Source: Alphaproteobacteria bacterium
GTDB taxonomy: Bacteria; Pseudomonadota; Alphaproteobacteria; UBA828
DNA length: 64,000 nucleotides
Assembly: GCA_965220745.1 (NCBI GenBank)
Contig: CBDCQT010000013.1
Location: forward strand, 960,001-1,024,000
Reading direction: 5' to 3'
Shown: piece by piece, positions 1 to 64,000 of the stretch
How positions within the stretch are numbered: the stretch's first letter is position 1
Layout of the letters: the number at the start of each line of letters is the position of its first letter
The notes under the pieces: generated by a model
Told to the model about the DNA's origin: nothing
What the model saw: only the letters and a program-made list of their open reading frames with translations
Databases searched by the model: none
Position numbers and translations under genes: made by a program

Positions 1-4
1 AGAG

Positions 5-778
5 ATGACCGTGTCTGACGCAATGCCGCGGGCGGCGCTGGTCACCGGCGCCGGGGCGCGCATCGGCCGCACCATCGCCGAGGCGCTGGCAGAAGACGGC
101 TGGGCGGTCGCGGTGCACCATCACGAATCCGGCGACGCCGCCAAGAATGTCGTCGCGGAAATCGAGGGCGCCGGCGGCCGCGCCGTGGCGCTCAGAGCCG
201 ATCTCGCCGAAGAGGCCGAGGTCGAGACCTTGGTGACGCGCGCGACGGAGGCGCTCGGGCCGCTTGGCTGCCTCGTCAACAACGCATCCCCATTCGAGAA
301 TGACGACCTGCAAAGCGCGAGCCGCGCGAGCTGGGATCTCCACATGGCGGTCAATCTGCGCGCGCCCTTCGTGCTGATGCAGAAGTTCGCCGCGGCGCTG
401 CCGGACGAAGCGGAGGGCTGTATCGTCAACATGCTCGACCAGCGCGTCTGGAGCCTTACGCCGCACTTCATGTCCTACACGCTCAGCAAGGCGGGCCTCT
501 GGACGCTCACACAGACGGCGGCGCTCGCGCTCGCGCCCCGCATCCGGGTGAACGGCATCGGCCCCGGTCCGACCCTGCCCAGCGCGCGCCAGAGTCCCGA
601 ACATTTCGCTGCCCAATACGAAGCCACGCCGCTGAAGCGCGCCGTGGCCCCCGGCGACATTGCGGACGGCGTGCGGTTTATCCTCGCCGCGCGCGCGCTG
701 ACGGGGCAGATGGTCGCCCTGGACAGCGGTCAGCATCTCGGCTGGGCGATGCCGCAGGGGAAAGAAATCCTCGAATGA
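5..778 (+). CDS. SDR-family oxidoreductase (pteridine reductase/FolM-like)
   Basis: TGAGARIG Rossmann motif, NNAS, YxxSK (YTLSK); overlaps folB start (ATGA). Confidence 0.8.
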   Translation: MTVSDAMPRAALVTGAGARIGRTIAEALAEDGWAVAVHHHESGDAAKNVVAEIEGAGGRAVALRADLAEEAEVETLVTRATEALGPLGCLVNNASPFENDDLQSASRASWDLHMAVNLRAPFVLMQKFAAALPDEAEGCIVNMLDQRVWSLTPHFMSYTLSKAGLWTLTQTAALALAPRIRVNGIGPGPTLPSARQSPEHFAAQYEATPLKRAVAPGDIADGVRFILAARALTGQMVALDSGQHLGWAMPQGKEILE

Positions 779-1167
779 GCGGGGAGACCCCAGTGCCGGC
801 CTCGGCCGCTTCCACGCGGCGCCACCTGTTGATCCGCGACCTCGTCGTGCCCTGCTCGATCGGGGTCCACGAGCACGAGCGCCACGGCACGCAACGGGTG
901 CGGATCAATGTCCGCGTGCACGTCACGGACGACGAACGGCCGATCGTGGACAGCATCGCCAACGTCGTCTCTTACGAGACCATCGTGGACGGCATTCGCG
1001 CCATCATCGCCGGCGGCCATATCAACCTGGTGGAGACACTGGCCGACCGCATCGTCGAGCTCTGCCTTACCAATCGTCGCGTGCGCGCTGTGTGGGTGCG
1101 GGTCGAGAAGCTCGACCTCTACCCGGATGCCGCGGGTGTGGGCGTCGAGGTGGAGCGGAGCCGCTAA
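775..1167 (+). CDS. folB: dihydroneopterin aldolase
   Basis: IGVHEHE..QRV, VSYE, LVETLA, VRVEK motifs. Confidence 0.9.
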   Translation: MSGETPVPASAASTRRHLLIRDLVVPCSIGVHEHERHGTQRVRINVRVHVTDDERPIVDSIANVVSYETIVDGIRAIIAGGHINLVETLADRIVELCLTNRRVRAVWVRVEKLDLYPDAAGVGVEVERSR

Positions 1168-2048
1168 CCCAGCACGCGGCCGGCGACGGCGTCGAGGCGC
1201 TTCACCATTGCCGGGTCTCGGGCTTCGGGGGCCGTGATCACCGCATTCTCCAGCGCCCGGTCGCAGCCGGCGGCGCAAGGCTCGCGGCGGGCGGCGAGCG
1301 CTTCTCCCAGTGCCGCGACCAGGCGGCGGGCGGCTGCCGCGTTCTCCTGCAGTGTCCGCACGATCGCTTCCACCGTGACCGCGTCGTGGTCCGGATGCCA
1401 GCAGTCGTAGTCGGTCACCATGGCAACGGTCGCGTAGCAAATCTCCGCCTCACGGGCGAGCTTGGCCTCGGGCATGTTGGTCATCCCGATGACCGTGCAG
1501 CCCCACTGCCGGTAAAGCTCGGATTCGGCGACCGTGGAGAACTGGGGTCCCTCCATCGCGAGGTAGGTGCCGCCCTGGACGATGCTGAGACCAACGCTCT
1601 CGGCCGCCGACAGCAGCTGATCGCCGAGACGCGGGCACACCGGCTCGGCCATGGAGACATGGGCCGCGAGGCCGGCGCCGAAAAAACTCTTCTCGCGCGC
1701 GAAGGTGCGGTCGATGAACTGGTCGACGAGCACGAACTCACCGGGCGCGATGTCCTCGCGCAGGCTGCCCACCGCGCTGAGCGAGACGATGTCGGTCACG
1801 CCCGCCCGCTTGAGGGCATCGATGTTGGCGCGGTAGTCGACCGCGCTCGGCGGCAACGGGTGGCCGCGACCGTGGCGCGGCAGGAACACCATCTCGGTGT
1901 CCGCCAGACGGCCGAGGAGGAGGGAGTCCGACGGCGTACCGAACGGCGAGCGGACGTCGACCCGCTCGACCTCGCTCAGTCCCTCGATTTCGTAAAGGCC
2001 GCTGCCGCCGATGACGCCCAGGCGGACCGGGAAGGTCTGGTCGGCCAC
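1164..2048 (-). CDS. mtnP: S-methyl-5'-thioadenosine phosphorylase
   Basis: GVIGGSG, PRHGRGH, EGPQFST, GMTNMPEAKLAREAE, VTDYDCW. Confidence 0.93.
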   Translation of the reverse strand: MADQTFPVRLGVIGGSGLYEIEGLSEVERVDVRSPFGTPSDSLLLGRLADTEMVFLPRHGRGHPLPPSAVDYRANIDALKRAGVTDIVSLSAVGSLREDIAPGEFVLVDQFIDRTFAREKSFFGAGLAAHVSMAEPVCPRLGDQLLSAAESVGLSIVQGGTYLAMEGPQFSTVAESELYRQWGCTVIGMTNMPEAKLAREAEICYATVAMVTDYDCWHPDHDAVTVEAIVRTLQENAAAARRLVAALGEALAARREPCAAGCDRALENAVITAPEARDPAMVKRLDAVAGRVLG

Positions 2049-2057
2049 GGCCGCGCG

Positions 2058-2726
2058 CTAGCCGATATGGCGTGCGAGGTGGGCGAGGGATCGGTCACGC
2101 GCGAGCGTGGCGGCCTCCGGATGATAGTCGGCCCGCTGGTCGCAGTTGAAGCCGTGGCCGGCGCCCTGATAGACGTGAACCGTGACGTCCGGGTGGGTCG
2201 TCGTGATCTCGTCCACGTCGGCCATCGGGATACCCGCGTCTTCGGTGCCGAAGTGGAGCATCGTCGGGCAGGCGGGTGTCTCGCCCACGAACTCGATGAT
2301 CTGGCCGCCGTAGTAGCCGACCGCCGCGTCGATCTCCAGGCGACAGGCGGCAAGCCAGGCGAGTGAGCCGCCCCAGCAATAGCCCACCACGACCACCTTC
2401 GATGCGCCTTCGAGGGCATCGACGCCGGCCTTGATGTCCATCACCGGGCCTTCCCAGCCGATATCGGCCTTGTGCCCGCGCCCTTCGTCCACCGTCTCGG
2501 CGCTGTAGCCGAGCTCGATTCCCGGCTCCTTCCGGTCGAACAGGCACGGCGCCAGGACGAGATAACCCTGGGCCGCGTAATCGTCGCAGACCCCTCTGAT
2601 GTGGCCGTTGACCCCAAAAATCTCCTGCACGAGCACGAGGCCCGCGCGGGGCTCGCCATCGGGCGCAGCGCGGTAAGCGTTGAGAACGTGACCATCGTCC
2701 GCAGTCAGCTGGACAACTGCGCCCAT
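2058..2726 (-). CDS. dienelactone hydrolase family protein
   Basis: QEIFG, GYCWGG nucleophile, HGF; start moved to ATG 2726, which follows a GGGAGG SD. Confidence 0.9.
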   Translation of the reverse strand: MGAVVQLTADDGHVLNAYRAAPDGEPRAGLVLVQEIFGVNGHIRGVCDDYAAQGYLVLAPCLFDRKEPGIELGYSAETVDEGRGHKADIGWEGPVMDIKAGVDALEGASKVVVVGYCWGGSLAWLAACRLEIDAAVGYYGGQIIEFVGETPACPTMLHFGTEDAGIPMADVDEITTTHPDVTVHVYQGAGHGFNCDQRADYHPEAATLARDRSLAHLARHIG

Positions 2727-2825
2727 CGTGGGTGCCTCCCTGATCCTCCATTGTGTTGCGCCCATTCGAGCGCTGGCTCTTCACATAGCAGAAGGGACAT
2801 AGGCACGCCACTCATAGGCAGGGCG

Positions 2826-3929
2826 CTACACGTTGAAGCGGAACAGCATCACGTCGCCGTCCCGAACCACATAGGAGCGTCCCTCCTGGCGCATGCGCCC
2901 GACACTGCGGGCGGCTTGCTCGCCGCCGAGCGCGATCAGCTCGTCAGCCGCGATGGTCTCGGCACAGATGAAGCCCCGCGCGAAGTCGGTGTGGATGCGG
3001 CCGGCCGCCTCGACCGCCGTGCTGCCGGCGGGGATCGGCCAAGCGCGCGCTTCCGTCTCGGTCGCTGTGAGGAAGCGGATCAAGCCGAGAAGGCGATGGC
3101 CGGCGTGGATTACCCGGTCGAGGCCGGGCTGCGCCAGCCCGAGGGCTTCGAGGAACTCGCGCTTCTCATCCGGGTCTTCGAGGAGGGCGATTTCCGCTTC
3201 GATCGCCACTGAAATGACCACCTGTTCCGCGCCGGCGGCGGTGGCATGGGCGGCGACGGCCTGGCTCATCGCGTTGCCCGTCGCCGCGCTCGCCTCATCG
3301 ACGTTGCCGACGTAGAGCACGGGCTTCGCGCTGAGCAGGTTGAGGGCCGCGAATTCGCGCGCGATCGTCTCGTCGGGCGCCTCGAACGCGCGCGCCGGTT
3401 TGCCGTTCTCGAGCAGGGCGAGCGCCGGCTCGATCGCCGAGAGCCGGTCCTTCGCCTCCTTGTCGCCACCGCGGGCGCGCTTGATCGCCGCTTCGCGCTG
3501 ACGCTCCAGACTTTCAAGGTCGGCCAGCATCAGTTCGGTCTCGATCAGCCCGATGTCGTGCAGGGGATCGACCGCACCGGAGGCGTGCGCCACCTGGTCG
3601 TCCTCGAAGCAGCGGACCAGGTGGAGCAGCGCATCGACCTCGCGCACGTGGCCCAGGAAGCGATTGCCCAGACCCTCGCCCTTGCTGGCGCCGGCGACGA
3701 GGCCGGCGATATCCACCACCTCCAGCACGCTCGGCACGACCTTGCGCGAGCCGGCGAGGCGCGCGACCTCGTGGAGCGCCGGGTCCGGCACCGGCGCGCG
3801 CCCCACGTTGGGCTCGACGGTGCAGAACGGATAGTTGCCGACCTCGGCCGCGCCGCTCGCCACCAGCGCGTTGAAGAGCGTGGACTTGCCCACATTGGGC
3901 GGGCCCACGATGCCGCACCTAAACCCCAC
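2826..3929 (-). CDS. ychF: redox-regulated Obg-like ATPase YchF
   Basis: PNVGKST, NYPFCT, DIAGLV, GEGLGN, IHTDF, C-terminal DGDV..FRFNV. Confidence 0.95.
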   Translation of the reverse strand: MGFRCGIVGPPNVGKSTLFNALVASGAAEVGNYPFCTVEPNVGRAPVPDPALHEVARLAGSRKVVPSVLEVVDIAGLVAGASKGEGLGNRFLGHVREVDALLHLVRCFEDDQVAHASGAVDPLHDIGLIETELMLADLESLERQREAAIKRARGGDKEAKDRLSAIEPALALLENGKPARAFEAPDETIAREFAALNLLSAKPVLYVGNVDEASAATGNAMSQAVAAHATAAGAEQVVISVAIEAEIALLEDPDEKREFLEALGLAQPGLDRVIHAGHRLLGLIRFLTATETEARAWPIPAGSTAVEAAGRIHTDFARGFICAETIAADELIALGGEQAARSVGRMRQEGRSYVVRDGDVMLFRFNV

Positions 3930-4641
3930 CCGACGATCCAGGCGGGGGTTTACCGCCGGCCTGCGCAGGGCTCGATCCCGGCGGCGGGGCGAGCAGCGCG
4001 ACCCGGCTCATGAAAGCACTGGCGTCGCCCGCCATGAGCAGCGGGAAGGCATCGACGATGGCGTCGAGGGTCGGGTCGAGCCAGGTCCGGTCCGACGCGC
4101 CGAAGTTGGAGAGCACGTGGCCGGTCATTCGGTCCCGATCGCCGGGGTGGCCGATGCCGATGCGCACCCGCCAGTAATCGGCGCCGATATGGGCGCGGAT
4201 GCTCCTGAGCCCTTTGTGGCCGGCGACGCCTCCGCCGCACTTGGCCCGAACCTTGCCGGCGGCGAGATCGACCTCGTCGTGCAGGACGATGACGGCCTCG
4301 GGCGCAAGGCGGTGGAAACGCATGGCGGCGCCCACCGCGCGGCCCGAATCGTTCATGTAAGTCTGCGGCTTGAGCGCGAGCACGGACTCGTCGCCGACAC
4401 GGCCCTCGGCGATCTCGCCGTGGAAGCGGGTGCGCCGCTTGAAAGCGCCGAAGCCATGCGCCGCTGCCAGCGCATCGAGCGCCATGAAGCCCACGTTGTG
4501 GCGATGCCGGGCGGCATCGGCGCCGGGATTGCCGAGGCCGACCAGCAGGCGGGAAGTAGCGCCGCCCTGGGCGGCGCGGGAGCGGCGGAAGATGCCCGTG
4601 TTAGGAGTCCTCGCTTTCCTCGGCCGGCGCGCCCTCGGCAT
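3919..4641 (-). CDS. pth: peptidyl-tRNA hydrolase (start uncertain)
   Basis: LVGLGNPG, RHNVGF, KPQTYMN.SG, HDEVD, RVRIGIG; lies between rplY and ychF. Confidence 0.93.
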   Translation of the reverse strand: MPRARRPRKARTPNTGIFRRSRAAQGGATSRLLVGLGNPGADAARHRHNVGFMALDALAAAHGFGAFKRRTRFHGEIAEGRVGDESVLALKPQTYMNDSGRAVGAAMRFHRLAPEAVIVLHDEVDLAAGKVRAKCGGGVAGHKGLRSIRAHIGADYWRVRIGIGHPGDRDRMTGHVLSNFGASDRTWLDPTLDAIVDAFPLLMAGDASAFMSRVALLAPPPGSSPAQAGGKPPPGSSGGV

Positions 4642-5284
4642 CTTCGGCCCCTTCCTCGGCGCCTTCCTCCAGTTCCTCGCCCTCTTCGCCTTCCTCCTCC
4701 TCGACCGGCTCGACGATGACCGTGGGCGCGGCGATGGTGGCGACGGTGAAGTCCCGATCGGTGATGGTAGGCGTCACGCCCTCCGGAAGCTCGATGTCGC
4801 TGATGTGGATGCTGTCGCCGATCTCGCATCCGGTCACATCCGCCACGAGAAATTCGGGAATCGCTTCGAGCGGGCACATGAGCTCGACCTCGTGGCGGAC
4901 GATATTGAGCACGCCGCCGCGCTTCAGGCCTTCGCACTCCTCCTGACCCTCGAAGCGGACCTCCACGGAGACCGCGAGCGTCGCACCTGCGACGTAGCGG
5001 ATGAAGTCGACATGGATCGGCGCATCGCTGACCGGATCGACTTGAACGTCGCGGGCCAGAACGCGAATCACGTCGCCGTTGATCTTGAGGTCGTAGAGGC
5101 GGGCGAAGAAGCCCCGCCGGCCGATCTCGCGCTCCAGCACGTTGTATTCGAGCGAGACGGACAGCGGATCTGCGCCGCCGCCATAGACGATGGCCGGCGT
5201 GCGGCCCTCGCGCCTGAGCGCCCGCGCGCCTCCCTTGCCGCGCGGCTCGCGCGGCAGTGCCTCGATCATTGCTTCGTCACTCAT
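4601..5284 (-). CDS. rplY: 50S ribosomal protein L25 / Ctc
   Basis: GKGGARALRREG.TPAIVYG, HVDF, GLKRGG, IGDSIHI, acidic tail. Confidence 0.95.
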   Translation of the reverse strand: MSDEAMIEALPREPRGKGGARALRREGRTPAIVYGGGADPLSVSLEYNVLEREIGRRGFFARLYDLKINGDVIRVLARDVQVDPVSDAPIHVDFIRYVAGATLAVSVEVRFEGQEECEGLKRGGVLNIVRHEVELMCPLEAIPEFLVADVTGCEIGDSIHISDIELPEGVTPTITDRDFTVATIAAPTVIVEPVEEEEGEEGEELEEGAEEGAEDAEGAPAEESEDS

Positions 5285-5318
5285 GGTTCAGGTGTCTCCG
5301 GAGTTCTGGTCGCGCGCG

Positions 5319-6251
5319 TCAATCGAAGAGGCTCGAAACCGAGGTCTCCGAGCTGATACGGAGAATCGATTCGGCCATCAACGGCGCGATTGGGAGCACG
5401 CGGATGTTGTCCGCGCTCTCCACGGCTTCGGTTGTCTGAATGGTGTCCGTCACGACCAGCGACTCGAGCTCCGACGATGAGACCCGCGCCACCGCTTCGC
5501 CCGATAGCACCGCGTGAGAGACATAGCCGTGGACCGCCTTCGCACCCGCTTCCTTGAGTGCCGCAGCTGCGTTGCAGAGGGTCCCGGCCGAATCGACGAT
5601 GTCGTCCACGATGATGCAGCGCCGACCCTCGACATCGCCGATGATGTTCATGACTTCCGATTGGCCCGCACGCTCGCGCCGCTTGTCGACGATCGAGAGA
5701 TCGGCCTCGAAGCGCTTGGCCATGGCACGAGCCCGCAGCACGCCGCCCACATCGGGCGAGACGAACATCAGAGGCTCGTTGTTGTAGTTCAGCCTGATGT
5801 CATCGACCATCACCGGCGCCGCGTAGAGATTATCCACCGGAATGTCGAAGAACCCCTGAATCTGGCCGGCGTGCAGGTCGAGCGTGAGAACCCGATTGGC
5901 GCCGCTCGCCTCGATCAGGTTGGCGACCAGCTTGGCGGAGATCGGCGTGCGCGGCGACGATTTCCGGTCCTGCCGGGCGTAGCCGAAATAGGGCACCACC
6001 GCGGTCACCCGCTGCGCCGAGGCGCGCTTCAGGGCGTCGAGGCAGATCAGCAACTCCATCAGGTTGTCATTGGCCGGTGTCGACGTCGATTGAATCAGGA
6101 ACACGTCTTCGCCGCGCACGTTTTCGAGTATCTCCACGAAGATCTCGGAATCGGAGAAGCGGCGAATCGAGGCTCGAGTCAAACCCATGCCGAGCGCCGA
6201 CGAGATCGCCTCAGCCAGCGGCCGGTTGCTGTTCCCGGCAACGAGCTTCAT
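5319..6251 (-). CDS. prs: ribose-phosphate pyrophosphokinase
   Basis: [40 protein letters not shown]. Confidence 0.97.
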
Positions 6252-6324
6252 CGATGACGGTTCCCTGGAGCGTGGATCGGGGCAAGACCCGCAGGGCCGC
6301 CCTGCTGGCCCCGAAGGCGCGCGG

Positions 6325-6353
6325 ACTGTATCAATCTGACCCTGCCCTGTAAA
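6325..6353 (-). promoter_or_regulatory. sigma70-like promoter for prs-rplY-pth-ychF
   Basis: minus strand TTTACA-N17-TACAGT with an extended -10 TG. Confidence 0.55.
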
Positions 6354-6358
6354 CGCCG

Positions 6359-7570
6359 TTACCGAACCGTGACTGAGACCGCGATGGGCGCCTCCACCAG
6401 TATCGCATGTGCACGCGGCACCTCCGGTCGCGGCTTGAAGCGCGGCACGAGAGTTTGTCTCGATGACGGCAGGAGCGGAGCATTACTCAACACGATAGAC
6501 GGTGCAGCCGATGCGGCGGACGCTTCGATCTGCACCACGAGTGGCGCTTCGATCGGCGGCCTGGGCTGTGCTTCGCCTAACGCTCTGGGGAATGCGGCAG
6601 ACGCTTGGATTGCCAGCGAAAGCGGCGCTTCGATCGGAGCCTGGCGGGGCGGCGTTGCGGGGGCTTTCTGCCGGGGCGACTGAGCGACTCGGCGTACGTG
6701 CGGTTGATCGATCAGTTGCACGATGCCTGGCGCACCGGCACGAGCGACGAGTCGCGGCAGAACGCCCCATGTGCCGGTCAGCTGGTCCTCGCCGACGCGG
6801 TTGCTCTGGGTAACGGTGCCGAGTCTTGAGCCATCCGGATGCAGCACATCCCAGGCAATCGTGACGGTCGCGCTATCCGTGGCGGTGTCGTCCCGTGAGA
6901 CCGAGATCCAGCCCTGGATCGTCAGCCTCCCGTCTTCGGGGGCATCGGCGACGGTGACGCCGATGCGGGCGAGTGAATGCCGCATGGCGCGTGCCAACGC
7001 CATGCCTCCGTCGCCTGGGGCACCGAGAACGGTTTCGATCGTAACGGGCAGTTGGGGCGGACGGTCTGGACCAGTGGATGCCGGCGGTTTCAGCACGGCC
7101 GCGACTCGCGCGGCGGCCCGCTCAGCCACGGCGGCCAGATCGGGCGTCGGTGCGTCGCCGGTTGGCACGCCGGGGCTTGGCTCCTCGAACCGGAGAGCAG
7201 TCTCGCCGTCGGGCGCGATCAACGACCACCTCAGCTTGCCCGCGGCGACCGAGACGCGCCCGGCCAGCACGATGCTGCCTCGGCCGCCGGCGTGGGTATC
7301 GGCCGGCACGTCGCGCAGGTGCAGCGCCTTCACCACTTCGTCCACCAGTGCAGCCGATTGGTGTGCGGGCAGCCCAGCGATGGGCGGCACCAGAATGCTG
7401 CCCCAGGCGACATCTCCGGGACCCAGCCATGCTTGCGTGCTTTTGTCTGCGGGTTGGAAGGGGCGGGGCAGGTCGCCGCAGGCCGCGAGCGCCACGCACA
7501 GGATGAGGCCCAGCGCGAGTGGCATCGCCCTCCGCCAGGCGCAACGGGCCACGCTTGAGGGACGCATCAT
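6359..7570 (-). CDS. hypothetical lipoprotein with Pro-rich repeated C-terminal extension
   Basis: hydrophobic stretch then lipobox LAAC-G, followed by DLPRPF; operonic with pgeF and upstream of prs. Confidence 0.7.
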
Positions 7571-7647
7571 GAGCTCGACACCGCCAAGACGCAGCTCGCC
7601 ACCATGCCGACGAACAGCAGGACGCCGAAGATGATCACGTAGGGCAT
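7567..7647 (-). CDS. 26-aa hydrophobic small protein [26 protein letters not shown]
   Basis: ATG 1 nt after the pgeF stop; its TGA overlaps the next ATG (ATGA); one TM-like helix. Confidence 0.5.
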   Translation of the reverse strand: MPYVIIFGVLLFVGMVASCVLAVSSS

Positions 7648-7648
7648 G

Positions 7649-8428
7649 TCAGGGGCCGAGAGCGACGATCGAGATATTGCGACCGTAGTCGGGCTCGCCG
7701 CGGTGGACGCTCCGGCGGTAGCTGAAGAAGCGGCCGGACTCGGCGCAGGTATCACCTCCGGTCGCCTCGACTGCCGCGAGGCCGAAGTTGCCCAGGCGAC
7801 GCGCAACATAGCCCACGATGTCGAAGAAGAAGTGCCCGTCGCGATTCGCCGGTGCGAACAGGTCTTCGTCCTGCGCGTTGCGAGCCAGAAACGGCGCCGG
7901 GAACTCGGGCCCGACCTCGTAGGAGGCCGCCCCGATGGAGGGGCCGATCACGGCCCGCGTCTCGCTCGTCCGCGCGCCCAAGCCCAGCATGGCCTCGACT
8001 GCAGCCTCCAGGACTCCGTTCAGCGCGCCGCGCCAGCCGGCGTGGGCCGCGCCGATCACGCCGGCCTCGCGATCCGCCATCAGCACCGGCACGCAATCGG
8101 CGGTGAGGATCGCCAACGCGAGACCGGGCGTCGCCGTCGCCATCGCATCGACTCGAGGCGCATCCTCCCGCGCCCAAGGCGCGGTTACCACAAGCGCTTC
8201 GGCACTGTGTACCTGATACGCGGTGCAAAGAGTTGCGGGTGAGAGCCCGCAGGCAGCGGTGACACGCGCCCGGTTCTCGCGCACCGCCTCGGGATCGTCG
8301 CCTGAGCCGTAGCCGCAGTTGAGGGAGCGGTAGAGTCCCTCACTGACGCCCCCGGTGCGGCCGAAGAAGCCGTGGCGGATACGGCCGTCGGGATCATCCA
8401 ACAGCGCGTGAGAGATGGGCTCGATCAT
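7649..8428 (-). CDS. pgeF: peptidoglycan editing factor PgeF / YfiH family
   Basis: HGFFGRTGGVS, QVHS, LTADCVPV, AAHAGWRG, FFSYRR; real start MIEPISH overlaps the upstream stop. Confidence 0.93.
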   Translation of the reverse strand: MIEPISHALLDDPDGRIRHGFFGRTGGVSEGLYRSLNCGYGSGDDPEAVRENRARVTAACGLSPATLCTAYQVHSAEALVVTAPWAREDAPRVDAMATATPGLALAILTADCVPVLMADREAGVIGAAHAGWRGALNGVLEAAVEAMLGLGARTSETRAVIGPSIGAASYEVGPEFPAPFLARNAQDEDLFAPANRDGHFFFDIVGYVARRLGNFGLAAVEATGGDTCAESGRFFSYRRSVHRGEPDYGRNISIVALGP

Positions 8429-9516
8429 GGCGCCACCGTGCACGGCTCGGGCTCGAAGCCGGGCAGGGTGGTCAGCGCCGGGTGCGCGAGCGCCAATGCC
8501 TTGAACAGGGTGCCCATCCCGTGCACGCCCGTGAGGCGGCGAAGCGCGGCGTCGATGTCGGCGGCCTGATCGGCGCTCGCGCCCTGCCGCAGCTGGGCCG
8601 CCCGAGCGTCGATTCCGAGTGCTCTCAGGATATCTCCCTGGGACACGGGTCCGAACACGCCGGCGCCTGCGTGTCGGGCCGCTGCCGCCAATGAGGAAAA
8701 GTCCACGTGAGCGGTGAGGTCGGCGTAACCGGGCTCGTCCAGCGCGTCGTGGCGACGGTGCCGCTTCACGGCTTGCAGGGTATCCCCGAAACCCGGTTGC
8801 TCGTGGCCGTAGTCGACGATGAGCGCCGCACCGCAATCGGCAACGATGCGTGCGGCGATGGCGCCTGCAAGTGCCTCCCGCGCCGGTGCGCGTTCGACGA
8901 TGGCGCCGGACGGCGCGCACCCGAGGCCATCCTCAACGGGGACCGAATCAGAGGCAGCGAAGCGGAGTGCCTGTGACGAGGGCACAAGCGTGACGACGCG
9001 CTCCTGCCACGCGTTGCCGACCCGCTCGAATTGCCGGATCGGCAACGCGTCGAAGAACTCGTTGGCGATGACCAGCACCGGACCGGGGGGCACGGTCTCG
9101 AACCGCTCGTGCCAGGTCGGTTGGGCGTCGGCGAGCAGAGCGGCCTGCTCCGCGCGCAGGCTCTGGTTCGACTCGACAAGATGCAGGTCGATGGCGTCGC
9201 GAAAGGCTGGCACGGTCCGCGCGGCGCGCAGCGCGTCGACGAGGAGGGTGCCGCGACCCGGTCCGAGCTCCACGAGGCGCACGCGTTTCGGCTGGCCCAT
9301 GCTCTGCCATACCGCCGCGCACCAGAGCCCGATCAGCTCGCCGAACATTTGGCTCACCTCGGGCGCGGTAACGAAGTCGCCGGCCGCACCGATGGGCCGG
9401 CCCCGGCGGTAATAGCCGTGGGTGGGATGATGGAGGCAAAGCTCCATGTAGGTGGCGACGCTGATCGGCCCGTCGCGCCGTATCCGCTCCCTTAATTCTT
9501 CCGCAAGCGCGCTCAT
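8425..9516 (-). CDS. MidA/NDUFAF7-family SAM-dependent methyltransferase
   Basis: GDFVTAPEVSQMFGE, ELGPGRG, ANEFFDALP, DYG, DLTAHVDF. Confidence 0.92.
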   Translation of the reverse strand: MSALAEELRERIRRDGPISVATYMELCLHHPTHGYYRRGRPIGAAGDFVTAPEVSQMFGELIGLWCAAVWQSMGQPKRVRLVELGPGRGTLLVDALRAARTVPAFRDAIDLHLVESNQSLRAEQAALLADAQPTWHERFETVPPGPVLVIANEFFDALPIRQFERVGNAWQERVVTLVPSSQALRFAASDSVPVEDGLGCAPSGAIVERAPAREALAGAIAARIVADCGAALIVDYGHEQPGFGDTLQAVKRHRRHDALDEPGYADLTAHVDFSSLAAAARHAGAGVFGPVSQGDILRALGIDARAAQLRQGASADQAADIDAALRRLTGVHGMGTLFKALALAHPALTTLPGFEPEPCTVAP

Positions 9517-10343
9517 TACCCGGCCTGCCCGCCCGCTCGTCCGTCAATCCGAGGCACCGGCGGGATGCGGAGGATGAGGAAGAGTCCAAGCACGATCATC
9601 GGGAGCGAGAGCACCTGCCCCATGCTGATACCCGGCAGGATGAAGCCGAGGAACGCATCCGGCTCGCGGAACAGCTCGGCGATGATCCGGGCGACGCCGT
9701 AACCGGCGAAGAACATACCGGCGACGGTGCCCGGCCGCTGGACCACGCGCCGCATATGTACGGCGACCGCCAGGATCGTGAACAGGACCAGGCCTTCCAG
9801 GATTGCTTCGTAAATCTGGCTCGGGTGGCGTGGCTCGGGCCCGCCGCCGGGGAACACCATCGCCCACGAAACATCGCTCACCCGACCGTACAGCTCGCCG
9901 TTCACGAAGTTCGCCATGCGGCCCAGGAAGAGGCCGATCGGCACTTGCGCGCAAACCGCATCGGCGACGGAGAGCAGGCTGATCTTCATGATGCGGGTGT
10001 AGAGGACCACCACGACCAGCACGCCCAGGGCACCGCCGTGAAAGGACATCCCGCCCTGCCAGACCACGAAGATTTCACCGGGATTGGAGAAGTAGTAGCC
10101 CGGTTGATAGAACAGCACGTAGCCCAGCCTGCCGCCCACCACCACGCCGAGGGTGCCCATCACCAGCAGGTCGTCGGCGTGGCGCTTGGTCACTCCGTCG
10201 ATGCAATTCCCGGCGAGATAGCGGACGTACTGCCAACCGAGCAGCAGGCCAACGACGTAGGACAGCGCGTACCAGCGGATTGCGACGGGGCCGATCTCGA
10301 CGGCCACCGGGTCGATGGTGGGGAAGGCGAGGGCGAAGGTCAT
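9516..10343 (-). CDS. lgt: prolipoprotein diacylglyceryl transferase
   Basis: IRWYAL, GGRLGY, GGMSFHGG, GRMANFVNGELYGR, HPSQIYE. Confidence 0.97.
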   Translation of the reverse strand: MTFALAFPTIDPVAVEIGPVAIRWYALSYVVGLLLGWQYVRYLAGNCIDGVTKRHADDLLVMGTLGVVVGGRLGYVLFYQPGYYFSNPGEIFVVWQGGMSFHGGALGVLVVVVLYTRIMKISLLSVADAVCAQVPIGLFLGRMANFVNGELYGRVSDVSWAMVFPGGGPEPRHPSQIYEAILEGLVLFTILAVAVHMRRVVQRPGTVAGMFFAGYGVARIIAELFREPDAFLGFILPGISMGQVLSLPMIVLGLFLILRIPPVPRIDGRAGGQAG

Positions 10344-11344
10344 CGATAGGGGTCGTCCTGGCTCAGATAGTCACGCACATAGCAGCCGACACCATCTTCG
10401 ATAGCCATGAAGGGCGCCGTGTAGCCCGCGCGGCGGAGGCGTCCCGTCCGCGCCTCAGTAAAGTACTGGTAATGCGCGCGTATGGCTTGCGGCATCTCGA
10501 TATAGTCGATCGACGGTGCACGGCCGAGCGCCGCGAAGAGCGCATTCGCAAGCGCCGTAAAACTGCGCGCCGTTCCGGTCCCGACGTTGAACAAGCCGCT
10601 TATCTGCGGATTATCCAGCAGCCACAGCATCACGGCGACACAGTCTCCGACCCACACGAAGTCGCGGCATTGGCCGCCGTCGGGGTATTGCGAGTCGCAA
10701 GACTTGAAGAGGCGGATCGGTCGGCCCTCGGCCGCGTCGGGGTACGCGGTCGCCAAGACGCTGCGCTGGCCGTTCTTGTGATACTCGTTGGGGCCATAGA
10801 CGTTGAAGAATTTGAGGCCGGCCCACTGCGGCGGTCTCGGTGCGCCCGCTGCCACCTCGTGAGCGACACGGCGATCGAAGAGATGCTTGCTACGGCCGTA
10901 GCCGCTGAGCGGCTTCAGTCGGGCGAGCGCCTGGATCGAACCGTCATCGTCGAATCCGCGCGAACCGTCTCCGTAGGTGGCGGCCGATGAGGCGTAGATC
11001 AACGGCACACCCTCGGCCGCGCACCAGTGCCAGAGGCTCAGGCTGAAACGATAGTTGTTCCGCGCGAGCAGGCTCGCATCGGATTCGGTCGTGGACGAGA
11101 TGGCGCCCAAGTGAAAGACGGCGCGCACCTGCCCGGATTGGGCTGCGAGATGGGCGGGGAGGGCGGCCGGCTCGACGAAGGCGCCGAGCTTTCGCTCGGC
11201 GATGGTCCGGCCGTTGCCGCCCGCGCCCGGCCTGTCGCAGACCACCAAGGGGCCCTCGCCTCGCTCCTCCAGCGCGGCGATCAGGTTCGAGCCGATGAAG
11301 CCCGCACCGCCCGTGACGATGATCATGCCGTTGCCTTCTGCCAT
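10340..11344 (-). CDS. hldD: ADP-L-glycero-D-manno-heptose 6-epimerase
   Basis: IIVTGGAGFIGSN, HLGAISSTTE, YASSAATYG, FFNVYGPNEYHK, YQYFTEA. Confidence 0.88.
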   Translation of the reverse strand: MAEGNGMIIVTGGAGFIGSNLIAALEERGEGPLVVCDRPGAGGNGRTIAERKLGAFVEPAALPAHLAAQSGQVRAVFHLGAISSTTESDASLLARNNYRFSLSLWHWCAAEGVPLIYASSAATYGDGSRGFDDDGSIQALARLKPLSGYGRSKHLFDRRVAHEVAAGAPRPPQWAGLKFFNVYGPNEYHKNGQRSVLATAYPDAAEGRPIRLFKSCDSQYPDGGQCRDFVWVGDCVAVMLWLLDNPQISGLFNVGTGTARSFTALANALFAALGRAPSIDYIEMPQAIRAHYQYFTEARTGRLRRAGYTAPFMAIEDGVGCYVRDYLSQDDPYR

Positions 11345-11440
11345 ACCGTTCGACTCGGCGCGGCAGGTTATAGGGTCGCCCCGTCGGGGCCGGCAAGCAC
11401 CAAGCGGCACCGCCGCCCGTCGCCGGGACGGTCGATTCGG

Positions 11441-12316
11441 TCAGATCGTCCGTAACAGACCGCCCATGACCAGTCGCAGCTTCTGGGTCGCGGTGAACCG
11501 GATGCGCCGGCCGGCGACCGGGAAGTTCGCCCGCTCGATGCGGTCGAGATAGGCTTCGTAGACGCTGCGCATGAGGATGGCCGGCCGCATGGAGCGGCGT
11601 TCCGAACGCGGCAGTGCGTCGCTCGCCGCGCCGAAGTGCCGCCGCGCCATGCCGCCGAGGGTGCGGCAGACCTTCTCCACTCCCGGCGTGCGTCCGATCG
11701 CCTCCGGCTTGATGTCCGCGAGGCCCTGCTTTGCCAGCAGCTCTTGCGGCAGGTAGATGCGACCGCGCCTGGCGTCCTCGGCCACGTCGCGGAGGATATT
11801 GGTGAGTTGGAAGGCCTGGCCGAGATGGCGCGCGAAGGTGGGGATGGTGCGCGCCCGATACTCGAAAATTTCGACCGAGAGCAGGCCGACACAGCCGGCG
11901 ACACAGTGGCAGTAGCGTTCGAGTTCGGCCAGGGTGGGCCGCAGCATGGCGCCGCCGCCGTCCATCTCGAACCCTTCCAGAATTTCCATGAAGTGCTTCT
12001 CGGCGAGCCCGAAGCGCTCGACCGGAACGGCGAGCGCGCGTGTCACCGGATGGCTCGGCGCGCCTTGGTAGAGAGCGCGGACCTCGCCCCGCCAGGCGTC
12101 GATCAACGCACGCGACTCCGCCGGGTCCTCGATCTCGTCCGCAACGTCGTCGGTCTCCCGACAGAAGGCGTAGAGCGCCAGCATCGCCTCGCGCTTCTCG
12201 CGCGGCAGCAGCATCATCGGCAGGAAGAACGAACTCCCGGACGCCCGCGTCACCTCGGCGACGTAGCGCTTCGGGTCGGGCGCCTCGGGAATCGGCAGGG
12301 TGACGGCCGTGCTCAC
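11441..12316 (-). CDS. hpnD: presqualene diphosphate synthase
   Basis: SGSSF, YAFCRETDDVAD, FQLTNILRDVAEDA..GRIYLP; GTG overlaps the hpnC stop. Confidence 0.85.
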   Translation of the reverse strand: MSTAVTLPIPEAPDPKRYVAEVTRASGSSFFLPMMLLPREKREAMLALYAFCRETDDVADEIEDPAESRALIDAWRGEVRALYQGAPSHPVTRALAVPVERFGLAEKHFMEILEGFEMDGGGAMLRPTLAELERYCHCVAGCVGLLSVEIFEYRARTIPTFARHLGQAFQLTNILRDVAEDARRGRIYLPQELLAKQGLADIKPEAIGRTPGVEKVCRTLGGMARRHFGAASDALPRSERRSMRPAILMRSVYEAYLDRIERANFPVAGRRIRFTATQKLRLVMGGLLRTI

Positions 12317-13197
12317 CATGCCTGGACGATGCCGCTCAGCGCGAGGCCGACGCGGCTCACTTTGGGCACCCTGATTCGGCCGGCGAGGGGGTCGCCCCGC
12401 GCCAGCCGGTGCTGGAGCGCCCAGGCCAGCTTGACGATCACCGCGCACTCCCAGCGGAAGCGCCGGCGGCGCACCGAGCGCGGCATCGCCTCGGCGCGCC
12501 GGAGCAGATCCGCGGTTCCTTCCACGCACCGGTCGATGGCGTGGCGTACCGCCGGCGCCGCCCGCCGCTCGGCGAGCATCTCGACTCCGCCGCCAGCCTC
12601 TCTTAGCCAGGGTTCTGGCACATACACGCGATCGAGCGCGAGGTAGTCCTCACCGCAGTCCTGCAGATGGTTGAGCACCTGGAGGGCGTTGCAGAGCGCG
12701 TCCGAGCCCTCGATATCGGCGTGCCCGCTTTCGCCGTGGATGTCCATCATCACCCGGCCGACCGATGCCGCCGAACGCTGGCAATAGTCCATCAAGTCGT
12801 CCCAGTCGGCGTAGCGTAGCTTGGTCGCGTCCTGGATGAAGGCGGAGAGCAGGTCGCGCCCGTTCTGCGCCGGGCATCCGGTCTCGATCAGGCTCCGGTG
12901 GTAGGGCACCGCCCAATCAGGGAGCGCCGCCTCGTCCTTGCCGAGGGCGTCGCTCGCGTCTTGCAGCCGGGCCACCTTCTCGGCTGCCGGGATGGTTGGC
13001 GAATCGGCGATGTCGTCGGCCTTGCGGGCAAACAGGTAGAAGGCGTGCACGTGGGGCCGGCAGTCGGGCGGGATCAGGAAGGAGCCGATCGGGAAGTTCT
13101 CGGTGTTGGCGCGGATCAGCGCGCGGATGTTCTCCTCGCGCGCAGCCGGCGCCTGGCCGCCCGTCGCTTCCACCGCCGCAGATGCGGAAGCCGTCAT
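12313..13197 (-). CDS. hpnC: hydroxysqualene synthase (squalene synthase HpnC)
   Basis: ENFPIGS, FARKADDIAD, SAFIQD, LQVLNHLQDC, DRVYVP. Confidence 0.87.
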   Translation of the reverse strand: MTASASAAVEATGGQAPAAREENIRALIRANTENFPIGSFLIPPDCRPHVHAFYLFARKADDIADSPTIPAAEKVARLQDASDALGKDEAALPDWAVPYHRSLIETGCPAQNGRDLLSAFIQDATKLRYADWDDLMDYCQRSAASVGRVMMDIHGESGHADIEGSDALCNALQVLNHLQDCGEDYLALDRVYVPEPWLREAGGGVEMLAERRAAPAVRHAIDRCVEGTADLLRRAEAMPRSVRRRRFRWECAVIVKLAWALQHRLARGDPLAGRIRVPKVSRVGLALSGIVQAW

Positions 13198-13203
13198 CGG
13201 CTG

Positions 13204-14430
13204 CTAGTCGGCACCGGCGAGCAGCCGCTCGGCGTGCTCCCTGGCGGAGCGGTCGATCTCGTACACGTCGTCGAGCCCACCCACGGTGCGGTGGTTGGTC
13301 TGCTCCAGGCAGCGCTCGACCGTCTGCGCGATCTCCAGAAAGCCGATTTGGCGCTCCAGAAAACTGCCCACGGCGACCTCGTTGGCAGCGTTGAGCACGA
13401 TTGGCGCACTGCCGCCCTGCGCCAGGGCCTCGCGCGCGAGCCTAAGCGCGGGGAAGCGCGCCTCATCCGGCGGCTCGAAGGTGAGGCGGCCGAGCGCCGC
13501 GAGGTCGAGCCTGGGCGAGGGCGCCGCCATGCGGGCCGGCCAGGCAAGAGCGTAGGCGATCGGCGTGCGCATGTCGGGCGTGCCGAGCTGCGCGAGCACC
13601 GAGCCGTCCTCGTAGGCCACCATGCTGTGGATTACCGATTGCGGATGCACCAGCACCTCGATCTGCTCCGCATCCACCGGAAACAAGTGAAAGGCCTCGA
13701 TCATCTCGAGGCCCTTGTTCATCATCGTCGCGGAATCCACCGAAATCTTGGCGCCCATGTCCCAATTGGGGTGGGCGACCGCCTGCTCGGGCGTGGCCTG
13801 CCCCATGGTTTCCACCGACGCCTCGCGGAAGGGCCCGCCCGAGGCGGTGAGCACGATCTTCTCCACGCTCTCGCTGCGCTTGAAATCGAACACCTGATAG
13901 ATGGCGTTGTGCTCCGAGTCGACCGGAAGCAGCGTCGCGCCGCCACGCTCGACCTCGGCGAGCATGAGCGAGCCGGCGCAGACCAGGCACTCCTTGTTGG
14001 CGAGGCCGATGACCGCGCCTCGCGTGGCGGCGGCGAGCGTGGGCTTCAGCCCCGCCGCGCCGACGATCCCGGCCATGACAAAATCGGCGGGTGCTGCTGC
14101 GGCTTCGACCAGAGCCTCACGCCCGGCCGCGGCAACGGTATCCGCGCCCGCGAGCGCCTCCTTGAGCGCGCCGTAGAGCGTGGGATCGCCGATGACGGCC
14201 TGCTTCGCGCCGACCGCGCGGGCCTGTTCGGCGAGTTGCTCTACGCTGCGCTGGGCGGTCAGCGCCTCGACCTCGAAAGCCGCCGGGTGGCGGGCGATCA
14301 GGTCGATAGTGTTGCAGCCGATTGAGCCGGTGGAGCCCAGGATGGTGACGCGCCGGGGCGCCGCACCCTCGCCAGCGGCGGGGATGTATGATTCGGGCGA
14401 GACGTCGACGGCCGCGTCCATCGGCGCCAT
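13204..14430 (-). CDS. dxr: 1-deoxy-D-xylulose-5-phosphate reductoisomerase
   Basis: GSTGSIG, LANKE, PVDSEH, TASGGPF, HPNWDMGAKISVDSATMMNKGLE. Confidence 0.97.
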   Translation of the reverse strand: MAPMDAAVDVSPESYIPAAGEGAAPRRVTILGSTGSIGCNTIDLIARHPAAFEVEALTAQRSVEQLAEQARAVGAKQAVIGDPTLYGALKEALAGADTVAAAGREALVEAAAAPADFVMAGIVGAAGLKPTLAAATRGAVIGLANKECLVCAGSLMLAEVERGGATLLPVDSEHNAIYQVFDFKRSESVEKIVLTASGGPFREASVETMGQATPEQAVAHPNWDMGAKISVDSATMMNKGLEMIEAFHLFPVDAEQIEVLVHPQSVIHSMVAYEDGSVLAQLGTPDMRTPIAYALAWPARMAAPSPRLDLAALGRLTFEPPDEARFPALRLAREALAQGGSAPIVLNAANEVAVGSFLERQIGFLEIAQTVERCLEQTNHRTVGGLDDVYEIDRSAREHAERLLAGAD

Positions 14431-14556
14431 TCACGAAGTTCCTTCGTCAGCCGGACTCTTGGCGTAGTATGGGGAATATCTTTCCAGCCCTCTCCCGCCA
14501 CCGCAACAACAAAGGCCGGGAGGCCGGGCGAGAGACCCGCGCCGCCGGAGGACGAC

Positions 14557-14889
14557 ATGAGCCTGACCAGCAAGACCTGCGAACCCTGCCGGGGCGGCAT
14601 TCCGCCCCTCGAAGAAGCCGAAGCACGCGCGTTTCTGGACCAAACGCCGGGATGGGAGCTGATCGACGACGCCACCAAGATCCGCCGCACCTTCAAGCTC
14701 GGCGACTTCGTGGAGTCCATCGCGCTGGTGAACAGGGTGGGCGACCTCGCCGAGGAGGAGGGCCATCACCCCGACATCACCTTCGGCTGGGGCTATTGCA
14801 CGGTCCTGTTCTACACCCACAAGATCAAGGGCCTGCACGAGAACGATTTCATCATGGCGGCCAAGGTCAACGAGCTGGCTGGCGGTTAG
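14557..14889 (+). CDS. phhB: pterin-4-alpha-carbinolamine dehydratase
   Basis: AEEEGHHPDI, THKIKGLHENDFIMAAK; GGAGG SD. Confidence 0.92.
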   Translation: MSLTSKTCEPCRGGIPPLEEAEARAFLDQTPGWELIDDATKIRRTFKLGDFVESIALVNRVGDLAEEEGHHPDITFGWGYCTVLFYTHKIKGLHENDFIMAAKVNELAGG

Positions 14890-15004
14890 CGTCCTTATCG
14901 AAGGTCTTGCATGGTTCGACGCCCTGGTTCCACTCCGCTCTGCCGGCTTTGCTGACGGCTGATGCGGTTTGGTTGACCCCCGCGCGTCGGGTCGCCTGCG
15001 CAGC

Positions 15005-15508
15005 TCACCCGTCCAGCAACGCGTCCAGTTCGGACATCCGCAGGATCAGCATCAGCGGCTCGCGATTCGAGAACGGACGGAATCCGAACCGTCCGTAAAA
15101 CGTCCTTGCCTGCTCGTCGATGGCCTGCACCACGATGGCGCGGGCACCGATGACCTCTGCCGCGGCCCGAGCGCGGCGCGAAGCGTCGACCAGCAGGTCG
15201 GAGCCGAGCCGCCGACCCTGGTAGGCACTGTCCACGGCAAGCTGTCCCAACAGGATGACCGGGACCGGTTCGGGCATGTTGCGGCTCGCCCGCGACGAAA
15301 GTCGCCGCTTCTCGATGGCGCTTGCGGCCAGGCTGTAGAAGCCGGCCACCCGGTCGCCGTCGCAGACGACATAGGTGCGTGCGCCGCCTTTGGCCTCGTT
15401 GAGACGTGCCTTGCCTTGCAGCCAGGCGTCGAGGGCAGGTACGCCCGATGAGAATTGCGAGACGTCGTGCCGGGGGCCGAGCGGCTCCGGCGCTGCTACC
15501 GGTCCCAC
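15005..15508 (-). CDS. GNAT-family toxin (TacT/AtaT-like)
   Basis: FSSG..LD.WL, VAGFYSL, MPEPVPVILLGQLAVD..YQGRRLG, FYGRFGF; overlaps the antitoxin. Confidence 0.88.
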   Translation of the reverse strand: MGPVAAPEPLGPRHDVSQFSSGVPALDAWLQGKARLNEAKGGARTYVVCDGDRVAGFYSLAASAIEKRRLSSRASRNMPEPVPVILLGQLAVDSAYQGRRLGSDLLVDASRRARAAAEVIGARAIVVQAIDEQARTFYGRFGFRPFSNREPLMLILRMSELDALLDG

Positions 15509-15753
15509 TGCGGCCGGCGCGCGTAACGCTCCTTCACGGCGGGATCGGATTCCACCGGTGCGTCCAGCGCAGCGACGAACGCGTCCCAGGCCTCATCGTC
15601 GAGGGCGATGATCGGGCGCTCGTTCAGAGTCTCAATCGCCGCCGCCTCGCTCGACCGCAGCACGAACTCGGTCCGTGTGACACCCCGGATCGCCGCCGCG
15701 CGGTCGATGAAGGCGAGTCGCTCTTCGGACATCCGGAAGTTGACCTGGGCCAT
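15496..15753 (-). CDS. DUF1778 ribbon-helix-helix antitoxin (TacA-like)
   Basis: VNFRM, IDRAA..G..RTEFV, I.LDDEAWDAFVAALDAP; GGGAGG SD. Confidence 0.88.
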   Translation of the reverse strand: MAQVNFRMSEERLAFIDRAAAIRGVTRTEFVLRSSEAAAIETLNERPIIALDDEAWDAFVAALDAPVESDPAVKERYARRPQWDR

Positions 15754-15801
15754 TGTGGCCTCCCTCGCGCGGGTTGCAGATGCATTACCTTCAGGCCCGA
15801 G

Positions 15802-15830
15802 TGTATAGCATATGTATAGACAATTGGCAA
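15802..15830 (-). promoter_or_regulatory. TA operon promoter with overlapping operator-like site
   Basis: minus strand TTGCCA-N17-TATACA; the 21-bp TGTATAGCATATGTATAGACA (15802-15822) spans the -10 and spacer. Confidence 0.6.
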
Positions 15831-15858
15831 TCGGATACGCGTCCTGGACAGCGTGACG

Positions 15859-18800
15859 CTAGTGCGGTGTCGATTCTCCGGCGAGGGCACAGAGGTCTCG
15901 CAGGATGCGCTGGACGCCTTCCAGCCGTGCCTCTGCGTCGGGCCAGCGGCGTACCGCCACGAGGCGGTTGTCGGGCCGGAGACGCAGCTCGTTCTCCGGC
16001 GCCGAGACGTAGCGGACCAGCGCCGCAGGCTCTACGAAGCCGCCTCCGCGGAAGCTCAGCACCGCGCCTTTGGGCCCAGCCTCCACGCGCTCGATGCCGC
16101 TCTGCCGGCAGAGTTGCTTGATCGCCATAATTTCGAGCAGATGGTGCACCGATGCCGGCGGCGGGCCGAAGCGGTCGGTCAGCTCGTCGACGAAGGCGTC
16201 GATCCCGGCCTGGTCTTCGAGCGCGGCGACGCGGCGATAGAGGGTGAGCCGCACGTCGAGATCGCGCACGTAGCTCTCGGGGATCAGCACCGAGGTGCCG
16301 AGGCTGATGGTGGGCGACCAGCGCTCGGCCGGCGGCGCCTCGCTACCCGCGGCGGCACGCGCGGTTGCCACGGCCTCCTCCAACATGTGCTGATAGAGCT
16401 CGATGCCGACCTCGCGGATGTGGCCTGACTGTTCCGCGCCCAGCAGGTTGCCCGCGCCTCTGATGTCGAGGTCGTGGCTCGCCAGGCTGAAGCCCGCACC
16501 CAAGCCGTCGAGGCGGTGGATGACCTGAAGCCGCTTGTGGGCGTCATCGGTGAGCCGATGGCCAGGTGGCAGCGTCAGATACGCGTAGCCGCGCAGCTTC
16601 GCTCGGCCGATCCGCCCGCGCAGCTGGTAGAGTTGGGCGAGGCCGAAGCGGTCCGCGCGATGGACGATCATTGTGTTGACACGCTGCAGGTCGAGCCCCG
16701 ATTCGATGATCGCGGTGGAGACCAGCACGTCGAACTTGCCGTCGTAGAAGTCGCCCATGACGGTATCGAGGGAGCGCGCGGCGAGCCGGCCGTGGGCGAC
16801 GGCGACCTTCACCTCGGGCACCAGGCGGCGCACGCGCTCGGCCACCTCGTCGAGGTCGGCGATGCGCGGGCAGACGTAGAAGGTCTGGCCGCCGCGCAGG
16901 TGCTCGCGCATCAGCGCCTCGCGCACGACCACCGGGTCGAAGGGCAGGATGAAGGTGCGCACCGCGAGGCGATCCACCGGGGGAGTCGCGATGACGCTCA
17001 TGTCGCGCACGCCGCTCAGCGCCATCTGAAGCGTGCGGGGAATCGGCGTCGCGGTGAGGGTCAGGACATGGGCTTCGGCCTTGAGCTGCTTCAGGCGCTC
17101 CTTGTGGGCGACGCCGAAGTGCTGCTCCTCGTCCACGACGACGAGACCGAGATCGTTGAAGGCGATCTGCTTGCCGAGCAGCGCGTGGGTGCCGATGACG
17201 ATGTCGACCGTGCCGGCGGCGATCCCGCGCTTGGTCTCCGCCTGCTCCTTGGCCGGCACCAAGCGCGAGAGCTGTGCGATCTCTACCGGCAGCCGGGCAA
17301 AGCGCTCTCTGAAGGTCTGCATATGCTGCCGTGAGAGCAATGTGGTCGGCGTCAGCACCGCGACCTGCTTGCCGGCGTGGACCGCATGGAAGGCGGCGCG
17401 CAGAGCCACTTCGGTCTTGCCGAAGCCGACGTCGCCGCAGATCAGGCGGTCCATCGCCCGGCCGGCGTCGAGATCGCCGATGGCCTCGTCGATGGCGCGC
17501 GCTTGATCGTCGGTCTCGACGTAAGGGAAGCCCGCGCAGAAGGCGTCGTAGAGGGCGCCTGGCGCCGTCAGCTGCGGCGCAGGCCGGGTCGCACGCTCGG
17601 CCGCGAGCCCGATGAGCTGGTTCGCCATGTCGCGGATGCGCTGCTTGAGCTTCGCCTTGCGCGCCTGCCAGCCCGCGCCGCCCAGCCGGTCGAGCGCGAC
17701 CGGGCGATCGGCCGAGCCGTAGCGCGAGAGCAGCTCGATATTCTCGACGGGGAGGAACAGGCGGTCGTCGCCCTCGTAGAGAATGCGCAGGCAATCGTGG
17801 GGCGCGTGATCGACCTCAAGGGTCACCAGGCCGTCGTAGCGGCCGATGCCGTGGTCGACGTGCACGACCAGGTCGCCGTCGGAGAGCGCCGCCACATCGA
17901 CGAGAAACTCGTCGGCGGGCTTCCGGCGCCGGCGTTCCGGCCGACTCGCGCGGGCGCCGAGGATGTCTTGCTCGGCGATCACGGCGAGGCCCGCCGAGAC
18001 GAAGCCCCGCTCCAGCGGCAGCACCGCCGCCGCTGCCATCTCAGGCGGCAGCGCGCCGGCCGCCTGCCAGTCCGCGACCGGCTCGATCGCGTGCACGCCG
18101 TGCTCCCGCAGCAGACGGACCATGCGGTCGCGGCTGCCGGCGCCGCCGCCCGCGATCAGAACCCTGAGGCCGCTTTCTTGCAGATGGTCGATGTGCTCCC
18201 CGACCGTCTCGAACAGCGCTCCGTGACGCTGCGCGCGCTCGGCGACGAAGTCGCGCCCATCGCGGGCACCTGCATCCGCTCCGCCTTCGGCTTCGACGAA
18301 GGGCGAGCATTGCACGACCGGTCGCCCGGCGAGCCGCCGTCCCCATTCGTCGGCATCGAGAAAGAGCGCCTCGGGCGGGACCGGGTGATAGGGCGTGTCC
18401 ACGACCGAAGAGGAGGGCGGATTGGCGCGCGCACCGTAGAAATCAGCGATGGTCTCGAAGCGGTCGTCGCGCACTTCCGCCGCACGGTGGTCAAGGAGCA
18501 CGGGGCCCTCGGGAACGTAATCGAAGAGCGTCTCCAGCCCTTCGTGAAACATCGGCAGCCAGTGCTCGATGCCGGGATAGCGCCGGCCGGCAGAGACCGC
18601 TTCGTAGAGCGGATCGTCGCCTGAGACGGCGCCGAACTGCCGGCGATAGGCGCCGCGGAAGCGCGCGATCGACTGCGGGTTGAGCAGCACCTCGCTGACC
18701 GGGGCGAGGTGCAACGTGCCGGCGGGCTCGTCGCGACGCTGCGACAGCGGGTCGAACCAGTGCATGGTCTCGATGACATCGCCAAAGAAGTCGAGTCGCA

Positions 18801-19356
18801 CCGGGCGCTCGGCGTTGGGCGCGAAAATATCCACGATGCCGCCGCGCACGGCGTAGTCGCCGGCCTCCATCACCGTGCCGGTACGCACGAAGCCGTTGCG
18901 TTCGAGGTAGGCCAGCAGGGTCTCGGTATCGAGCGACGCGCCTGAGTCCAGCGGCAGCGTGGCGTCGGCAAGCATCGTCCGGGGCGGCACCCGCTGGACC
19001 GCCGCGTTGACCGTGGTGAGCACCACTTTCGGCCGCGCGGCATCATCGCCCAGGAGGCGGACGAGGCTGGCGAGGCGCCGGCTGGCGATATCGGCGCGCG
19101 GCGAGACCCGGTCGTAGGGCAGGCAGTCCCAGGCCGGGATGGTGACCGGGGCACAGCCGGGATCGAAGAAGGCGAGCATCGCGGAGAGGCGCGCGAGTCT
19201 GGCATCGTCGCGGGCGATGTAGAGCACGGGCGCGGCCTGCGACTCCGCGAGGCCAAGCAGGACCGCCGCGGCGAAGCCTTCGGGAACCCCGCCGAGGCCG
19301 ATCTGGCCGGGCGCGGTGAGGACGCGCAGGCGGCGGTCGGGGACGAGCACGGTCAA
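15859..19356 (-). CDS. mfd: transcription-repair coupling factor
   Basis: LPYD, RGGIVD, VHVDHGIGRY, CGDVGFGKTEVA, DEEQHFGV, TATPIPRTL, QLRGRIGR. Confidence 0.97.
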   Translation of the reverse strand: MTVLVPDRRLRVLTAPGQIGLGGVPEGFAAAVLLGLAESQAAPVLYIARDDARLARLSAMLAFFDPGCAPVTIPAWDCLPYDRVSPRADIASRRLASLVRLLGDDAARPKVVLTTVNAAVQRVPPRTMLADATLPLDSGASLDTETLLAYLERNGFVRTGTVMEAGDYAVRGGIVDIFAPNAERPVRLDFFGDVIETMHWFDPLSQRRDEPAGTLHLAPVSEVLLNPQSIARFRGAYRRQFGAVSGDDPLYEAVSAGRRYPGIEHWLPMFHEGLETLFDYVPEGPVLLDHRAAEVRDDRFETIADFYGARANPPSSSVVDTPYHPVPPEALFLDADEWGRRLAGRPVVQCSPFVEAEGGADAGARDGRDFVAERAQRHGALFETVGEHIDHLQESGLRVLIAGGGAGSRDRMVRLLREHGVHAIEPVADWQAAGALPPEMAAAAVLPLERGFVSAGLAVIAEQDILGARASRPERRRRKPADEFLVDVAALSDGDLVVHVDHGIGRYDGLVTLEVDHAPHDCLRILYEGDDRLFLPVENIELLSRYGSADRPVALDRLGGAGWQARKAKLKQRIRDMANQLIGLAAERATRPAPQLTAPGALYDAFCAGFPYVETDDQARAIDEAIGDLDAGRAMDRLICGDVGFGKTEVALRAAFHAVHAGKQVAVLTPTTLLSRQHMQTFRERFARLPVEIAQLSRLVPAKEQAETKRGIAAGTVDIVIGTHALLGKQIAFNDLGLVVVDEEQHFGVAHKERLKQLKAEAHVLTLTATPIPRTLQMALSGVRDMSVIATPPVDRLAVRTFILPFDPVVVREALMREHLRGGQTFYVCPRIADLDEVAERVRRLVPEVKVAVAHGRLAARSLDTVMGDFYDGKFDVLVSTAIIESGLDLQRVNTMIVHRADRFGLAQLYQLRGRIGRAKLRGYAYLTLPPGHRLTDDAHKRLQVIHRLDGLGAGFSLASHDLDIRGAGNLLGAEQSGHIREVGIELYQHMLEEAVATARAAAGSEAPPAERWSPTISLGTSVLIPESYVRDLDVRLTLYRRVAALEDQAGIDAFVDELTDRFGPPPASVHHLLEIMAIKQLCRQSGIERVEAGPKGAVLSFRGGGFVEPAALVRYVSAPENELRLRPDNRLVAVRRWPDAEARLEGVQRILRDLCALAGESTPH

Positions 19357-19640
19357 CGGCGACGATCGCTGTGCCGCCTCATGGCCTCGCGCCTGAGCCG
19401 TGCCATGAACGGCGTGTCGTATTCGGCAGGCACCGGTGTCCGCCCGCTGATCCAGTTCGTGATGTCCACGTCGTTCGCGGTCAGCAGGCGTTCCGCTTGC
19501 GCCACTTCATCGGGCGGGAGCTGGGGGCCGAGCCGGGCGATGACGTCGCCGACCAGGAGGTCGGTCTCCCTGGTGCCGGTGCGCGCCGAGCGATAACGGA
19601 GCCGCCTGCGCCTGGTTTCGAGGTCGAGGCCTTCGATCAT
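19353..19640 (-). CDS. sdhE: succinate dehydrogenase assembly factor 2 (SdhE/Sdh5)
   Basis: RRRLRYRS..GTRETDLL, D.DI.NWI.G; directly upstream of mfd as in alphaproteobacteria. Confidence 0.8.
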   Translation of the reverse strand: MIEGLDLETRRRRLRYRSARTGTRETDLLVGDVIARLGPQLPPDEVAQAERLLTANDVDITNWISGRTPVPAEYDTPFMARLRREAMRRHSDRRR

Positions 19641-19671
19641 GGCGGGCGTGGCCTCGGCGCCGCGGGCGCGC

Positions 19672-20868
19672 TCAGCCCGCCATGACGGCGGCCGGGTCAC
19701 GGCCGACAATCCGGCGGTAGATGGCGGGGTCGGTCGCGCCCTCGCTGCCAATGACGAGTATCCGGGAGGCTTCGCTCAGCCCGAGCGCTTCTCGTGCCTC
19801 TGCATCGCCGGCCACGGCCATCAGCCCGCCGAGCGAGGCGGCGCCGGACTCGCCGAGCACGAGCGGCGGATCGCCGCCGATGGGCGCCGCGGCGAAGCGC
19901 ATGGCATCGACGGCGCCGGCATCGTCCAGCGCCATGAAGGCGAAGGCGCCTCGCGCGAGCACCTGCCAGGCCAGCGGAGAGACTTCGGCTGCGGCGAGGC
20001 AGGCCATCACCGTGTCGAGATCGCCCGAGGCGGGGCTCGGCTTGCCATTGACGGCGCTCTGGTAGAGACAGTCGGCGGTCGTCGGTTCCACCACCACGCC
20101 CTTCGGGCTGTCGGCCCCAAGATCCTGGCGGAAGGCACCGATCACGGCGGCGGCGAGTCCGCCGACACCGGCCTGGACGAAGAGATGGGTCGGCACCGCG
20201 CCGCTGAGCGCATTTCTGATCTCGTCCACCAGCATGGCATAGCCGTGCATGACCCGGCTCGGTGCCTCGTCGCCGCCGGCGTGGGAGGTGTCGGAGACCA
20301 GCAGCCAGCCCCTGGCGTGGGCCTCGTCGGCGCAGGCCTCCACCGCCTCGTCGTAGCTGCCGGCGATGCGCACGATGTCGGCGCCCTGCGCGGCGATGGC
20401 ACGCTCGCGACCCTCGCTCACCGGCTCAGGCAGAAACACAGTGCACTTGGCGCCGGCGCGGCGCGCACCCCAGGCCACCGCGAGTCCGTGGTTGCCGTCG
20501 GTCGCGCAGCACACCGTCATATCCTTGGCACGTGTGGCGGCCCGGCCGGCGGCAACATCCTCGATGGAGATGTCGCTTCCCAGCCGCTCGCGCAATAGGT
20601 GCACCACGGCATAGGCGCCGCCCAACGCCTTGAAGCTGCCGAGACCGAAGCGCCCGCTCTCGTCCTTGAGCCAGAGCGTTTCGATGCCGAGGGTGCCTGC
20701 GAGGCCGTCCAATCGGTGTAGCGGGGTGGGCTGGTAGCCCTCGAAGCCCGTGATCGCGGTGCGTGCTGCGGCGCGGCGCTCCGGAACGATCACCGGATCG
20801 ATATCGTCGGCGCTCCCTGGCGCGGGCGCGTAGCGCGGGTTGACGTGGAGGCGAAAGGGGACGGTCAT
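19672..20868 (-). CDS. dpaL: diaminopropionate ammonia-lyase
   Basis: PTPL, KDESGRFGLGSFKALGG (PLP lysine), ATDGNHG, QAGVGG, GESGAA, SEGATD; real start MTVPF. Confidence 0.88.
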   Translation of the reverse strand: MTVPFRLHVNPRYAPAPGSADDIDPVIVPERRAAARTAITGFEGYQPTPLHRLDGLAGTLGIETLWLKDESGRFGLGSFKALGGAYAVVHLLRERLGSDISIEDVAAGRAATRAKDMTVCCATDGNHGLAVAWGARRAGAKCTVFLPEPVSEGRERAIAAQGADIVRIAGSYDEAVEACADEAHARGWLLVSDTSHAGGDEAPSRVMHGYAMLVDEIRNALSGAVPTHLFVQAGVGGLAAAVIGAFRQDLGADSPKGVVVEPTTADCLYQSAVNGKPSPASGDLDTVMACLAAAEVSPLAWQVLARGAFAFMALDDAGAVDAMRFAAAPIGGDPPLVLGESGAASLGGLMAVAGDAEAREALGLSEASRILVIGSEGATDPAIYRRIVGRDPAAVMAG

Positions 20869-20882
20869 GGCGCGACCCCGGT

Positions 20883-21860
20883 CTAGCGCAGGTCCGCGAG
20901 CAAGGGCATGACCTCGTCCGCGAAGCGTTGCAGGTGGGCCGCCTTCTCGCTTTCCGGCGCGAGCGTGTTCACCACGAGATGACGCACGCCGACCGCGTGG
21001 AAGGCTCGGATCGCCTCCGCGACGTCCGCCGCTTCTCCGAGCGCGCAGTAGCGCTCCGCTGCTTTGGAAAAATCCATGGCGTAGCGGACACTCAGGAACT
21101 CGGCCGCGAATTCGAGAGCGGTCTCGCGGTCCTTGTCGAGCCGGACGAACAGCAGGTGCGACGTGCCGAAGCGTTCCAGGGTGCGGCCGGATTCGGTTGC
21201 GGCGGCAGCGATGGTCTCGAGTGAGCGGCGGTAGCGCTTGGGGTCGACGACGTAGGACATCCAGCCGTCCGCGAGCCGGCCGGCGCGGCGCAGCGCGGGA
21301 TCGGAGCGGCCGCCGCACCAGATCGGCGGGCCGCCCGGCCGTGCCGGCGGCGGGTCGATCGCGACTTCGGGGAAGGGGTAGAAGCGTCCGTCGTGGGCAA
21401 CCGGGCCGCCGGACCAGAGCTTGCGCAGGACGCGAATCCCCTCGCTGAGCCGGGCACCTCGCTCTTCCACTGGCACCCCGCACAGCTCGAACTCGACGGG
21501 GAACTCGCCGCCGACACCGACGCCGAAGATCACCCGGCCGTTCGAGATGGTGTCGAGGCTCGCGACCTGCTTCGCAACGGGCGCCGGATGGCGGAGCGGC
21601 AGCAGATAGACCGCCGTGCCCACGGTGAGCCGGTCGCTGATTGCAGCGGCTTGGGCGAGCTGCACCAGCGGATCGAGGATCGGACCCGCGAAGGCCACGT
21701 GATCGCCTGACCAGATCGAATCGAAACCGAGTGCATCGAGCAGACGCACGGTCTCGGGCAGGTCGCGACCGGCCGCCGCTCCCTCGGCATCGTCGTATCC
21801 CGTCGGCGCCAGCACATTCTGGTAGCCGATGCTCAGTCTCGGTTCGAGGGGCAGATCCAC
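20883..21860 (-). CDS. LLM-class flavin/F420-dependent oxidoreductase
   Basis: GFDSIWSGDH, LLPLRHP..VAKQ..SLD..S.GR..FGVGVG, PPIWCGG; GTG start after GGAG. Confidence 0.87.
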   Translation of the reverse strand: MDLPLEPRLSIGYQNVLAPTGYDDAEGAAAGRDLPETVRLLDALGFDSIWSGDHVAFAGPILDPLVQLAQAAAISDRLTVGTAVYLLPLRHPAPVAKQVASLDTISNGRVIFGVGVGGEFPVEFELCGVPVEERGARLSEGIRVLRKLWSGGPVAHDGRFYPFPEVAIDPPPARPGGPPIWCGGRSDPALRRAGRLADGWMSYVVDPKRYRRSLETIAAAATESGRTLERFGTSHLLFVRLDKDRETALEFAAEFLSVRYAMDFSKAAERYCALGEAADVAEAIRAFHAVGVRHLVVNTLAPESEKAAHLQRFADEVMPLLADLR

Positions 21861-21895
21861 ACCCGGCTCCCGCGTTGGAAAATTGGCCGCGCACT

Positions 21896-22045
21896 CTAAA
21901 GCGTTTCCGTTTCGCACGAAAACGCTCCAGCAATTCATCGCTCACGGCTGCCTGCCGTCCTGAGATTCCGCGCGCCTACCGGCGCGACAGCCCGCATGCC
22001 TCGCCACGGTCACGGTCACGGCCTGCGTCGCGCCCAGACGCGACG
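21896..22045. repeat. degenerate copy of the TTAGAGCG hairpin element
   Basis: TAAAGCGTTTCCGTTTCGCACGAAAACGCTCCAG...TCGCTCACGGCTGCC aligns with the left part of 34822-34972; right boundary approximate. Confidence 0.7.
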
Positions 22046-22170
22046 CAGCCTGGGGACATTGGTGAGAAATCAGAACTGACCGATTCGCCAATATCAGCAG
22101 ACAGGATCGCGTGTTACAGGTGGCAATTCGGTGCCCGCCTGAAGGGTCGAAGGCACCGGCGCGGGCCTCG

Positions 22171-22198
22171 CTTGACTCCCCCGGATGAGCGGGTCAAG
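22171..22198 (+). promoter_or_regulatory. CTTGAC-N16-GTCAAG dyad / promoter upstream of the ABC operon
   Basis: perfect 6-bp inverted arms; the left arm doubles as a -35 TTGAC. Confidence 0.45.
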
Positions 22199-22252
22199 TA
22201 CTGGCAGCGAGATGAGCGACGCGGCCGGCCGGCTGCGGACGAGGGAGAGACT

Positions 22253-22372
22253 GTGACTGACCGGAATCGGCCGGCGACGGTCGCGTCATCGGGCACGCGC
22301 CCACGGCCTTGCGCGCAGGACGCCACCGGCCCCAGCCCACTCGTCTTCGCGGGCATCCCGACCGGGTACTGA
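22253..22372 (+). CDS. possible 39-aa leader ORF
   Basis: GAGGGAG SD before GTG; stop lies 3 nt before the permease GTG. Confidence 0.3.
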   Translation: MTDRNRPATVASSGTRPRPCAQDATGPSPLVFAGIPTGY

Positions 22373-22375
22373 CGC

Positions 22376-23407
22376 GTGGCCGTGAGCACGGGCGAGGGGC
22401 CGACGCGGGGCGGCACCGACTACACGGTGTCGGCCGCGACGATCCGCCACTGGCGGGACGACGAGCTCCCCGAATGGTTCAAGAAGAAGCGCGGTAGCAC
22501 GCGCTCGCTGATCGTCAACCGCTGGGTGCCGCGGGTGATGGTCGGCGTGCCCATCGCGGTGCTGCTCTTCATCGTCGCCTATCCCACCGTGCAGATGGCG
22601 TACTACGCCTTCCACGACATCAACATGGTGAGCCTGTTCAAGGGCGACTACGGGCTGATCGGCTTCACCAACTTCGAGCGGGTGCTGACCTCGGACCGCT
22701 TCCACGGCTCGGTGCTCCACCTGATCCAGTACCTGTTCTTCGGCGCCGTGCTGCAGGTTGTGATCGGCACCGCGCTCGCGCTGATCCTGCACCACTGCGT
22801 GCGCAACAACGCCGCCAGGCTGGTGATCCTGGTCATCCTCGTGATGCCCATGATGCTGCCGCCCTCCATCGTGGGCGTGCTGTGGCGCTTCCTGTTCAAC
22901 CCGTCGAACGGCGCGATCAACCAAGCGCTACTCGATATCGGCCTGATTCAGGCGCATATCGAGTGGTTCCAGATCGGCGTCTCGCTCTGGACCATCACCA
23001 TCGCCGACATATGGGAATGGACCTCGCTGCCGTTCCTGATCGTCTTCAGCGGCCGATTGGGCCTGCCGCCCTCGATCTACGAGGCGGCGCGGGTGGACGG
23101 CGCCTCGCCCTTCCTCACGCTCCGGCGTATCACGCTGCCGATGCTGAAGGAGGTCATCGCCATCGCCTTCATCATCCGCTTCATGGATGCGTACAAATTC
23201 GTGGACAAGGTCTACGTCATGACTTCGGGCGGGCCGGCGCAGTCCTCGGAATTGCCCGCCTACATCGCCTATCAGCGGGGCGTGCGCGAGTTCGAGATCG
23301 GCGAGGCGGCGGCCTACGCGTGGATCATCTTCCTCTTCGCCATCATCCTGATCACGCTCTTCCTGCGCTACCTAAAGCGCGTGCTGCGCGCACAGGCGAT
23401 CGCTTGA
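22376..23407 (+). CDS. CUT1 ABC transporter permease
   Basis: GFTNF, multiple TM segments, YEAARVDGAS (EAA loop), ITLPML. Confidence 0.92.
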   Translation: MAVSTGEGPTRGGTDYTVSAATIRHWRDDELPEWFKKKRGSTRSLIVNRWVPRVMVGVPIAVLLFIVAYPTVQMAYYAFHDINMVSLFKGDYGLIGFTNFERVLTSDRFHGSVLHLIQYLFFGAVLQVVIGTALALILHHCVRNNAARLVILVILVMPMMLPPSIVGVLWRFLFNPSNGAINQALLDIGLIQAHIEWFQIGVSLWTITIADIWEWTSLPFLIVFSGRLGLPPSIYEAARVDGASPFLTLRRITLPMLKEVIAIAFIIRFMDAYKFVDKVYVMTSGGPAQSSELPAYIAYQRGVREFEIGEAAAYAWIIFLFAIILITLFLRYLKRVLRAQAIA

Positions 23408-23417
23408 GGCCGCCGGC

Positions 23418-24257
23418 ATGAGCGTCAAGCACTACAAGCTGGTCCGGCTGCTGCTGCTGATCTTCCTCGGCGTGTGGCTGGTGCTGATCATGTTCCCCTT
23501 CTACTTCCAGATCATCACCTCGCTGAAGGACGTGGCGGAGGTGAATCGGATCGAGCCCACCTTCTGGCCCGAAGTATTCGTGCTCGAGAATTACTCCGCG
23601 ATCTGGAACGAGCCCGGCAACTTCAAGTCCCTGGTGGACAGCTTCATCATCGCGACCTGCAACACCATTCTCTCGCTCTTCTTCGGCACGCTGGCGGGCT
23701 ACGCGCTGGCGCGCTTCCCGCGCCAGTCGGGCGGCGAGAACGTGGCGATGTGGATCCTGTCCAACCGCATGTTCCCGCCGGTGGCGGTGCTGCTGCCGAT
23801 GTTCTTCCTGTTCGAGGAGCTGTTCGGCACCACCGACACGCACATGGCCCTGATCATCCTCTACCTGGTCTTCAACATGCCGCTCGCGGTGTGGCTGATG
23901 ATGGTCTTCTTCCGCGACGTACCGCGCGAGCTGGAGGAGGCGGCCTACGTGGACGGCCACAAGCCGTTCAAGGTGTTCTTCACCATCACGCTGCCGCTGG
24001 TCGGGCCCGGCATGATCGCGGTCGCCATGCTGTGCTGGATCTTCTCGTGGAACGAGTACCTGTTCGCCAACATGTTCATCGGCACGGACGTGAAGACCTT
24101 CCCTGTGGTGATCCCGAGCTTCACCAGCGGCAGCCAGACGCTGTGGAACCTGGTGATGGCGTTCAGCCTGGTCGCCATGATCCCGCCGGTGGTGCTGTTC
24201 ATCATCCTGCGCCGCTACATGGTGCGCGGCCTCTCGCTCGGCGTGGTGAAGGGCTGA
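23418..24257 (+). CDS. CUT1 ABC transporter permease
   Basis: AGYALARF, PRELEEAAYVDG, FSWNEYLFA. Confidence 0.93.
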   Translation: MSVKHYKLVRLLLLIFLGVWLVLIMFPFYFQIITSLKDVAEVNRIEPTFWPEVFVLENYSAIWNEPGNFKSLVDSFIIATCNTILSLFFGTLAGYALARFPRQSGGENVAMWILSNRMFPPVAVLLPMFFLFEELFGTTDTHMALIILYLVFNMPLAVWLMMVFFRDVPRELEEAAYVDGHKPFKVFFTITLPLVGPGMIAVAMLCWIFSWNEYLFANMFIGTDVKTFPVVIPSFTSGSQTLWNLVMAFSLVAMIPPVVLFIILRRYMVRGLSLGVVKG

Positions 24258-24258
24258 G

Positions 24259-25368
24259 ATGGCGCGGCTGGAACTGCAGGGCATCTGCAAGGGGTGGGAT
24301 TATCCCATCCTGGACCAGCTCGACCTGACCATCGAGGAGGGCGAGTTCTTCTGCATCCTGGGGCCGTCCGGCATCAGCAAGACGACGCTGCTCCGCATCA
24401 TCGCTGGCCTCGAATCGCCGGATGCCGGGCGGGTAATTCTGAACGGCAAGGACATCACAGAGGTGCCGCCCTATCACCGGCCCGTGGCGCTGACCTTCGA
24501 GAGCTACGCGCTCTATCCGCACCGCAGCGTCTTCGACAACATCGCGAGCCCGCTCCGGGCGCAGAGGCTGCCGCGCAGCGAGATGGAGGCGCGCATCGCC
24601 GAGGTGGCGCGGATCCTGCGCATCGAGGAGCTGCTGCCGCGCCGGCCGAACGAGGCCTCGGGCGGCCAGATGCAGCGCATCTCGCTGGCGCGGACCTTGG
24701 TCAAGCGGCCTGAGGTCTTCCTCCTCGACGAGCCGATCAGCCATTTGGACGCGCGCATCCGATACGAGCTGCGCCAGCAGTTTCACCGCCTGGAGGCGCT
24801 GCGTACCGTGGCCACCATCTACGTGACCCACGACTACACCGAAGCGCTCTCGCTGGGCGACCGGGTCGGCATCATGGGCCGCGCGGGGCTGGTGCAGACC
24901 GGCCTGCCGCGGGACATCTTCGAGCGGCCGAACTCGCTCTTCGTGGCGCAGCACGTGGGCCAGCCGCCCATCAACCTGATCGACTGCGAACTCCGGCGCG
25001 TGGATGGCGCGCTCCACGTCGCGAGCCAGGAGACAGAGCTTTCCTACCCGCTTGCGGCCGACCATGGCGCCGCCCTGGAGGCGCGCAACGAGCCGACCCT
25101 GGTCGCCGGAATCAGGCCTCAGCACCTGGAGGCGCTGGCGGACGACGCTGACGCGGGCGGGCGGCACGTGATGGAGGGCCGCGCCGAGATTTACGAGGCG
25201 CTGGGCTCCATGGGCGTGCTGATCGCCGATGTCGGCGGTGCCAAGCTCACGGTGATCACGGCGCCCGATGCGCATGTGGAGCCGGGCCAGCCGGTGCGAA
25301 TCGCGCTCAGGACCGAGCGCGTTCACTATTTCGACATGCAGAACGGCGTATCCCTGCTCGACGGATAG
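24259..25368 (+). CDS. ABC transporter ATP-binding protein (MalK-like, atypical Walker A)
   Basis: GPSGISKTT, YALYPH, SGGQ, LLDEP, YVTHD, probable C-terminal TOBE region. Confidence 0.92.
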   Translation: MARLELQGICKGWDYPILDQLDLTIEEGEFFCILGPSGISKTTLLRIIAGLESPDAGRVILNGKDITEVPPYHRPVALTFESYALYPHRSVFDNIASPLRAQRLPRSEMEARIAEVARILRIEELLPRRPNEASGGQMQRISLARTLVKRPEVFLLDEPISHLDARIRYELRQQFHRLEALRTVATIYVTHDYTEALSLGDRVGIMGRAGLVQTGLPRDIFERPNSLFVAQHVGQPPINLIDCELRRVDGALHVASQETELSYPLAADHGAALEARNEPTLVAGIRPQHLEALADDADAGGRHVMEGRAEIYEALGSMGVLIADVGGAKLTVITAPDAHVEPGQPVRIALRTERVHYFDMQNGVSLLDG

Positions 25369-25373
25369 CGGCG

Positions 25374-26474
25374 ATGGCGGAAGTCAGGCTGAGCGAGGTC
25401 AACAAGGTCTACGAGGGCCGCGGGCAGCAGGTGCACGCGGTGCGCGACCTCGACCTCGTGGTGGAGGACGGTGAGTTCGTCTCCATCGTGGGACCCTCGG
25501 GCTGCGGCAAGTCCACCACGCTGCGCATGATCGTGGGGCTGGAGAAGGCCACGTCAGGCCAGATCCTGTTCAACGGCGACATGGTCAACGATCTCGATCC
25601 GCAGGAGCGGAACGTCGCGATGGCGTTCGAGAACTATGCGCTCTATCCCAACTTCAGTGCCGAGGAAAACATCGGCTTCCCGCTGGAGGCGCGGGGGATT
25701 CCCAAGCAGGAGCGCCGCCGCCGCGTCCACGAGCTGGCCGAGCTGCTGCAGATCGGAAACATCCTGCACCAGCATCCCAACACGCTCTCCGGCGGCCAGA
25801 AGCAGCGGGTCTCGCTGGCGCGCGCGCTGATTCGCGAGCCTGCCGCCTTCATCCTGGACGAGGTGCTGGGCCACGTGGACGGGCATCTGCGCTTCCAGAT
25901 GCTGTTCGACCTCAAGCGCCTGCACCAGTCGCTCGACAGCACGATGATCTTCGTCACCCACGATCAGATGGAGGCGATCGCGCTCTCGGACCGGATCGCG
26001 GTGCTGCACCAGGGCCGCTTGGTGCAGAGTGGCACGCGTGACGAGCTCTACGACACGCCCGCGACCCGGTTCGTCGCGGACTTCATCGGCGAGCCGCCGA
26101 CCAATTTCTTCGACGCCCGACTCGTCGAGGAAGGGGGGCAGGAAATGCTGCGCGCGGACGATCTCGCACTGCAGCCAACGGCCGAAACCGCAGGCCGTCT
26201 GCGCTCTCGCGACGACCGGCGCTATGTCGTTGGCATCCGTCCGCAAAACCTGTTATGCACGCCACGAGCGGGCACGATCAGTTTCGACGCCACGATCGAC
26301 ATCCATGAATATCTGGGGGAGCGATCCATCCTCACCCTGCGCCGGGGCGGGCTCAGCTTCCAGGCCCTGGCGTCGGCCGAAGGCTCGTGGGCCGCTGACG
26401 AGCCGATCACCCTTTACTACCGTCCCGAGGACATCATGGTGTTCGACGCGGAGTCGGAAGCTCTCATCGCCTGA
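25374..26474 (+). CDS. ABC transporter ATP-binding protein (MalK-like)
   Basis: GPSGCGKST, LSGGQKQR, ILDE, FVTHDQ. Confidence 0.93.
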   Translation: MAEVRLSEVNKVYEGRGQQVHAVRDLDLVVEDGEFVSIVGPSGCGKSTTLRMIVGLEKATSGQILFNGDMVNDLDPQERNVAMAFENYALYPNFSAEENIGFPLEARGIPKQERRRRVHELAELLQIGNILHQHPNTLSGGQKQRVSLARALIREPAAFILDEVLGHVDGHLRFQMLFDLKRLHQSLDSTMIFVTHDQMEAIALSDRIAVLHQGRLVQSGTRDELYDTPATRFVADFIGEPPTNFFDARLVEEGGQEMLRADDLALQPTAETAGRLRSRDDRRYVVGIRPQNLLCTPRAGTISFDATIDIHEYLGERSILTLRRGGLSFQALASAEGSWAADEPITLYYRPEDIMVFDAESEALIA

Positions 26475-26537
26475 GCGCGACCGGGCGGAGTGCCGAGCGG
26501 CAATGTTTGTGGGTTGAACGCAACGAGGAGACACAAA

Positions 26538-28085
26538 ATGGGAATGTTTAGTCACATTACGCGGCGCAAGTTCCTGAAAGGCGCGGCGGCCGGTGCAGCG
26601 GCCCTCGGCGCCTCGGGCGTCGCGGCACCACGGCTCGGCCGTGCGGCCCAGGCGGTGCCGCCGGGCAAGAAGCTCTTCAACGACATCGAGCTGACCTACT
26701 TCCAGGATTCCAACTGGCTGCACGCGCCGCTGTGGCTCTCCGACCACTTGATGGCGGAGGCCGGCGTCGGCATCAAGAGCCGGGAGCAGTACGACGGCGG
26801 CGACGCGGTCGCGAAGATTCTGCCGCAGCTTCTCTCCCGCAACCCGCGCTTCGACTGGGTCCAGTTCCCGAGTCTGTTCTTCGGCGCGTTCGCGGAAACC
26901 GGCCAGCTTGAGCCGCTCGACCAGTACCTCGAGAAGTACGAGGGCACGTCGGAGTATCTGGACTGGGTCATGCCCGCCTACCGCGAGTTCTACACGAAGT
27001 GGGCCGGCCAGACCTACGGCATCATGCTGGATGGTGACATCCACATCCTCCACTACCGCAAGTCCTTCTTCGAGCGGCCGGAGCTTCAGAAGAAGTTCTC
27101 CAAGCGCTTCCAGCGTGATCTCGCCGTTCCGAAGACCTGGTTCGAGTTCCTCGACGCGACGCAGTTCTTCACCGAGGAGCTGTCAGAGTCCGAGGGCGTC
27201 TATGGTTCGTCCATGGTCATCAACCCGCCGAACTTCGGCTGGGGCTTCTGGATGGACGTGGCCGCGGGCAACGGGGTCAACTACTTCGACGAGAACATGA
27301 ACCCGACGATCAACACGGCGCAGGCCGTCGAAGCGTTGGATCTGTTCAAGGAGATCGTCCAGTTCGGCCCGCCCGGGAAGGAGTCCTTGGGTCTCTCCAC
27401 CAGCATCCAGCGCTGGCAGTCGGGTGGCGACGTGATGTCGGTCTGGTGGATCGACCTCGCCGAGTTCACGGTGCAGCAGCAGGGCATGGAGCGCGCGGAG
27501 GATCAGCGCGGCGATATCGTTCCCGGCTGGCCGCAAGAGGATGGCTCGATCAACCACCGGGCGATTTCGCTCTGGTGCCGCACCGGCGCCATTCCGAAGA
27601 ACGCGCCGGAGGACGTGAAGGAAGCCGCGTTCTACTTCCTCTACCGGATGTCGCACCCGGATTATTCCGACGACATCGTGGCGGACGAGTATTGCGGTTC
27701 CGATCCGTTCGGCGTCAGCCACTACACCGACGCCGCGGCCCAGAAGTACCTGGAGCCCAACCCGCAGCGTGGGACCAACGAGCTGTGGGCCACGAACTCG
27801 GGCATCTTCCAGAACTTCGACACCTCGCGGAACCATCTGGATGCAGGCCTGAAAAACGTCGAGGTCGGCTATCCGCAGTTCTTCTGGGAAGGCGCGTCCG
27901 AGTACGGCGACGCGCTCGGCCGGAACATCCAGAAGGCGATCGCCGGCAACCTCACCAGCCAGCAGGCGCTCGACGAGGCGGCCGAGGAATGGGTCCAGAT
28001 CGTGCAGAAGCTGGGCATCGATAGTCAGAAGGCTCAGTACGCCAACTTCGTAGAGGGCGCTCGCTCGCTCGGCTACAAGATCTAG
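26538..28085 (+). CDS. Tat-exported ABC substrate-binding protein
   Basis: TRRKFLKG twin-arginine signal, LEPLD, PKTW.E, QQALDEAAEEW; GAGGAG SD. Confidence 0.88.
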   Translation: MGMFSHITRRKFLKGAAAGAAALGASGVAAPRLGRAAQAVPPGKKLFNDIELTYFQDSNWLHAPLWLSDHLMAEAGVGIKSREQYDGGDAVAKILPQLLSRNPRFDWVQFPSLFFGAFAETGQLEPLDQYLEKYEGTSEYLDWVMPAYREFYTKWAGQTYGIMLDGDIHILHYRKSFFERPELQKKFSKRFQRDLAVPKTWFEFLDATQFFTEELSESEGVYGSSMVINPPNFGWGFWMDVAAGNGVNYFDENMNPTINTAQAVEALDLFKEIVQFGPPGKESLGLSTSIQRWQSGGDVMSVWWIDLAEFTVQQQGMERAEDQRGDIVPGWPQEDGSINHRAISLWCRTGAIPKNAPEDVKEAAFYFLYRMSHPDYSDDIVADEYCGSDPFGVSHYTDAAAQKYLEPNPQRGTNELWATNSGIFQNFDTSRNHLDAGLKNVEVGYPQFFWEGASEYGDALGRNIQKAIAGNLTSQQALDEAAEEWVQIVQKLGIDSQKAQYANFVEGARSLGYKI

Positions 28086-28099
28086 GCGTAGCGTTAAGC

Positions 28100-28145
28100 G
28101 GCCGCGGTGCCGCGCCCACGAGGCGTGACGCCGCGGCCCCTTTTT
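28100..28145 (+). terminator. probable intrinsic terminator after the ABC operon
   Basis: GGCCGCGGTG / CGCCGCGGCC stem followed by CCTTTTT. Confidence 0.6.
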
Positions 28146-28219
28146 CCCTCGCACGCGGCGGGCCGGCGGAAGACCGATAGCGGGGCGACGGGCCCGATCC
28201 CCCCGCCGAAGAGCGACCG

Positions 28220-29827
<1,608 letters not shown>

Positions 29828-29941
29828 AGCGCTATTCGGCGCGGGCGGGCTTGCCTCCCTTCACCTGAAACACCACGTTAGCTACAAGGTACTCGCGCAG
29901 GCTGCGCAGCGGGCGCAGGTATCGGCAGGATGGACAACCCC

Positions 29942-31444
29942 ATGAAGATTGCATTTTCCGAAATCGCGACACCGGCCAGGGGAGTGGTCGCCGTCGTCGT
30001 CACGGAGGAGCGTACCCTCGGCGCGACCGGACGCCAGTTGGACGAACAGACGGACGGCGCACTCAGCCGGGCACTTGCCGCTGGCCGCTTCAAGGGGAAG
30101 CAGGGCACGTCCACCACCATCGTCGCGCCGCACGGCCTCGACGTCGATGCCGTGATCCTGGTCGGCCTCGGCAAGCCGGGGAAGATCGACGGCCGGGGCT
30201 TGAGGGCGCTCGGCGGCAGCGTCGTCAGCAAGATGAATGCCGCCGGCGCGAAGGCCGGCGCCGTTGCGGTGGATGCGGTCGACGGTGCCAGCATGGCGCC
30301 GCCCGCGATGGCAGCCGAAATCGCCCTCGGTGCGCGCCTCGGCAGCTACAGTTTCGACAAGTACCACACCAAGAAAAAGGACGAGGACAAGAAGAGCCTC
30401 GGCGAACTCACCGTGATGCTCGACGATCCGGCAGCGGCGGAAGACGCATTCACGCCGAACGATAACCTCGCGGACGGCGTCTTCCTCACGCGCGACATGG
30501 TCTCCGAGCCGAGCAACGTCAAATATCCGAAGACCATCACGGAGGATATCGAGGCGCTCGTCGAGGATGGGATCGAGGTGGAAATCTTCGACCGCGAGAA
30601 GATGGCGGGCCTCGGGATGGGATCGCTGCTCGGCGTCGCACAGGGCAGCGAGAACGAGCCCTATCTCGCGATCATGCGTTGGAACGGCGCGCCCGAAGGG
30701 GCCGACGCTCAGCCCGTCGCCTTCATCGGCAAGGGCGTGACCTTCGATACCGGCGGTATCTCCATCAAGCCGAGTCAGGGCATGGAGGAGATGAAGTACG
30801 ACATGGCCGGCGCGGGCACCGTGGTCGGCCTGATGAAGTGCCTGGCCGGCCGCAAGGCGCGGGTCAACGCGATTGGCGTGGTGGGGCTGGTGGAGAACAT
30901 GCCCGACGGCAAGGCGCAGCGGCCGGGCGATGTGGTCACCTCCATGTCGGGCCAGACCATCGAGGTCATCAACACCGACGCCGAAGGCCGGCTCGTGCTG
31001 GCCGACGCGCTCTGGTACACGCAGGAGACCTTCAAGCCGCAGTTCATGATCAATCTCGCCACGCTCACCGGCGCGATCATAATCTGTCTCGGCACCTACC
31101 AGGCGGGCCTCTTCAGCAACAACAACGAGCTGTCGGAGCGCCTGATCGCGGCGGGCAAGGAAAGCGGCGAGGAAGTGTGGCGCATGCCGCTCGGCGAGCG
31201 CTACGACAAGGACATCGACTCCGCCATCGCGGACATGAAGAACGTCGGCAAGGGGCGCGAGGCCGGCAGCGTGGCCGCGGCGCAGTTTCTGCAACGCTTC
31301 GTCAACGGCGTGCCGTGGGCTCATCTCGACATCGCTGGCATGGCCTGGATGAAGCGCGGCGACGATCCCACCGTGCCCAAGGGCGCGTCGGGCTACGGCG
31401 TCCGCCTGCTCGATCAGCTGGTGCGGGCGCACTACGAGGGCTGA
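29942..31444 (+). CDS. pepA: leucyl aminopeptidase (M17)
   Basis: GKGVTFDTGG, MKYDMAG, NTDAEGRL, ATLTGA, WAHLDIAG. Confidence 0.96.
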   Translation: MKIAFSEIATPARGVVAVVVTEERTLGATGRQLDEQTDGALSRALAAGRFKGKQGTSTTIVAPHGLDVDAVILVGLGKPGKIDGRGLRALGGSVVSKMNAAGAKAGAVAVDAVDGASMAPPAMAAEIALGARLGSYSFDKYHTKKKDEDKKSLGELTVMLDDPAAAEDAFTPNDNLADGVFLTRDMVSEPSNVKYPKTITEDIEALVEDGIEVEIFDREKMAGLGMGSLLGVAQGSENEPYLAIMRWNGAPEGADAQPVAFIGKGVTFDTGGISIKPSQGMEEMKYDMAGAGTVVGLMKCLAGRKARVNAIGVVGLVENMPDGKAQRPGDVVTSMSGQTIEVINTDAEGRLVLADALWYTQETFKPQFMINLATLTGAIIICLGTYQAGLFSNNNELSERLIAAGKESGEEVWRMPLGERYDKDIDSAIADMKNVGKGREAGSVAAAQFLQRFVNGVPWAHLDIAGMAWMKRGDDPTVPKGASGYGVRLLDQLVRAHYEG

Positions 31445-31454
31445 CGCCGGCGCG

Positions 31455-31904
31455 ATGGTCGAGATCGCCTTCTACCAGCTTCGCCGCACGCCGCTGGAGA
31501 AGGCGCTCCCGAAGCTATTGGAGAAAGTGTTGGAGAGCGGGCGCCGCGCCGTGGTGCTCGCCGCCTCAGAGGAGCGTGCAGAGGCGCTGAACGCGGCGCT
31601 CTGGACCTACGAGCAGGGCTCGTTCCTGCCCCACGGCACGGCGCGCGATGGCAAGTCCGAGCGCCAGCCGATCTTTCTTGCCACCGACGATACCAATCCC
31701 AACGGCGCCGAGATCGCCGTCATGGTCGACGGTATCGCCCCTGCCGATCCCGGTGGCTTCGAGCGCTGCTTCGACATGTTCGACGGGACCGATCCGGCCG
31801 CGCTTGAGGCAGCACGCGCACGCTGGCGGGCGCACAAGGAGCGGGGCGATACGGTCACCTATTGGGAGCAGACCCAGAGCGGCGGATGGGAACAGCGAGC
31901 GTAG
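31455..31904 (+). CDS. holC: DNA polymerase III subunit chi
   Basis: FYQL, LWT..SFLPHG, ARARW; follows pepA. Confidence 0.93.
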   Translation: MVEIAFYQLRRTPLEKALPKLLEKVLESGRRAVVLAASEERAEALNAALWTYEQGSFLPHGTARDGKSERQPIFLATDDTNPNGAEIAVMVDGIAPADPGGFERCFDMFDGTDPAALEAARARWRAHKERGDTVTYWEQTQSGGWEQRA

Positions 31905-33295
31905 TGGGATCGAAGACTGTCACTGACCGGATCAGGGCCGATCTCTGCGTGATCGGCGCCGGCTCGGCGGGGCTCTCGCTCGCTGCGGGCGCCGTTCAGA
32001 TGGGCGCCTCGGTAATCCTGATCGAGCAGTCCCGGATGGGCGGGGAATGCCTGAACACCGGCTGCGTGCCCTCCAAGGCGCTGCTGGCTGCCGCCGCGAG
32101 GGGCGACGATTTCGCCGCCGCCTACGAGCACATGCGGGGAGCCATCGCAGCGATCGAGCCGCACGATTCGGTCGAGCGTTTCCGTGGCCTCGGCGTCCAC
32201 GTGGAGCTCGGCAAGGCCCAGTTTGTCGCGCCACGGTTCTTGGAGGTGGGCAGCACCAGCGTCACCGCGCGGCGCTTCATCATCGCCACCGGGTCTGCGC
32301 CGGTGGTGCCGGCAATTCCGGGGCTCGACTCGGTGCCCTATTTCACCAACGAGACCCTGTTCGACTCGGCGCCGGAGCCGACCCATCTGCTGGTGCTGGG
32401 CGGTGGCCCGGTCGGGGCCGAGATGGCCCAGGCCTACCGCCGGCTCGGGGCGCAGGTCACGCTGTTCGAATCCAAGCGTCTGCTCGGGCGCGACGATCCC
32501 GAGCTCGCGGCCGTCGTGCGTGCGCGGTTGATCGAAGAAGGCGTGACAGTCCACGAGGAGAGCCGGGTCACGGCGGTCGAGGCGAGCGCGGACGGCGGCG
32601 TCACGATTGCCTGTGGCGAGGGTAATGCGAGTCGGCGGGTCAGCGGCTCGCACCTGCTGGTGGCGGCGGGGCGTCGGCCGAAGATCGACGGTCTCGGCCT
32701 TGAGAACGCGAAGGTCGCGCTCAACGACGGCGTGCCGCTGGTTGACTCGCGCCTGCGCACGACCAACAAGCGCATCTTCGCGGCGGGCGACGTGGTGGGC
32801 CCCTATCGCTTCACCCACACGGCGAGCTACCAGTCGCGCATCATCATCACCAACGCGCTGTTCCGGCTCCCGGCGAAGGCTCGCTACAGCGCGGTGCCGT
32901 GGGTCACCTATACCGATCCCGAGCTCGCCCATGTCGGCATGAGCGAAGCAGAGGCGCGGAACACGGGCCACGAGCTGCGCATCCTGCGCTTCCCCTTCGA
33001 GGAGAACGACCGCGCCATCGCCGAGGGCGCCACAGCCGGGCTGGTCAAGGTGGCCGCGACGAAGCGGGGCCGGGTGCTGGGCGCCTCCATCGTCGGCAAA
33101 CACGCCGGCGAGCTGATCTTGCCGTGGGTGCTCGCGGTGCAGTGCCGGATCGGGGTCAGCAAGATCGCGCAGACGATCGTGCCCTATCCGACCATGAGCG
33201 AGGCGAGCGCCAGGGCCGCCGGCAGCTTCCACGCGCCGATGCTGTTCAGCCCGCGCACCCGCCGTCTGGTGCGCATGCTCGCCCGATTAGGGTAG
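31904..33295 (+). CDS. pyridine nucleotide-disulfide oxidoreductase (MerA/E3-like)
   Basis: VIGAGSAG, GGECLNTGCVPSK, ATGS, GGGPVG.E, AAGD, YPTMSE; no MerA metal-binding N-domain or C-terminal CC. Confidence 0.88.
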   Translation: MGSKTVTDRIRADLCVIGAGSAGLSLAAGAVQMGASVILIEQSRMGGECLNTGCVPSKALLAAAARGDDFAAAYEHMRGAIAAIEPHDSVERFRGLGVHVELGKAQFVAPRFLEVGSTSVTARRFIIATGSAPVVPAIPGLDSVPYFTNETLFDSAPEPTHLLVLGGGPVGAEMAQAYRRLGAQVTLFESKRLLGRDDPELAAVVRARLIEEGVTVHEESRVTAVEASADGGVTIACGEGNASRRVSGSHLLVAAGRRPKIDGLGLENAKVALNDGVPLVDSRLRTTNKRIFAAGDVVGPYRFTHTASYQSRIIITNALFRLPAKARYSAVPWVTYTDPELAHVGMSEAEARNTGHELRILRFPFEENDRAIAEGATAGLVKVAATKRGRVLGASIVGKHAGELILPWVLAVQCRIGVSKIAQTIVPYPTMSEASARAAGSFHAPMLFSPRTRRLVRMLARLG

Positions 33296-33360
33296 TCGTC
33301 CTCCGTTCGCGGGCTCTATAGTCGGGTCGGCGAAGCAACAGGCGATCGCTCCGGGACGTC

Positions 33361-34803
33361 TTGGCTGGGTTTTCCCTTTCGGTGCTGTCGCGAGCCGCCC
33401 GCGGCCTCTCGGCGCGGCTGCTGGTGCTCACGATCCTCTTCGTCCTCCTGGGCGAGGTCTTCATCTACGTCCCCTCGATCGCGCGTCATCGCCTGGTCTT
33501 CCTCGAAGAGCGGATCGAGGCCGCGCGGATCGCGGCGCTGGCGGTGGAGGCGTCGCCGGACGGGATGGTGACCGAGGAGCTTCGCCTCGCCCTGCTGGAC
33601 CGTGCCGGGGTCTCGGCCATCTCGATCAAGCGGCCCGGCACGCGCCTGCTCGTGCTCAGCGACGACTTGCCGGTGACGATCGACGCGACCTTCGATTTGC
33701 GCGAGGCGACGCCGATGGGCCTGATTGGCCATGCGGCCGATGCGTTGCAGAACGGCGGCGAGCGCACGATCCGGGTGATGGGCAACGCGCCCGGCGATCC
33801 CTCCGACACGGTGGTGGACATCGTGCTGCCGGAGGCTCCGCTGTTCGCGTCGATGCTCGACTACTCGGGACGAATTCTATGGCTCTCGATCATTCTGGCC
33901 TTCGTCGTTGCGGGCCTGGTCTATCTCTCGTTGCACTGGCTCATGGTGCTGCCGCTTGGACGCATGACTGACAGCCTGGTCTCGTTCCGCCGCGCGCCGG
34001 AGGACGCCGCCGCGACCGTCAGGGTCAGCGGCCGGCGCGACGAGATCGGCCTGGCCCAGCGGGAGCTGCAAGTCATGCAGCGACGCGTGCGCGGGGCGCT
34101 CCGTCAGCGTGCGCGGCTCGCCGCCGTCGGCGCCGGCGTCGCCAAGATCAACCACGATCTCCGCAACATGCTGGCGACCGCCGCCGTCCTGACCGATCGG
34201 CTGGCGATGGCGCGCGACCCCGAGGTGCAGAAGCTGGCGCTGCCGCTGGTGGCCGCGATCGATCGGGCCATCACGCTCTGCACGCACACGCTGAGCTTTG
34301 CGACGGGCCGGCTGCCGGCGCCCCGGCGCGCGTCGTTCGCCTTGGCACCCCTGGTCGATGAGGTGCGGGCGGCGCTCCCCATCGATGACGGCTCGATCGA
34401 CTGGCGCAACGAGGTGCCGCTGGCGCTCACGATCACCGCCGATCGAGATCAGCTCTATCGGGCCATCAGCAACCTGACCCAGAACGCGGTGCAGGCGCTG
34501 GCTTGCCAGGATGGGGGCGGAACGGTGCGGGTTAGCGCGTGGCGCGACGCGGACGATACGGTCGTGGAGATCGCCGATACCGGTCCCGGCATCTCCGCTC
34601 CAGTGCGCGAGAAGCTGTTCGAGGCTTTTTCGGACGGTGGCCGCGACGAGGGCACCGGTCTCGGCCTCGCCATCGCCCGCGACCTCGTGCGCAATCACGG
34701 CGGCGACATCAGCCTCGAATACTCCGACCCGACCGGTACCGTCTTCAGGCTGCGCTTGCCTGACACCCCCGATCAGGAAGTCGTCGAACCGCAGGACGAG
34801 TGA
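33361..34803 (+). CDS. HAMP-domain sensor histidine kinase
   Basis: two TM segments, DEIG (HAMP), HDLRN H-box, NL.QNA, DTGPG, GTGLGL. Confidence 0.92.
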   Translation: MAGFSLSVLSRAARGLSARLLVLTILFVLLGEVFIYVPSIARHRLVFLEERIEAARIAALAVEASPDGMVTEELRLALLDRAGVSAISIKRPGTRLLVLSDDLPVTIDATFDLREATPMGLIGHAADALQNGGERTIRVMGNAPGDPSDTVVDIVLPEAPLFASMLDYSGRILWLSIILAFVVAGLVYLSLHWLMVLPLGRMTDSLVSFRRAPEDAAATVRVSGRRDEIGLAQRELQVMQRRVRGALRQRARLAAVGAGVAKINHDLRNMLATAAVLTDRLAMARDPEVQKLALPLVAAIDRAITLCTHTLSFATGRLPAPRRASFALAPLVDEVRAALPIDDGSIDWRNEVPLALTITADRDQLYRAISNLTQNAVQALACQDGGGTVRVSAWRDADDTVVEIADTGPGISAPVREKLFEAFSDGGRDEGTGLGLAIARDLVRNHGGDISLEYSDPTGTVFRLRLPDTPDQEVVEPQDE

Positions 34804-34821
34804 TCGGGGAGGATCGTCGGC

Positions 34822-34972
34822 TTAGAGCGTTTCCGTTATGCACGGAAACGCTCTGGTTTCTTTGTCGCTCACGGCAGCCGGCCTGCGGCCGGCGCCTGCG
34901 CGGGCGCGCCGCATAAGCGGCGGGCCGCAGTCGCGGCCTGTCGCGTGTCCGTCAAAGACGGACACGCTCTAA
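34822..34972. mobile_element. 151-bp MITE/CIR-like palindromic element
   Basis: terminal inverted repeats TTAGAGCGT(T/G)TCCGT; perfect 13-bp stem at 34824-34854 and 11-bp stem at 34943-34967; internal hairpins. Confidence 0.75.
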
Positions 34973-36711
34973 TGGCCGAGGGCGATCCCTTCGCGGCGCG
35001 GGTCGGCGCCGCCTTCCAGCATTCCGTCCACACGGCGGATGGCGTGCAGGCCGCTCGTCAGGGGCCGGATGCGAACCTCGTGCCCCAGAACCTCCAGCGC
35101 GGGTGCGATCCGTTCGAGAGGGGTGCCCGCCTCCAGCTCGGTCGCGCCGTTCCGGTTGACATGGCGGGGCAGGCTGAGCGCGGCCTGGGCGTCGAGGCCC
35201 CAATCGAGCATGGCGATCACCGACTGGGCGACGAAGCCGATGATGCGCGACCCACCCGGTGAGCCGAGGCTCGCGACCAGTCGTCCCGCCTCATCGAAGA
35301 CCAGCGTCGGTGTCATGGAGGAGCGCGGGCGCTTGCCCGGCTGCACGCGGTTTGCGACCGGGCCGTGTTCGCTGGTCGGGGCGAAGGAGAAGTCCGTGAG
35401 TTGGTTGTTCAGGAAAAACCCCGCCGCCATGAGACGCGAACCGAAGGCGCGCTCCACGCTGGTGGTAAAGGAGACGGCGTTGCCGCGCGCATCGACGACC
35501 GAGAGATGGCTGGTGGAGGCGAACTCCGGCGCCGCCGCGTCGGCCCGCGCGAGGCCGTCGGAGCCGGGAGGGGCGCCCGGCGCGGCCTCGCCCATTGCGC
35601 GATCGGGGTCGATCAGGCCAGCGCGCCGGCGCAGGTAGTCGGGATCGAGCATGCCCGCCACCGGGACCCGCACGAAGTCCGTGTCCGCCAGGTAGCGATT
35701 GCGGTCGGCGAAGGCGAGGCGGCTCGCTTCGCTGATCAGGTGGACGGCTTCCACCGAACCGGGCTTAAGTGCAGCGAGATCGAAAGGCTCCAGCAGCCCA
35801 AGGATTTGCAGCAACGTCACGCCGCCGGAGCTCGGCGGCCCCATGCTGCAAACCCGGTGGCGCCGGTAGTCGCCACACACCGGCGGCCGCACCTTGGCGC
35901 GGTAGCCGGCGAGGTCGTTGAGCGCGAGCGCGCCCGGATTCACCGGATCGTCCCGCACGGCGGCGACGATCTCCGCCGCGATCCACCCCTCATGGAGGGC
36001 GTCCGCTCCCTCGCGTGCGATGGCGCGCATGGTTTCGGCGTAGGCCGGGTTGACCAGCGTCTCGCCGACGCTCTTCGGACTGCCGTCCGGGTCGAACAAG
36101 TAGTCGCGAGCGTTCGGAAAGCGCGCGAGATCGGGGTTCTTCTCGATCATGTATGCGAGCCGAGGCGAGATGGCGAAGCCACGCTCGGCGAGCACGACGG
36201 CAGGGTCGAAAAGATGGGCCCAGGGCGTGCGGCCGTGAGCGCGATGGACTCGTTCAAGCATCCGGACGACGCCCGGCACCCCGACCGGCAGACCGCCGAC
36301 GGCTGCCTCCGGCCACGGACGGGGTGTGCCGTCCGCGGCCAGAAACAAGGTCTCATCGGCGGCGGCCGGCGCCGTCTCGCGTCCTTCGTAGCTTTCCACG
36401 GTGTTCCGCGCGGCGTCGTAATAGAGCAGAAATCCGCCGCCGCCGATGCCCGAGGATTGCGGTTCGACCAGACCGAGCACCATTTGCGCCGCGATGGCCG
36501 CGTCGATGGCGTCACCGCCCGCTGCGAGGATGCGGGCGCCGGCCTCCACCGCTGCGGGGTGCGCCGCTGCGATCATCGCGTGGCTGGTGCGGGCCGGGGC
36601 GTCGGCCGCGGGCGCGGCAGCCGGCACGCTCAGGGCCGTCAGCGCGAGTAGGGTCAGCGCGGCCAGCCTCGCGAAGGGCCCGCACCGTGGCCTAGCAACT
36701 GTGGGACGCAT
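34969..36711 (-). CDS. ggt: gamma-glutamyltransferase
   Basis: signal peptide, PQSSGIGGG, GRETAP, PPSSGG, S-T-S-H nucleophile, NNQLTDF, KRPRSSMTP, GSPGGS. Confidence 0.95.
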   Translation of the reverse strand: MRPTVARPRCGPFARLAALTLLALTALSVPAAAPAADAPARTSHAMIAAAHPAAVEAGARILAAGGDAIDAAIAAQMVLGLVEPQSSGIGGGGFLLYYDAARNTVESYEGRETAPAAADETLFLAADGTPRPWPEAAVGGLPVGVPGVVRMLERVHRAHGRTPWAHLFDPAVVLAERGFAISPRLAYMIEKNPDLARFPNARDYLFDPDGSPKSVGETLVNPAYAETMRAIAREGADALHEGWIAAEIVAAVRDDPVNPGALALNDLAGYRAKVRPPVCGDYRRHRVCSMGPPSSGGVTLLQILGLLEPFDLAALKPGSVEAVHLISEASRLAFADRNRYLADTDFVRVPVAGMLDPDYLRRRAGLIDPDRAMGEAAPGAPPGSDGLARADAAAPEFASTSHLSVVDARGNAVSFTTSVERAFGSRLMAAGFFLNNQLTDFSFAPTSEHGPVANRVQPGKRPRSSMTPTLVFDEAGRLVASLGSPGGSRIIGFVAQSVIAMLDWGLDAQAALSLPRHVNRNGATELEAGTPLERIAPALEVLGHEVRIRPLTSGLHAIRRVDGMLEGGADPRREGIALGH

Positions 36712-36727
36712 CGCTGGCCCCGACCGC

Positions 36728-36756
36728 TTGACGCGGCACCGGCGCTTCACTAAGTG
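36728..36756 (+). promoter_or_regulatory. probable tRNA promoter
   Basis: TTGACG-N17-TAAGTG just upstream of the tRNA. Confidence 0.5.
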
Positions 36757-36767
36757 AAGCCGGCGGC

Positions 36768-36845
<78 letters not shown>

Positions 36846-37131
36846 TTTGCCTCCCTCGAATTGCTCAAAGCCCCGGCCTGAGTGGTCGGCGTGCCCACGC
36901 CGCAGCGGCATAATGCGGCGGCCTACTCCAGCTATGCAAAATTCGGCTGCCATGTACGCTTGCCAAGCGACCGCAGGTATAGCAGCGTGTCGTACCGGCC
37001 GTTGGCTCATCAGCGTCTCAGCATTGGGCGGAGGGTGACGACGGAGCCACGGCGGTAGAGGCCACGCGGGAATGGCTTCGGCCAGCGCGACAACATGCCC
37101 GCACGGCCTCCTATTGAGCGGGGACCAAAGA

Positions 37132-37554
37132 GTGAGCGCGCATCTTACCCTCAACATGGAAGCGCATCTCGACGAAATCGAGCGTATTCGCGCGGCGGTC
37201 AGGATCTTGTCGCAAGCCGAATCCTGGCCTCCCGAGCTCCTGTTTCAAATCGAGCTCGTGCTCGAAGAGATCGGCACCAACATCATAAAGTACGGTCAGG
37301 ACGGTGAGAGGGAGACGGACATCGATATCACCCTGACCTCCGACCGCAAGTCTCTAACCCTGGAGATCACCGACAACGGCAAGCCGTTCGATCCGTTTGC
37401 CGATGCACCGCCACCGGATCTCGACTCGGCGGTCCCGGACCGCCCGATCGGCGGGCTCGGCGTCTATCTCGTGCGCGAGTTGATGGACGAGGCCAGCTAC
37501 CGGCACGAGGATGGCAAGAACAAGGTAACCCTCGTCAAGCACAAGTCGCTATGA
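37132..37554 (+). CDS. RsbW/SpoIIAB-like anti-sigma factor / Ser kinase
   Basis: LVLEEIGTNIIKYG, DNGKPFDP, RPIGGLGVYLV..LMD. Confidence 0.88.
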   Translation: MSAHLTLNMEAHLDEIERIRAAVRILSQAESWPPELLFQIELVLEEIGTNIIKYGQDGERETDIDITLTSDRKSLTLEITDNGKPFDPFADAPPPDLDSAVPDRPIGGLGVYLVRELMDEASYRHEDGKNKVTLVKHKSL

Positions 37555-37670
37555 CGCGCTCGCGGTACCTCCCCGGTGCGCCGCCGACGGCGGTTACTGC
37601 GGCGCAGGCCTCAGTGCTCTGAACCCGTACCGGGGGCGGCGCGCGGTCCCCGCCCGTGGATAATGTGGCG

Positions 37671-38819
37671 ATGCTCTGGAGCGCGCTCGTGGCGGCGGGT
37701 GCGGCTCTCTGGCTCTGCGTTCTGCTGCTGCCATGGCAACCCTGGCGCGTGCGGGAGCGGCTCGAGCCGGAGCCCGGCCACGATGGTGCGGATATCGGTC
37801 TCGAAGACGTGACAGTGCTGATTCCGGCGCGCGACGAGGCGGCCGTGATCGGCGATACGCTGGCGGTGCTGGGGCGGCAGGGGCGGGGCTTGCGCGTGGT
37901 GCTGGTCGACGACCGCTCCGGCGACGACACGGCAAGGATCGCGCGGCAGGCCGCGCCGGACTCGCTGACCCTCGATATTCACACCGGCGCGCCGCTGGCC
38001 GAGGGCTGGACCGGCAAGCTCTGGGCCCTGGAGCAGGGGCGGCGCCGGATCGAGACCCCGCTCACCCTCCTGCTCGATGCCGACATCACGCTCCGGCCGG
38101 GAATGATCCAGGCACTGCTCGCCAAGAAGTTGGAGAGCGGCGCGGCGCTCGTCTCGGTCATGGCGGCGCTCAGGATGCGGGGAGGCTGGGAGAAGCTGCT
38201 GCTGCCCGCCTTCATCTTCTTCTTTCGCCTGCTTTACCCGTTCCACCTGTCGAACGGCCCCGGCCGGCGGGTCACCGCGGCGGCCGGCGGCTGCGTGCTG
38301 GTGGAGACCTCGGTGCTTGCCCAAATCGGCGGCTTCGAGGCGATTCGGGGCGCGCTCATCGACGACTGCGCGTTGGCGCGGGCGGTCAAGGACGCCGGAC
38401 GACGGACCTGGATCGGTGTGAGCCGCGGGGCGGAAAGTCACCGGACCTATCCGACCCTCGGGGTCGTGTGGCGCATGGTTGCCCGCACCGCGTACACGCA
38501 GCTGCGCTATTCGCCCGTGCTATTGCTGCTCTGCACGCTGCTCATGGCGCTCATGTTTTGGGCACCGCTTATTGGCCTCGGCGGGCCGCTCGCTGCGCAA
38601 ATCGCCGGCGCCGCCGGGCTCGCGGCGATGGCGGCCTGCTACCTGCCGACGATCCGGTACTACCGCCTCTCGCCCGCGTGGGCATTGACGATGCCGCTGA
38701 TCGGCACGCTCTACCTCGCCATGACCTGGCATTCGGCGCTGCGCGATTGGGGTGGGCAGCGGAGCGAATGGAAGGGCCGAGTCTACGGGCGGCGGCCGGA
38801 AGGCGGCGCGGCGGGGTAG
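37671..38819 (+). CDS. hpnB: GT2 hopene-associated glycosyltransferase
   Basis: PARDEA, DDRS.D.T, GWTGKLWAL, DADI, AAAGGC, IRGALIDDCALA, MVARTAYTQLRYSP. Confidence 0.85.
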   Translation: MLWSALVAAGAALWLCVLLLPWQPWRVRERLEPEPGHDGADIGLEDVTVLIPARDEAAVIGDTLAVLGRQGRGLRVVLVDDRSGDDTARIARQAAPDSLTLDIHTGAPLAEGWTGKLWALEQGRRRIETPLTLLLDADITLRPGMIQALLAKKLESGAALVSVMAALRMRGGWEKLLLPAFIFFFRLLYPFHLSNGPGRRVTAAAGGCVLVETSVLAQIGGFEAIRGALIDDCALARAVKDAGRRTWIGVSRGAESHRTYPTLGVVWRMVARTAYTQLRYSPVLLLLCTLLMALMFWAPLIGLGGPLAAQIAGAAGLAAMAACYLPTIRYYRLSPAWALTMPLIGTLYLAMTWHSALRDWGGQRSEWKGRVYGRRPEGGAAG

Positions 38820-38842
38820 GGTGGGCGCCAGCGTGCGGCTTG

Positions 38843-38870
38843 CTTGACGCGCTTAGGCCGGCGTGTCAGC
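38843..38870 (+). promoter_or_regulatory. CTTGAC-N16-GTCAGC dyad / promoter of the HcnABC-like operon
   Basis: TGACGCGC...GCGTGTCA inverted repeat ending about 10 nt before ATG 38880. Confidence 0.45.
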
Positions 38871-38879
38871 ACGGGGCCC

Positions 38880-39200
38880 ATGTCGCAACCAGCGGAGCAA
38901 CGGCCGGATTCGGCGTGTAAGCTCGTGCGTCTAGCCGAGACCGAGCGGCCGAGAATCACGATCTATCACGACGGGCGGCCGCTGGAAGCGCTCACCGGCG
39001 ACACGCTGTTGACCGCGCTGCTCTGCAACGGGGTCGCGCTCCGGCGCAACGAGTTCGACGGGGGCTTGCGCGCCGGATTTTGCAACATGGGTGCGTGCCA
39101 GGACTGCTGGGTCGCGCTTGAGGACGGGCGCCGCCTCCGCGCCTGCACCACGGAGGTGCAGGACGGCATGCGCGTGCGCGTGCCGGAGAGCGTTTCTTGA
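38880..39200 (+). CDS. [2Fe-2S] subunit, HcnA/opine-oxidase-like
   Basis: GDTLLTALL, FCNMGACQDC, RAC. Confidence 0.85.
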   Translation: MSQPAEQRPDSACKLVRLAETERPRITIYHDGRPLEALTGDTLLTALLCNGVALRRNEFDGGLRAGFCNMGACQDCWVALEDGRRLRACTTEVQDGMRVRVPESVS

Positions 39201-40600
39201 GTGGCAATAAGCCTACGGTGCTCGTGGTCGGTGCGGGCCCGGCGGGCACGCGAGCGGCGGAGATGCTGGTCGCGCACGGCGTAGCGCCAGTGGTGGTCGA
39301 CGAGAACGCGCGGAGCGGCGGGCAGATCTATCGCCGGCCACCGCAGGGCTTCAAGCGCCCGGCCGCCGCGCTCTACGGCTTCGAGGCGCGCAAGGCGCAG
39401 GCGGTGCACGCGGCGCTCGACGGCTTGCGGCAGCGCATCGACTACCGCCCCGACACCATGATCTGGAACATCGAGGGCGGCGTCGCCCAGGCGCTCGGAC
39501 CGGACGGCATCGAGCGGATCGCCTTCGATGCGCTCATCCTCGCCACCGGGGCCATGGACCGGGTGATCCCGTTTCCGGGCTGGACGCTGCCCGGCGTGTT
39601 CACCATGGGGGGCTCGCAGGTCGCGCTGAAGGCGCAGGGCTGCGCCATTGGCGATCCAGTGGTCTTCATGGGCACCGGGCCGCTGCTCTACCTCGTGGCC
39701 TACCAGTACGCCCACGCAGGCGCGCGCGTGGCGGCGGTGCTGGACACGTCCCACTTGTCCCAGGCGATCCCGGTGTTTCCCGGCCTGCTGTGGGGCGGGC
39801 GGACCTTCGCCAAGGGGCTCTGGTACATGACCTGGCCGCGCACGGCGGGAATCCCGGTGCGGCGCGGCATCACGCCGGTGGCGGCCGAGGGCGAGGCGGC
39901 GCTGGAGGCCGTGCGCTATCGCGACCGGCGCGGGCGTGAGCACCGCATCGCCTGCACCGGGCTCGGCATTGGCTACAGCGTCAAGTCCGAGGTGCAGCTC
40001 GCCGAGCTTGCGGGCTGCGAGATGGCCTTCGACCCGCTGGCGCAGCAATGGCTGCCGCAGGCGGACGAGGACGGCCGGGCGCTCTCGGGCTCGGTCTATC
40101 TCGCAGGCGACGGCGCCGGAGTGGCCGGTGCTGATGCGGCGGAGGTGCGCGGCCGGCTCGCGGCGCTCGCCCTGCTCGCCGACAAGGGCATCGCGGCGGA
40201 TCGTGGGCTACAGGCGAGGCAGCGGGCCAAGCTCCGGCGCATCATGCGCTTTCGCGACGCGCTGGAACGGGCCATGCCGACGCCCTTCCATATGGCGCGG
40301 ACGCTCCCGGACGAGACCGTGATCTGCCGCTGCGAGGCGATCACCGCCGGCGAGATTCGCCAGGGCCGGGCGCTGGATCCGGCGGAGATGAACCGGGCCA
40401 AGGCGTTCACGCGTGTCGGCATGGGGCGCTGCCAGGGCCGCGTGTGCGGCCCCGCCGCGGCCCAGATCCTCGCCGCCGCGCGCGGCTGCGGGGTGGAGGA
40501 GGTGGGCCGACTGCGGGGTCAGGCGCCGGTCAAGCCGCTCGCCATTCGTGCGGGCGCCGAGGCGGCGGTCGAGGATCGCGCACGGGCGGCCTCCATATGA
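39197..40600 (+). CDS. FAD/NAD(P) oxidoreductase, HcnB/OoxA-like
   Basis: VVGAGPAG, GGQIYR, ATGAMDR..PFPGWTLPGV, ICRCE, GMGRCQGRVC. Confidence 0.87.
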   Translation: MSGNKPTVLVVGAGPAGTRAAEMLVAHGVAPVVVDENARSGGQIYRRPPQGFKRPAAALYGFEARKAQAVHAALDGLRQRIDYRPDTMIWNIEGGVAQALGPDGIERIAFDALILATGAMDRVIPFPGWTLPGVFTMGGSQVALKAQGCAIGDPVVFMGTGPLLYLVAYQYAHAGARVAAVLDTSHLSQAIPVFPGLLWGGRTFAKGLWYMTWPRTAGIPVRRGITPVAAEGEAALEAVRYRDRRGREHRIACTGLGIGYSVKSEVQLAELAGCEMAFDPLAQQWLPQADEDGRALSGSVYLAGDGAGVAGADAAEVRGRLAALALLADKGIAADRGLQARQRAKLRRIMRFRDALERAMPTPFHMARTLPDETVICRCEAITAGEIRQGRALDPAEMNRAKAFTRVGMGRCQGRVCGPAAAQILAAARGCGVEEVGRLRGQAPVKPLAIRAGAEAAVEDRARAASI

Positions 40601-41712
40601 GCGAGTCGCGGACCGACGTGGTCATCGTCGGCGGCGGGCTGGTCGGCTGCGCCGCCGCGCTGCGCCTGCGCGAGCGGGGCGCGAGCGTCGCCGTGGTGGA
40701 GAAGAACCAGCTCGGCGCGGCGGCGAGCGGGGTCAATTTCGGGGGCGTCCGGCGCAACGGGCGGAAGCTCGCGGAGCTGCCCATCGCGGCGCGCGCCATC
40801 GCCGTCTGGAAGCGCTTGCCGGAGCTGGTGGGGAGCGACTGCGAGTACGCGATCACCGGCAACATCAAGGTGGCGCGCAACGAGGCGGACCTGGACCGGA
40901 TCGCGGCCCACGCCGAGGCGCAAGGCGAGCACGGGGTCGAGGTCCACATGCTGGGCCGCAACACGCTGCGCGACCGCTACCCCTGGCTCGGCGAGAGCGC
41001 CCTGGGCGCCGCCTACTGCCCGAGCGACGGGCAGGCCAACCCGCGCCTGGTGGGCCCGGCCTTCGCGCGGGCGGCGCGTGCGGCGGGCGCCGAGCTGATC
41101 GAGCTCGACGGCGCGAAGCACGTGGCGCGCGACGGCGGCGGCTTCGTGGTCGAGACCGAATCCGGGCGCACGCTGCGCGGGGGCACGCTGATCAACAGCT
41201 CCGGCGCCTGGGGCGCGCGGCTCGCGGCGCGCTTCGGCGAGCAGGTCGAGATCTGGCCCATGGAGCCGCAGATGATCGTCACCGAGCCCGCGCCCTACTT
41301 CATGGTGCCGGTGCTCGCCGTGATGGGCGGCGATGTGTACGCGCGGCAAATCCCGCGCGGCAACGTCATCTTCGGCGGGCGCAGCGGAACGGCCGATCTC
41401 GACGTGGGCTTCGGCAAGGTCAGCGCCGAGGAGAGCCTGACCACGCTGGCGCGAACCATCGACATCATCCCCCGCATCGCCGATCTCTCCGTGATCCGCT
41501 TCTGGAGCGGGGTGGAAGGCTGCACGCCGGACCACCTGCCGGTGCTCTGTCCGAGCCGGACCACGCCGGGCCTTGTCCATGCCTTCGGCTTCAGCGGGCA
41601 TGGGTTCTGCCTAGGGCCGGCGTCCGGCGCGGTGGCGGCCGAATTGGCTCTCGACGGCCGCACAGAGACGCCCATCGAGGGCTTCGACATCGGCCGCTTC
41701 GCGGAGGCGTAG
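40597..41712 (+). CDS. FAD-dependent DAO-family oxidoreductase, HcnC/OoxB-like
   Basis: IVGGGLVG, ASGVNFG, DGQANP, TPDHLP, GFSGHGF; ATGA overlap. Confidence 0.87.
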   Translation: MSESRTDVVIVGGGLVGCAAALRLRERGASVAVVEKNQLGAAASGVNFGGVRRNGRKLAELPIAARAIAVWKRLPELVGSDCEYAITGNIKVARNEADLDRIAAHAEAQGEHGVEVHMLGRNTLRDRYPWLGESALGAAYCPSDGQANPRLVGPAFARAARAAGAELIELDGAKHVARDGGGFVVETESGRTLRGGTLINSSGAWGARLAARFGEQVEIWPMEPQMIVTEPAPYFMVPVLAVMGGDVYARQIPRGNVIFGGRSGTADLDVGFGKVSAEESLTTLARTIDIIPRIADLSVIRFWSGVEGCTPDHLPVLCPSRTTPGLVHAFGFSGHGFCLGPASGAVAAELALDGRTETPIEGFDIGRFAEA

Positions 41713-41722
41713 CCCGAGGGGC

Positions 41723-42937
41723 CTATGTCTGGCTCGCGACGAGGCGATCGCCGAGCAGGGCCATCGCGTCACCGTCGATATTGGCCAGCGCGAAGCGGAG
41801 ATAGCCGTCCTGGTCCGGGCCGAAGGCGCTGCCCGGCAGGCAGAGCACGTTCCCTTCCCGAATGAGCCGCTGGGCGACATCGACGGCGGGCGTGCCGGCA
41901 AAGGGATGGCGCACGTAGGCGAAGAAGGCACCGGCGCAGATCAGCTCGTAGGCCAGGTCATTGCGCTCGAACACGGCGCGGAACTGGGCGACGCGCTCCA
42001 GCACGAGGCGCCGCTTGTCGGCCCGGAAGTCTGCGAGATGGTTGAGGCCGTAGAGCGCAGCCTCCTGCGCGATGGCGGGTGCGCAGATCGCGACGCAATC
42101 GGCCGCCTTGGCGACCTCGGCGAGCAGGTCGCCGGAGGCCACCAGCGCGCCGACTCGATAGCCGGTCAGGCTGTAGACCTTGGAGAAGCTGTAGAGGTGG
42201 ACCAGCGTCCGGTCCCAATCGGCACGCGCGAGCAGGCCGTGGGGCGGGCGGTCGCCGGGGAGGAAGTCGCGGTAGGTCTCGTCCAGCACCAGGGCGAGGC
42301 CGGCCTCGCGCGCGAGGCGGTGGAACTCCTCGATGACCGCCGGCGGGTAGATGGCACCCGTCGGGTTGTTGGGGGTCACCAGCACGATGGCCCGCGTATG
42401 GGGCGTGATCCGTGCTGCCGCGTCCGCCGGGTCCGGCACACCGCCGCGCTCTGGCCGGAAGGGGAGGTAGACCGGGGCGATGCCCAGCATCTCCAGCCAC
42501 ATCTGGTAGTTGAAGTAGGAGGGCGCGGCCAGGATCGCCTCGTCGCCCGGCCCGGCGAGCGACATGAGCGCAAGGCAGAAGGCCTGGTTGCAGCCCGCCG
42601 TGATCGCGACTTGATCGCGCGCGACCTTGTCGCCGTAAGCCTCCGAGAGCGCCGCGGCGAGGGCGTCGCGCAAATCGTCCCGGCCGACGATGGGGGTGTA
42701 GCGCGCCGTCTCGGGCCGGCGCACTGCCTCCGCGAGATGGGCGGTGAGCGCATCGGCCGGCGGATAGGCCGGCACCGCCTGGGCGAGATCGAGCAACGGC
42801 TTCTCGGGCGGGAACTCGCGGCCGGCCGCCAAGCTCGCGATCTCGGCGATGGGCGGCGGGATGACGGCGCTGAGCGCCGGGTTGATGCGGTAGGCGAGGC
42901 CGCCCGGCGCGTCCGTCGAAGTCGGCCTCGCGCTAAT
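41723..42937 (-). CDS. class I/II PLP-dependent aminotransferase (start uncertain, possibly ATT)
   Basis: DLAQAVP, GCNQAF, VTPNNPTG, DETY, SFSK.Y..TGYRVG; family-like NPAL...PPPIAE lies upstream of the first TTG (42832). Confidence 0.85.
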   Translation of the reverse strand: MSARPTSTDAPGGLAYRINPALSAVIPPPIAEIASLAAGREFPPEKPLLDLAQAVPAYPPADALTAHLAEAVRRPETARYTPIVGRDDLRDALAAALSEAYGDKVARDQVAITAGCNQAFCLALMSLAGPGDEAILAAPSYFNYQMWLEMLGIAPVYLPFRPERGGVPDPADAAARITPHTRAIVLVTPNNPTGAIYPPAVIEEFHRLAREAGLALVLDETYRDFLPGDRPPHGLLARADWDRTLVHLYSFSKVYSLTGYRVGALVASGDLLAEVAKAADCVAICAPAIAQEAALYGLNHLADFRADKRRLVLERVAQFRAVFERNDLAYELICAGAFFAYVRHPFAGTPAVDVAQRLIREGNVLCLPGSAFGPDQDGYLRFALANIDGDAMALLGDRLVASQT

Positions 42938-44294
42938 AGGCGTATTCCTCGAAGAGCGGCTCGATGCTGCGGCCCCAGCGGCCCTCGTAGGCTTCCAGCA
43001 TGTCGTCGGCGGCGGTGCGTCCGCTCTCGGCGATCTGGCGCAGGTAGGTGAGGTAGGAGCGCTCGTCCGAATCGAGGTTGCCGGCGACCGCGCGGCGTTT
43101 GAGCCCGCCGGCCGCGATCTCCACCGTGTCGCGGGCGACCTCCTGGACCGTCCGCCCGCGGACCGTGGCGCGGAGCGCCTCCCGCGGCACCGCGCCGAGC
43201 ATCGCCGCGACGTCGTCGGCGGACCACTCAGAGACCAGCGCCTCGGCCTCGTTCAGTGCGGTCGAATCGTAGAGCAGACCGACCCAGAGCGCCGGCAGCG
43301 CGCAGACCTTGCCCCAGGGGCCGCTGTCTGCACCGCGCATCTCGATGAAGGTCTTGAGCCGGACCTCCGGGAAAACGGTGGTGAGGTGATCTTCCCAATC
43401 CTTGAGCGTCGGCCGTTCGCCGGGGAGCTGCGGCAGGGCGCCGTCGAGGAAGTCGCGGAAGGATTCGCCCGCCACGTCCACGTAGCCGCCGTCCCGCGCC
43501 ACGAAGTACATGGGCACGTCCAGCACGTAGTCGGCATAGCGCTCGAACCCCATGCCGGGCTCGAAGACGAAGCCGAGCAGGCCGCAGCGATCGGGGTCGG
43601 TATCGGTCCAGACGTGGCTGCGATAGCTGCGGAAGCCGCTCGGCTTGCCTTCGACGAAGGGCGAGATGGCGAAGAGCGCGGTGGCGACCGGCTGCAGGGC
43701 CATGGCGACGCGCATCTTGCGCACCATGTCGGTCTCGGAGTCGAAATCCAGATTCACCTGCACGGTGCAGGTGCGGGTCATCATGTCGAGGCCGAGGCTG
43801 CCCCGCGTCGGCATGTAGCGGCGCATGATTGCGTAGCGCCCCTTGGGCATCCACGGGATCGCCTCGCGCGGCGCGTCGGGGCGGAAGCCCACGCCGTAGA
43901 AGCCGATGCCGAGTTCGGCGGAGATCGTCCGCACCTGATCCAGATGCGCGTGCACCTCGTCGCAGGTGCGGTGCAGGTTGTGGAGAGGGGCGCCCGAAAG
44001 CTCGAGCTGGCCGCCCGGCTCCAGGGTCACCGACTGGCCGTCCTTGAGCAGGGCGATGGGGTTGCTGTTCTCCAGGTAGGGGGTCCAGCCGTAGCGCTGC
44101 AGCCCCTCCAGGAGCGCGCGGATTCCCCACGACCCCTCGTAGGGGAGCGGCGCGTGATCCGCGAGGCGATGGCCGAACTTCTCGTGCTCCGTGCCGATGC
44201 GCCACGCCGAGCGCGGCTTGCAGCCGGATTCGAGATAGGCGATCAGGTCGCGCCGGGTAAGCGCCTCGCCTTGCCTGGTGGCGCTTTCGTTCAC
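42933..44294 (-). CDS. gshA: glutamate--cysteine ligase (alphaproteobacterial/plant type)
   Basis: RIGTEHEKF, LEPGGQLELSG, MPKGRY, TCTVQVNLD, HLTTVFPEVRLK, EMRGAD. Confidence 0.95.
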   Translation of the reverse strand: MNESATRQGEALTRRDLIAYLESGCKPRSAWRIGTEHEKFGHRLADHAPLPYEGSWGIRALLEGLQRYGWTPYLENSNPIALLKDGQSVTLEPGGQLELSGAPLHNLHRTCDEVHAHLDQVRTISAELGIGFYGVGFRPDAPREAIPWMPKGRYAIMRRYMPTRGSLGLDMMTRTCTVQVNLDFDSETDMVRKMRVAMALQPVATALFAISPFVEGKPSGFRSYRSHVWTDTDPDRCGLLGFVFEPGMGFERYADYVLDVPMYFVARDGGYVDVAGESFRDFLDGALPQLPGERPTLKDWEDHLTTVFPEVRLKTFIEMRGADSGPWGKVCALPALWVGLLYDSTALNEAEALVSEWSADDVAAMLGAVPREALRATVRGRTVQEVARDTVEIAAGGLKRRAVAGNLDSDERSYLTYLRQIAESGRTAADDMLEAYEGRWGRSIEPLFEEYAY

Positions 44295-44412
44295 GCCCCC
44301 TCCCAACGGTCGCGTCGAAGTTGTGCGGGGTTTCCCCTATTCGGGCGCCGCTGTCCAGCCTATCGAACGGCGAACCGGGACATGGCAGGGCTGTGTTTGG
44401 CGCAGCGTGGCC

Positions 44413-45150
44413 TCATCGCCAGTCGCCGGCGAGGGCCTGCCAGCAGGCCAGCGCCGCTGCGACCGCGGTCTCGGCGCGCAGGATTCGGGGGCCGAGCCGG
44501 GCATGCACGGCCGCCGGATGCCCGGCGAGCAGGCGCCGCTCGGCCGGCGCGAAGCCGCCTTCGGGCCCCACCAGAATGCCGGCCGGGGCCTCGGCCAGCG
44601 ACTCGGCGACCGAGCGTTCGGCCTCGGGATCGCAGATCAGCAGCCGGCGTTCCGACGGCCAGTCGGCCAGCGCGTCGGTGAGAGAGCAGGGGGGCACGAT
44701 GGATGGCACCTCCAGGCGGCCGCACTGTTCCGCCGCCTCGATGGCATGGGCACGGAGACGCTCGACATTGACCCGCCTGGTCTGGCCGAAGCGGGTGAGG
44801 ACGGGGTGGATGGCGCCGACACCGAGCTCGGTCGCCTTCTCGACCGCGAAGCGGGTGCGCTCGGCCTTGAGCGGCGCGAACAGGAGCCGCAGGTCGGGCG
44901 CCGGAGGCTGGTCCGCGAGCCTCGTGTCCAGGCGGACGCCGGCGCGACTGGGGGCGAGGGTCTCGATGGCGCCCTCCCACTCCCCGTCGTGGCCGTTGAA
45001 GAGCCGAATCCGGTCCCCCGGCTTGCGGCGCATCACGTTGCGGAGGTAGTGGGCCTGGCCGGAGGCCAGCGTTGCCGTCGCGCCCGCGGCAAGCGGCGCC
45101 TCGACGAAGAGGCGGATGGTGCTCGGGCCGTCGTCATGCGCGCCCGCCAT
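44413..45150 (-). CDS. rsmE: 16S rRNA m3U1498 methyltransferase
   Basis: HYLRNVMR, EKATELGV, EAAEQC.R, VGPEGGF, LGPRILRAETA. Confidence 0.96.
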   Translation of the reverse strand: MAGAHDDGPSTIRLFVEAPLAAGATATLASGQAHYLRNVMRRKPGDRIRLFNGHDGEWEGAIETLAPSRAGVRLDTRLADQPPAPDLRLLFAPLKAERTRFAVEKATELGVGAIHPVLTRFGQTRRVNVERLRAHAIEAAEQCGRLEVPSIVPPCSLTDALADWPSERRLLICDPEAERSVAESLAEAPAGILVGPEGGFAPAERRLLAGHPAAVHARLGPRILRAETAVAAALACWQALAGDWR

Positions 45151-45200
45151 GGGCGGCTCTCCGCTTGTCAGTGTCAGGGCGCCACGATACACCAGCAACC

Positions 45201-46136
45201 ATGGCCGAGCGCCTGCACACCATGGCCGGAGCATCCGCCGGGCGTGGCCCTGGAGGGCCTGGGCCGGTCGAGCGGGCGGCGCCGCCCTTCGCCCGCCCCT
45301 TCGTCGCGCTGGCGCGGCTGGATCAGCCGGTCGGCGTCTGGCTCCTGCTCTGGCCCTGCCTCTGGGCCATTGGGCTGGCCTCCGACGGCCTGCCGGATAT
45401 CGGGCTGCTGGCGCTCTTCACCGCCGGCGCGTTCGTGATGCGGGCCGCCGGCTGCACGCTCAACGACATCTTCGACCGCGACTTCGACGCGCAGGTGGAG
45501 CGCACCCGGCGGCGGCCGCTGCCCTCCGGCGCTATCGGGGTGAAGGGGGCCGTCGCCTTCATGGCGGTGCTGCTGGGGGCGGGCCTTGCGATCCTGCTCC
45601 AGTTCAACCTGTTCGCGATCCTGCTGGGGGCGGGCTCGCTGCTGCTGGTGGTGCTCTACCCCTTGATGAAACGTATCACCTATTGGCCGCAAGCCTTTCT
45701 TGGGCTTACGTTTAACTATGGCGCGCTGCTGGGCTGGGCGGCAGTGGAAGGCGGCATCGGCTGGCCGGCGGGGCTGCTCTACGCGGGTGGCATCGCCTGG
45801 ACCCTCGGCTACGACACGATCTACGCGCACCAGGACAAGGAGGACGACCTCCTGATCGGGGTGAAGTCCAGCGCCATCGCTTTGGGCCAGCGGACGCGGC
45901 CCTTCCTGATCGCGTTCTACGTGGTCGCTGTGGCGGGGTTCGCGGGCGCCGGGGTGGCCGCAGAGGCGGCCTGGCCCTACTTCGTGGGCGCGGCGGCGGC
46001 GGCGGCCCTGCTCGGCTGGCAGGCGCTCCGGGTGCGTATCGACAGTCCCGCCGACTGCCTCGCGAAGTTCAAGAACAACAGCCTGGTGGGCCTGGCGCTC
46101 TTCGCCGGGATCGTGGCCGCGCAAGCTCTTGGTTGA
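45201..46136 (+). CDS. ubiA: 4-hydroxybenzoate polyprenyltransferase
   Basis: RLDQPVG, AGC.LNDIFDRDFD.QVERT..RPL, YDTIYAHQDKEDD. Confidence 0.94.
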   Translation: MAERLHTMAGASAGRGPGGPGPVERAAPPFARPFVALARLDQPVGVWLLLWPCLWAIGLASDGLPDIGLLALFTAGAFVMRAAGCTLNDIFDRDFDAQVERTRRRPLPSGAIGVKGAVAFMAVLLGAGLAILLQFNLFAILLGAGSLLLVVLYPLMKRITYWPQAFLGLTFNYGALLGWAAVEGGIGWPAGLLYAGGIAWTLGYDTIYAHQDKEDDLLIGVKSSAIALGQRTRPFLIAFYVVAVAGFAGAGVAAEAAWPYFVGAAAAAALLGWQALRVRIDSPADCLAKFKNNSLVGLALFAGIVAAQALG

Positions 46137-46139
46137 AGG

Positions 46140-46955
46140 TTACGGCGCGACGGGCGTGAAGTCGGCGTAGGTGAAGGGCTGCGCCTGCGCTCTGAGCCGC
46201 GCCGTTCGCTCCTGCCTGACCGCCTCGTCGTCGACGGACTCCAGGATGAAATCGTCGAGCGGCCCCGGTACGCCGAGCATGGCCTGGATCGCCCGCAGCG
46301 CCCCGGTCTGCGAGCAGGTGCGGAAGCGCCGGCCCTCGGCCCGGATGGCGGCGAGCGCGAGTGGGTCGCCTTCCGGCGCGATGTGGCCGTAGCCGCCAAC
46401 GTAGGTGCTCACAGTCTCCATGGGCTGCAGCAGATCGGGCTCGAGGCGGATGTTGCGAAGCGGGCCGAAGCGGTAGGTGTGGCGGCGGAACTCGGTCTCG
46501 TGCATGCGGGCAAGCTGGCAGTCGTCCAGGCAGGTGATGGCGATGTGGCAGACCGTGCCGGGGGAGGGAGCGAGGGTCGCCGGCACCGCACCGTAACTGG
46601 AGATGTGCGCGGCGTGGACCACGTCAAAGCCGTGGAGCCGCGCTTCGAGGACCGGGAAGACCACGGGCTCGATGGGCGCGAACTTTCGCTGCAATCGCTC
46701 AAGCGCGGCGTTGGCGCCGTAGGCCAGCACCGGCGTGCGCTGGCCGAGGGGCGCAGGGGCGGCGAGCCCGCGTTGGCGCAGCAGGGTGTCGGCCGGCACG
46801 GATCGGCCCTCGACCTCGACCTCCGCCTCTTCCAGCACGTCGCCGAGGGCGTTGAGGCGCCACGCCTCGCCGTCCACGTAGAGGAAGGAATGCCCCGGCC
46901 GCGGGAAGGGATAGCGCTTCGCGGTCGCGACAGCCTCGGCACGGGGTGGGGTCAT
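46140..46955 (-). CDS. hypothetical protein, possible gamma-glutamylcyclotransferase-like fold
   Basis: VLAYGAN, ARLHGF, PATL.P..G, L...QL..M..TE pattern resembles GGCT/AIG2 proteins. Confidence 0.55.
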   Translation of the reverse strand: MTPPRAEAVATAKRYPFPRPGHSFLYVDGEAWRLNALGDVLEEAEVEVEGRSVPADTLLRQRGLAAPAPLGQRTPVLAYGANAALERLQRKFAPIEPVVFPVLEARLHGFDVVHAAHISSYGAVPATLAPSPGTVCHIAITCLDDCQLARMHETEFRRHTYRFGPLRNIRLEPDLLQPMETVSTYVGGYGHIAPEGDPLALAAIRAEGRRFRTCSQTGALRAIQAMLGVPGPLDDFILESVDDEAVRQERTARLRAQAQPFTYADFTPVAP

Positions 46956-47002
46956 GGGCTGCAGCGAACCACCGTCAGCGACTCCGCGTCTCTCTCCACA
47001 CC

Positions 47003-47018
47003 CCGCACCATGGTGCGG
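47003..47018. promoter_or_regulatory. perfect 16-bp palindrome CCGCACCATGGTGCGG
   Basis: lies at -51..-36 relative to the ATG at 47054; CACTTT at -12..-7. Confidence 0.6.
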
Positions 47019-47053
47019 TGCACGGCGCGCCACGGCTGTGTCACTTTCGCGCC

Positions 47054-47536
47054 ATGAAACACGAGCGCACAAACGGCACGACGGGCGGCATGAGCGGGCG
47101 CGCGTCGGCCGGGACACGACTGCCCGCTCTCAGCAACGGCCATCGTTCGCCGGCGGCCAACGGCCGCCACGCTAGGCGGGTGCATGACCTGATCGGTCTG
47201 CACACCGAGGTCGAGCGCGCCGCGGAGCGGTGGGCGGGCGCGCTGGAAGGACGTGACGAGGGACGCACCGACCTTCTCGCGATCGAGACCCTGCGGAAGT
47301 TGGCGCTGGACTGCGCTGCGCGCCTCGGCGAGCGTGAGGAGCCGGTGAAGGCGGAGGAGACCGCGCGCCTTGCGCTCGCCCTGCGCCGCATCGAAAGCGC
47401 CGATAGGCTCAGGCGCGAGCGGGAGCGCATGGCCGCGAAAGCCGCCTCCCGCGACGGTGGGGCCGCGCAAGACGGCGATCTCACGGCAGAGACCGTCTTC
47501 GCCATCCGGCGGACCGCAGAAGGAAATTGCCATTGA
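47054..47536 (+). CDS. orphan phage Mu gp27-like (DUF3486) protein, apparently internally shortened
   Basis: S...RLP, S...GRHARR, LAIETLRKLALD, LALALRRIESA..LRRERE, LTAETV.AIR match my recollection of the gp27 family pattern. Confidence 0.65.
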   Translation: MKHERTNGTTGGMSGRASAGTRLPALSNGHRSPAANGRHARRVHDLIGLHTEVERAAERWAGALEGRDEGRTDLLAIETLRKLALDCAARLGEREEPVKAEETARLALALRRIESADRLRRERERMAAKAASRDGGAAQDGDLTAETVFAIRRTAEGNCH

Positions 47537-47580
47537 CAGGCTGTCGTCGGTGGCTCCCTGGCCGGCCGCCTGATTGCCGC

Positions 47581-47650
47581 GATCCCGCTTCATCCCGACT
47601 TATCCCATTTCATCCCGCCGTATCTCACTTCGTCCCGCCGTATCCGACTT
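47581..47650 (+). repeat. seven tandem imperfect 10-bp repeats with an ATCCC-type core
   Basis: gatcccgctt catcccgact tatcccattt catcccgccg tatctcactt cgtcccgccg tatccgactt. Confidence 0.85.
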
Positions 47651-47766
47651 TCGCGTCGCGCGCAGTGGGGGCGGCGGACCGGCGGCGACAGGTGAGGCGC
47701 GACGCGGCGCGGGCTTGACGGGCGCCGGCGGGTGCCCATGAATGTGAGCCTCCCGCCGAGGTGCCC

Positions 47767-49275
47767 ATGGCCTATCGATCGCTGCGCGACTTCATCGCCC
47801 GCCTGGAGAGCGCGGGCCGCCTCAACCGGGTTTCGGCGCCGGTCTCGCCCCACCTGGAGATGACTGAGATCCAGACCCGCCTGATCGCGGACGAAGGGCC
47901 GGCGGTGCTGTTCGAGAACGTCGTCGGCGAGGACGACGCGCGCCACGACATGCCGGTGCTGGTTAACCTGTTCGGCACGGTGGAGCGGGTCGCCTGGGGC
48001 ATGAACCGGGAGCCCGGCGGGCTGCGCGAGGTGGGCGAGATGCTGGCCTTCCTGCGCCAGCCGGAGCCGCCGAGTGGCTGGCGCGAGGCGGTGGAGATGC
48101 TGCCGCTGCTCAACACGGTGCGCGCCATGAAGCCCCGCACCGTGGGCGGCGGGCCGGTGCAGGAGGTGGTGCTCACCGGCGAGGACATCGACCTCGGCCG
48201 GCTGCCGATCCAGACCTGCTGGCCGGGGGAGCCCGCGCCGCTCATCACCTGGCCGCTGGTGGTGACGAAGGGGCCGAGCCGGTCGCGCATCGACAACTAC
48301 AACCTCGGCATCTACCGGATGCAGGTGACCGGCCGCGACACCACGCTGATGCGCTGGCTCGCGCACCGGGGCGGCGCCCAGCAGCACCGGCGCTGGGGGC
48401 AGGAGAAGCGCGAGCCGCTGCCGGCAGCGGCGGTGATCGGCGCGGACCCCGGCACGATCCTCGCGGCGGTGACGCCGGTGCCGGATACGCTCTCGGAGTA
48501 TCAGTTCGCGGGCCTCCTGCGCGGCCAGAAGGTGGAGCTGGTGCAGGCCAAGACGGTGCCGCTCGAGGTGCCGGCCGAAGCCGAGATCGTCATCGAGGGC
48601 CATGTCAGCCTCGACGACTATCGGGACGAAGGCCCTTACGGCGATCATACAGGCTACTACAACGCGGTCGAGCCGTTCCCGGTGTTCACTGTCTCCGCCA
48701 TCACCATGCGGCGCGATCCGATCTACCTCTCGACCTATACCGGGCGCCCGCCGGACGAACCGAGCATCCTGGGCGAGGCGCTGAACGAGGTGTTCATTCC
48801 GCTGCTGGTCCAGCAGTTCCCGGAGATCGTGGATTTCTGGCTGCCGCCCGAGGGCTGCAGCTACCGCATCGCCGTGGTCTCCATCAGGAAGTCCTACGCG
48901 GGCCACGCCAAGCGGGTGATGATGGCCGTCTGGTCCTATCTGCGGCAGTTCATGTATACGAAATGGGTGATCGTGGTGGACGACGACATCGACGCGCGCG
49001 ACTGGAAGGACGTGATGTGGGCGGTTTCCACCCGCATGGACCCGGCGCGCGACATCACCATCGCCGAGAACACGCCCATCGACTATCTCGACTTCGCGAG
49101 CCCGGAGCCGGGGCTCGGCGCCAAGGTCGGCCTGGATGCGACCACCAAGATCGGGCCCGAGACCAGCCGGACCTGGGGCACGCGCATTCGCATGGCGGAC
49201 GAGATCGTGGAGCGGGTGACGGGCAAGTGGGACTCTTACGGGCTGCCGGGCTCGGGCAAGCCGATCTGGCGGTAG
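47767..49275 (+). CDS. ubiD: UbiD-family (3-polyprenyl-4-hydroxybenzoate) decarboxylase
   Basis: [51 protein letters not shown]. Confidence 0.94.
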
Positions 49276-49300
49276 TTCGCACACATACGGGGAATACGGC

Positions 49301-50251
49301 ATGACAGGGAAAACCGCGTTCGTCACGGGCGCATCGGGCTTCATCGGCACCAACCTGGTGAAGCAGCTGGGCGAGGCCGGCTGGTCGGTGATCGCGATGC
49401 ACCGCGAGACCTCGGACCTCACCTACCTGAGCCGGTTTCCGGCATCGCTGGTGGTGGGCGACATCGGGGACCGGGATTTTCTCGAGAGCGCGATTCCCGA
49501 TGGCGTGGATGCCTTGTTCCACGTGGCCGGCAACGTGAGTTTCGATTCCGCCGGAGACGAGGCCCAGACCCATGCGAACGTGGCGGGCACGCGCGCCATC
49601 GTCGAGGCGGCGAAGGCCAGGAACGTCGGGCGCTTCATCCATACGTCCACGGGCGCGACGTGGGGTCTTCACGACGGCATGCCCATCGACGAGACCGCGC
49701 CGTCGAACGCCGACGAGCTGCCGGTCAACTATTGCCGCACCAAGAAGGCCGCCGAGGACATCGTGCTGGAGGCAGTGGCCAATGGCCTCGATGCCGTCTG
49801 CGTCAACCCCGGCAACGTGGTCGGTCCCTACGATCGGGTGATCTGGGGTCCCTTCGTGCAGGCCATCGCGAGCGGCGCCATGACCACCGTGGGCGTCGGC
49901 GGCGGCTCCTTCTGCCACATCGACGAGACCGCGAAGGCGCATATCAGCGCCTACGAGCGGGGGAGGAGAGGGGACCGCTATATCCTCGGCGGCGCCAACG
50001 AGAAGTTCGCCACCGCAGCCGGCATCGTGGCCGAGATCGTCGGCGTCGAGCCGCCACGGGCGACGAACGAGCGCAATCCCGACGCGAGCGACGAGATCCA
50101 CTTCGTCACGAACCTGGACCAGATCATGCTGTGCGACAAGGCGATACGGGAGCTCGGCTTCAAGCCGGTCCCGCTCCGCACCATGTTCGAGGATCTCTGC
50201 GCCTGGATGCGCGAGGAGGGGATGTTGCCCGCTGCCCCGGCCAGCGCCTGA
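49301..50251 (+). CDS. extended-SDR NAD-dependent epimerase/dehydratase (HpnA/DFR-like)
   Basis: TGASGFIG, HVAG, NV.GT, YCRTK, NPGNVVGP.D. Confidence 0.8.
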   Translation: MTGKTAFVTGASGFIGTNLVKQLGEAGWSVIAMHRETSDLTYLSRFPASLVVGDIGDRDFLESAIPDGVDALFHVAGNVSFDSAGDEAQTHANVAGTRAIVEAAKARNVGRFIHTSTGATWGLHDGMPIDETAPSNADELPVNYCRTKKAAEDIVLEAVANGLDAVCVNPGNVVGPYDRVIWGPFVQAIASGAMTTVGVGGGSFCHIDETAKAHISAYERGRRGDRYILGGANEKFATAAGIVAEIVGVEPPRATNERNPDASDEIHFVTNLDQIMLCDKAIRELGFKPVPLRTMFEDLCAWMREEGMLPAAPASA

Positions 50252-50260
50252 GCAAGTTCC

Positions 50261-50392
50261 TTACGGAACGATGCCGCCGGCCGAGAGGCCCGCGAGGACG
50301 CCGATGATGAGGACGGCGAGGCCGAGCCCCACCACATAAGGGATTCGTGCCCGCGTCAGCTCCTCGAGCGAGGGGCCGTGCTCGTCGCTCAT
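50261..50392 (-). CDS. 43-aa single-TM small protein
   Basis: MSDEHGPSLEELTRARIPYVVGLGLAVLIIGVLAGLSAGGIVP; GAGGAG upstream; GC3-rich codons. Confidence 0.6.
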   Translation of the reverse strand: MSDEHGPSLEELTRARIPYVVGLGLAVLIIGVLAGLSAGGIVP

Positions 50393-50480
50393 CGACGTCC
50401 ACTCCTCTGGTTAGTGCATCGCGACTCTTCAGGGTCGCGACGCCGGAAGATGCCTCAACCGGCGCCGCGTTTCCAGTCCC

Positions 50481-51275
50481 TTACTCGGCGGCCTGATGCA
50501 GCGTCGGCGCCGGGGTCAGCGGCTCCAGCGTATAGCCGTGTTCCGAGAGGGTCGCGCCGATGGTGGTGGCGAGATCGACCGCGTTCGGTCCGTCGCCGTG
50601 CAGGCAGATGCTGCGCGCCGAGATCGGCACCCGCGCGCCGTCGATGCTGAGGGTGTTGCCGGTCTCCAGGAAGAGCCCGAGCTTGTGCCGGGTGTCGTCC
50701 AAGTCCGCTCCTTCGTTGGAGCGCTTGAGCACCAGCGTGCCGTCATCGTCGTAGGGCAGGTCGAAGTAGAGCTCGCCCACCACGTCGATGCCCATGCCGG
50801 CGGCGATCTTGGTGACCGCGTGGCGCTCCACCGGCGCGGGGTAGTACATCATCGGCTCCGGACAGAGATCGATCACCGCTCGGGCGAAGGCCTCACCGAG
50901 CGCCTCGTCGTCGTTGAGCATGCGATAGAGGGCGCCGTGCGGCTTGACGTGGTGGAGCGCCATGCCGTTGGCCTCCAGCGCCGATTTCAGCGCGCCGGTC
51001 TGGTAGATCACGTAGGCGTAGAGCTCGTCCGGCGTGATCGCCATGACCCGGCGGCCGAAGCCCATGAGGTCCGGTAGTCCCGGATGGGAGCCCACGGCCA
51101 CGCCGTTCTCCTTGGCGAGCGCGATGGTCTTCATCATGGTCATGGGGTCGCCGGCATGGAAGCCGCAGGCGACGTTCGCGGTGGTGATGTGGGGCATGAG
51201 CGCCTCGTCCGCCCCCATGACCCAATTGCCGAAGCTCTCGCCGCAATCGATGTTGATGTCGAAGGTGCCGGCCAT
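50481..51275 (-). CDS. pxpA: 5-oxoprolinase subunit A (LamB/YcsF)
   Basis: DIN.DCGESFG, ANVACGFHAGDP, GFGRR, HVKPHGALY, SICLHGD. Confidence 0.9.
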   Translation of the reverse strand: MAGTFDINIDCGESFGNWVMGADEALMPHITTANVACGFHAGDPMTMMKTIALAKENGVAVGSHPGLPDLMGFGRRVMAITPDELYAYVIYQTGALKSALEANGMALHHVKPHGALYRMLNDDEALGEAFARAVIDLCPEPMMYYPAPVERHAVTKIAAGMGIDVVGELYFDLPYDDDGTLVLKRSNEGADLDDTRHKLGLFLETGNTLSIDGARVPISARSICLHGDGPNAVDLATTIGATLSEHGYTLEPLTPAPTLHQAAE

Positions 51276-51426
51276 GCCTCGATCTCCTCGTCAGGCGTGT
51301 GTCTCGCGCCATCATGCCTTGGTCCCGCGCCAGCGGGAAGAGTGAAGGGTGCCGCCGGTCGAGGCTGGCAGCCAGCGGCGGTTCTTGCTACAAGGCGCCG
51401 TTCTCCCCGGATCATCGGTCTGCGAC

Positions 51427-52044
51427 ATGAGTCAGCCTGCGCGCACGGCCCGCGTCGAGCGGGTCACCAAGGAGACGAGCATTACCGTCGCGGTCGATCT
51501 CGACGGCAGCGGGCGCTCGCGCATCGCCACGGGGATCGGCTTCCTCGATCACATGCTGGAGCAGCTCTCGCGCCACAGCCTGATCGATATCGAGTGCCAG
51601 GCGAAGGGCGATATCGATGTGACGCTGCATCACACGGTCGAGGACACCGGGATCACCATCGGCGAGGCCGTGAGCAAGGCCCTCGGCGAGCGGCGCGGCA
51701 TCCGGCGCTACGGCAGCGCCGTGATCCCCATGGACGAGGCCTGCGCCAGGGTCTCGCTGGATGCGAGCAACCGGCCCTACCTGATCTGGCGGGTCACGTT
51801 CCAGAGGCCGCGCCTCGACGGCATGGACACCGAGCACTTCAAGGAGTGGTTTCAGGCGTTTGCGCAGGCGGCGGGGCTCACGCTCCACGTCGAGGTCATG
51901 TACGGGGAGAATAGCCACCACATGATCGAGGCCTGCTACAAGGGCCTGGCGCGGGCGCTGCGCCAGGCGATCGAGCCCGACCCGCGCATGGCGGGCGAGG
52001 TGCCGTCCACCAAGGGCGTGCTCGGCGGCAGCCTGGAGGCTTGA
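51427..52044 (+). CDS. hisB: imidazoleglycerol-phosphate dehydratase
   Basis: [35 protein letters not shown]. Confidence 0.96.
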
Positions 52045-52047
52045 GAC

Positions 52048-52524
52048 GTGCGCTTCTACACGGTCCACATTCCGGCTGGCGGCAGCGGCGGGGACGACGG
52101 CGCGCTGGGCCGCGCCGTGCTCGTGCGCGAAGGCTTCAACTGGCTCGCGTTCTTCTTCGCGCCGTTCTGGGCGCTTGCGGAGGGGCTGTGGCTTGCCGCC
52201 CCGGTGCTGATCGTGGCGCTCGGGGCGATCGTCGCGGTGCCCCTGGTGCTGGGCCTCGGGCCGGTTCTGCCGGTGGTGCTCGGCCTCGGCTACGCCGTGC
52301 TCGCCGGCATGTCGGCGAACGACCTGCGCCGGGCCGGGCTGGCCGCGCGGGGCTATCGGCTGGCCGAGGTGGTGGCGGCGCCGAGCCGCGCGCAAGCGCT
52401 CATCCGCTACGCCGAGGCCATGACTCCGGCGCCGGCTTCGCGGCCGGCAGCGGCGGCCGCAAGCGCAGCAGCACCGTCGCCCTGGTCGCGCGGTCTCGAC
52501 CCGAACCCCGGCTTCTGGAGCTGA
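52048..52524 (+). CDS. DUF2628 membrane protein
   Basis: YTVH, VREGFNWLAF, AN.LRR..L..RGY; lies between hisB and hisH. Confidence 0.8.
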   Translation: MRFYTVHIPAGGSGGDDGALGRAVLVREGFNWLAFFFAPFWALAEGLWLAAPVLIVALGAIVAVPLVLGLGPVLPVVLGLGYAVLAGMSANDLRRAGLAARGYRLAEVVAAPSRAQALIRYAEAMTPAPASRPAAAAASAAAPSPWSRGLDPNPGFWS

Positions 52525-52530
52525 CGCGCC

Positions 52531-53163
52531 GTGACCACCGCGATCATCGACTATGGCTCGGGCAATCTGCGCTCCGCCGCCAAGGCCTTCGAGCGGGCCA
52601 CGCCGGCCGAGCCGGTGCTGGTGACCGACGATCCCGACCGGGTGCGGGACGCCGAGCGCATCGTGCTGCCGGGCGTTGGTGCCTTCGCCGACTGCAAGGC
52701 CGGGCTTGCCGCCCGCGAAGGCATGATCGAGGCGCTGGAGGACGCGGTGCTGCGCCGGGGCGTGCCCTTTCTCGGCATCTGCGTCGGCATGCAGCTCATG
52801 GCGCGCGTGGGCCACGAGCACGGCGAGCACGAGGGGCTCGGCTGGATCGACGGCGAGGTGGCGCCGCTCACGCCGGGCGACGAGGCGCTGAAGGTCCCGC
52901 ACATGGGCTGGAACGATCTCGCCCTGGAAGGCGAGACGCATCCGGTCCTGAAGGGCTTGCCGGGCGATGCCCACGCCTACTTCGTGCACAGCTACGGGCT
53001 GACCTGCCGCAAGCCCGACGACGTGTTCGCCACCGTGGACTATGGCGGCCCGGTCACCGCGGTCGCGGGCCGCGACAACATGGTGGGCACGCAATTTCAT
53101 CCCGAGAAGAGCCAAGAGGTGGGCCTGACCGTGATCGGTAACTTCCTTCGGTGGCAGCCATGA
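52531..53163 (+). CDS. hisH: imidazole glycerol phosphate synthase glutaminase subunit
   Basis: DYGSGNL, LPGVG, GICVGMQ, PHMGWN, YFVHSY, QFHPEKS. Confidence 0.97.
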
Positions 53164-53732
53164 GCCAGCTCGCGACGGTCGGTCCCAGAATCGAGGTCGG
53201 CACGGTCGAGCGGCTGCGCAAGCGGGAGCTTGCGGAGCTTTGCGAGGCCGCCGCCGCCGCCATCAACGACGGCGCCGGCTTCGGCTGGGTGCGCCCGCCA
53301 CAGCCGGCGGCCTTCGAGCGCTACTGGCGGGGCGTCACCGTGGTGCCGGAGCGGATCCTCTTCATCGGCCGCATGGACGGCGTGGTGGCGGGGTCGGTCC
53401 AGCTCGTGTCGGCGCCGCCCCAGAAAGAGGCCTGGCGCCTCTCCTGCCTCATCGACACGCACTTCGTGGCACCCTGGGCGCGCGGGCACGGCCTGGCCCG
53501 GATGCTGCTGGAGGCGGCCGAGGCGGAAGCGCGCGCACGCGGCTACAAGGTGGTGAACCTGAGTGTGCGCGAAACCCAGGAAGCCGCCATCGCGCTCTAC
53601 GAATCTTTGGGTTTCGAGCGCTGGGGCACGCATCCCAAGTACGCGTTCGTGGATGGCGAGCCGATCGCCGGCCATTACTACTGCAAGGACCTGACCGATC
53701 TGACGGACCGGCCGCCGGACGCGGCGCCGTGA
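53160..53732 (+). CDS. GNAT N-acetyltransferase
   Basis: [22 protein letters not shown]. Confidence 0.88.
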
Positions 53733-54454
53733 TCCTTTTCCCTGCGATCGACCTCAAGGACGGCGCTTGCGTCAGGCTCGTGCAGGGCGACATGGCGCGG
53801 GCCACAGTCTTCTCCGACGACCCGCCGGCGCAGGCGCGGGCCTTCGAGGCGGCGGGCTTTGCCTGGCTTCACATCGTCGATCTCGACGGCGCGTTCGCGG
53901 GCAAGCCGGTCAACGCCGATGCGGTCGGGGCGATCGTCGACGCGGTCGATCTCCCAGTGCAGCTCGGCGGCGGCATCAGGGACATGGCGACCATCGAGGG
54001 TTGGCTGGAGCGCGGCGTGCACCGGGTGATCCTGGGCACCGTGGCGGTGCGCGATCCCGACCTGGTGCGCGATGCCTGCCGGGCCTACCCCGGCCGGGTC
54101 GCGGTCGGCATCGACGCACGCGACGGGCGGGTCGCGGTGGAAGGCTGGGCCGAGACGGTGGACATGGAGGCGCTGGAGCTGGCGCGGCGGTTCGAGGATG
54201 CGGGTGCTGCCGCGATCATCCACACCGACATCGCGCGCGACGGGGCGCTGGAGGGCGTTGCCGCCGCGACAACCGGGGCGCTGGCGCGGGCGCTGGAAAC
54301 GCCGGTCATTGCGTCCGGCGGCGTCGCCTCTCACGCCGACCTCGAAGCGCTCAAGCCGTACGAGGCGGACGGGGTCTGCGGCGTGATCTGCGGCCGGGCG
54401 CTCTACGACGGGCGCATCGACCCGGCGCAGGCGCTCGCGCTGCTCGCCGCCTGA
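53729..54454 (+). CDS. hisA: ProFAR isomerase
   Basis: [41 protein letters not shown]; GTG overlaps the GNAT stop. Confidence 0.96.
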
Positions 54455-54478
54455 ACGCGCCGGTCGCGGCCCCGCGCC

Positions 54479-55234
54479 ATGCTCAAGATGCGCGTCATCC
54501 CGTGCCTCGACGTTCACGCCGGGCGGGTGGTGAAGGGCGTGAACTTCGTCGATCTGGTGGACGCCGGAGACCCGGTGGAGCAGGCCCGGATTTACGACGA
54601 GCAGGGGGCGGACGAGCTCTGCTTCCTCGATATCACCGCCTCCCACGAGCAACGCGACACCATCTACGACGTCGTTGCCGGCACCGCCGAGGTCTGCTTC
54701 ATGCCGCTCACCGTCGGCGGTGGGGTGCGCGCCATCGAGGACGTCCGCGCGCTGCTGCTGGCGGGCGCCGACAAGGTCTCGATCAACACCGCCGCAGTGC
54801 ACAACCCGGCCTTCGTCGCGGAAGCGGCAGAAAAATTCGGCACCCAATGCATCGTCGTCGCCATTGACGCCAAGCGGGTCGCGGGCGGGTTCGAGATCTT
54901 CACTCACGGCGGGCGCAAGCCGACGGGGATCGAGGCCATCGGATGGGCCAGGCGCATGGCGGACGCGGGCGCGGGCGAAATCCTGCTGACCTCGATGGAC
55001 CGGGACGGCACCCGCGTGGGCTTTGATCTCGAACTGACGCGCGCCGTGGCGGACGCGATCACGATTCCGGTGATCGCGTCGGGCGGCGTCGGTACCCTCG
55101 ATCACCTGGTGGAGGGCATCCGCGACGGCCACGCGACGGCGGTGCTGGCGGCCTCCATCTTCCATTTCGGCGAGCACTCCATCGGCGAGGCGAAGGCGCA
55201 CATGCGCGCCGCCGGCATCCCCATGCGGCCATGA
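54479..55234 (+). CDS. hisF: imidazole glycerol phosphate synthase cyclase subunit
   Basis: [42 protein letters not shown]. Confidence 0.97.
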
Positions 55235-55286
55235 CGGCGCCGGTGAATTCTGATACCCAACGCGCGGAGCGAGACGGGGCGGCAGG

Positions 55287-55634
55287 ATGAAGAGTGCGCA
55301 GGCCGGCAGCGTCATCGAAGAGCTGTACGGCGTCATCGAGAAACGCAAGGGCGGCGACCCGGAGACCTCCTACGTCGCGCGCACCTTCGCGCGCGGCCGG
55401 GAGCACGTGGCGAAGAAGGTGGGGGAGGAAGGCGTCGAGGTGGCGCTCGCCGGTGCGCTCGGCGACAAGAAGGGCATCGTCTCCGAGAGCGCGGACCTGC
55501 TGTTCCATCTTCTAGTCCTGTGGTCGGCCGCAGGCGTCAAGCCGGCCGACGTGTTCGACGAACTCTCGAAGAGGCGCGGCGTCTCGGGGCTGGCGCGCGA
55601 GGCGAGCAAAGGCAAGTCCGGGGACGAGCGATGA
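55287..55634 (+). CDS. hisE: phosphoribosyl-ATP pyrophosphatase
   Basis: SYVA, KKVGEE.VE, ESADLLFH. Confidence 0.94.
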   Translation: MKSAQAGSVIEELYGVIEKRKGGDPETSYVARTFARGREHVAKKVGEEGVEVALAGALGDKKGIVSESADLLFHLLVLWSAAGVKPADVFDELSKRRGVSGLAREASKGKSGDER

Positions 55635-55993
55635 GCTACGACGACAGCAACATATTCGCCAGGATCCTGCGCGGCGAGATTCCGAACGATACCGTCTACG
55701 AGGATGATGCCGTTCTCGCCTTTCGCGACATTTCGCCGCAGGCGCCGGTGCACGTGCTGGTGATCCCCAAGGGTGCTTACGTCTCGCTCGACGACTTCAC
55801 CCAGAAGGCCTCGGCCGAGGAGGTGGGGCGCTTTTTCAAGACGGTGGGCGAGATCGCCCGCTCGCTCGGGCTTGAGCAGGACGGTTTCCGCACCATCGCC
55901 AACACCGGCGTCAACGGCGGTCAGGAAGTGCCGCACTTCCACGTTCACCTTTGTGGCGGCCGGCGCCTCGGGCGCATGATCGCCAAGGCCTGA
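55631..55993 (+). CDS. histidine triad (HIT) nucleotide-binding protein
   Basis: IFARI.RGEIP, AFRDI.PQAP.H, GQEVPHFHVH. Confidence 0.94.
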   Translation: MSYDDSNIFARILRGEIPNDTVYEDDAVLAFRDISPQAPVHVLVIPKGAYVSLDDFTQKASAEEVGRFFKTVGEIARSLGLEQDGFRTIANTGVNGGQEVPHFHVHLCGGRRLGRMIAKA

Positions 55994-56026
55994 TCGCGGC
56001 CGGGCGGTCTCGGTCGGCGCCTCCCG

Positions 56027-57547
56027 TTATCCGTAAGGGCCGATTCGGCGATAGGAGAGCGCCTCGGCGATATGCCGGCGCGCGACGGTCTCGGCGCTGC
56101 CCAAGTCCGCAATCGTGCGCGCGACCTTGAGCACGCGGTGGTGGCCGCGCGCCGAAAGCCTGAGCCGGTCGGTCGCCTCGGCGAGCAATTCCCGCCCGCC
56201 CTCGTCGGGCGCGGCAATTCGGGTGAGCAGCTCGCCCTCGGCCTCGGCATTGGTGCGGATGTCCGGCGGCGCGTCCAGCGTGCGAAAGCGGGCAAGCTGG
56301 GCCGCGCGGGCGGCCGCGACCCGAGCCGCGACTTCGGTCGAGCCTTCTGCGGGCGGCGGCAGTGTCAGATCGGCGGCCGAAAGCTCCGGCACCTCGACAT
56401 GGAGGTCGATCCGGTCATAGAGCGGGCCCGAGATGCGCGCCTGGTAGTCCTGCGCGCAGCGCGGCGCACGGGTGCAGGCGCGCGCCGGGTCGGAGAGGTA
56501 ACCGCAGCGGCACGGGTTCATCGCGGCGACGAGCTGGAAGCGCGCGGGATAGCGCACGTGGGCGTTGGCGCGGGCCACCGCCACGGCGCCGCTCTCGATG
56601 GGCTGGCGCAGCGCGTCGAGCACGGGGCGGGGGAACTCGGGCAGCTCGTCCAGGAACAGGACCCCGAGATGGGCGAGCGAGACCTCGCCAGGGCTGGCAC
56701 GGACGCCGCCGCCCACCATCGCCGCCATCGAGGCCGAGTGGTGCGGATCGCGGAAGGGCCGGCTGCGGGTCAGCCCGTTTTCTCCAAGGACGCCCGCGAC
56801 CGAGGCGATCATGCTGACGCTCAACGCCTCCTCGGGCGCGAGCGGCGGGAGGATGCCGGGCAGGCGCGAGGCCAGCATCGACTTGCCGGTGCCGGGCGGG
56901 CCGATCATGAGCAGATTGTGGCCGCCGGCAGCGGCCACTTCGAGGGCACGCTTGGCGGTCTCCTGCCCCTTGATGTCGCGGAGGTCGGAATAGCGCGGGG
57001 GCGCGGCGAGTGCCGCCGCCTTGGGCGGTGCCTGCAGCTGCGTTCCCTTGAAGTGGTTGATGAGCGCCAGCAGGTCAGCAGGCGCCACGACCTCGCCACC
57101 ACCGGCCCAGGCGGCCTCCGTGCCGTTGGCCGCCGGGCAGATCAGCCCGCGCTCGCGCGCGTTTGCGCCGATGGCGGCCGGCAGAACGCCCGCCACTGGT
57201 ATCAGCGCGCCGTCGAGACCGAGCTCACCGAGCGCGACATAGGTGCCGAGATCCTCCGCCGACAGCACTTCCATCGCCATCAGCAGCCCGAGCGCAATCG
57301 GCAAATCGAAGTGGCTGCCTTCCTTCTGCATGTCCGCCGGCGCGAGGTTCACGATGATCCGCCTTGCCGGCAGCGCGAGCCCGAGACCGGCGAGCGCGCC
57401 GCGCACCCGCTCCCGGCTTTCCGCCACCGCCTTGTCAGGGAGACCAACCACCATGAACGCGGGCATGCCCCCGCCGATATGTACCTGCACGTCGACCGGC
57501 AACGCCTCGATGCCCTGGAAGGCGACGGTCTCGACGTGGGCAACCAT
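56027..57547 (-). CDS. comM: YifB/ComM Mg-chelatase-like AAA+ ATPase
   Basis: VGLPD.AV.ESRERV, NLAPAD..KEG, GPPGTGKS, FLDELPEF, AAMNPC.CG. Confidence 0.93.
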   Translation of the reverse strand: MVAHVETVAFQGIEALPVDVQVHIGGGMPAFMVVGLPDKAVAESRERVRGALAGLGLALPARRIIVNLAPADMQKEGSHFDLPIALGLLMAMEVLSAEDLGTYVALGELGLDGALIPVAGVLPAAIGANARERGLICPAANGTEAAWAGGGEVVAPADLLALINHFKGTQLQAPPKAAALAAPPRYSDLRDIKGQETAKRALEVAAAGGHNLLMIGPPGTGKSMLASRLPGILPPLAPEEALSVSMIASVAGVLGENGLTRSRPFRDPHHSASMAAMVGGGVRASPGEVSLAHLGVLFLDELPEFPRPVLDALRQPIESGAVAVARANAHVRYPARFQLVAAMNPCRCGYLSDPARACTRAPRCAQDYQARISGPLYDRIDLHVEVPELSAADLTLPPPAEGSTEVAARVAAARAAQLARFRTLDAPPDIRTNAEAEGELLTRIAAPDEGGRELLAEATDRLRLSARGHHRVLKVARTIADLGSAETVARRHIAEALSYRRIGPYG

Positions 57548-57700
57548 GGGGCAACTCTGGACTGACCCACCCGCTCGATGACTAGCGGGCGCACATGCTC
57601 GTCCGGTTTCATATCAGAATCGGTATGATCGCGCAGCCTCCACGGAAGGCGGGTGTGTTCGATGCTGGTCCGGCGGCGGGGCGGGGGCTATGCTCGCGCC

Positions 57701-58402
57701 ATGCCCGGGACCGTCGAACGCTGGGGCGCAAGCACCGATCTCGCCGTGCTGGACCGGCTGGTGCCGGTGCACGGTCATTCGCTCATCGATGTCGGTTGCG
57801 GCGGCGGCGCGCTGGCCCGTGCGCTGGCCGAGCGCGGCGCCACGGTGCTGGGCGTCGAGCCGGACCCGGTTCAGGCGAAGCGCAATCGCGAGGCCCCGGA
57901 GACCGAGGCCGTGACCTTCGTCGAGGGGCGGGCCGAGTTGCTTCCGGCCGACGACGGTTCGGTCGACGGGGTGATCTTCGGGCGCTCCCTGCATCACGTG
58001 CCGCAAGCCGCCATGCGCCCCGCGCTCACCGAGGCGCTCCGCGTGCTCGCGCCGGGCGGCTTCGTCTACGTGATGGAGCCGGTGATGGAGGGGCCGTTCT
58101 CGGCGGTCATCAAGCCCTTCCACGACGAGACCGAGGTCCGCGCCCAGGCGCGCGAGGCGGTGTGCGAGGCGGAGCCCCTCTTCGCCCGCGCGCGCGAGGT
58201 CCACTACGACATCGAGCGCCGATTCGAGAGCCACGACGAGTTCGTCGAGCTCTTCTCCGGCCTCTCCTACAACAGCTATGGCGCCGATGCGGTGCGGAGC
58301 GAGACCGTGAAGCGCCTGTTCGAGGCCGGCCGCACGGACGCCGGCGATTACGCCTTCGTGCAACCGATGCGGGTCGACCTGCTCTTCGCCGACTCCGAAT
58401 GA
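57701..58402 (+). CDS. class I SAM-dependent methyltransferase
   Basis: IDVGCGGG, GRAE.LP, SLHHV, RVLAPGG; TATGCT 6 nt before the ATG (possibly leaderless). Confidence 0.87.
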   Translation: MPGTVERWGASTDLAVLDRLVPVHGHSLIDVGCGGGALARALAERGATVLGVEPDPVQAKRNREAPETEAVTFVEGRAELLPADDGSVDGVIFGRSLHHVPQAAMRPALTEALRVLAPGGFVYVMEPVMEGPFSAVIKPFHDETEVRAQAREAVCEAEPLFARAREVHYDIERRFESHDEFVELFSGLSYNSYGADAVRSETVKRLFEAGRTDAGDYAFVQPMRVDLLFADSE

Positions 58403-59859
58403 GCGACGCCGGCGCTCTCGCGCTCATTTCCGTTGCCGAGATGTATGCGGCCGACGCGGCGGCGGCACGCGCGGGCACGCCGGGGCTCACGCTGATGGAG
58501 AACGCCGGACGGGCAGTGGCGGACGCCATCGTGCGGCGCTGGGGGACGCGACCGGTGGCGGTGCTCTGCGGCCCCGGCAACAACGGCGGGGACGGGTTCG
58601 TCGTCGCGCGGCTGCTGGCGGAGGCCGGCTGGCCGGTGCGGCTCGGGCTCCTGGGCGCCCGAGAACGCCTCAAGGGCGACGCTGCAGCCATGGCCGAACG
58701 GTGGGAGCACCCGGTCGAACCGCTCGATCCGGCGCTGCTCGGGGGCGAGCCGCTGGTGGTCGATGCGCTGTTCGGCGCCGGGTTGACGCGGCCGCTGGAG
58801 GGCGTGGCACTGGCGCTCGCCGAATCCTGCGCCGGGCGCGATCTGCCCTGCGTCGCGGTCGACATCCCGAGCGGCGTGCACGGCGATACCGGCGAGGTCC
58901 TGGGTGGGTCGTTCGAGGCTGCGGTGACCGTGACCTTCGGCCGGCGCAAGTACGGGCACCTTCTGTTGCCGGGGCGCGCGCGTGCCGGCGAAGTGGTGGT
59001 TGCCGATATCGGCATTCCGGCGGCGGCGATCGACGAGCTGGCGCTTTGGGTGCACGAGAACGCGCCGCCGCTCTGGCGAGAGCTGCTGCCCTACCCCGAA
59101 GCAACCGATCACAAGTACAGCCGAGGCCATGCCCTCGTGGTGGGCGGCGACGGCGCGCATTCCGGCGCGGCGCGGCTCGCGGCGCGCGCGGCGCTCCGCG
59201 TGGGCGCCGGTCTGGTCACGGTCCACGCGCCCGAAGCTGCGTTGCCCGTCTATGCGTCCCAGTTAACCGCCGTCATGGTGGCGTCCCTGGACGATCTGGG
59301 GGCGGCGCTTGCCGACGAGCGCCGCAACGCGCTACTGATCGGCCCCGGCTGCGGCGTGAGCCCCGCGACCCGCGCGCAGACGCTCCAGGCACTCGGCGCG
59401 GGGAAACGCTGCGTGCTGGACGCCGATGCGCTCACCGCGTTTCAGGAGGAGCCGGCCGCGCTCTTCGCGGCGCTCGGGCCCGGTGCGGTGCTGACCCCGC
59501 ACGAGGGGGAATACCGGCGTCTCTTCGCCCACGAGGGCGACAAGCTCTCCCGTGCCCGTGCCGCAGCGGCGGAATGCGGGGCCGTGGTGGTTTTGAAAGG
59601 CGCGGATTCCGTGATCGCGGCGCCCGACGGCCGCGCGGCGATCAATGCCAATGCGCCGCCGACGCTGGCGACCGCGGGCTCGGGCGATGTCCTGGCCGGC
59701 TTCATCCTCGGCCTGCTGGCGCAGGGGATGCCGACGTTCGAGGCTGCCGCTGCGGGAGTTTGGCTGCACGGCGCCGCGGCGGCCGCCTTCGGCCCCGGTT
59801 TGATCGCCGAGGACCTGAGCGAATCGCTGCCGAGAGTGCTGCGAAATCTGAGACTATGA
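58399..59859 (+). CDS. nnr: bifunctional NAD(P)H-hydrate epimerase/dehydratase
   Basis: LMENAG, GPGNNGGDG, DALFG, DIPSG, HKY.RG, DADAL, TPH.GE, AGSGDVL. Confidence 0.95.
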   Translation: MSDAGALALISVAEMYAADAAAARAGTPGLTLMENAGRAVADAIVRRWGTRPVAVLCGPGNNGGDGFVVARLLAEAGWPVRLGLLGARERLKGDAAAMAERWEHPVEPLDPALLGGEPLVVDALFGAGLTRPLEGVALALAESCAGRDLPCVAVDIPSGVHGDTGEVLGGSFEAAVTVTFGRRKYGHLLLPGRARAGEVVVADIGIPAAAIDELALWVHENAPPLWRELLPYPEATDHKYSRGHALVVGGDGAHSGAARLAARAALRVGAGLVTVHAPEAALPVYASQLTAVMVASLDDLGAALADERRNALLIGPGCGVSPATRAQTLQALGAGKRCVLDADALTAFQEEPAALFAALGPGAVLTPHEGEYRRLFAHEGDKLSRARAAAAECGAVVVLKGADSVIAAPDGRAAINANAPPTLATAGSGDVLAGFILGLLAQGMPTFEAAAAGVWLHGAAAAAFGPGLIAEDLSESLPRVLRNLRL

Positions 59860-59922
59860 GCAGAGGACGGCTCGAGCGGTACAGGAGCACCGAGGCCGAC
59901 GGTACGCGCCATGCCTTCCATG

Positions 59923-59944
59923 AAATTTTATTTATAAATTTTAA
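59923..59944. promoter_or_regulatory. 22-nt A/T-only imperfect palindrome upstream of amt
   Basis: AAATTTTATTTATAAATTTTAA in an otherwise very GC-rich sequence. Confidence 0.5.
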
Positions 59945-59993
59945 CAGGTAGGGGTGAGCGCCGAACAAGGGTAGTGCTCGTGCACGCTTATAT

Positions 59994-60022
59994 TTGACAG
60001 CCTCGGAGAACGTGGTCATGGT
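59994..60022 (+). promoter_or_regulatory. TTGAC-N16-GTCA dyad / promoter of amt
   Basis: TTGACA-N17-CATGGT, with GTCA at 60015-60018. Confidence 0.45.
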
Positions 60023-60058
60023 TGACAAAACCGTGAATAAGGGGACAGGGACCCGGCT

Positions 60059-61489
60059 ATGCGGCAGGAGTATAGAAGTACACGCGGAATAGTACCGAAG
60101 CTTACTTTCGCAGGCCTTTCGCCCTTCAGATTCACCGGCAGATCCCGCTGGCGGACCGTCGGTCTGGTCCTCGTCCTCACGCTCTCGCTCGTGTTCGTGG
60201 TGCCGCAGGCCTACGCCGCGGTCACCGCCGAGACGCAGTTCATCCTCAACAGCTTCTCGTTCCTCATCTGGGGCGCGCTGGTGATGTGGATGTGCGCCGG
60301 CTTCACCATGCTGGAAGCCGGATCGGTCCGCACCAAGAACGCGTCCGTCATCTGCCTCAAGAACATCGGCCTCTATTCCATCGCCGGCCTCACCTACTAC
60401 CTGGTCGGTTACAACCTCATGTACGTCGATGTGGTGAGCTGGGTCGGATCGTTCGCGCTGCCCTATTCGACGACGCCCGAGGAGATCGCTCTGCTCGGCG
60501 GCGACGAAGCCGCGGCCGAGGCGGTCATAGAGGGCGGCTATTCCACGATGTCCGACTGGTTCTTCCAGATGGTGTTCGTGGCGACCACCGCCTCGATCGT
60601 CTCGGGCACCTTGGCCGAACGCGTGAAGCTCTGGTCGTTCTTCATTTTCATCGCGCTGCTGACCGCCTTCATCTATCCGGTGATCGGCTCCTGGACCTGG
60701 GGCGGCGGCTGGCTCTCCCAGATGGGGTTCCAGGACTTCGCCGGGTCCACGATCGTGCATTCGACCGGCGGCTGGGCGGCTCTCGCCGGCGCCATGATCG
60801 TCGGCGCACGGAAGGGCAAGTTCCGCGCCGATGGCAGCGTCAAGGTGACGTCGCCTTCCAACGTGCCGGCGGTGACGCTCGGGGTCTTCATCCTCTGGCT
60901 CGGCTGGTTTGGGTTCAACGGGGGCTCGCAACTCGCGCTGAGCGGGGCGATCGACGCGGTGGCGTTGAGCAACATCCTGGCCAACACCAACCTCGCGGCG
61001 GCGGCCGGCGTGCTCGCGGCGATCACACTCTCGCGGCCGATCATGGGTCGTGTCGACCTGATCACCAGCCTGAACGGCGCCATCGCCGGCCTGGTGGCGA
61101 TCACCGCCGGACCCGACATCGTCGATCACTACTTCGCGGTCATCATCGGTGCGATCGGCGGCGCGATCGTCGTGCTCGGCGTGAAGCTCCTCGAGATTGT
61201 CAAGGTGGACGATGTCGTCGGCGCGGTTCCGGCGCATCTCTTCGCCGGGGTGTGGGGGACGCTCGCAGTCTGCATTGCGGCCGGCGGCGACCCCGGCGTG
61301 CAGATCATCGGTATCCTCGCGATCGGCGCCTTCGTCTTCGGCACCTCGTACCTGGCGTGGTTCATCCTCGACAAGTCCCCGCTCCGGGCGCGGATCCCAG
61401 AGGCGCACGAGGAGCTTGGTCAGGATGCGGCGGAGCTCGGCATTGAGTCTTACCCGGAATTCGTGCTAATGCCCGAAACAGACGACTGA
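60059..61489 (+). CDS. amtB: ammonium transporter
   Basis: GF.MLEAG.VR.KN, FFQ.VF, SG..AER, DFAGS..VH, WLGWFGFNGGS, DDVVG..PAH (twin His present). Confidence 0.94.
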   Translation: MRQEYRSTRGIVPKLTFAGLSPFRFTGRSRWRTVGLVLVLTLSLVFVVPQAYAAVTAETQFILNSFSFLIWGALVMWMCAGFTMLEAGSVRTKNASVICLKNIGLYSIAGLTYYLVGYNLMYVDVVSWVGSFALPYSTTPEEIALLGGDEAAAEAVIEGGYSTMSDWFFQMVFVATTASIVSGTLAERVKLWSFFIFIALLTAFIYPVIGSWTWGGGWLSQMGFQDFAGSTIVHSTGGWAALAGAMIVGARKGKFRADGSVKVTSPSNVPAVTLGVFILWLGWFGFNGGSQLALSGAIDAVALSNILANTNLAAAAGVLAAITLSRPIMGRVDLITSLNGAIAGLVAITAGPDIVDHYFAVIIGAIGGAIVVLGVKLLEIVKVDDVVGAVPAHLFAGVWGTLAVCIAAGGDPGVQIIGILAIGAFVFGTSYLAWFILDKSPLRARIPEAHEELGQDAAELGIESYPEFVLMPETDD

Positions 61490-61611
61490 CGCCGTCGCGC
61501 CACGGTGTGCGGGGAGGGCCGCGGCGCTTTGGAATCCACGCGAGTTAGAGTGTGGCGCGCCCCCAAACAAGGTATATGATCGTACCAGCACGGTCTTAGG
61601 AGACGACGGCG

Positions 61612-61950
61612 ATGGAGTTGACGATCGAACGCGGCGATAACGCCCTGACCGCCAGCGTGAATGGGCGCATCGACAGCACCAATGCCCGTGATTTCGAGGA
61701 AGCGATCCGAACCAAGATCGAAGACGGCGACCGCGCCGTGATCATGGACTTCGAGAACCTCTCCTACATCAGCAGTGCGGGGCTCCGGGCCGTGCTGATG
61801 ACCGCCAAGACCCTGTGGAAGCGGGACGCCAAGTTTGCACTTTGCTCGCTCTCGGGCCCGGTCAAGGAAGTGTTCGAGATCAGCGGCTTCGACAAGATCA
61901 TCCCGATCCACGATACCCGAGAAGGGGCGCTGAGCTCACTCGACAATTAG
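61612..61950 (+). CDS. STAS-domain anti-sigma factor antagonist (RsbV/SpoIIAA-like)
   Basis: GRIDS, YISSAGLR (phospho-Ser motif), VFEISGF; AGGAG SD. Confidence 0.92.
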   Translation: MELTIERGDNALTASVNGRIDSTNARDFEEAIRTKIEDGDRAVIMDFENLSYISSAGLRAVLMTAKTLWKRDAKFALCSLSGPVKEVFEISGFDKIIPIHDTREGALSSLDN

Positions 61951-62586
61951 CGCCCTCCGCAGACGGGCCATCAGCCCGTCGGCAGTTACGATACCTGAAG
62001 GAGAGATCGCCACGCCTGCGGCGCGCAGCATGCGCGCCGTCCATGTGTTGCACGTGTTGAACAGGTGGAATTCGCCGCGGGCATTGTAGAAGTGGCTGCC
62101 GGGGTAGAGACCGCGAGAGACGGACGCGGCACGGCCGCCGGCGGGGCGTTCGAACTCCGCCGCAAGCGCCTCGACCAGATTGAGAAATCCCGCCTCGGTT
62201 AGCGGCACGGCGACGACCTCGCGGCTGGAACCGCCGTCTCTCGGCGCGGCCGCGAGCCCGGCCATGTGCATGACCGCGGGCGTGGGCACGAGCGCCGCAG
62301 AGAGAGTCATCCCGATGGTCTTCTCCTTCGCCGGGTAGTAGACGCGGTCCCCCCACCCGAACTCGAGATACGCGGCGCCGGGAAAGTCCGCCGCCTCGGG
62401 GAGCAGGCCGGTGTCGGCGAGCGCGGGCGCCGGCACGACGATCGCCGTATGCCAGCCGTTGCTGGCGACCTGGATGACGTGGGTGCGCGGTGCGTCGTTG
62501 TCAGCTGGTGGGGGCGGCGCGGTTTCGCAGGTGGCAAGCCAGAGGGCGCAGAGCGCGAGCGCCGGCCCGATCAGCCAGCGCCTCAC
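61936..62586 (-). CDS. DUF2459 (TIGR02117-like) exported protein
   Basis: GWHTAIV, EFGWGD..YY, FY.A.G.F...NTCN.W; GTG after GGGAGG. Confidence 0.8.
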   Translation of the reverse strand: MRRWLIGPALALCALWLATCETAPPPPADNDAPRTHVIQVASNGWHTAIVVPAPALADTGLLPEAADFPGAAYLEFGWGDRVYYPAKEKTIGMTLSAALVPTPAVMHMAGLAAAPRDGGSSREVVAVPLTEAGFLNLVEALAAEFERPAGGRAASVSRGLYPGSHFYNARGEFHLFNTCNTWTARMLRAAGVAISPSGIVTADGLMARLRRALIVE

Positions 62587-62612
62587 GGTGCGCCTCCCGC
62601 CGGCGATCCCTG

Positions 62613-63656
<1,044 letters not shown>

Positions 63657-63758
63657 TTCTCTTCTCCCGTGATGCGCGGCGAGGGAAGCCACGTCGTGAC
63701 TGTGGGGAGATAGGCCAGTTCTGCTACAATCGCCAGAGAACAAATTGGGGAGGAGACC

Positions 63759-64000
63759 ATGGGCAACATGTGGAACAGTGACCCGCGCGGCTGGCGCCTG
63801 TCACGACGCGGATTCATGAAGGGTGCGACCGCGCTCGCCGGCACGGCAGCGCTCTCCAGCACCTTCGCGGGCCGGAATGCCGGGGCGCAGGAAAATACGC
63901 TCACTTATCTGAGCTGGCCGGGCCATGCCGACCCGTTCATCGTCGAGCCCTTCGAGCAGGAGCACGGCGTCAAGGTTGTCGGCAAGGAGTATGTCGGCGG
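63759..64000 (+). CDS. Tat-exported ABC substrate-binding protein (PotD/PotF-like), truncated by the window end
   Basis: GGAGGAG SD; SRRGFMKG; LTYLSWPGHADP..VEPFE...GVKV. Confidence 0.8.
   Translation, partial: MGNMWNSDPRGWRLSRRGFMKGATALAGTAALSSTFAGRNAGAQENTLTYLSWPGHADPFIVEPFEQEHGVKVVGKEYVG

Follow-up and report, generated by a model that had tools for sequence, protein, structure and literature searches.

In a 64,000-nt stretch of the genome G000 (C13:960001-1024000; hereafter the window), the module lying upstream of ubiD is best read, at a probability of about 0.6, as a genus-specific cassette, now decaying, that belongs to a domesticated GTA-like set of Mu genes. Such a cassette would consist of a late promoter dependent on a Mor/C-type activator (with the dyad centred at -43.5, CAnnAT as the -10 element and an ATG without a leader), the gene of a small terminase (TerS) resembling Mu gp27, whole or as a remnant, and a putative pac-like array of phased 10-bp repeats that mostly ends in a short A/T run. 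The gene set that it would accompany comprises an S24 repressor, GemA, a Mor/C-type activator, a large terminase, a Mu portal, a head-neck-tail cluster and lysis-like genes.

By comparing filled and empty sites 5′ of ubiD in 20 genomes of the genus, the left junction of the inserted cassette was placed at approximately 46990..47002 on the + strand, with an accuracy of only ~10 nt. The conserved hypothetical gene 5′ of this junction starts at ~46954 (CAT on the + strand), and the upstream 325-aa ORF matched no Pfam or NCBIfam family above the cut-off. The promoter block CCCCGCACCATGGTGCGGTGCAC (47001..47023, + strand; family consensus CCCCGGACCATGGTGCGGTGCAC) spans -53 to -31 from the ATG and contains the perfect 16-bp dyad CCGCACCATGGTGCGG, which the initial annotation had reported and which was recovered at 47003..47018, its centre 43.5 bp 5′ of A47054. 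The -10 hexamer CACTTT (47042..47047, + strand; family pattern CAnnAT) ends 6 nt before the ATG of a 160-aa gene (47054..47536, + strand). The seven 10-bp repeats described earlier were also confirmed (47582..47651, + strand): they form a phased type A array with four perfect ATCCC cores and three that carry one change, and TRF rendered the window array as 3.5 copies of period 20. According to the empty and filled sites, the inserted segment closes with a 3′ tail (47652..47703, + strand), and the conserved promoter region of ubiD, gcgcgggcttgac, begins at ~47704; the UbiD neighbour itself matched PF01977 with 265.8 bits. No intrinsic terminator was found on the + strand between the cassette and ubiD, and an Rfam search of 46500-48000 with E up to 1 returned two chance-level rows only and no known RNA family. 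The earlier statement that the window holds no other phage, integrase or transposase gene was upheld for the families searched: none of the genome's 61 PF00589 matches, none of its 21 rve matches and no second PF11985 match fell inside it.

The 160-aa ORF had been likened to DUF3486/Mu gp27, and it indeed matched PF11985 (Phage_Mu_Gp27) with 40.3 bits against a cut-off of 28 (39.4 bits in a six-frame scan of the genome) and phrog_426 (small terminase) at 7.7e-10; NCBIfam held no family for it. The PF11985 match aligns residues 32-154 with profile positions 40-168 of 173 and leaves positions 1-39 uncovered, whereas eight paralogues match from position 1, seven of them over 1-171 and one over 1-132. 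Compared to these paralogues, the window ORF lacks ~66 nt (22 codons), and the gap spans helices 1-2 of the N-terminal helix-turn-helix; the proposal that ~25 aa of the DNA-binding region were missing was therefore right in substance. The coiled-coil and the C-terminal part are retained. In the predicted fold of a long TerS paralogue (pLDDT 72), long helices come after three short ones, so that the long copies would have the helix-turn-helix and long-helix layout that is described for small terminases (PMC6854486). When this predicted fold was compared with solved structures, Foldseek returned nothing at E ≤ 0.001 (its lowest E was 0.73, and the P74-26 small terminase came 21st with E 2.3), and a wide VIA-align search gave generic helical hairpins only, with Z up to 8.7 over residues 105-176, neither comparison being informative. 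The predicted complex of the large terminase and the window protein scored 0.13 against a mark of 0.32 in a run without controls, which argues neither way on binding. In the intact Mu-like prophages of the genus, a single gene for gp27, the presumed small terminase of Mu-like phages, is directly followed by large terminase and portal genes. Here, in contrast, the window ORF and its eight paralogues, all with significant family matches, are never found beside the large terminase gene and are followed by arrays. The window gene, the headless copy, has the repeats and ubiD downstream in place of an adjacent or co-transcribed large terminase gene, and the only Terminase_6C gene found lies on a different contig (C10:115.9-117.3 kb).

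A promoter profile was built from 39 copies aligned on the ATG, with positions counted from its A, the start predicted from the -10 spacing. The profile showed an invariant block at -53 to -31 with the dyad centred at -43.5, and a -10 element in which C-12 occurred in 37 of the 39 copies, A-11 in all 39 and T-7 in 37. With at most two mismatches, the dyad matched twice in the window compared to 0.06 matches expected from 100 shuffles, and a generic sigma-70 scan of the window promoter found no promoter with a -35 element. Among the middle and late promoters of Mu (Pm; Plys, PI, PP and Pmom), which depend on Mor and C, Mor is described as binding a 16-bp element centred at -43.5 (PMC4390567), and the late promoters as having a -10 but no -35 element (PMC2582627). 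The window promoter has the same combination of a dyad near -43.5, a -10 hexamer and no -35 hexamer. Its geometry is thus that of Mor/C-dependent promoters and implies a leaderless mRNA: because the -10 hexamer ends 6 nt before the ATG, the transcript is predicted to start at the A of the ATG. As the initial annotation had supposed, the window dyad is very probably bound by an activator of the Mu Mor/C type, presumably the one encoded in this genome. One metatranscriptome, the only RNA run found, contained 7% of the sampled words, as contigs that show neither start nor strand. The likeness to Mu extends to a small Mor/C-family activator encoded beside GemA and to promoters placed before lysis, packaging and head genes. 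Unlike the 4-5 copies in Mu, however, there are ~45 per genome here, scattered, each on its own small unit and with the ATG fixed 6 nt after the -10 element.

The labels orphan and self-contained, given to the module earlier, proved wrong: the genome contains eight more PF11985/DUF3486 genes (nine in G000 including the window copy), and both the dyad block and the array recur in it dozens of times. The promoter 21-mer matched the genome 78 times with at most four mismatches, and 45 copies with at most three mismatches had an ATG at +51, +52, +55 or +56. With at most one mismatch, 37 copies were found in G000, and the 21-mer was present in 17 of the 20 other genomes of the genus; it was absent from 20 genomes outside the genus, and a reversed-pattern control gave 0. 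Similarly, 17 of 20 genomes of the genus carried PF11985, with 1-14 copies each, compared to 1 of 28 genomes elsewhere in the order. Looking for further such units in this genome and its relatives, as the initial annotation had proposed, revealed a genus-wide family. Short cassettes retain the first TerS codons, and the long TerS copies gave dN/dS values of 0.17-0.51. The genome is also rich in other repeats and integrases. The sequence GACCNTGGTGAGAAATGCGGGYTA, considered as a cassette 3′ end, was rejected: it belongs to a separate MITE with inverted ends ~223 bp apart.

Arrays accompany most of these promoters. Behind the 45 copies of G000, we found 24 arrays with at least three phased ATCCC-type cores, 5 with two, and 11 with a GGGCC core, while 5 copies had no array. 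In the window, the phased pattern of three ATCCC cores gave 3 matches against 0.02 expected. An A/T run follows 32 of the 40 G000 arrays, the window array having none behind it, and the number of repeats varies from 2 to 28 at orthologous sites. On the TerS tree, the main clade (31 rows) goes with ATCCC arrays and a divergent clade goes with GGGCC (1 copy) or GTGCC (1-2 copies) arrays of unchanged architecture, and 10 copies with an acidic or degenerate 'recognition helix' have no array. The copy at C7:308378 is a class I TerS and that at C10:709858 a divergent one. The window copy is the exception to the rule, with the array present and the helix-turn-helix absent. The idea that TerS binds the arrays rests on two or three independent switches of the repeat core on the tree. 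The initial annotation had tied the adjacent repeats to packaging; the link between the protein family and the repeats is plausible, but the lone cassette it pictured gives way to ~40 copies in the genome. No cassette-like arrays were found in three stretches (26.5 of 38.5 kb) of the contig G006:C24, which carries an intact Mu-like prophage and whose ends are not phage ends.

The same promoter was found on genes of a dispersed Mu-like set. A 115-aa gene beside GemA (G000 C10:100895-101242) matched phrog_836 'late transcriptional activator' at 7.9e-14 and Pfam Mor with 27.7 bits (cut-off 24.9); it was found through its neighbouring genes, the Mor model alone giving no match in the six-frame genome scan. 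A repressor with an S24 self-cleaving domain adjoins this Mor/C-type activator, and the control region stops after the activator, where host genes follow. The cassette promoter also precedes Terminase_6C, the Mu portal, DUF5675 with a holin-like gene, and a cluster running from protease, scaffold and capsid through adaptor and neck to tail terminator and major tail. The large terminase, Mu-type portal, head-tail and lysis-like genes that share this promoter are single-copy, and their loci are split by host genes. The motif stands before the portal gene in all 16 species examined. Furthermore, the portal (84-96% amino acid identity) and the capsid (92-100%) are each conserved in 16 of 20 genus genomes, and the activator (76-99%) in 14 of 20. 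Three genomes (G012, G016 and G017) lack the motif, PF11985, portal, capsid and activator altogether, G016 showing a partial portal match only, at 45% identity. The dN/dS of the portal was 0.17-0.31 (10 pairs, 5 species), and the structural genes are thus, as in a GTA, single-copy, conserved and under purifying selection. No match to Mu F genes was found in the genome, the set as assembled here includes no tape-measure or tail-fibre gene, and matches to the Mu-transposase C-domain were confined to open frames of 584 and 570 aa elsewhere (two identical copies at C10:141 and 185 kb, and one on C1). Because it is multi-locus, vertically inherited and under purifying selection, the Mu-like set resembles a GTA, and the best reading is that the cassette family belongs to a domesticated GTA-like relative of Mu, known here from its genes.

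Within this family, the window copy is a weakly constrained member. The same insertion between the hypothetical gene and ubiD was present in 5 of 21 species (G000 and, with orthologues of the window gene, G001, G005, G013 and G008), and the site was empty in 11 genomes. All five filled copies have the ATG at +51, and every indel is in frame; the dyad carries 3 mismatches in two of the five, and the G008 orthologue has further deletions. The dN/dS of the window gene, which the initial annotation had proposed to compute, was 0.44-1.0 over the whole gene; it exceeded 1 in the first 50 codons and was 0.27-0.88 in the remainder, which amounts to relaxed constraint. The closest relatives, G006, G011 and G010, lack the cassette and retain the structural genes, and the window copy is therefore dispensable. 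Judged from these comparisons it is an old insertion under relaxed constraint and, for that reason, most likely a slowly decaying member of the cassette family.

In the mechanism that we propose, production of the resident activator would fire all promoter copies. The expected trigger would be S24 repressor cleavage; the related activator made by an infecting Mu-like phage might have the same effect. Full-length TerS copies would then attach to the arrays cognate to them, the DNA running around the TerS ring with one helix-turn-helix at each helical turn; a ring of 8-11 subunits is described as thought to wrap ~100 bp on its DNA-binding domains (PMC6854486). If TerS rings sit on cognate arrays in this manner, the arrays would be packaging-initiation (pac-like) sites scattered over the chromosome. 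The DNA parts of the window copy may still act in cis, and its protein would be at most an accessory or modulating subunit. We advance a bolder version only tentatively: this uncultured Rhodospirillales genus might keep an 'exploded' GTA-like Mu phage, with its late genes each on a Mor/C-type leaderless promoter and ~40 TerS-plus-array pac sites of at least three specificities (ATCCC, GGGCC and GTGCC), and host DNA might be packaged from dispersed pac sites, not at random.

Phage pac sites offer one comparison. P1 pac and SPP1 pacL/pacR consist of repeated short motifs around the cleavage region and occur once per phage genome; the arrays here resemble them in placing phased short repeats by a short A/T-rich stretch at or next to a small-terminase gene. 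They differ in their number, ~40 array sites per chromosome, and in their 2-28 repeats at orthologous sites; a pac role by this analogy is putative. The GTA of Rhodobacter capsulatus (RcGTA) consists of HK97-like genes under GafA/CtrA control, whereas the lineage here has a Mu-type portal and Mor/C control. Moreover, no packaging sites are known for RcGTA, whereas here both full-length copies of TerS and arrays that look sequence-specific have multiplied. The two are alike in that phage-derived structural genes are conserved, vertically inherited and spread over several loci, as described for RcGTA (PMC5026251). At the level of titles and abstracts, no paper found on DUF3486, Mu-like GTAs in Rhodospirillales, Mu gp27/pac or dispersed pac sites described such cassettes.

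The strongest competing explanation, which we nevertheless consider unlikely, is a selfish non-autonomous repeat with long copies that carry DUF3486 and MITE-like short copies. The 5′ block and the 3′ array would then be ends used for mobilisation or copying, and the link to the phage-like genes would reflect nothing more than shared ancestry in one Mu-like phage, the cassettes playing no part in packaging today. Long and short forms do share both ends, and cassettes are polymorphic for presence at the ubiD, purQ and C7:308378 sites. TerS copies also group on the tree by species and not by locus, and six of the nine PF11985 genes share 87.6-93% DNA identity over 0.65-1.1 kb; the clustering by species agrees equally well with a selfish repeat undergoing turnover or gene conversion and with a host function. 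In addition, breaks of synteny within the genus fall at the motif or the cassette, and the genome is rich in other repeats and in integrases. However, the cassette contains no transposase or recombinase, its protein being a helix-turn-helix plus a coiled coil. Its two ends are dissimilar, the promoter block on one side and the repeat array on the other, and at the ubiD, purQ and C7:308378 sites no target duplication or exact insertion boundary could be defined, the edges being blurred by divergence or by flanking REP-like repeats. What looks like 'excision' at C7:308378, the one young site examined, is accounted for by recombination between the 135-bp REP-like repeats on either side. Several sites are orthologous in many species, the purQ site being filled in at least 10 of 20 genomes, which points to long vertical retention of the promoter and the array despite decay of the part between them. 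Finally, the 5′ block is a promoter module that also serves the single-copy structural genes.

Rather improbable is a second alternative, an anti-phage decoy, in which the late activator of an infecting Mu-like phage would turn on silent cassettes, TerS variants and pac-like arrays would poison or misdirect the phage terminase, and the headless window protein would be dominant-negative. The intact Mu-like prophages of related genomes (G006, G002 and G013) each have one such dyad right after the Mor/C gene. In two of the three, the GGACCATGG core forms a perfect dyad directly 3′ of that gene, and the third has the same dyad with one core mismatch; in G006 and G002, the two counted by hand, CAnnAT or TAnnAT lies at equal distance from the dyad. 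Since dyad core and -10 spacing are identical to those of the cassettes, cross-activation by a phage is plausible. The window protein has also kept its oligomerisation and C-terminal parts without the DNA-binding head, and with so many copies, titration of an activator or a terminase would be expected. Yet the genome has its own conserved activator, with a terminase, portal and capsid on the same promoter, so an infecting phage is unneeded to explain the system; in this respect the initial annotation, which had looked to such a phage for the activator, went further than necessary. The window gene is, moreover, weakly constrained and missing from the nearest relatives, and no defence-gene neighbourhood was seen.

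It is improbable, too, that the window gene is the working TerS of the particle, its N-terminal domain lost in favour of sequence-independent packaging as proposed for RcGTA gp1. The window protein is indeed truncated in the same way, its ORF remains intact in 5 species, where every indel preserves the reading frame, and public data contain 33 further clusters of 126-188 aa at 61-79% identity. But its dN/dS of 0.44-1.0 contrasts with 0.17-0.31 for the portal, it occurs in 5 of 21 genus genomes compared to 17 for portal and capsid, and its G008 orthologue has lost further sequence. The simplest alternative put forward initially, a solitary decayed prophage scar with repeats by chance, would suit a truncated, weakly constrained ORF in a window where no other phage gene was found, but it is already refuted by the copy counts, all three parts recurring together ~40 times in the genome and genus-wide, with dyad and array far above chance.

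Under the preferred reading, of a decaying cassette from a domesticated GTA-like Mu set, the window copy itself is a dispensable, slowly decaying member and no special device, and the significance lies with the family. Known GTAs are thought to package without sequence signals, partly because their small terminase lost its DNA-binding domain. The domesticated phage relative described here seems to have done the opposite, multiplying a sequence-specific small terminase together with its likely binding arrays across the chromosome, with a single activator in charge of them all. Should packaging start at the arrays, a bacterium would here have a new means of organising how its own genome is exported, and the ~40 known sites would provide a testable, sequence-defined handle on where transduction starts. 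Whatever its function, the family explains several synteny breaks in the genus and constitutes a natural set of ~45 predicted activator-dependent leaderless promoters per genome.

The dyad CCGCACCATGGTGCGG (a perfect 16-bp palindrome at 47003-47018), the 160-codon frame on the + strand (47054-47536, ATG at 47054) and the array of seven 10-bp ATCCC-core units (47582-47651; TRF: period 20, 3.5 copies) reported in the initial annotation were all present in the sequence, with UbiD encoded 3′ of them. Within the window, the dyad matched twice at ≤ 2 mismatches (0.06 expected), and three phased ATCCC cores matched three times (0.02 expected). The frame scored 40.3 bits against Pfam PF11985 (Phage_Mu_Gp27; cut-off 28), the match being confined to profile positions 40-168 of 173, and it also matched phrog_426, the small terminase (TerS). 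Alignment to longer copies showed that approximately 66 nt, corresponding to helices 1-2 of the helix-turn-helix, are missing, and the earlier estimate of about 25 absent amino acids was a good one. A generic sigma-70 scan of 46900-47800 gave no promoter, no + strand terminator was found between the cassette and ubiD, and none of the 61 tyrosine-integrase, 21 rve or eight other PF11985 matches of the genome lies inside the window.

The earlier interpretation was partly right, namely on the activator dyad, the truncation of gp27 and a potential connection with the repeats. Its premise of a lone, self-contained cassette is wrong, since the genome holding the window (G000; 13 contigs, C1 to C13) carries nine PF11985 genes including the window copy, and 45 promoter copies. 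The other eight cover the profile from its first position (to 171 in seven and to 132 in one) and sit in open frames 195-366 aa long; six of these eight share 87.6-93% DNA identity over 0.65-1.1 kb and are flanked by ordinary host genes. When the module was compared with the genome by BLAST, its dyad region also proved to be a dispersed repeat. The 21-mer CCGGACCATGGTGCGGTGCAC matched 78 times at ≤ 4 mismatches (20 exact, 17 with one mismatch), and 45 of these matches combined ≤ 3 mismatches with an ATG at +51, +52, +55 or +56. Scripted calling 3′ of the 45 copies found ATCCC-type arrays with at least three phased cores in 24, two cores in five, GGGCC-type arrays in 11 and none in five, and an A/T run lies within 45 nt after 32 of the 40 arrays. 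Short cassettes (~150-350 bp) retain the first DUF3486 codons at their start (M-x-C/N-E-...) and are therefore long copies with an internal deletion. No description of such a cassette family was found among the titles and abstracts covered by the literature search.

When 39 promoter copies were aligned on the ATG, which was a selection criterion while the -10 positions were not, a near-invariant CCCCGGACCATGGTGCGGTGCAC occupied -53 to -31, and the -10 positions were C-12 (37/39), A-11 (39/39), A-8 (29/39) and T-7 (37/39). Six G+C-rich bases separate the -10 hexamer from the ATG, which places the usual start at the A of the ATG; this leaves no room for a ribosome-binding site, and we infer that the cassette mRNA is leaderless. 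The dyad centre lies at -43.5 from this predicted start (47010.5 versus 47054 in the window). Rather than being fused to the promoter ATG, the portal gene begins at a TGATG overlap and the head-protease gene at an ATGA overlap with leaderless upstream frames of 17 and 42 codons (C10:117375-117430 and C10:9913-9786), which argues that the fixed ATG belongs to the promoter module and suggests that translation of both genes may be coupled to the upstream frames.

Several phage genes of G000 follow such blocks. The large terminase (Terminase_6C) lies 3′ of a motif variant at C10:115862 and the Mu-type portal (PF06074, 298.8 bits) 3′ of a motif at C10:117324; the block also stands before a cluster (C10:9964 down to ~1750) that encodes head protease, scaffold, major head protein, adaptor, neck, tail terminator and major tail protein, and before a DUF5675 gene that lies next to a holin-like one. 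At C10:98.5-101.2 kb, a repressor with an S24-peptidase domain stands with a GemA homologue and a gene of 115 aa; the latter matched phrog_836 ('late transcriptional activator', 7.9e-14) and reached 27.7 bits against Pfam Mor (cut-off 24.9). Host genes follow it (ferritin-like, cupin regulator, ABC transporter). By these matches, a predicted late-gene activator of the Mor/C type is resident in G000. No match to Mu F was found in G000, and Mu-transposase C-domain matches occur only elsewhere, in open frames of 584 and 570 aa (two identical at C10:141 and 185 kb, one on C1).

Three other genomes of the genus contain an intact Mu-like prophage (G006:C24, G002:C1 and G013:C6) with a single dyad (TCGGACCATGGTCCGA, CGGGACCATGGTCCCG and GCGGACCATTGTCCGC, respectively) directly behind its Mor/C gene, which connects the core of the dyad with this lineage of activators. 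In G006 and G002, CAcaAT or TAccAT, counted by hand, stands at the cassette spacing from the dyad. In contrast to the cassettes, TerS, large terminase and portal are contiguous in the intact prophages, and arrays are lacking; in G006:C24 the array search covered three stretches (26.5 of 38.5 kb). We place the probability that the window copy belongs to the cassette family and that its dyad block is a Mor/C-type promoter at roughly 0.85. Three portal homologues in G013 (C8 and C9; loci L106, L109, L112) are ~51% identical, each with one in-frame TAG, and could represent broken prophage copies, among other possibilities.

To compare proteins with arrays, 56 regions from G000 and eight other genomes of the genus were examined; 48 gave a motif together with an ORF ≥ 120 aa long, and exclusion of three duplicate loci left 45 rows in the TerS tree. 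In one clade (31 rows) the arrays are of the ATCCC type or too short for calling. A second (three rows) consists of one copy from G000, with GGGCC arrays, and two from G002, of which one has GTGCC arrays of the same build (repeats, A/T run, one more core). The third (11 rows) contains the window protein, one ATCCC copy and nine 'class II' copies, which have an acidic or degenerate recognition helix (DRSPSAEDRWAE replaces CSRSAVGRYAKN), have gained a conserved C-terminal tail (...WPTDPPFCPSEWSGPG) and lack the array. At three class II loci (L120, L125 and L133, in G004 and G014), a second promoter block stands where the array would be. Copies group by species (five in G008, three each in G009 and G014), indicating turnover or gene conversion. 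As proposed in PMC6854486, a ring of 8-11 small-terminase subunits would wrap ~100 bp round its DNA-binding domains, and an array of 7-10 one-helical-turn units would fit such wrapping. The correspondence is correlative, with two or three independent core changes, and that the arrays are TerS-bound, pac-like sites is a tentative reading at somewhat less than even odds. The window copy is an exception to the match, as its array is present and its helix-turn-helix absent.

The insertion between the hypothetical gene and ubiD (about 46990-47703), with its ATG at +51, is common to G000, G001, G005, G013 and G008. Orthologues of the window protein share 80% (G001), 65% (G005) and 67% (G013) aa identity, and the G008 orthologue, shortened by additional in-frame deletions, has 131 aa; public protein data contain 33 more clusters (126-188 aa, 61-79% identity). 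In 11 genomes, including G006, G011 and G010, the closest to G000 by ubiD and portal identity, the site is empty and the hypothetical gene abuts the conserved ubiD promoter (gcgcgggcttgac), ~35 nt from its start. Pairwise dN/dS among the five orthologues was 0.44-1.02 (0.74-2.07 in the first 50 codons, where dS is low, and 0.27-0.88 in the remainder), versus 0.17-0.51 among six close paralogues of the long type, and all indels were in frame. These ratios, the in-frame indels and the absence from the closest relatives indicate that the window frame is kept open yet weakly constrained and that the copy is dispensable. A present function of the window protein is improbable; the best-supported account is a slowly decaying member of the promoter-TerS-array family. 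A cassette site 5′ of purQ is filled in at least ten species, with 2 to about 28 repeats, and empty (5-28 nt) in G007, G012, G016 and G017, a pattern in which promoter and array are long-lived while the middle decays. The purS/purQ intergenic region (L065-L085) also holds a third repeat type, hairpin-like inserts (ccacctccccctgtccccctcccc...ggcggagggg...), which stand beside the cassette or replace it in several species.

G000 is unusually rich in mobile DNA: there are 61 six-frame tyrosine-integrase domain matches, and an rve transposase is present in 17 identical copies. A distinct MITE family, with GACCNTGGTGAGAAATGCGGGYTA as its inverted ends, occurs genome-wide (67 ends, many paired ~223 bp apart, such as C10:730194-730417 and C12:626176-626400); one end lies in the window at about 22011 (C13:982011), and several adjoin cassettes. 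Direct repeats of an abundant REP-like element (ctttcatttccctcaa...gggcgc..., about 93-135 bp) flank long cassettes, as in locus L002 (G000:C7:306251-309736; about 989-1123 and 2211-2345) and many others. At the corresponding empty site of G006 a single REP-like copy is left, so that cassette loss resembles recombination between two copies; this empty site, the one young site examined, is explained by recombination of the flanking 135-bp repeats. Synteny between species breaks right at the promoter block (similarity to G000 begins at 117321-117323 in six genomes; portal loci L099-L104), and in G011 the two flanks of one cassette lie on separate replicons (C2 versus C3); the repeats thus seem to mediate genome rearrangements.

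Across the genus, motif, TerS, portal, capsid and activator behave as one co-inherited system. The 21-mer at ≤ 1 mismatch occurred 7-50 times in 17 of the 20 other genus genomes and gave no match in 20 genomes from elsewhere (reversed-pattern control, 0). PF11985 was present in 1-14 copies in 17/20, and in one of 28 other genomes of the order, as a single copy. The portal is single-copy with 84-96% aa identity in 16/20 genomes, and the motif precedes it in all 16 loci examined; the capsid protein (92-100% identical) was found in 16/20 and the activator (76-99% identical) in 14/20. All five features are missing from G012, G016 and G017; the portal search in G016 gave only a partial match of 45% identity. 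G018 has the portal and no capsid match, and no activator match was found in G001 (92% complete) or G007 (67% complete). Portal dN/dS was 0.17-0.31 (ten pairs among G003, G004, G005, G008 and G018). Structural genes that are conserved, single-copy, split by host genes and without a nearby transposition module are expected of a domesticated, GTA-like element; the best-supported account attaches the cassette family to this phage gene set, which would constitute a domesticated Mu-like, GTA-like system.
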